The notes beneath the pieces were generated by a model that was not told the DNA's origin, searched no databases, and saw nothing but the letters and a program-made list of their open reading frames with translations. 64,000 bases of DNA from Setoptus koraiensis (lineage: Eukaryota; Animalia; Arthropoda), in NCBI GenBank assembly GCA_048013815.1, contig CM106585.1, forward strand, positions 14,632,001 through 14,696,000, read 5' to 3'. The position numbers and the translations under genes were made by a program. Below are positions 1-64,000 of the stretch, in pieces (the first letter of the stretch is position 1; each line of letters opens with the position of its first letter).

Positions 1-21734: not shown

Positions 21735-24700
21735 CTAACAAATGAAGGGGTCTTTCAGACTAGCTGGCGTTTTGGTGCCATCGTATAAATTTGGACCCCT
21801 TTGAGGCGAACGTTGTGTGCTGGCTTGCGGTCTGTCATAGTCGGCTGACAATGATGAAATGTTCAGAAGATCAGCCAGATTAGCACTTGTGGCCCATTTC
21901 ATGGATGAATTGGGATTATAGAAGTTGCGACTGTTCTGATTGCTGAAATTGTTTGTGGTGCTGTTACGTTGCTGAGGTAATTGTAAACGTTTGCCACGTA
22001 CAGTCGACCAGACACTGCCAAATAAAGAATGATTCCTCCTATGCATAGGTTCCTCTTCTTGCGACTCAAAGTTATCCTCGTCTAGATTACCCGATACAGT
22101 GCGTCTTATGCGCGGCCCAAATTCATGTAAGACCCTAATGCCGGCTTGCAGTGCCACAGTGTTTGCATCGTCGCGACTTCCGGCTCGTTCTCTCTCTGCT
22201 TTTTTCTTTTTGAAGCGTCTAAAGTAGTCTTGTATAAGGAAGGTGGCATAGAACTTTCCCACTGTCACATCTTCGTCGCTTGCTGGCGGGACAACTTCGT
22301 CCAATAGTTTGCTCGGGGTTCTTTTCCAAATTTTTCTGATGATGGCTCTGAGTTCCTCGTTGCAACTATCAATATTTCCATCATTTTTGATATGCAACGA
22401 TGTGCGAACAATGGCAAAAAGTGTCGCATTGAACATAACTGTACCATCGTTATTCAATGGCATGTTCATACTAACTAAACGCTTGCAAGCAATCCTATGC
22501 GGACACAGCTTACCAAAACCCAACGGGGGCGATATCTTTCTGAGTAGCGTAACAACATCCAAGTGCTTGATGCGCCCCTTCGCATCCGGGTCATATTCTG
22601 ACCATAACCGAATGAATTCCTCTAGATGATGGGGACCCAGAATGGACCAGTCGCGAGTTAAATAGTCGAAATTGTCCATGATGACGGCAACAAATAAATT
22701 GATAATTAAAAATGAGCACAGTACATAGAACGAGATGAAGTATGGCACCGCAAAATCGGTACCGCACAACATTTCCTGTTGGCTAGAGGCACTTGGTGGC
22801 GTTGTTGTTGTCGGTGTGCGATGCCTGTGAGAGTTACTACTATTGCTCTTAATCAAACCCAAATAATAACTTCCTGATGTGTTGGCGGCTTGTTGCTCTG
22901 GATCGTCCGTCAAATATCTGAACAAGCCCAGATTGCGCGTTTGATTTTTGTGCCAAGTAATAGAGCCCACAATGGCCTCTCTTAAAATAGTTATGGCATC
23001 GCCGTAAATTGGTGTGGCCTCGTTGCTCTGCTGATATGTATAGCCTACTGATATGGAGTTTTTGGAATCATTGTGTTGCGCTCTAAATGGAACAGAAGTG
23101 GTTGTCGTTGTTGTTGTTTGCGGGCCGAAAATGGTCGAGTTGAGACCATCCGTCGAGTTTGGCGATGACAGTGTATACGAGACGTTTGTCTCTATGTTTA
23201 TGCCAACGGTGTTTCCGTTAAGATTGTCGGCCACACTGTTGCCAGTGATCAGGAACGAATCATAGGAACGCGGATCGCATTTAGCCGTGGCGGTATTCAT
23301 ACAGGACAACATTATCTCTTGCCATGCCTCGCCCGTGGCCGATCTAAACAACACCAACAGAGCCTGAGGAAATGTTTGAAAATGATTGTTCCGATGTATT
23401 TCTGTGTCGTCGTCGAGCGCTATCTTGCCAAAAACTTGCATTCCAATCACCGCATATATAAAGAACAGCATCCAAATAAGTAGAGCAACATAGGGTAGTG
23501 CTTGGAAGGACTTGACAAAGGTCCACAGTAGCGTCTTGATTCCCTCTCCCCTGCTGAGCAACTTCACCAGTCTCATCACTCTGAACAATCGAAAAAAATT
23601 GACACTTATCAGGCTAGTTCTCGAGTCGGATGTCGTTGTTGCCGTTGGCGTTGTGTGGATCCTCGATGCGCTTGGCGTTGTTGTTGTTGTTGTTGTTGAA
23701 TAATCGCTCATGTTGCTGATGCCTCCAAGTGTGTATGACAATATGGATGCAACAGTTTGTGTGGCGTTGTTATTAACAGTATTATTGTTGTACATGGACG
23801 CTGCTGTCGCCGATGCCAGATCAATGGGCGAGCCCGTTGTTGTCATGTTGTTGGCCCCAAAAAATCCCGTCTCCGACTGACCCTGAAAGGCCTGACTGAG
23901 GGGCGAAAATGTGTTTGAGGCCGCCTCAGATTTGCTGTAGGCAATGTCTATTATGCTGCCCAAAACAATGAGCAAATCGAAAAAATTCCACGGATCTCGC
24001 AGGTAATTCTTGCACTTGAAGGCTATTATTTTGAGCACAGACTCCAGCGCAAACAAACAGGTGAATATGATGTTCAACAAATCCAATATTGTAGAATAAA
24101 ACGGAGGCTGACCGTGATATTTCATTGCCAGCGTGATTGTGTTCACCAAAATGAGCACAAATATAAAATATTCAAAGAACTGCGATGTCACAAATGACCA
24201 CACTTTGTATTGAAACTTCTTATGGGGTATATAGCGACGTATTGGGCGAGCCTTGAGCGCAAACTCTATGCAAGCGCGCTGATTTTTGTCCAATTCACAG
24301 TTCTTGTACTCTTGTTCGCCCTCGTTCTGAAATGTGACTATGACGAAACCAACGAATATGTTCACCATGAAAAAGGCCACCACAATAATGTAAATGATAA
24401 AATACACGGCAACAAAGGGCCGATAATTGATGAGACCACCGACGTCTTCGGCCGTCGAGTCAATGGCCACATACAACAGATTTGGCCAACCCTCAAAGGT
24501 GCTGACGGTGAACAGTGTGAGCATTCCCTCGCTGACATCGTTGAAATTAAACTCGTACAAATTCCAGGTTCGTTGCTCCGAAATGGGCTCGTCGTTGCTT
24601 TGTTCGTTGTACTGAAAGTAAAGCTTGTTTGCGACACATTCATCCTGTGTCATGCGCGACTTATCCGTGCACGAATAAAAGGTCCCCTTGAACAGTTGAA

Positions 24701-25674
24701 CGCCTATGACGGCAAACATGAAATTGAGCAAAAATGTCACCAGCATTATGTTGCCAATGGTCTTGATGGCCACTATTACGCAACTGACAACGTGCTTGAG
24801 TCCCTTGGCCCGATTGATGGCCCTCAGTGGACGCATGACGCGCACTACGCGAAATATTTTGATCACGGACAATTTTTGCAAGAATGTGAACGACATGAGC
24901 GAACAACAAACAACAAACAAATCCAACAGATTGAAGGCATTCCGACAGAACGAGCCCTCGTGCAGCATAAAGCCATCGGATATGGTCTTTAGGCCTATCT
25001 CTATGGTGAATATTGTTGTGAAGCCCACATCAAAATAGTTCAATATTGTATTTCTGTAGGACCGTTCCTCGATGGGATCCTCGGCGGCCAGCATGGCGGA
25101 CGAAATCAATATGCACAGCAGCACAATATTGCCAAAGTAGCGATGATTGATAATCTGATGGCACAATATACGAAACGAATTGGTGTGCGAAAAAACAAAA
25201 TACGACGTATACTTGGGTATGGGCCTGATCTTGGTTTGTTTCATGCGGCTTATCTCGGACATTCGGCGCGGCCTGGCCGATTTTTTAGATTTACGCATCT
25301 CGCTGTTGGCATTGATGTAATTGTTGTCAGTGCTGTCATTGGTTGTTGTTGTTGCTGGCGCCGCTGGCGAGCTTGTTGCAACTGTCGGACCGTTAGCTCC
25401 GCTGTAATCCTTGGCCGCGGGTATCGTTTTACCTGTTGCCTGTTCTTTGTTTGTATGATGCTGCTGTTGGCCGGCCACTGCCACTTGTTGCTGTTTGCTC
25501 AGCGTTGAATCCACCTGCTTCTGTTGTTGTGTCACGTTATCTTGCGCGTTATTTTGCGACGACTTATTGGCCATTGCATCATCTTCGACCTCATCCTCTT
25601 CATCTTCGTTGTCATCGTCGTCATCGTCGTCGTCGTCGTCATCGTCTTCTTCATCGTCGTCGTCGTCATCGTCA

Positions 25675-25712
<38 letters not shown>

Positions 25713-28700
25713 ATCATCATCGTCATCGAAGTCATCGTCGTCCTCTTCGTTCTCATCATACTCATCTTCGTCGTCGTCGGCCTCGTCATCCTCATTGTCC
25801 CCATTGTTCTCTTGTTTAATGTGACTGTTGCGCCTATCGCCCGACGCCCCCGCTTTCATATCCAACACTACGTCGCCTCCCTTCCGGTTATCGCCGTCCC
25901 CGTTCTTTTCTGGCCCCGCTGCGGCCTGTTTCTTCTTTTGTGCCGACTCACCTACTGAGCCGATGGCCGCAGCAGCAGCGGCCCCCTTGGCCCCGACCCC
26001 TGTATCCACTGCCGCAGTCGCTTTACTGGATGCTTCTGTTGGCTTTTGTTTACCTTGTTGTTGATTATTGTCCGCCGTTGCCGTCGCTGTAGCTGCGATT
26101 TCATTGGGATCCTTCTCAATACCTGGCGCATATTTGATTCGACGCTGTTGGCGCCGGCGACGTCTCCGTAAACGGCGCCTCTGTTTCTCTGTCAATTTAG
26201 AGTTTTCGTTGGTGTCGCCATCCTCGCTGGCCTTCTCAATGGCGGTCAGATTCTCAGCGTCGGCCAAATTGTCCACTGCAATAGCCAAGAAGACATTCAA
26301 CAGTATGTAATTACCGCATATAAACAATATAATGAAATAGCTACAGGCCCATATGCCCACCGACGACACTCCGCCATAGGCGTTGATGCCCGTATACATG
26401 ACCTCGTTCCAGTCTTCGCCGGTCAATATCTGGAACACCGACAACAGTGATTGGGTGAACGTGTCAAAGTTGCTTCTGTCCGGCTCGTCCAGATCATCGC
26501 CTGTTTCGTTGAATTTTCCACCAAATACCTGCATGCCTAACAGGGCAAATATTACTATGAATAAGAACAATAACAACAGTAAACTGACAATGGCTCTCAT
26601 TGAATTTATGAGCGACGCAACCAGATTTCTCAGCGACAGCCAATATTTGGTGACTTTGAATATCCTCAGCAAACGAACGCATCGCAATACGGACACACCC
26701 AATGGCAGCATGACGTTTGTGTTGGTGAGTATGCTCTCCACAATGGACGATATGACCACAAAACAGTCGAATCTGTTGAACAGCGACACAAAGTAACCCT
26801 GAAAACCTAGCGAGTACATCTTGAGAAACATCTCCAATGTGAACAGGCCGACAAATATCCTGTTGCACAGCTCCTGAAAGTCGTCCAGCCACAGCGGTTG
26901 CCTGTAGTGTTCGGAGGCCAGTGTCAGTGTGTTAAGAAATACCAAAACGATAACTGTCCAGTAGAGCGTTTGCGATTTGCACAATCTTCTGCATTCGCGT
27001 CTCATCCGGCGATTTGTTTTTGCCAGCCGTTTCCGGTACTCGATCCAGCACGATGGCTCCCTGATGAGTGGCGTGGGCGAGCGCTGTTGAGCTTGTTGCT
27101 GCTGCTGCTGCTGTTTCGCGTTGGTAGGAGTGGGCGACAGCGAGTGATTGGGGCCGCCTTGCTGCGACAGACTGGCCGCCGCTGCTCGCCACCTCGATCC
27201 CTTGGTCGAATACGAGAACAGGCGGCTGAAAATGTTGCCGTCGCTGATGTCGCTCGCCTGATCCGTGTGATCCGGCGACTGCTGCTGCTGTTGTTGCTGG
27301 GACGCTGTTCGGTTGATCGGGCTTGTCATCATGCGGCCCGAGAGTATTTGCGGATGATGGGGGTGATGGTGATGATGATGGGCGCCCACAGAGCCCGCGA
27401 TGCCGCCGCCCGCACCAACATTGTAGTCGGGCTCTATATCCTCGGCCTGAGTTATCCAGTCCAGGTAGCCGCGTAGGTCCTCTTCAATTTGTTTGCGTTC
27501 GCGCAACTTGTGAAAATCGCCGCGAGCCTTGGCCTTCTCTCTTTCTTTTGAGAATTCACCGCTCAGCACACCAAGTACGAGATTCATGACGAAAAAGGAG
27601 CCCAAAATCACCAGACTTATAAAGTACATCCATGGCCACGAGTTTCCTATGGCGTCGTTGATGTTGTACATCACCGTTGTCCAACCCTCGTTGGTGATAC
27701 ACTGGAACACTGTCAGCATGGCCAGACCGAAATTGTCGAAATTGGTGATGCCGTAATTGGGTCCGTCCCAATTGGGTCGGCACTCGAAATTGTTTTCTTC
27801 GTCGCATTTAAAGCCGTTTATGCCGCACGGATGTGCCTCGTCCATTATGTTGCCAGTGATAATATTGTAACAAGTTGAGTGCATCTTGCCACTAAATAGC
27901 TCTAGCCCGATGATGGCATATATGACAATGACGAATATCACCAATAATGCAATATGCAGCAGGGGTAACATGGCCTTCACTATTGAATTTAATACAATTT
28001 GCAACGACGGCACCCCGCTAACCAGACGCAACGGACGCAATACTCGGAATGCTCTAAATGCCTTCACGTCGAAATGCTCCTCTTTTTGCAGCAAACTCAA
28101 TAAGGTAGACACTATGCCGATGACCACTATTATAAAGTCCAGTATGTTCCAGGCTGAGCGTAGATAGGCTCCAGAGTGACAGGCAAAACCGTAGGCTATT
28201 ATTTTGATTATGCACTCTACGGTGAATATAACCAAGAAAATATACTCAATTAATTCCAGGAAGGCGTTCATTTGATTTGAGTCGCCATTTGGATAGGGCG
28301 TGTAGAAGCCGAGCACAAGACAATTCAAACAAATGGTCACCAATATGAGCCACTCGAACGGCTTCCATTCCACTATGTCTATGCACAATCGCCTCAATGG
28401 ATTTTGTAGCGTCAAATAATACAATGATCTCACTGGCTTGTCCGGTAATTTTGGCATCTTTCTCTGTTGGCGCTGCTTGGTTCGTTCGGCGGCCGCGGCC
28501 ATTCTATCGTTTGAGGCCACCGTACCACCGCCGGGACTTGTTGCGCCAGCAACTGGTGACGACATGCCAGATATTGGCGACAATGGAGTGATCATGCCCT
28601 GGATTGGTGAGAATGGCGATGCGGCACTAGGAGTTGGTGTTGGCGTTGGCGCGGGTATTGAGGTGGGCACCGAAGCGGGTGCCGATGGGGACGCCGGTGT

Positions 28701-28730
28701 TCCCGTTAGGCTCGGCTGCAGAGATATCAT
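21735..28730 (-). CDS. Ca-alpha1D: L-type voltage-gated calcium channel alpha1 subunit (Cav1), single 2331-aa ORF
   Basis: Four 6-TM repeats with S4 arginine ladders. EEEE filter (TNEGW, TGEDW, TFEGW, TGEAW). IS6 [32 protein letters not shown]-hand and pre-IQ, and the L-type IQ motif [14 protein letters not shown]. Confidence 0.96.
25577..25794 (-). repeat. In-frame GAC/GAT/GAA trinucleotide expansion encoding about 70 Asp/Glu residues in the Cav1 II-III loop
   Basis: Plus strand (TCG/TCA)n run; the translation contains long poly-D tracts. Confidence 0.95.
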
Positions 28731-29519
28731 GATTAGGTGCTGTTGTTGTTGTTGTTGATTCCAAATAACAGCTAAATGCAGAGGCCGAATAATAATAGTT
28801 GACGGGTCTCAAGTACGGGCTCTACTATTTGGTGCATTTGCCCATTTGTTCATCTATCTTGGCAGATTTTGTGTGTTTGTGTGTCCTTTTGTGTTGGTTC
28901 GATTGACCAAATCGGTGATATATGTCGAAATATATCTCAGCCTACTCGGCCAAGCGACTGCCTCCTGGGTGCGAATTGTGGATATTAGCTGGTAAAATGT
29001 TCTATCTGGGGTGTGCCGTTCGTCGATCTGCTCTTGTTACCATTAGCAAGCTTTTTTTTTCTTGCACTATTCAGTTAGATGCGAAGTGGACAAATTGTAG
29101 CAAATACCTTTAGAAATAGACAATAGACGCGTGTGCATTTTGAATTTTATTTTATTTGCTAAGACGCAAGATAATCGCCTCGTTCTGAGAGCTATGTGCT
29201 AATTGCATCCATATTTGGACTAGAGACAGGGGCTGCAAACAGCAGATAACATAGCGCGTTAGCGAGCGAAAGAATGAAAGAAAGGACATAGAAACTGCTC
29301 AAACAGCTACTATGTCTAACTAGTCTTATGCTGTCACATGAAATATCTGACTTACACGCTGCTGAAGTATCAATCGTGCGCCACGATGCATTCACTTGCG
29401 TTGTCAACATGATAAATCGCTGTCGATTCTCCTCCGAATAGAGCCTCAACGTTCAACAGATTAGGCACACATACACACACACACAATAGCATAGATGCTC
29501 CACAAGGGTGGTCAATTAA

Positions 29520-30650
29520 TCAGGATTTATTTTTTAACGTGACAACATAAACAGCATTCTTGGAACCCTTGACGCGCCACCATCGGCCAAATCTGTGCTC
29601 CTGGCCTACGGCTGCAACAATTTTACTGCCATCCTTGGAGAAAGTCAGCGAATTTATGAAGCCGTTGATAGGAATAGAATGTACCAGGTCCAGTTTCTTC
29701 GCTTCGTCCGGGTTTGTTTGCCAAATATTTAGTTTGCCATCGCAAGAACCCGATGCTATGGTGTATCCTTTATGGTCGTCCTCGGTGATGGAACCCTTCT
29801 CTGGAACATAAGTTGCCAAAGATGTGACCCAGGATGCCGCTGCTGTTCCAGCCTCTGAATTCACTGTGTGAGACACTGTACTAATTGGTTTCCTTTTAAT
29901 TACAGACCACACTGAAATATTTCCATCTTCGCCACCGCTAACAAAATGTTTTTCATCTATGTATTTGACAATGTCTACCGATTTATGGCTAGACTGGAAG
30001 ACCGATTGCGATTCCTCCACTATTTTCCATATTCTCAATGTTTCATCTCTACCTCCGCTTGTGAGAATCCTCTCCTTATCTAGAGCATCAATGCTTGTTA
30101 CAGAACTCTCATGACCGAATAAAGTTTCAACGTAGGACCACGGTTCCTCTTCCATAACCCAAATCTTGACAGTTTTATCAGAGGCCGAACTGTACAGATG
30201 GTAGCTATTGTGTCTAAACACGAGGCCAGTTATTTCGCCCAGATGACCCTTAAACACGTGAAGCAAGGATAAATTATTAGGGTCCCATACTCTTATAAGT
30301 TTATCGTAGCCGCCGCTCACCAAATATTTGTCGTCACTAGATAGTGCAAGGCAATTGATGTGCCTATTGTGATGTTGTTTTATTAGTTGGACGGATTGGT
30401 CATTTTTCGATCTGCCAGTGACAGTTTGTAATATCTTTTTTGTCTTCATGCACCATTTCACAATTTTGCCACATTTTGAAGCCGAGTAAGCGTGCTGGGC
30501 ATTTGAATCGACACAGACACAGGTGAGAGGAAGCTTGTGTCCATTATTGAAGACATCTATCTGGTGTGGTTCCTTGCCAGTGTTCTTGCTTGTGTTGGTC
30601 CGGTGAATATCGCCAGCTCCGGTTGGCTGATCTACTTCCATATTTGTCAT
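29520..30650 (-). CDS. RRP9: U3 snoRNP-associated WD40 protein RRP9/U3-55K
   Basis: WD repeats (GHLGEITGLVF..SASSDKTVKIW..YVETLFGHESSVTSIDAL.KERILTSGGRD.T.RIWKIVEESQ.VF) and the C-terminal AAVGQEHRFGRWW signature. Start placed at the first in-frame ATG (30650); a short upstream exon cannot be excluded. Confidence 0.9.
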   Translation of the reverse strand: MTNMEVDQPTGAGDIHRTNTSKNTGKEPHQIDVFNNGHKLPLTCVCVDSNAQHAYSASKCGKIVKWCMKTKKILQTVTGRSKNDQSVQLIKQHHNRHINCLALSSDDKYLVSGGYDKLIRVWDPNNLSLLHVFKGHLGEITGLVFRHNSYHLYSSASDKTVKIWVMEEEPWSYVETLFGHESSVTSIDALDKERILTSGGRDETLRIWKIVEESQSVFQSSHKSVDIVKYIDEKHFVSGGEDGNISVWSVIKRKPISTVSHTVNSEAGTAAASWVTSLATYVPEKGSITEDDHKGYTIASGSCDGKLNIWQTNPDEAKKLDLVHSIPINGFINSLTFSKDGSKIVAAVGQEHRFGRWWRVKGSKNAVYVVTLKNKS

Positions 30651-30841
30651 ATTGCTAATGTATTTTTTTTTAAAACAACAATAACTTAATATCCAACAAC
30701 GAAAAGTCTTTCGGTTGAGAGTTATCCAAGGAAACAATCAACTCAAAATTGAAAATCGAGTGCACGTGTCTGTGAGATAGCACATTTCCATTGGCTACAC
30801 AGTCGTTTAAGTAACTGAACAAGTGATGTTCCATTATGTGA

Positions 30842-30940
30842 GCAACTATGGCCGAGTGGTTAAGGCGATGGACTTGAATTGCACAAAACAAGCATATCCA
30901 TTGGGTTCTGCCCGCGTAGGTTCGAATCCTACTGGTTGCG
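30842..30940 (+). tRNA. tRNA-Ser(UGA) with a 17-nt intron (30879-30895)
   Basis: Acceptor stem GCAACTA/TGGTTGC plus G73. A box TGGCCGAGTGG. Anticodon stem ATGGA/TCCAT with loop CT-TGA-A|intron|A. Long variable arm. B box GGTTCGAATCC. T-run terminator at about 30946. Confidence 0.92.
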
Positions 30941-31798
30941 AAAACTTTTTGCTGCGTTCGCCGTGTGTGTGTGAGAAAAAAATCACAGCAGCAACTGATG
31001 TAATTTATATGCATTTGTATATGGCCATCATCATCATCAGCTTGTATGCTCGTCGTAATATTTTGTTGTTGATTTTGTTGTTGTTTGTGAATCACCACAG
31101 AATTCTAGCAGGTCGCCCATTAAACATTCACTATCTATTATCAATCAAGCTATATCATATTATTATTGATTTTATTTTAGTTTGTATTGTTATTCTCGAC
31201 TCGGTATAAAGAGATTATCGGCACAACCAGTTATACACATAACAGAGCGAAGGTAACGAGAGAATAATAACAAGTAAGGCGAGTGAGAATAGTGATTATT
31301 TGTCAACGCTGACATGTTTATTTAATAATACAAACACTCACACTCACATTATCACAGTACAGCATAGAATAATAATACTGTAATAATTATCTGGAAATCT
31401 AAGCCATAACTGCGCGTATAACAATCTATAGAGAGCCCTAGAAACCTAGATAATGATGAAATAACCATTTCGATTATCCTACCATTTTACACCATCTATT
31501 ATCATCTGTACCATTATTACTATCACTAATATTATGCAATTAGGATTTTGAAATCACAATCGGAACGATAATAACAACACCAGCTATTGACTTGGCTTCA
31601 GTCGCGTACATTGAGAACACAATTGTATAATTGTCTCTCGACACATAAATCACACACACACTGAGAACAGGCACCCATCTATCTGCTGGACGGATACAGT
31701 TTTTTGCGTTCAACTCTAGAGATAAAATATAATTTGTAACTAATATAATTGTAATAATATTATCACTACTTAACTTCTATTAATTCAAATCAAACAAT

Positions 31799-32488
31799 AT
31801 GGCGTTCAAGGAGGACGAATACGATTTTTTATTCAAAATTGTTCTCATTGGCGATTCTGGTGTGGGCAAATCAAATCTGTTGTCACGATTCACCAGAAAC
31901 GAATTCAATTTAGAGAGCAAATCAACCATAGGCGTGGAATTCGCCACTAAAAGTATCGAGGTGGACGGGAAAATAATCAAGGCTCAAGTGTGGGACACAG
32001 CCGGCCAAGAGCGCTACAGAGCTATTACATCTGCCTATTACAGGGGCGCGGTGGGTGCTTTACTTGTGTACGATATTGCAAAACATGTAACCTATGAAAA
32101 CGTAGAGAGATGGCTCAAGGAACTCAGGGATCATGCGGAACAAAATATTGTTATCATGTTGGTAGGCAACAAATCTGATTTACGCCACTTGAGAGCCGTA
32201 CCATTGGAGGAAGCCAGGGCATTTGCCGAAAGAAATTCACTTTCATTCATAGAAGCCTCTGCTTTAGACTCAACAAACGTTGAGCCTGCCTTTCATCAAA
32301 TATTGGCTGAAATTTATCGTGTTGTATCTCAGGCTCGTCAGGCACGCGGTGGCGGTGATAATAACCAATTTGGTTCTAATTCTGGTAATCAAACAGTGAG
32401 ACCCACAGCCAATAGTTTTGCATCAGGATCCAATTCAGACGGCCAAAATAGTAAGAGGATATCATGCTCTAATGTGTGTAACAACTAA
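31799..32488 (+). CDS. Rab11: Ras-related protein Rab11, intronless, 229 aa
   Basis: [73 protein letters not shown] and [12 protein letters not shown] are Rab11-diagnostic. Confidence 0.96.
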
Positions 32489-35400
32489 ATTGCACAAAAG
32501 TAACTGTAATCGTTGCATAGTTGAGATTGAGATATGGGATCTTTTCTCGCTATAGTATTTCCTCACCATACTGTTGTACAACACAACACATGAAATTCTC
32601 TACAATAAACTACGGCATGACATCTACACACACACGCACACACACACACACACGCACCTACACCCGAATACCCAAACAAACACTTGAATCTTTTACCAAC
32701 TTATTGAGAAATGACAGACGGATAGTGTACAAGTCATTTCTTAACAAAAGGCCTCAGAACATCAATATCAACTTTTAGGACCATTTATGTTCAAGATGTT
32801 TCAGGATTGAGATCACAATATTATCACAAGTAGTATAATTGAATTCATGATAGTTGTCATCTTATCAGCTACCCGTGTGGCTTTTCGTCATGCATATTTT
32901 TCAAACAAAAAAAAAGAACAGCCAACCTCATGCAGGTTCTTGGAATCTACGTGAAAAGCAACAATTAATCTAAGATCTATTGTATATTTTATACTTCACA
33001 ATTTGTACATGACCGGTAAACAAACAAAAAATCTCTCTCGAAGCATTGTATCATGAGAGAAAAACATTTGTAGGATGCGATCGGCTTTGTTAGATTTACA
33101 GCATTATCTCAGAACGCACACTACCAGTATAAAGGATCTATAACGATTATTGTTTACATTTATTACCACCATATAAACCCGTTGATATAAACATTTACAT
33201 TTACTACTTTTGAGGTCGCAGTGAAGGCGAATGTGATGATTCGATGCACTAGTTGTGTCATTATCTGATTTAGAGTAGAAATCCAATTAAATCCAATCGT
33301 GATCTATGATTTTTTGTTGCAACAGTTGCCCTTAATTTTGTTGAGCGCTGGTTTGATCAGCACTTCGATACTACAACTAGCGGATAATGTCATGAGATAG
33401 GGCTTGTCACGCTAATCGGTGCACCCCTATAACATTGGTGCACGTGACCTCGAATGATTATCTACTGATAAGTATCAGAACACTATCGATGGTGATAATT
33501 TTAAAATTATATAACTTTACAAAGCGATCTGAGAAATATAGAGGTGCTTTCATCTTCACTAATGCGTAATAATAAACGTAGACAACAAACGATCTTACGT
33601 GTGTTTTTTCGATCACATTGGTCATGGATTAGAATCATCATCACCACATGAATCATAATTTCATGATCAATCCCTTAACCATATTATCTGTACGCACATT
33701 AGACAAGAGGTGGATCTCAATAATCAGGCAATTCATCCAGGTGCCAGGGGACAATCTGATTGAATTTTAACATCATCGAAAAGAACGGACACACATCCTC
33801 AGCCTAATGATATATTTTTTAAAAGTAACAAGTGCGATAGTAACCATCTATGGTTTACTATCGCACCTGAACAATTCTCTTTCATTCGCAATGATAGATT
33901 CCTTCATGGGTCAGATCCATGACTTAGTTCGCGAGTCTTTTGTGGAGATGTTCTTGACCTCGCTGTTTGCCACTATATCTTGGATGCTATTTAATATGTT
34001 ACAAGGCCACGATAGCACCAACTTTCTGTGTCATCAGCAACACCATCACCGATGTACAGCCACATATAAGGCAAGATCGGTTTGACTTTGTCAACCAAAA
34101 AGTAACTGAGCTCTAACACAATTCCTCGACAATTCTCACCATCATGATTCATGAGTATTGTTTCAATTTTTTTTAAATCTGGCCCAGTCAACCCTTCTAT
34201 AGTTTTGGGGTTAAGCACTTTCGAGAGATACACTGTTCAGATATGAAAATATTTCTTTTATTCAACAACAACCACACCATTTGTTCACCCTTTCATTAGT
34301 TGGCAATGACATTATTTATTCACCGATGAATTTCATTAAAAAAATACCTTGGTGATAATCTCGCCAGCGAATCTTATTTGTTCCGGTGCTCTAGATGATG
34401 TTTGGCAGTAGTTAAAGTTCGCTCGATTGCGCAATGATTTATGCCGCGATTAAGGGTCGTTTGTTTGTTTATCAACAAATTAGAAGCTCTGTTGGCTGTT
34501 GCATGGTGAATTGTCTAAAATTGTCTTTCGTGGCCCATCTCATCATAATTGATGTTGTATACAATTACGAAATACATCAGTTATACTGTGCTGTATCGAT
34601 GATAAGAAAGTAGACCTTGTTTTGCGATGTGTCGCTGATAATGGTGCTGTTGTTTCATTCACTAATAATAATAATTATATTATGAATGAATAGTGAATAG
34701 TGGAAAAACAATTGCACACAGGTGCAAATGCATATACATAGTTGCAATACACAACGTACTATTATTGGTTGTTTATAATTAAATTTGACTTGGATTTGTT
34801 ATTTGTCTGAATTAACGCTCGAGTAGATGCCATGCCCTTGTATTGGGCCTGTTTTAATTCAAGTTGTTCTCTTGGTTATTATTATGATCTGATAAATATA
34901 GTTCCAGCATTATGCATTCGCTTGTCTGTCATGTACAAATGTTACACAACATTTCTGAACCTCTAGCTAGCTGACAAGCTAACTAGCTGCAGCTTTCTTG
35001 TCATAGGTGAACTCAGCAAAGCGAATAGGAATATTATTATTTTTTTATATTCTCTGTATATTGTTCTATGAGCAAGTTGTTGTGAAGATTGAAGAACTCG
35101 TAGGAGTCAATCCTATCTACTCGGAAAACTTGTTTTATGTTGCGCTCTTGTGGCACCAACTACCATTGAGTAAATTGAAAGAGAATTTTCTATTTGGTCA
35201 CCATTCAGTAGCAGCTAATAAACACTAAATACTTTCAATTGCGGTGACTAGTCGCGAAGAATCGCAACTCATTAGGTAAGCCTTCTCTTTTTGTTCAATT
35301 CTAACGTCACAGCAGTCCATTAGGAATGTTAGTTGTGTTGTTGTTGTGGCGCTACTAGTCTAGGTTTGGCGCCGCCAATGATGACACCAACACATTAGAG

Positions 35401-36167
35401 TTTATCGGTAATCGGTCGAACAGAAGTCGAACGAAGAAGAAGAATAAAATTGCAGAATATTAAACTTTGGCTATGATTGAAACATCTACCGCTGCAGCCC
35501 GAGATCGAATGAACTGCGTAAGTGAGTGTGTGTGTGTGTGTGTTCGTCGGAACGAAGTTCTTGTAGTTCCGAGAATTCGGCAATTAGATAGGCATCCATC
35601 GGATAGATTTAACAAGTCGAGAGCCTAAACTCATTCTCGGATTGTGACCAACTACAAATTATACATCAAGTATCAAGTAGCAGTTTTAGTGAAGCTTTAG
35701 TTGGGCTTACATGTATGTAGAGGGATTGTTTAAGTCAAAGAGCGAGAAAGAAGAAAAAGAAAAAAACCATTTCGAATAATATTGTGCTGAGAACAGGTTG
35801 AATAAAAGTGGTAGCTACAGGTCAAACTTATACAGTTCAAAGGAAAATACTGTAGTTTGACTCAGTCAGTCACTAAGTTCAAGCTGAGTCATCGTCTTCT
35901 AAAAAAAGAAAGAAAAAAAGATACAAGCCGAAAAAGAATTCAAGAGAAAAAGAAACGAAAGAGAAAAAAGAACACCGCTTGCAACCACCATACATAGTAC
36001 CACAGTACAGCACAGTATGCTGACCACACACCACAACGATTTTCAGGTATAGTTTTTTTCCTCGGATACCCGAAAAGTATCAGCGCTCACTACAGGACCT
36101 GTTAACAGCAAAGAAAACTATTTAATGCCAATCAACAATCAGTCAACAATTAGTCAGTAGTGTATCA

Positions 36168-39100
36168 ATGCTGTCGATGAAGTCCACCAACATGTGGCGA
36201 TCACAGTATCTGCCATATTGCTTTATTGTAGCACTATTTTTCATAATATCATCTCATAGAAGCAGCGAAATTTCTCCAGTATTCATCAGTGCCAATCCTA
36301 CTACCACCGCAGATAGTCTAAAACTCAAGCTTAACTGCACGGTAAGTGCTGATACGAGCGGCTTGTGTCAGGCCGATTGTTTGATTGATTTATCCAGTTA
36401 GTTACATCAAATGTAATTAATTAGCACAGCGGTGTGTGCAATGAACAAATGGGTCTAATAATCGTTTTGTCTGTGTCCATCTACCCCGCGTTTGTTATTT
36501 GCATGATGCAAACATAACAACTCACATCATTGAATCAGCCGGGTGAAAAGAGACTGTTCAAATATGATAGCTTTACTAAATTTTGGGGCAACTCGTCGCA
36601 AACTGTCAATCTAAACGCCGACATCAACGTCTACTGCATGGAGGTCAATGGAAACAGGTCAACACTAAAATATTTTGTTGAAATAGTCAATTTAGTGCCA
36701 AATATATTGAATAAATCCAACGATGTAGGTTCAGCAACTAGTGTGTCAAGATTGACACCAACAGCGACAGCGCTAACAGGTAGAATTGGCGAGCAGTCAA
36801 GTGCCAAATATCGACACTCATTCTCATCTGTGGACCGGATGTATCTAGACGGCGACAACGAAGCCGACGGTGAAGACAATGGAAAAGTTGAGCCAATTTT
36901 AGAGGAAATTGGCGAAATCTCTACGCGCATGCGACGAAGTGTGTCCGGTTGGTTCTCGAACACGTGGGTGACTGTGAAAGATTTCTTCGGAAAGATATTC
37001 AATTCAATTGAGGTGTCACCGGGGGAGAGCGTAACGTCAAAGGGGCACTCAGATGCAGATTTCGGCGCAAGCATATTGGGCCAGTGTAAGTCTGGCTCGT
37101 CTAGTCACGGGCAAAAGGGTGATCTACCGTTCGACGAATCCATATTTGACGATGTGGCGCCCGCGTTCAAATTGGGTGCCAACAGAGAATACGGATCGGC
37201 CTCTGAAACTGACAGCGTGCACAGTAGCGAGGACGCCAACAAACAAGATGGGGACAATTCCGAAATGAACAGTGTCAGTTTCTTCGACAGGCCAACAATA
37301 ATACGGCATGGTAGGCACAAACGCGACGCACAAAACAACAAAACAAAACAACTATCGCCGGCGGAATTGTTCAGACTGCCATTTGAGTTCGTACAGACGA
37401 CGGACGGAACAATTGTTGATGTGAGATTCAGCGACAAAGAAACCGATTTGTCCATCAAGAATTTCAAGCGCCACATATGCGACTTGTTTGCAACTCATTT
37501 AGATCGCAGTAAACCGAGCCAAATGGAACTGACGCCCGTCGGCAAGCACGTCACCAAATATTTCTACGACGACGGCGATGGAAAGGTGCTTCAGGCCACA
37601 CTTAATAAGTTGGGCTCTGGCACGGCGAACGACGAGCACGGCGCGACGACAAACGGCGACAACAACAACGATCAGGGCCCCCTATTGACGCGAGTACTGG
37701 CCGTGATTGGTGTGGACAGGAACGGTCAATTGGGGCCCGTTGAGCCTTACAACGATCCGTCGGCCTCTTCGCCGGACAGCAATCAGCAGCACGGCGACGA
37801 GCAGCAATCGACGAAGCAGCCAGCAGTTCGTGTGGCCATCATCAGAGACATAAACTCCACGGACTCGATAAGATTTGGCTCGCAAGCCACGGTGCACGAC
37901 AAGTCACAATTGCGCATAAAAGTGAAACAAATCCAACAGATTAGCGCCAATCAGATGATCTCAACGGCCGGACAATTGTCCATGTCGCTGGTGAAGCTGG
38001 CCAAAAATCGATTCGGCGAGGAGGACTCGCTGATCGCCAACAATCGCTACAGGCGATCTAGCTCGCAGCCCAAATCAGATCGCATCTCGATAGGCATCGG
38101 CTTGGACGACAACGACCTGGATGTGGCCAATTTGTTGCATGTGTCCACCTCGTTTTCCATGAAACTAACCCAGCAGCCCGATCCGGCAGCGAATAGCAGG
38201 CGAAACAGGCGAGACGCGTCAAATGGCAGCTCGAAAGTGCGCTCTGCCGGCAATCAGAGCGGCAATTCTTCGACGACCGAAAGTAATTTGGCCGAAATTA
38301 AAAAATTAGAGCAGCAACTGAAAATGATAAGCACCAGCGTTGTGGCCGAATCCGCTTCGCAAGATGCACAAATGCAGAGGCTCGATATACTGCGAGATCA
38401 GGTGGCTCTCCGCTTGAACGAAGAGGCGGCCCTGGCGACGAAAAAAGGCGACAAGAGCTTCGATTCCGGCTTGTGTCTGACGAAAATCATTCTGGACCAT
38501 GGCCGAACCAGCAAGACGCGCGGCTCGCTTTATTCCACCCTCGAGGAGATAATCGATTTGGAGTATTTGACCAAACAAGAGAACCAGCAGGAGTCAATGT
38601 CGCGCCTGTTGCGCGAAACTATAAAATCCAGCCAACTGCAGAGTTTTTGTCGGAAAAATCTGCAAGATGGTCACCAGGAGCAATCCACAGATAAATCCAA
38701 ATCGCCGTCTGGCGACGCCGACCAGCAGCACGACAGGTCGGCAGAGAGGCATTTGAGCAATTGTAAGAAGATATTGCAATTGCTGCTACGAGCCAACAGT
38801 CGCGAAGCCATAGAGCTGACGCTGAATTTGGTGGACGAATGCAACAAGCAACTGACAACAAATTTGCGCCACGAAGAGTTGGGACACGGGCCCGGCGTGC
38901 GATATTATCGTCGGTGGCGCCAGCAATTCATTGAGCTGCTGAGTGACATAAGTCGGCCAAACGAGTCGTTGTTGGACAAATTGATGATGCGATTGCATTA
39001 TAATTTTGCGCACAAAAACGCAAGCTCTACCCAGAGAACAACGAGAAGAGTATCCAACGGTTTGCCCGCAAGTGTCAACACTAATAACAAGGGTTTCGAG

Positions 39101-41389
39101 TACGCAATGCACAATCCAGCAAAGTCCGGCCCCAAGAAGCACGCTGCCGAAGAGGCCGTGGGCACATTGACCGACGACACTAACAACAACGACAGCGATG
39201 GATCGATAGTGATGACAATCACAAATTTGGCAACAAAGCCCAGTATTTCGCAAGAGAAACGCGTCGATGTTGGCGTAAAACTATTGAATGTGTTGCGTAA
39301 CACAACATGCTCTTTGTACGATGGGCCCGATTTAGACATACTAGAGTCAATGGGCAATCTTCAGACTATTGTGCCAGAGATAGTGCCCAAGATTGTTCAT
39401 TTGGCCAAGAAGTGTCGCAACCAAGATCAGTACACCGTTGCTTGTGTTCACGCGTCCCAAGGTCAGCTACAAAGTGGCCTCATTCAGCGCTGGCTGTTGG
39501 ATCTCATCAAGACGCCAAATGTGACTTGCGCAGTCAAGAGTGAAATTGTGGCCACACTGACAACGGTGTCGTCGATGCAAGAGCTGACCTCATTCGTCAA
39601 CAAGCAAGCCTCAACAAACAAAGAGTCAGCCTCTTGGCCTCATTACGGGCTCAACCAAGTGGACAGTGCTCTGTTAGATCTGGTTGCCGGAAGTAAATCT
39701 TCGCCAGTGGCCAAAAAGTGTCTCAGAAAGCATGTGGAGCAATATTTGAGGAGCAAGCATTCGTCTGTTTCGAAATCGGACGAACTTCTCAGGGGCCTAA
39801 ACTCAATCGATTCGGACAACAATCAGCAGCCAACAAGTGACACAGTCAACCGGAGAGCCAACAGAAATGTGCCATCGACGAATAGTAACAACATCAACAG
39901 AAATGTTTGGTCCAGATCTCAGCTTTTGGGGGCCCCATTCTCAAGTGTTACGGCAAACATCGACGATGGTGGCGGTGTCAGCAATGAGCACAAACGATAC
40001 AAGCGATACGTGACAAAAGACTTTTGGGATGAGGCCGTTTGCAAGCGCTGGTCCTACAATTTGGCGGAAAACAATTCTGCGCCCAATCAGTTGGCCGCCG
40101 CCGAAGAGGATGGCTGGTCGACTAGCAACGACGAAGACAACTCTATTTATACAATGTTGTCCACACCAACCAACAGAACGTCGTCGGCTGCCAGACGAAA
40201 GAACGGCCTGCTGTTGGAACGCGAAGACCCACCAGAATCATCCCCGCAGTCGAGCTCAAACAATGTCAGTAGGCGCCATAAGTGCACGGGCACAAGAACG
40301 TACGGGCCCCGAAACGCAGAGGCCACCATAAAAGCGGGTAAGTGCGCTTTCCGAAATCGCGAATAGAAAATCCAGACATCGTCCTCACCTAGTGTGGCGG
40401 CCTTTATTCGAGATTCTCGAATCGAGAATAAAGTCCGTCTTTGGGCCCGTTCGGGCTCGAATTGGCTTTTATTGATCATAATGGGAGCCACGGGTGCAAA
40501 CCATTTAGGCCGCCACACTATCCTCACTTGCGTCGCTCATTTTTTTCTCGCACGTTTTTGCAAAATTAAAAATTCTCCAAATTAATCAAATTATATTATT
40601 CCATTCTCAAACACATTGATTGTTGGGCCAGAAATCGTCAATGATATCGTGGGCCCCAAAGACGACAACAAATTTCTAGCCCGATTTACTGTGGGCGCCA
40701 ATTTTTTGGGATCTAAGGTCGACATTGGACGCATGTACTTATGGCACCAGCGACAAACCACCCGAGCCTATGTGAATATGTTTGGCAAGACCCTATGGGA
40801 TACTAGTCACAGTTGTCACGACAAGACACCCAGGCACCTGTTATATATGCCCTTGTTTGATTTCAACATTTGGGTTGTCAAAATAAACGTTGGCATTAGG
40901 CTGCACAGTGAGATGGGCTTCTATTCGAGCTGTCGTCAATTGGAACAATCGACTAAACAAAATTCATTGCAAAATGATAATGTTGACAAAAACTCTAGTG
41001 ACGACAATAGTCTGGCTGGATCCCGTGATGAGCTTCATTTGTTTCCTACTATAGGTATTAGAGCAAGCGGGGAGGCATCGGCGAAGTTTGTCGTGGCTAG
41101 AGCAGGCATGAGTATTGGTAGTCATTATAGTTATTTAGGCCAAATAAGAATATCACGCAAGCCAGAGTCTTGTATGTCAATATCTAGCGGTCATGAGCCA
41201 ATGAATGTCACATTTAGTAGCTGGTATCAACTATGGAACAATGATTGCCAATATTGGGGCTCCCGAACAAAAGGGGAACCGCATGCCGTGAAGTGGTCAA
41301 TAAATAAGCGCCGTAGTACCACATGGGTGAGCAATGAGTGCTTGGGTTCGGCATCGAATCGTTCAGTAACGACAAAAATAGAGCCTTAA
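36168..41389 (+). CDS. Large secreted protein with a large-lipid-transfer (vitellogenin/MTP/apolipophorin-like) N-terminal module, about 1576 aa
   Basis: Exons 36168-36341 (hydrophobic leader, donor GTAAGT), 36539-40337 (donor GTAAGT) and 40632-41389 join in frame (4731 nt). LPFEFVQTTDGTIVDVRF...NFKRHICDLF and E.TPVGKHVTKY resemble LLT beta-barrel motifs. The gene model is firmer than the family call. Confidence 0.6.
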
Positions 41390-42260
41390 CATGCACATAA
41401 GTTTAAGTTAAATTAACAATTGACTCATCCGAAATCTATTTATTGAATAAAATAAAAAATCTCTACTAAATCTTTCTCAGTCAAGCTCAATATTGTTATC
41501 ATTTTCCAAGATTGCGACTCTTCAGATCTCCAAGCCTTGCATACCAGTATATATACGTATATATATATACAAATATATATTAATAGTAGATAGAGGCAGA
41601 AAGTTCCGCTAGGTTATGTCGTGCGAATTCGTGACTTCAATCTTGACATCGGCGTAGCTATCAGACGTGTAGGGCCAAGGATTTAATTTTCTAATTTATA
41701 GCCTACACATAATTCAGAGTCGCTTGAATTACTTTGAAAGCTCTTGCTTAAGCTCGATTGAGCTCAATCTGGCGCAACTTAAGCGCTTGATGCTGTTCAT
41801 AAGATAAGAAACCGTTCTTTTTTTTTCTTCGAAAACTGAATTAGACGAACGAATTCCGACAAAATTGAGTGTCACGAACTGGGTTTGGAAGTTTGAAACA
41901 ATGCAGCGGTGAGCACTCTTATCGTGCTAGTAATCGATATGTTAGAAAAATATCTATAGCTGCTATAAGGCGAAAGCACCAAGAAGATCCTGTCCAGTTC
42001 AAATTCATTACAAGACTCGCCGAGTCGAATGTTGAGAATAACAATTATTTGCAGATGCACATTTTAGGGCAATAGTTGCTTTATGGAGATTAAATTCGAT
42101 TGATATCCAGCTATACTGACTAGAACAGCCTCAATCTGTTCTGTACAAATTCCAATTTTTTAGTGTTTTATTGGAACTTGGAAAAAACTCGAGACTATCG
42201 CACAGATCTTTGACCAATAGCAATTTTGTTGATTAGCTTTGGCTAACTGATAACACTTAA

Positions 42261-44347
42261 ATGGTTCTCGACATGGACCCATCAAAACAAACTCCGAATC
42301 AATTTCAGCCGACACAAGAACGGCAAGCGAACAACAGTGACAAGAAAAATGAAAATGATCGAAGCAGATCGAAAAAATTTAGTATTTTTGAACTGGGTCA
42401 TTTCCTGGTTGAGTACTTCAATTTCTCTTTTGTTCCTCTTTATTATGACCCCAAATATTATAGACAACAACGAATGTTCTATGTCCTTTACAGGGAAAGC
42501 AAATTGAAATTTATTTTATGCTGCCTACAAGTTCTCTATTTGTTTATTTGGCTCATGCGAAGTGCCTACAATGGATTTAGTTTGAGCAAATATTTAGACC
42601 ATCATTTCATCGACCCTCTATCCACTGCCGAAAATACAGAGTGCTGTGCAATCATGTCACCCACGCAAGCGAATACATCTTTCCGGTCACTTATCAGCTC
42701 CTCATTAACCTACGATCTATGGGTCGACGCCAATAACTATCGTAGACGCTTGAATATAATAACGTTTACATTTACATTGAATCCGTTTGTTCAGAAACTG
42801 TATAGCTTGTTGAGACATCAAAGGCCGAAAATTTGCAAACCGGAAGCAATAAGAGATTCAGACGTCTGTGAGGGATCTGATATACAACGATATCTGAGCA
42901 AGTTAAAGCTTTCAGCTAAAGAACATATTCTCTATTGTTACGGAAATCGGCCCGCGCCAGAATATCTCAAAAAGAAGTTTGCAATATTTGAAAAAATGAC
43001 CAAAAAGGATATTTTAGAGTTCGATCTAATGAAGTTGCACCCTGTGAAAAGATTGTGGTGCAGACCTATCGTTTATATCAATTTGACTAGAGCCGCCACG
43101 ATATGTATGACATTACTTGGTTTCATCGTTTTCTTTTGTTCGAATGCACCATTTTTATTGTTACAACACCCCAATAACAGATTTTCTAGCGGGCCGGTGT
43201 ATGCTGAATGGCTGGAACGTATTCAATTGTTTATATTAGCATTTCTGAACTTGACTCCTTATATTGATTCTTTTGAACTGGTGATTGGCTCCTGTATACT
43301 AACGGATAGATTATTCATTTACAATGCGCAGTTGTTGCATTTTATCGCAGAATTGCGTTTCAAATCCACGAGTCAAACGGAAAACAGCACCACCACAATT
43401 AAAGATCAATCACCATTAGTTGACAAACATCTTACAATCGAGACGAAAGAATCGAAAAAAAATTATCTAACTCTATCTACAGAAAAACCTTATAATGTGG
43501 CAACTAGTAATGATATAATTATGCCCGAACATGGAACATTGGCACTACCTAATTCACCACAAACACAAGTGCAACATCATCAATCATTTGATGCGCAATG
43601 TGAACGCTTAATTAAGATTTTGCTTCAACTATTGTTCGAATTGAAACTGATGAAAATAGATTTCACAAGCAGGACTGATCTGGACATTCTCATATCTCTG
43701 TTGTCGTACACTTGGGTGCTGAGCATGTCACTGGTATCATATCAATGCGACACATGTGAGCAAGACTATATGGCAAACAAATGGCCTATTATGTTCATTA
43801 CTCTCATTGGAAATGGCTATTTGGTAAATGTCATCATACAAGTATTCTTTTTGGCTCGCATATCTCAAAAAGTAGGTTATCTCCTAATTATTCGATCATA
43901 ATATGATAGTTCCATCAAACTCCTCATCTAATCTGAAATCATGCGTCCATTCGTCTATATAATTGTTCCAATTAGTTCAAAATCATCAATCGAAATCTGT
44001 TGCTACTATCAGTGGAGCAAAATAAGTTGAACCGAAAAAGTCGTCGCTGGCTCATTGAAATATCCAGACACCTACAGTCAGGATCGGAAACGTTGTTTGT
44101 TTTATTCCGTTCAGTGTCGGTGAACAATGATAATTTCCTCAAAGTTAGTGAACCATCTCTGTTTTTTGTGCTTATATGACAACTTTTTTCCGTCAGATAT
44201 TCAGGAATATATATCTCTAACCCACTGGCAATAATAATCTCGAATGCCTTGTTTCTTTCTAAAATCTCCCATTTGCAGCTTATTGTGTGGATAACTACGG
44301 CGGTTTACACATTCTTACAGTTCTCGATCGCAGTGGACGTGAACTGA
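42261..44347 (+). CDS. Divergent gustatory-receptor-like 7-TM protein 1 (615 aa)
   Basis: Exons 42261-43871, 43976-44143 and 44279-44347, with two phase-0 GT-AG introns. Ends LIVWITTAVYTFLQF, which aligns with the GR TM7 motif TYxxxxxQF. Seven hydrophobic segments by eye. Confidence 0.75.
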
Positions 44348-45187
44348 GGAGAACTAATTCGTTCAATCAACCGAGATGGATCCTACTAGTCACCATCATC
44401 ACACGTCACACCGTTTATTGATTCGGATTCTAGCCGTTCATCGCGTCGAACAAAGTTCAAGCCCACAACAACAAATCAGTTTTTATCAGTATCGTCAACT
44501 ATGCATTCGAAATGTTTTCAATATTCTATTAGTCCTATTAGTTCAATTGAAATTCGATTCATCATCAGTATTAATGAGATTTTGAGTGAGAGTGTTCGCT
44601 TGCAGAAAAAAAAGCGTAGGCGCTTCCGTTATGACAATGCTGATCACATGTAGATTGATTATACTTATTTTAATAAGGGCATGTGTTGCATTGAGGTATA
44701 AGTGTAATGAAGTGATTGTGGCTTCAAGACGAAAAACATACGCAGTAACAATAAGGTTCGAGAACGGTTCTCGACGAATCTGGCCTACGACGACACCACC
44801 AACAGCATGCAACATTTTTGTTCCACTGGCGTGATCAAGCGGCAATAAATAACTGTAATCTTCGACCAAATATGCCTTCATAACGAGACAGCGATTGCCA
44901 GAAATTAGAAATTAGTTTCGTGTCAGATTACATGAATAAATGTCTGCGTGCTCATGAACCTATAGAAAGGCACCTAGCGAGCAGATTTTTGTCATATCTC
45001 ATCTAACTCTATGCTACAACAACTGCTGACTTTCTTTTCTCATTGATTTTTCAAATCGTTTATCGTATCATCGGGATTTTTAGTGACTATAAAGGCCAGC
45101 GAAAATGAATTCGATTTTGTTCAATCTTGCCAGCTTGTATCACTGCTTGCGATCGCTCACACGAGCGAGGACCTTCACAATAATTGA

Positions 45188-46830
45188 ACCAGTCTTAACC
45201 AAGTAAAGCTCAGACTGCACCTGGATATGCCAAGGAAAGCTTCATCGAACGTTTTAAAACGTCATATCGAATACCCGTGGCTTTCCCAACGAAGTATTAC
45301 CCAGCGAAAAACTTCCAAATTGGGATTGTGTCATAATCTCGAAAACCCTGAATCTCGAATACTGGAACCTCGAATACCGAAATCTCGAAATTCTAAAATC
45401 TCGAAATTCTAAAATCTCGAAATGCCATAATCTCGAATTTGCAATTCTAGTCGCGCGATTGTAAAACGCAAAGTGTAGCAGAATTGTAGCAGACGATTGT
45501 GTTGGAAGATCTTCTTGGATCTCATTCACGTGACTGCTTACCTAGTGACTGTTACTCAACTCTTAATTGAGATTCATTCTTCTTCTTGCACACAAGCGGT
45601 CCACATATCATCTAATTAATTTCAAAGATGTCATCCTCTGATAGTTCAGATGATTCGAATGACTTGAACATCTATTGTCAATTAACTCTTGGCAATAAGA
45701 ATAAGTGGCAAGCTTTCGATGGTGCCTACTCATACATCAATGACAGTATGGTTTGGATTTGGCACCAAGATATGTTTTAACTGACTTCGAAGTTGCTATT
45801 ATTAATGCGGTTCGCGTTCATTTCCCGGCAGCAAGTCACCACGGGTGTCTATTTCACCTTGGCCAGATAATTTGGAGAAATGTTCAAAAACGTGGTTTGC
45901 AAAGATTATACTCGGTTGATCTGCCTTTCGCTACAAAAGTGAGGCAATTGATAGCTTTGGCATTTTTAACTCCTGAAGAAATTCCAGATGCGTTCAATCT
46001 TATAAAAGAAAGTATCGACCCGAGGGCGAATGAACTCGTCGATTGGTTCGATGTTTACTATGTCACTGGTAGGAGAATTAGACGAGGTGTTCGTCCACCT
46101 ATATTTCCGCCGTCCATGTGGTCAATCTCAGAACTAATGGATTCTGGGCTTCCTAGAAGCCAAAACAGCCTCGAAGCGTGGCACAGACGCTTTAATTCTT
46201 TGGCTGGTAATAATCATCTCGGAGTTATTGCTTGTATTGAGCTCCTGAGAGATGAAGCTCATTCAGTTGCCATAACTGTCGAGAGATTGGAGGCCGGTAT
46301 GCTCCCCAGATCTGATGCTGCGATGTCTCAACGAGAAGAACGCATCAAAGCAGTTTATCAGGACAAGAGCAATCGGTCTACAGAAGATTTCTTAAGAAGT
46401 ATAGCTCACAGCATTATGTTCACCGTTGTAGTAGAACGAGAAGACGAAGAAGGTTTCGAAGAAAATGATGAATAAATTTGAGATTTCGGACTTTCGAGAT
46501 TTTAGTATTCGATATTTTGGGATCCGAGATTTCGGGGTAGACCCTTCCAAATTAAACAAGAGCGTAAGCATGAACAACAAGTATGGCTTGCTGAGGCGCT
46601 TCGGACTAAATTTCCTTGACCTGGAAGTTATTCTTGGAGATTCAACCGAAGTATTTGCAAAAAATAGACTACCCTATAGCGCGACGGCTATCGATCACTT
46701 GTTGCAGGAGATAGATGATGACAATCTGTTCGGAAAAGTCGACATGGATAGTTCTTTCAAAGCAAACTCAAAAATCAAGGTATATCTAAGCTGTCACAAG
46801 CACAACGATCTGTCCAATGAAGAGCTCTAA
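45188..46830 (+). pseudogene. Unknown ORF (about 135 codons) split by the MULE insertion
   Basis: Removing 45322-46544 and one TSD copy joins ...ITQRKTSKL to NKSVSMNNKYGLLRRF...DLSNEEL* in the same frame with no stop. No family recognised. Confidence 0.4.
45322..46544 (+). mobile_element. Internally deleted Mutator-like (MULE) DNA transposon, 1223 bp
   Basis: Perfect 9-bp TSD TTCCAAATT (45313-45321 and 46545-46553). Imperfect TIRs start with GGG and are built of AATCTCGAA repeats. The ORF at 45753-46475 carries MULE motifs LTDFE, GCLFHL and SQNSLEAWH. A 5' fragment (45628-45780) resembles the start of a FLYWCH-like domain, fused out of frame; the first catalytic Asp region is missing. Confidence 0.9.
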
Positions 46831-48124
46831 ACAACAGCGATTGTTTGAATACTTACAGATTCTCCAATACAACTGAGCGTCAACTAGAGTGAGGATCTTA
46901 ATATTAAAATCGTGGTCTCAACCAACACTGATGATCAGATTAATTTTGGCTTTTGTGAATATAGACGATTTTCGATTTAAACCATGATTGAAATAGGCAT
47001 TTCTTTGCCAAAAGGTTTTTTTTTCTTGGCTTTACCAGAGTGGATTTCATTCTTAATTTCCGGAATTCGTTCAAACCACAATGAAATCCCTAATGATTGT
47101 ACCTAAAGACCCCCACTCTAACTAATAGTAAGTAATCACCCCCCCCCCCCAAAAAAAAAAGAGCATATATTGATGTACTCACACGGCCTCTCGTTGAAAC
47201 GTGTTATGAGAAAATTTGTGAGAACATTCCATTGGTAGCTCGTTATCATCACGACAGTTGTAAACCTCTCATCATTTACTAGGTGGCCTCTTTTTTTTGT
47301 GGAATCCAACATTGCTTTACGGCACACGTTTACATTAGATTCTGGGAAAGCCATTAGAGATCACAATAAGTTTTATATCATTGACAGTAGAACAATCCGT
47401 GACGAACTACATCTGTTTTTCATAATGTTATGAGAGAGTGGCAGAAAAAAATCTCTGGCTGGTTCTATCTCAGGCTAGTTCATCATTACAAAACTATTCG
47501 ATTGCTTCTCGTTTTTCTTGTTTCAGCTACCATAGCGACAAATTTCATCTTCTCTCAATCAATAACATGCGATATCCTCTGAAAGAAGTGCTCGCACCAT
47601 ATCAGCGTCACGTATAAAGTGGGCTGTGTCACGGCATATCACCATGGCGGAGATATCGTCATAAATCAAACGGAGTGGTCAAAAACAAATACATAGATAG
47701 CTTCTGATCGAAAATCCATAGAACTATGGTCAAAAGGGATCTAAGCTATCACTTGAATTTATTTTTACTTTGAAGAACTATTCTGCATTCTTTACAAACA
47801 CAAACAAGTCATTGCACAGCGCCACGAGGCAGGCGTTGATTCCGAAAGGGTGAAAAATTTGTCACGCAATGGTTTAGTAGAGATCGATTGCAAGACAGCA
47901 TTTCATGATCTTCATCCAGTTATTCGCAATCCCTGTGCTGTTTCAGATCTGTCAAGCTGTAGAGAATCTGGAAAACATATTTTTCGTTTATTCAGTCAAT
48001 ACAATTAATTACTATCATTTTAACATTGCTGTAGATTGTCGTTCAAAGTTATCGAAGAGCTACTCAATTGAAAAGTTAATCACAAGATCTGACTGAGATA
48101 AACTCCATTTTTTATAACATAACA

Positions 48125-50216
48125 ATGAGTTCCGCAATGGAGCTTTGTGTTTCATGCTCAAATCAGTTTCCAACACACAGTCGCCAGTCAAACAGAAGGA
48201 ATACTGATCAAAGCAAAGATAGAAGATTCAGTGTGTTCGAACTTGGTTACAAATTGATCGAAAACTTTAATTTTTCCTTTATTCCCTACTATTACGACAG
48301 CAAATACGGAACTGGACGGAGAGTGATCGCTGTCATATATCGAGAGAGTAAATTGAAACTTTCTTTGTGTTGTGCGCAGTTACTGTTTTTATCCCTTTGG
48401 CTTTGCAACAGTGCCTATAATGGATTCAATTTAGCTAAATACTTCGGTCGATATTTCAACAGTTTGAATGATGATGAAATCACCGAATGCTGCACATGGG
48501 ATTCTATATCGCAATTTAGCAAGTTTTGCTTCTCATCTTTTGTAAGATTAGTCACTACCGACTATTGGATTGCTAGTGTTGACTACAGACGAAGAATTAA
48601 TGTGCTTCTTTTTACATTCACCTTGAACTCGCTTGTTCAGAGATTGTACTGTTTATTGAGATACCAGAGAGTGAACATATCACGACCCAGTATAATTAAG
48701 GAACTTGTACAGGAAAACACAGATACTGTCAGCGAGGAGAACAAGTTCCTACAATTCTTATGCGGATACAAATTAACATTCACCGAACATATAACGTATT
48801 GTATTTTCAGTCGTCCTGTGCCCCAAAGTTTATCCAGCAAAAATCATATCTTGAAAGAAATGACCAAACAGGATATACTGGAGTTTGACTTCATGGCGAT
48901 ACGCTATGACGACGGCTTATTGTGCTCGTCGAAAGCAACGAAGAATTTAGTCAGAGCGATAGCAGTGTGCCTAACAACCTTGATAGCTGCTTCTTTCTTT
49001 TGCACACAATTACCGTTGATACTGAAAGAAATCTATACGGAGAAGAAAAAGGTCGATTGCCATGCATTCATTGTTATTACGCTAAATTATATTAACCTAA
49101 CTTTGATTACACTCGTCAATTCGGCCACATTCGCCGATTCCTTTCTGCTTGTAGAGGTGGCAGTTATATTGTCTAACAGACTGTCCATCTACAATGATCA
49201 ATTAATGCATATTATTTCACAATTGCAAGTGAGAGTTAGCCAACGACCCAATGAGAGCGGCTGCTGGGAACGAATGCGATTCATGAATCATCATGATGTG
49301 TATGAAGAGAACGATCCCCATGCTCGAAGAAGAAGCTCGCATTGTGAGCCTAGTGAATGCCATAATCCGATCAATTCCGAATGTGATACAGGTTCGACAG
49401 CTATGCACTCCTCACAAGTGATGATTGGACAATCATTGGACGCAAAATGCATAAGAATGATCATGATCCTGCATCAAATATTCTTCGAATTCAAACTAGC
49501 GAAGAAAATGTTCACCAATAGAACCGATATAGATATTCTAATATCATTGTGCTCGCTTACTTGGATTATTAGCACGTGGTTCGTTGCATATAATTGTATG
49601 ACGTGCGGTACAGATTTCGTTACACAATGGGTTCTTTTTATGTTCTCTTTTATGGGAAGTGCCCACTTGGTGAACGCGGCAGGTCAAGTGCTCTTTCTAG
49701 CTCGCTTGTCAGAAAAAGTAAGCCTCTGTGTGAAATTTCTTCCATGAAAAACTCTTTTTAAACAGTTAAATTAACCAAATTAAACATTTCTCTTCTCCAA
49801 ATCAATATATGCAATTGATATATGCTCAAATCAATGTGGTGGACGGCGTTCAAATCAGTTTAAACTTGTCAATCGAAATCTCTCGTCGCTGTTAGTCGAA
49901 CAGGAAATGTTTCAGCAGAGAAGTCGCACATGGATATTGGAAACATCGCAATATCTCCTGTCAGTATCAGAAACGTCATTTGAATTGTTTCGGACAGTTA
50001 CAGTCAATAATGAGAACTTTTTCAAGGTCAGTTTTATCGGGCTGTTTTTAATGGTCCTGTTTTGTCAAACAATTCTTTTCTACCCAGATTTATTACAAAG
50101 TTCATTTCCAAAACATTTTTTACTCACTGAATAATATTGCTTCTTTGCAGCTCATTGTGTGGATAACAACGGCGGTTTATACTTTCTTACAGTTCTCCGC
50201 TTCACTTAACATGTAG
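48125..50216 (+). CDS. Divergent gustatory-receptor-like 7-TM protein 2 (608 aa)
   Basis: Exons 48125-49717, 49859-50026 and 50151-50216, with phase-0 introns. Ends LIVWITTAVYTFLQF. Paralogous to protein 1 along its length. Confidence 0.75.
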
Positions 50217-51984
50217 TAAATGGATGAGGAGGAATGAAGAAGAAGTCAGAAATAGAGTTCCTTTAATCAAATGCGAGGCAATATCTCACAATTCGGACTT
50301 TGTTCTCCCTTTTCGCTATACTTTGTATATTGTCATTTGATTGTTTACATGATAATCGGGACCAACAGAATCGGTGGTTATTCTTGTTGTGAATCGGTAG
50401 AAATCATGTGAGAGCCAGGCCTTTTTCGGTAGAAAGGTGAAAATTCGGTGGATACGATTATGAAATACAGTGTTCAGTTGATTCAATTAAACTAGGGCTC
50501 AGAGTTAACAACCGAGCAGCACTCTCAGATATCAAAACTGTCTGATATTATCATTCAAATAGCAAGTGTTTTCTGATCTACAAACACAATCTGTCTCAAA
50601 AAATCACTTGTCCTTTGCGGAAAATCTTTCGAACCTATCATATTCGTAGTGAGAAAAATAAATTTCGGTAAAAACAAGAAATAACCCATACATTCGCTAT
50701 TTCGGTGGAGACAAATTTTTCACAAAGGACTCATTTATGTATGACTTGCTCACATACAAATTTTCAGCGTTTGCACCCGGCTGGGAATGAATCGGTAAAG
50801 AGCCGATTCTTTTGGACCAAATATTAATGAACATTCCAACATACCTGAATAGGTACACCAGAAATGCGGAAATCTACTGTTTTCGATGAGCGATATGTGC
50901 TTCCACGGAGCATGCAACGTTTCAATATGATATTATGGAGGATTCTCTGAAACAGTGGACTTCCGCTTTTCTGGTATATCTTCCTCTGTATGATCTCTAT
51001 ATACTATGATGGAATGATCATAATCATGTAGATTTACTCAAAAAAAAGATACGGTTGAGCCCAAAGAGGGCTCATTTCAATAAAGAGGGCATGCAGATTC
51101 AGAATTCACAAAAGAGATAATGTAATAAATATCAAGACGTACTTTACGTAAGGTGGTAGTGTGAAAACTATTATATGAAAGTAGATAAAATTCAAACAAG
51201 TGAACTAGTAATCACAATCCTCATCACAGTTGAGTCTTCGTATATGTGCCAGTGATTTCAATAGAAAAGTTGGCAAATATGTCAGTTAGATGATAGTGAT
51301 CAGAAGCAGGGAAACCTGTGAAGATTAATTTCAGTGCGATAGATTTCAAATGAATGTTACGTAAATATGCTTGTCGTGAATAGCATCTGAATAGGAGCTT
51401 TTGGTTAACAAGTCGTGAGGTGGGGTAAACTTTCGCTTTCTTCCGTATCAGCCTAACTTCACCCACATCGTGCGTATTTGACAAAAACAAATATTTGTAT
51501 CGTGACATGAGTCAATCTATGTACAGGATATAATGGTCACGAAAATCAATTCTCTGTTCGTTAAGATAAGTCCATCGCTAAATCATCGTTTTCATCCCGT
51601 GAGTAGTGTGCCTGTGATTCTGGATTCGAAGGTTCCAATTGTTCAATGGATTGGGACACGATTCGGGATATCACGAGAATGAGGATTGTTTCTAGGGAAC
51701 CGCTGCCAATATCGTTGTGCTTAGTGAAAGCGCATTGTCCATTTAATGTCTGATGCGTTGATTTTCATCACAGACTTCACCACACCCGGATATAATCTCT
51801 ATCTACATCATGAACGTTCAATCCTGACATTAACTGTATTCGGTATAATTGCTTCAAGTTATTCGGAGCTCCAATCAGTCCAAGCTACTGTCACTCGATC
51901 TATTGCTGATTCTGCCGGGATAGTATTAAGATATAATCGATGGTTTATGAGAAATTACTTTTATTGTAGCTTTGTGATATCAGT

Positions 51985-54189
51985 ATGGCATGCAAAAAAG
52001 TTTCGTACACAGAAAACATTCACATAACCGATCCACAAACCGATAACATGCGACAAGGAACTGCAAATCAAAGCAATGTTATGAGATTTAGTTTGTTTTA
52101 TTGGGGTAACCTAGTAATCGAGCATTGCAATTTTTCTATGATTCCTTACTATTATGACAGCAAATACGGAACAGGCCAGCGAGTAGTTGCCGTTATTTAC
52201 AAACACAGCAAATTGAGATGTTTTCTATACTGCCTACAGGTACTGTATCTATTTATTTGGCTTTGTCGAACTGGCTACAATGGATTTGATCTGAGTAAAC
52301 ATTTTGATGGATATTTACAGAGTTCGAACGGTAGGGATAATACTGAAAGTCCCACATTCAAACCTCTGTCGCTCATTGGGAGAGTATGCCTGGTAATAAT
52401 TAAGAGACTAATTACGTACGATCTTTGGGGTCCGGCAAAGGATTATCGAAGAAGAATGGACATATTAACGTTCACCTTTATGTTACATTCAGTTAGTCAA
52501 AAAATATATTATTTGATGAGGCGCCAGAAGGCGAAAATTCACAGACCCTTAATGATTGGAAATCCAGGTGTTTGTGAGATAACTTTAATCAGGAGGTATC
52601 TATTCTCATTTAAATTGTCAGTGAAAGAATACATTCGCTATTTTTTTCTCAATCAAACCCTCCCAGAATGTCTCATTAGAGAATACCCAATATTGAAAGG
52701 AATGACGGAGAAGGATATAACGGAGTTTAATATGATGGCAATACACAATGAAAATGGACCAATGTGTACATCACAAGCATTCATTAATTTTGTTAGATTT
52801 GTTACTTTGGGAATTCCAATGCTATTCGGTTGTTTTATTTTCTTCCCATTGGTGCCATTTTATTTAGTAGATCACTTAGGTGGGGAAGGCATCACCCAAG
52901 AGATTTATTTCTCCGATTACCTCGAACGTTGCAACATGTTCCCAATGACACTTTGCATCATAACTGCTTTCGTAGATTCTAGCGTACTCGCAGCATTTTC
53001 TATTTTATTGTCGAATCGAACCTTCATCTACAATAGGAAATTAGTCGCACTTATCACCGATTTACGAACCATGAGTAGCCGAGATAATTATCGTGAGACA
53101 CAAGGGTCCATTTGGTACCGCAATGGCAGCGATTTTACTGACACGGACACAAGAAATAACAAAGTTCCGGCTAGAAGTATTTTTTTTCGCACGAAATATA
53201 GTAAAGTAATGACTTTCGAACATGAAAAAAAATCGACATATTCACTCAATTCAACAAAAATGGCACTGCGCAAGTCGTTGGATGCCGAATTCGAACGAAT
53301 CATTCGAGATCTGCACCAGCTTTTGTTTGAATTTAAACTATTAAGAGAATTATTCAGCAAAAGAACCGATCTGGATATCTTCATATCACTGTGCTCATAC
53401 ACATGGGTTCTAGGCACATCTATAATTGCTTATAGATGTGAGGCATGTGTTAACAGATGGCCTTTATTTGTGATAATGCTCGGGGCAAACGCCTACTTGA
53501 TGAGTATTATCAATCAACTATTTTTTATGGCTCGAATGTCTGAAAAGGTGAGTTACCTCTCGCTTAAAGATAACCACATCTTGTAGTGATTGGCATAGTC
53601 ATTAGATTATGACAGCTGAAAAAGTCGCGTCAAAATGAACATCTCGATTGGATCTTAGTTGGGTCAGGATGAAAAGAAAAACCTTTTTTTTCAGATCTCT
53701 TTTCAAAGTCTTTCCGGTCAAATTCATCAAGCTGATTAAGTTGTCCGTTTTGGTGTATCGTTAGCACTAAGCAAAAGAAAATCGGCGCTTCGGATTTCTT
53801 TATCAGCTTATAACAAATGGCTTACAACAAATTCTCTCTTACTGTGCTTGTTCGAATCAGTTCAAACCTATAAATCGAAACCTTTTGTTGCTTTTAACGG
53901 ATCAGCAAACCTTGAGTCCCATCATACGTTGCTGGTTGCTTGAGACATCAAAACATCTCCAGACAGGATCTGAAACGTCGTTTGTTTTATTCCAAGCTGT
54001 GCCTATCAATTATTGTAATTTCCCTAAGGTTAGTATAACCCAGTCGACATTGGAACCTAACATTTATTTACACTGACTATTTTCTTCTCTTGTCAATCTG
54101 TCATTCATATTATTTTTCAGATAGTTGTATGGATAACAACTGCAGTCTATACGTTTTTACAATTTTCCAACGCACTTGGTTTAAAGTAA
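51985..54189 (+). CDS. Divergent gustatory-receptor-like 7-TM protein 3 (about 599 aa)
   Basis: Exons 51985-53547, 53861-54028 and 54121-54189. Ends IVVWITTAVYTFLQF. The start could be a later ATG. Confidence 0.75.
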
Positions 54190-55158
54190 AATCAATTTAA
54201 TATATATCCACAGATGAGGCAGTCTCAAGTTAAAGAATATGCGTAAGTAACTGATAGTATCATGCAGAACCTTTTGTGAGGAGAAACAAGATAAGTTTCG
54301 AGAGACTAAACTGAGAAGTTGCATCGACCGATTGGGGCTCGTTTGATATACGAGAACATTGAAAGTTACTCCCTCTTTTTCAAACAAGCAAGGTTTTCGC
54401 AAGGTGCATTCAATCAAGTTTCTTTTTAGTGTAGTTTCAAGGAGCATTTTATATCAACTACTTACCATAAAAATATTAATCTTTTCCCTAAAAAACTGAA
54501 TGTGTGTTAGATCTTCCCATAGCGATATGATACCAGGGAGTTTGCAAGAAAACATGGACTAGCAGATCGATGTAGGTTGCACTATTTAGAATTAAAAAAA
54601 ATAAAATCTCACCTAGGAATGTAATGCAACATGCCGGCATTAAAAATGCAACAAAATACTAAATAAAAAATGCAGTCCATAGGAACGGGAAGTGACCTAT
54701 AAAAGTATTGATCTTGTTTATTGTTGGAATGAATCAATTTTAAATGGTGTGAATGCGCTGAGTGAGTGCGAGAATAAAATACAATTCATCTACAGAGTCT
54801 ATGAAAGTAGTCTTGTGCTTATCATTCTGATGGCTGTTCATTGAGTATTATTTTGAAGAATTTCTGCCGTTACGCCACCATTTATAACGTATCTATCGAT
54901 GAGTACCAACGATCCTCCATAGAGTATCTGTAATTATATTACAGAACAATTGTCAAAATAAATCTTCTGAGTGAATGGAATCAAGCGGACAACAACAGAT
55001 GGCATTCAATCTACATTATCCTTTAGTATACTAGATGCTTTATTTATTTGTTTCAATATCCAGGATCGGCGCCAGTTTCACTAGTGCTGCTCTTGATCTG
55101 AGAGTCGGGCACAAATCTCGTGCCTATCATGGGATCTGATTTTTTTAGAGAGAAAGAT

Positions 55159-57194
55159 CTATTGAAGATCTAGCGTATAAGAGTACTGTAAGAATGTATA
55201 CACCGCCGTTGTGATCCATACAAAAAGCTGCGATCGAAAAATATTCAAAAAAAACAGTTAGAACAGGATATAGAGTGAAACATAACATTTCATTATATAT
55301 ATCAAAATGAAACTTACTGTAATGAAATGATCATGTTTGATTGAGACTGTGCGAAACAAAACGAACGATGTGATTGATCTTGATTGAAGATGACTTGATG
55401 TCTCTACGAGATCGTATCTGTTCCTTGGATTGAGCATGTTTTGGGCTGAAAGCACCACCAGATTGTCATTAATAAGTTTGCACTAATAACACGATGTTTT
55501 TTGCAATGATTAGTATTGTTGCTCAACGTTGGAAATTAATTTGAAATTAAAATGAACATTCAAAAGATCAGAAAAGAGAATTGAAAAATTTAACGAATGA
55601 ATTCAACTTGAAAAATTACCTTTTGTGCTATCTCAGATAGAAAAAACATTTGGAAAATTATAGTTAGTAAATAGCACAGACCAACAGAGCCAAATACTGG
55701 CAAGGTGACCGTCGGCTTTCCGTAACATGTTTCGCATTTGTAAGCAGTCACCGCTGAGCTTAGAACCCAAGTGCAAGAGCACAATTGAATAAATATATCC
55801 AGATCGAGCCTATCGGTGAAACTTTCCTTCATTAGTTTCCATTCATGCAATAACTGATGCAACACCACCAGCATCCTTTTGCATTCGTCATCATATGTCT
55901 GTAATTCCAAACGAAGCGTATCATCCATTCTGGTCGTGTTCGAATATTCTTTAGCTTGATCAAAAGATGCAAACTTTGGACCTGAATATATTTCTCTTTC
56001 ACAATAGGAAGGGTATTGAGGATAGACGGGCATTCTATTTGTGCCTTGATCTATTCTCTTGAATACAAAACTTTCGCATTGACTATGAGTTTGCTTGATT
56101 TTCTTGATATGCACAATAAGTCGATTCAACTGAATATTATAAATTGTCATTCGATCAGCTACAATGGTGGCGTCAATTAGGACTAAATAGGAGTCTCCGT
56201 AAGTGATTAAATTGAGAAATACGGTGAAGAACAGGTAGATATTTCTCAATAGAACACGAAAATCTCTAAAGTTGATAGTTTTTCTTATCATATCCGAGTC
56301 TTCTTCTGATGATTGTAGCAGAAGGTAGAATAAAAAGTTGTAAACTACTACAGCCATGATAGGTATAAAAAACAGCAAGAATAGTATTCCTATTGTGTTG
56401 TTCACTAGAGTTTTGTATGCGAAAGATGAGATCAACAATTTGTTTTCATGATGCAAATCCATTAAATCAAACTTAAGCATATCTTGTTGGGTTGTTTCTT
56501 TCAGTATTGGATATTCTTTAATCAAATGATCTGGCATGGGTCTCCTGAGAAGAAAATAAAGAATATATTCTTTTATCAAGAATCTATGTGTGAATAAGAA
56601 TTCTTCATACCTGACAAAGCTGTCAGCATAGCCAAAAGATTTCTTTTTCGATGAAGATGCGGATAAATATTGACGATGATAACTAGTCAAACTCTGACTA
56701 TTCTTGCTGGCAAGCTGGCGTCGAAATAAACACAGCAACCGCTGACAGAATGTGTTCAATACATATAAGAACGTTATAATGTTTAATTTTCTTTGATATT
56801 CTTTGAGGCTTGGAAACAATTCGAATGTCATCATGTTCCATATCACTGAGCTATATACTGCATCATCACTCGGTGCAAATTTTCGCACATATCCAGACAG
56901 ATTGAACCCGTTGTAGGAAGTTTGTGTGAGCATAAGAAGCAAACTGGTAATCTGTAGACAGTGAATAAACAACCTGAACTTACAATGCTTATACATCACA
57001 ACGAATATTCGTTGTCTTGATCCATACTTGGTGTCATAGAAATAGGGTGTCCAAGAGATATTGAAGTAATTAATCAGAAAATTTCCTATGATAAACACAT
57101 TGAAGGTTCCGGCCATTTTTCTCTTCTCTTTACAACTAGCATTGGTGGCGCGAGTTTGGACATCTAGTCGGTTATTTTCGTCTAAGCTGGCCAT
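55159..57194 (-). CDS. Divergent gustatory-receptor-like 7-TM protein 4 (602 aa)
   Basis: Minus-strand exons 57194-55620, 55482-55318 and 55227-55159. Ends LFVWITTAVYTFLQY. Same intron positions and phases as the other three. Confidence 0.75.
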
Positions 57195-58361
57195 GGTTGT
57201 TGGTGTCTCAGATCTCGAATCTCAATCTAAAATCAATTTCGTTCTATTGGTACTATTGACTAGAGCTAGTTATTGACCAATCTATTGCAACCTAGTCATG
57301 CTTGCTCTTTGCGATCGTCTCCCTTAACAGTATCTATGTGTCCAGAATCAAAGATTCGAGACACACATCGTGCGGGATTAAAAAATTGCAATTTGTTTAC
57401 CCAACACACACAGCTAATTCATATGTCCTCAATTCTGCTCGAATTCTGTTATTTTTTCCAAGATCCTGGAAGAGTTTTATGCCATTATGAATTTAATGAT
57501 GTTGATGCAACATTAGTTAGAATAGATGTCAAAACATGTCTAATGCTTAGTTATGGCGTGTCACATGGATAGACATGGATTGTCTATTATCGCGTCTATT
57601 CATTCCTGTGAGATACGCAAAAATTCTAATCATCAAAGCTGCTGTCAGACGAACGTCAGATTAGTTGGTAGCACGAAAGTTCCATCGTTTGTTTATCGGT
57701 GGTCGATGCGTGTGGAAAACGCGTGAAGTGATCGCCGGATTAAGCCCAATGATTGTTATTTCTACAGCATCGTCATTCGCCATGACAACTGGTACCCCAA
57801 CAAAAGAATATAGTGGATATAGAAAGCTATCTGCAAATTTCTAAGCTACATGTACAAAACCGATCACTCTCTGCTCAGATGATGGAATGACAATACTAAC
57901 GAGCGCCGGCAAGAGATCTAAATCACTGAACGGATCACTTCTGTGTCATGGCCTCTTAGCGATCATCTTCAAATCTCATGTTGAAGACCGAGTCGTGGAA
58001 AAAATGCTTCCAGATAAAAAAATATCTCATGTCGATCGCTGACTGCGCTTCACTAAGATTAATCTAGTGACACCCCTCCACCGAGCTTTTAAAGGTCTTG
58101 CACACAAACTTTGATGAAGTTTGGAAGTCAAATTTTAGCAAAAAGACAAAAAACGATTAAAACTTAACACCTGAGATTGAAGTCACTAAATTTTCAAATG
58201 TGAACTTTCATATTGAAACTTTCCAAAGTATTCTTTTATGCCTGGGTTTTTTTTATACACAACATCCAGCATTGATGATTTTCTCCTGCAATTCCGATGA
58301 TTACAAATCAAATTATATCGTGAGATTATCTTGATCCAGTATACTTATTATTTCATGAGTT

Positions 58362-64000: not shown

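Follow-up and report, generated by a model that had tools for sequence, protein, structure and literature searches.

Four arrayed genes of the mite Setoptus koraiensis probably encode very divergent members of the gustatory receptor lineage with the putative pore helix in a separate exon

A 64,000-nucleotide stretch of Setoptus koraiensis DNA (assembly GCA_048013815.1, contig CM106585.1, positions 14,632,001–14,696,000, forward strand), referred to here as the window, contains four long and mutually related reading frames, and the question is what kind of protein they encode. The genome is intron-poor and belongs to an animal of arthropod type, apparently a tiny plant mite. A preliminary description interpreted the reading frames as unusually long gustatory-receptor-like genes with split C-termini. 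The receptor-like array spans positions 42261–57194 of the window and is formed by four paralogous three-exon genes, of which g1, g2, and g3 are located on the plus strand and g4 on the minus strand:

42261–43871, plus strand: g1 exon 1, an open reading frame of 537 codons with the N-terminal motif and helices S0–S6
43872, plus strand: g1 donor site of intron 1, AAA|GTAGGT, phase 0
43976–44143, plus strand: g1 exon 2, 168 nt, TM6–TM7 loop and predicted S7a; flanked by an AG acceptor and a GT donor in phase 0; conserved among the paralogues and in the other species
44279–44347, plus strand: g1 exon 3, 69 nt including the stop codon, predicted pore helix S7b, LIVWITTAVYTFLQF...
48125–49717, plus strand: g2 exon 1, 531 codons, folded with AF2 (model mdb9964e24e6e)
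49859–50026, plus strand: g2 exon 2, 168 nt
50151–50216, plus strand: g2 exon 3, 66 nt including the stop codon
51985–53547, plus strand: g3 exon 1, 521 codons
53861–54028, plus strand: g3 exon 2, 168 nt
54121–54189, plus strand: g3 exon 3, 69 nt including the stop codon
55620–57194, minus strand: g4 exon 1, 525 codons, folded with AF2 (model m8cc38483c597)
55318–55482, minus strand: g4 exon 2, 165 nt
55159–55227, minus strand: g4 exon 3, 69 nt including the stop codon, LFVWITTAVYTFLQY...

The four long reading frames were found at the positions claimed for them, and the proposed splicing through two phase-0 introns to an exon of 165–168 nt and then to one of 66–69 nt agrees with sites present in all four genes at the sequence level. 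Both predicted introns of each gene are canonical GT..AG introns. The spliced products are predicted to contain 615 (g1), 608 (g2), 599 (g3), and 602 (g4) residues. All four spliced translations are free of internal stops, and their reading frames are intact; intron 2 of g1 and that of g4 have lengths in frame, yet each holds a stop codon. Hydropathy analysis identified seven hydrophobic segments in each spliced product, the number given previously. In the alignment, the F..F..G, N-F-S, and P-Y-Y-Y-D-x-K-Y-G columns of the N-terminal motif are invariant or nearly so, and the sequence WITTAVYTFLQ(F/Y), which had been described as invariant, is present in the last exons of all four genes. A tblastn search with the four products detected no extra copies or fragments within the 64-kb window. 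Gene conversion among the paralogues was ruled out, the longest identical stretch that they share being 17 nt.

The only relatives found outside this genome are approximately 19 proteins, all from one other public assembly (P0001–P0019). Three of the genes have one-to-one orthologues there: P0003 for g1 (56% identity), P0005 for g3 (57%), and P0008 for g4 (50%), with a support of 100/100 and conserved synteny. There is no one-to-one orthologue of g2, and the other species has extra copies. The flanking genes, at 72% and 90% identity, are more similar between the two species than the receptor orthologues (50–57%).

The small exons might be chance reading frames, or the genes decaying pseudogenes, the real products being single-exon proteins of approximately 530 residues. 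This is how automatic gene calling treated the other assembly, where the calls for P0001–P0019 stop in intron 1, and the greater length of P0007 and P0016 results solely from reading on into that intron. No database protein or locus was found in which an intron has been lost or can be read through in frame. However, the identity among the paralogues increases from exon 1 (31–41%) to exon 2 (45–59%) and exon 3 (68–76%), and the frame, length, and splice sites of exons 2 and 3 are kept in both species. Furthermore, the dN/dS of exons 2 and 3 between orthologues is approximately 0.06–0.09, with dS above 1 (dN 0.154 and dS 1.77 for g3; dN 0.059 and dS 1.07 for g4). Since the same three-exon layout and the TM7 exon recur in the relatives from another species under such selection, the gene layout is beyond chance, and with four uninterrupted reading frames the explanation by chance or decay is extremely improbable. 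Genes g1–g4 are intact and under purifying selection. All five single-nucleotide polymorphisms and the one indel found in other runs of the species, in a stretch of 5401 letters, are located in its non-coding 33%; the three runs are genomic contigs that span introns and intergenic DNA, and a search limited to RNA-Seq runs listed none.

The suggestion that standard searches could miss these proteins was borne out by three kinds of search. An hmmscan search of Pfam with the products of exons 1, 2, and 3 and with ten relatives gave no match at E ≤ 10, including 7tm_7 (PF08395), Trehalose_recp, and 7tm_6. A profile search of PDB sequences returned nothing known, with one chance match (E = 1), and a profile search of 1.84 billion representative proteins retrieved only the family itself and P0020. 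The latter was rejected as a relative because its match is a tandem-repeat artefact. Look-alikes from the ESM Atlas, with scores of at most 0.85 and no named family, were uninformative. The missing Pfam match bars the filing of the proteins under a Pfam model, not under the 7TMIC superfamily. The 7tm_7 model in particular matches only 8.9% of the accepted gustatory receptors (GRs) of Tetranychus urticae, which include the clades TuGR-A and TuGR-B (Ngoc et al. 2016, PMC5203786), so that its failure here is no bar to superfamily membership.

The exon-1 products of g2 and g4 were modelled using AF2 with pLDDT values of 72.0 and 70.9, respectively, and a pTM of 0.69 each. The models comprise the exon-1 products and not TM7, and both were calculated from one shallow alignment of 23 sequences and hence are not independent. 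Helices S1–S6, preceded by S0, are placed in exon 1, and the seventh hydrophobic segment is encoded by exon 3. The best match of the exon-1 model among the Swiss-Prot entries of AFDB is DmGr66a (E = 9.5e-4, probability 1.00), and odorant receptor (OR) and GR entries dominate both the Swiss-Prot match list and the AFDB clusters. The Foldseek matches to the PDB have weak E-values of 0.08–2 and TM-scores of 0.3–0.46. The predicted fold of the S0–S6 regions of g2 and g4 resembles the GR/OR fold.

The same likeness could be convergent, or a product of AlphaFold2 bias, in an unrelated, lineage-specific family of multi-pass membrane proteins. Against this stand the structural Z-scores, in which exactly eight OR/Orco/GR representatives lie above a gap of 5–7 Z for both paralogues, and the structural alignment, which is in register from S0 to S6 and ends where TM7 would be expected to start (residue 531 of g2 corresponds to residue 375 of BmGr9). 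We therefore regard an unrelated origin as very unlikely. The distance from the end of this alignment to the gate phenylalanine, which is a comparison of length only, is 71 residues here and 69 in BmGr9 (F444). Intracellular loops longer than the extracellular ones are a criterion for 7TMIC proteins (PMC9998090, criterion iii), and this is the arrangement predicted for g1–g4, in which the inside segments total 352–363 residues and the outside segments 59–73. The density of lysine and arginine is 0.12–0.16 in the predicted inside loops versus 0.04–0.10 outside, a modest positive-inside bias with respect to the intracellular N-terminus and extracellular C-terminus that characterize the GR/GRL branch. 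The extra length of approximately 200 residues relative to typical GRs is located in the N-terminus, EL1, IL1, and IL2.

The last intron is in phase 0, has GT..AG borders in each of the four genes as well as in the other species, and is positioned six codons (L-I-V-W-I-T) upstream of TAVYTFLQF. This is exactly the position stated for the ancestral GR intron, which lies six codons before the TYhhhhhQF motif in Daphnia, most insect Grs, and the nematode gur genes (PMC2680840). The first intron, also in phase 0, directly follows S6 at the start of the TM6–TM7 loop, and the correspondence to the mapped T. urticae GR introns is at the level of this region only. The TM7 motif has the form T-A-V-Y-T-F-L-Q-(F/Y), in which the threonine at position −8, the glutamine, and the final F/Y are invariant in all copies, even in members that are approximately 25% identical in exon 1. 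The canonical tyrosine of TY is replaced by alanine, and a tyrosine is located two residues further on. In BmGr9, the hydroxyl ring and the gate are built from the threonine, glutamine, and phenylalanine of 436-TYLVILIQF-444. The bona fide receptors Gr36 and Gr59c/d have the variant motif T(H/N)(S/A)hhhhQ(Y/F/W), which lacks the tyrosine (PMC9998090). The TM7 motif, a common and not universal feature of Grs, is thus present in g1–g4 in a variant form.

The C-terminal phase-0 intron, which lies six codons ahead of the motif, and the invariant T, Q, and F support the gustatory-receptor reading of the preliminary description. Because the predicted fold, the position of the last intron, and the pore motif all point to divergent insect-type taste-receptor channels, we consider it likely that g1–g4 represent a lineage-specific and very divergent subfamily in the GR/GRL branch of the 7TMIC superfamily, whose members are intact and selectively maintained. 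Both the intron and the motif favour the GR lineage over ORs. The ORs, an insect-specific offshoot of the GRs, would not be expected in a chelicerate. The higher Z-scores for ORs and Orco probably reflect helix lengths and conformations, and not closer kinship.

By analogy with the GR and OR channels of solved structure, a ligand-gated cation channel would be assembled from four subunits. Exon 1 would provide S0 and S1–S6, from which GRs build their ligand-pocket domain and some of the cytoplasmic anchor. Exon 2 would contribute the TM6–TM7 loop and S7a, and exon 3, with its 21–22 codons, the pore helix S7b, where the T, Q, and F that are invariant in T-A-V-Y-T-F-L-Q-F may act as hydroxyl ring and gate. 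The variable S1–S6 part may accommodate small molecules, of which tastants or odours are the most probable. The same analogy suggests that the proteins form tetramers, act as channels, and are chemosensory.

Relatives of GRs with a true 7TMIC fold could instead sense light, temperature, or internal metabolites, or could have a non-sensory role in the membrane. The fold and the intron are silent on ligand and tissue, cytoplasmic insertions as large as those in IL1 and IL2 are atypical of GRs, and the superfamily includes members of unknown or non-chemosensory role, as discussed for GrlHz and PHTF (PMC9998090). However, tandem arrays, lineage-specific gain and loss, and evolution faster than that of neighbouring genes are the classic pattern of chemoreceptors, and human PHTF1/2 are absent among the best 30 Swiss-Prot fold matches. 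A function other than chemoreception is therefore possible, although we consider it unlikely.

The probable identification of g1–g4 as divergent taste-receptor channels bears on the chemoreceptor content of eriophyoid mites. The first eriophyoid genome paper reported only two GRs, found in Aculops lycopersici by BLAST and InterPro, which was interpreted as an almost complete loss of chemoreceptors in a specialist herbivore that has undergone miniaturisation (PMC7738191). If the family is what it appears to be, the conclusion of near-loss stems from the limits of searching by sequence, and the gene counts of these mites need revision. Given this identification, the published counts probably understate the chemoreceptors of such mites. 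There is about an even chance that eriophyoid-type mites carry a sizeable hidden repertoire derived from GRs, with approximately 19 or more genes in the second species, that has diverged past sequence recognition, and that the oversized subfamily provides their main chemosensory receptors and is a candidate for host-plant recognition. The family offers concrete candidates for receptors used in host finding by a group to which crop pests belong. Since gene callers halt at the first intron, none of the family's database proteins includes the predicted pore helix. The putative ancestral GR intron in TM7 has been retained although the genome has lost most introns; a single intron position can therefore mark homology once sequence similarity is gone.

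The structures of three GRs have been solved, Bombyx mori Gr9 and Drosophila Gr43a and Gr64a, and the architecture predicted here is similar to theirs in its seven helices, long cytoplasmic S4–S6 extensions, and short C-terminal tail, which would be extracellular. BmGr9 additionally has the same T...QF pore residues at a similar spacing from S6 (69 residues, versus 71 here). The phase-0 intron six codons ahead of the motif is shared with arthropod GRs. In contrast to these, g1–g4 have no detectable sequence similarity to known GRs, contain approximately 600 residues instead of approximately 400–450, and have TA in place of TY.

The closest likeness in mites, drawn by description and not by sequence, is to the T. 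urticae clades TuGR-A and TuGR-B, which are mite-specific, organized in tandem arrays, fast-evolving, and mostly missed by the 7tm_7 model. As in g1–g4, they have a degenerate TM7 motif and fragments of transposons inside the clusters (PMC5203786). T. urticae GRs also have phase-0 introns in the TM6–TM7 loop and in TM7, and one subset of TuGR-B has just two introns (PMC5203786). Whereas the motif has mostly been lost from TuGR-A and TuGR-B, TM7 is strongly conserved here, with T, Q, and F in place. For the Drosophila proteins Grl36a, Grl43a, and others, the link to the Grs came from a phase-0 intron at the homologous place ahead of the TM7 exon and from a variant motif (Benton and Himmel 2023, PMC9998090), and the g1–g4 family displays the same two features. 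The Grls belong to the fly lineage and are of ordinary GR size, whereas the mite family is large and is arranged in arrays in at least two species.

The four gustatory receptor (GR)-like genes g1–g4 each start with a long open reading frame (ORF), identified by ORF search, in which a conserved (L/M)(A/S)(R/E)xx(Q/E)K segment is followed by an in-frame GT a few codons before the ORF end. In all four genes, the long ORF is followed on its 3' side by a conserved open segment and a final segment containing WITTAVYTFLQ(F/Y). A scripted search for phase-0 GT and AG sites produced one consistent model for each gene:

42261–43901, + strand, long ORF of g1; exons 42261–43871, 43976–44143, 44279–44347
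48125–49747, + strand, long ORF of g2; exons 48125–49717, 49859–50026, 50151–50216
51985–53586, + strand, long ORF of g3; exons 51985–53547, 53861–54028, 54121–54189
55590–57194, − strand, long ORF of g4; exons 57194–55620, 55482–55318, 55227–55159

These models fully confirm the preliminary description of four paralogous ORFs that splice through two phase-0 introns to exons of 165–168 and 66–69 nt, the last of which carries WITTAVYTFLQ(F/Y). The predicted spliced products have lengths of 615 (g1), 608 (g2), 599 (g3), and 602 (g4) residues, do not contain internal stops, and each include seven hydrophobic segments, as had been proposed. In the alignment, the columns of the shared N-terminal motif are likewise invariant or nearly so. 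Searching the window with the g1–g4 products (tblastn) identified no extra copies. Intron 1 of g3 (53548–53860) is 313 nt long, two to three times the length of intron 1 in the other copies, and has another in-frame AG at position 53807, the use of which would add 18 codons; the acceptor at 53861 was selected because it conserves the exon length.

A word-indexed search covering 5.8 billion proteins returned seven relatives. A full profile search with HMMER, covering 1.84 billion representatives, returned 16 true relatives; one further profile match was discarded as a repeat artefact. The relatives are known from one other public assembly, and all contigs looked up trace to one sequencing run. 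The database proteins are all single-ORF calls that end in intron 1, and therefore lack the pore helix. Neither the exon products nor the relatives have a Pfam match at E ≤ 10, and the family has no match among PDB sequences, in agreement with the earlier expectation that standard sequence searches could overlook it. Look-alikes in the ESM Atlas were uninformative.

The three public runs that contain the region are genomic, and their contigs span the introns and intergenic DNA without spliced joints; a search restricted to RNA-Seq returned no run. The case that the small exons 2 and 3 are real rests on evolution, and makes it extremely improbable that they are spurious or that the genes are pseudogenes. 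In the other assembly, the same three-exon layout is present, with a 165–168 nt exon and then a 66–69 nt exon, each after a phase-0 intron. The final exon of the relatives encodes W(I/V/L)TT(A/G)VYT..Q(F/Y), even where exon 1 is only about 25% identical. Among g1–g4, identity is 31–41% in exon 1, 45–59% in exon 2, and 68–76% in exon 3. The dN/dS values of exons 2 and 3 are 0.154/1.77 for g3 and its orthologue P0005 and 0.059/1.07 for g4 and its orthologue P0008, which indicates that the protein reading is under strong purifying selection in these pairs. Comparison of the 5.4-kb stretch 51900–57300 with other runs of the same species revealed five SNPs and one indel (53565, 54823, 55038, 55068, 55075, 55246), all of which are intronic or intergenic; introns and intergenic DNA form one third of the stretch, and none of the differences is located in its 3.6 kb of coding sequence.

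The array and its surroundings contain the following features:

17972–20911, + strand, SETDB1/eggless-like histone methyltransferase, a single ORF of 979 codons without interruption (Atlas score 0.97; closest clusters from arthropods)
36530–40366, + strand, larger ORF upstream of g1 (72% identical to 3199–6912 of L006, a contig stretch of the other assembly)
40616–41389, + strand, smaller ORF upstream of g1 (90% identical to L006 7055–7822; no Pfam match at E ≤ 0.01)
45753–46475, + strand, ORF between g1 and g2, with adjoining ORF 46465–46830; similar to the C-terminal portion of the MULE transposase domain (PF10551, E 3.2e-7)
58362–59081, − strand, PTB/PID-domain protein gene (PF00640, E 3.9e-26), which adjoins g4 at its start, where the array ends

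In a maximum-likelihood tree, g1, g3, and g4 have one-to-one orthologues with support of 100/100, g2 has none, and the other species has several deeper clades. Synteny is conserved: the two adjacent upstream genes, which may be exons of a single gene, have orthologues upstream of P0003, the g1 orthologue, and their identities exceed the 50–57% of the receptor-like orthologues. Together, the orthologues, synteny, tree, and lower receptor identity show that the family is old in the lineage, arrayed, has gained and lost copies, and evolves faster than its neighbours. The family numbers about 19 or more members in the other species, where it forms several deep clades (L001/L007 on one contig, L002, L003–L006); six or more of these genes are arrayed within a single contig of 18.6 kb. 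The MULE-matching ORF looks like a transposon fragment inserted into the array, as published for spider-mite GR clusters. The window is part of an intron-poor animal genome, as exemplified by the SETDB1-like ORF, and against this background the two introns kept by the receptor genes are conspicuous. An eriophyoid mite, as presumed in the preliminary description, is a plausible source.

Exon 3 opens with the six codons LIVWIT, followed by the nine residues TAVYTFLQF, which end in QF as the GR motif does. The ancestral GR phase-0 intron lies six codons before TYhhhhhQF (PMC2680840), and intron 2 is therefore exactly at the ancestral position. In Bombyx mori Gr9 (BmGr9; 436-TYLVILIQF-444), T436 forms the pore hydroxyl ring, Q443 turns into the pore in its open state, and F444 acts as the hydrophobic plug (PMC11100771). 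No copy seen deviates from the equivalent T, Q, and F (or Y), and the T just before the motif corresponds to BmGr9 T435. The only replaced residue is the motif Y, here A, which the bona fide receptors Gr36 and Gr59c/d also lack. The gate F lies 71 residues beyond the end of the structural alignment (g2 531, BmGr9 375), versus 69 in BmGr9; thus, exons 2 and 3 provide just the length for helices S7a and S7b. Intron 1 is positioned directly after S6, in the TM6–TM7 loop, to which spider-mite GR introns also map; in the Tetranychus urticae clade TuGR-B, a subset of genes is described as having two introns arranged in the same way (PMC5203786).

The exon-1 products of g2 and g4, the most divergent copy, were folded using one common shallow alignment of 23 family sequences (pLDDT 72.0 and 70.9, respectively; pTM 0.69 for both). 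The models contain long helices S0, S1, S2, S3, and S4, a disordered loop, and S5 and S6. The proposed Foldseek comparison placed insect odorant receptors (ORs), Orco, and Gr43a at the top of the PDB matches with probabilities of 0.9–0.99, although with weak E-values of 0.08–2 and TM-scores of 0.3–0.46. The best match in AlphaFold Swiss-Prot is Drosophila Gr66a (E 9.5e-4, probability 1.00), OR/GR entries dominate, and OR and GR clusters lead among AFDB clusters. The alignments begin at the N-terminal helix of the targets, continue through S6 to its end, and halt where the target TM7 starts, as expected for an exon-1 query without TM7. Convergent resemblance to the OR/GR fold was considered, and we regard it as very unlikely; the intron and motif evidence is independent of the fold.

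The best-supported reading is that g1–g4 encode GR-type subunits of ligand-gated cation channels that would be tetrameric, in which the variable S1–S6 bundle would form the ligand-binding domain and the conserved S7b the pore and gate. The analysis establishes the predicted fold, the gene structure, the selection, and the motif, whereas assembly, conduction, ligands, and sensory expression are inferences from them. The additional 150–200 residues are located in the N-terminus, extracellular loop 1, intracellular loop 1, and disordered intracellular loop 2. A rival reading is a non-chemosensory role within the seven-transmembrane ion-channel superfamily (7TMIC), which we consider unlikely. The first eriophyoid genome paper reported two GRs, from BLAST and InterPro, and read this as extreme chemoreceptor loss (PMC7738191), a claim that the family, if of the GR type, would overturn. 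The papers searched contained no description of the family, and its members are testable receptor candidates. The kind of protein is already known, as GR/7TMIC proteins recognisable by structure and not by sequence have precedents in the Drosophila GR-like (Grl) proteins and the divergent spider-mite GR clades.
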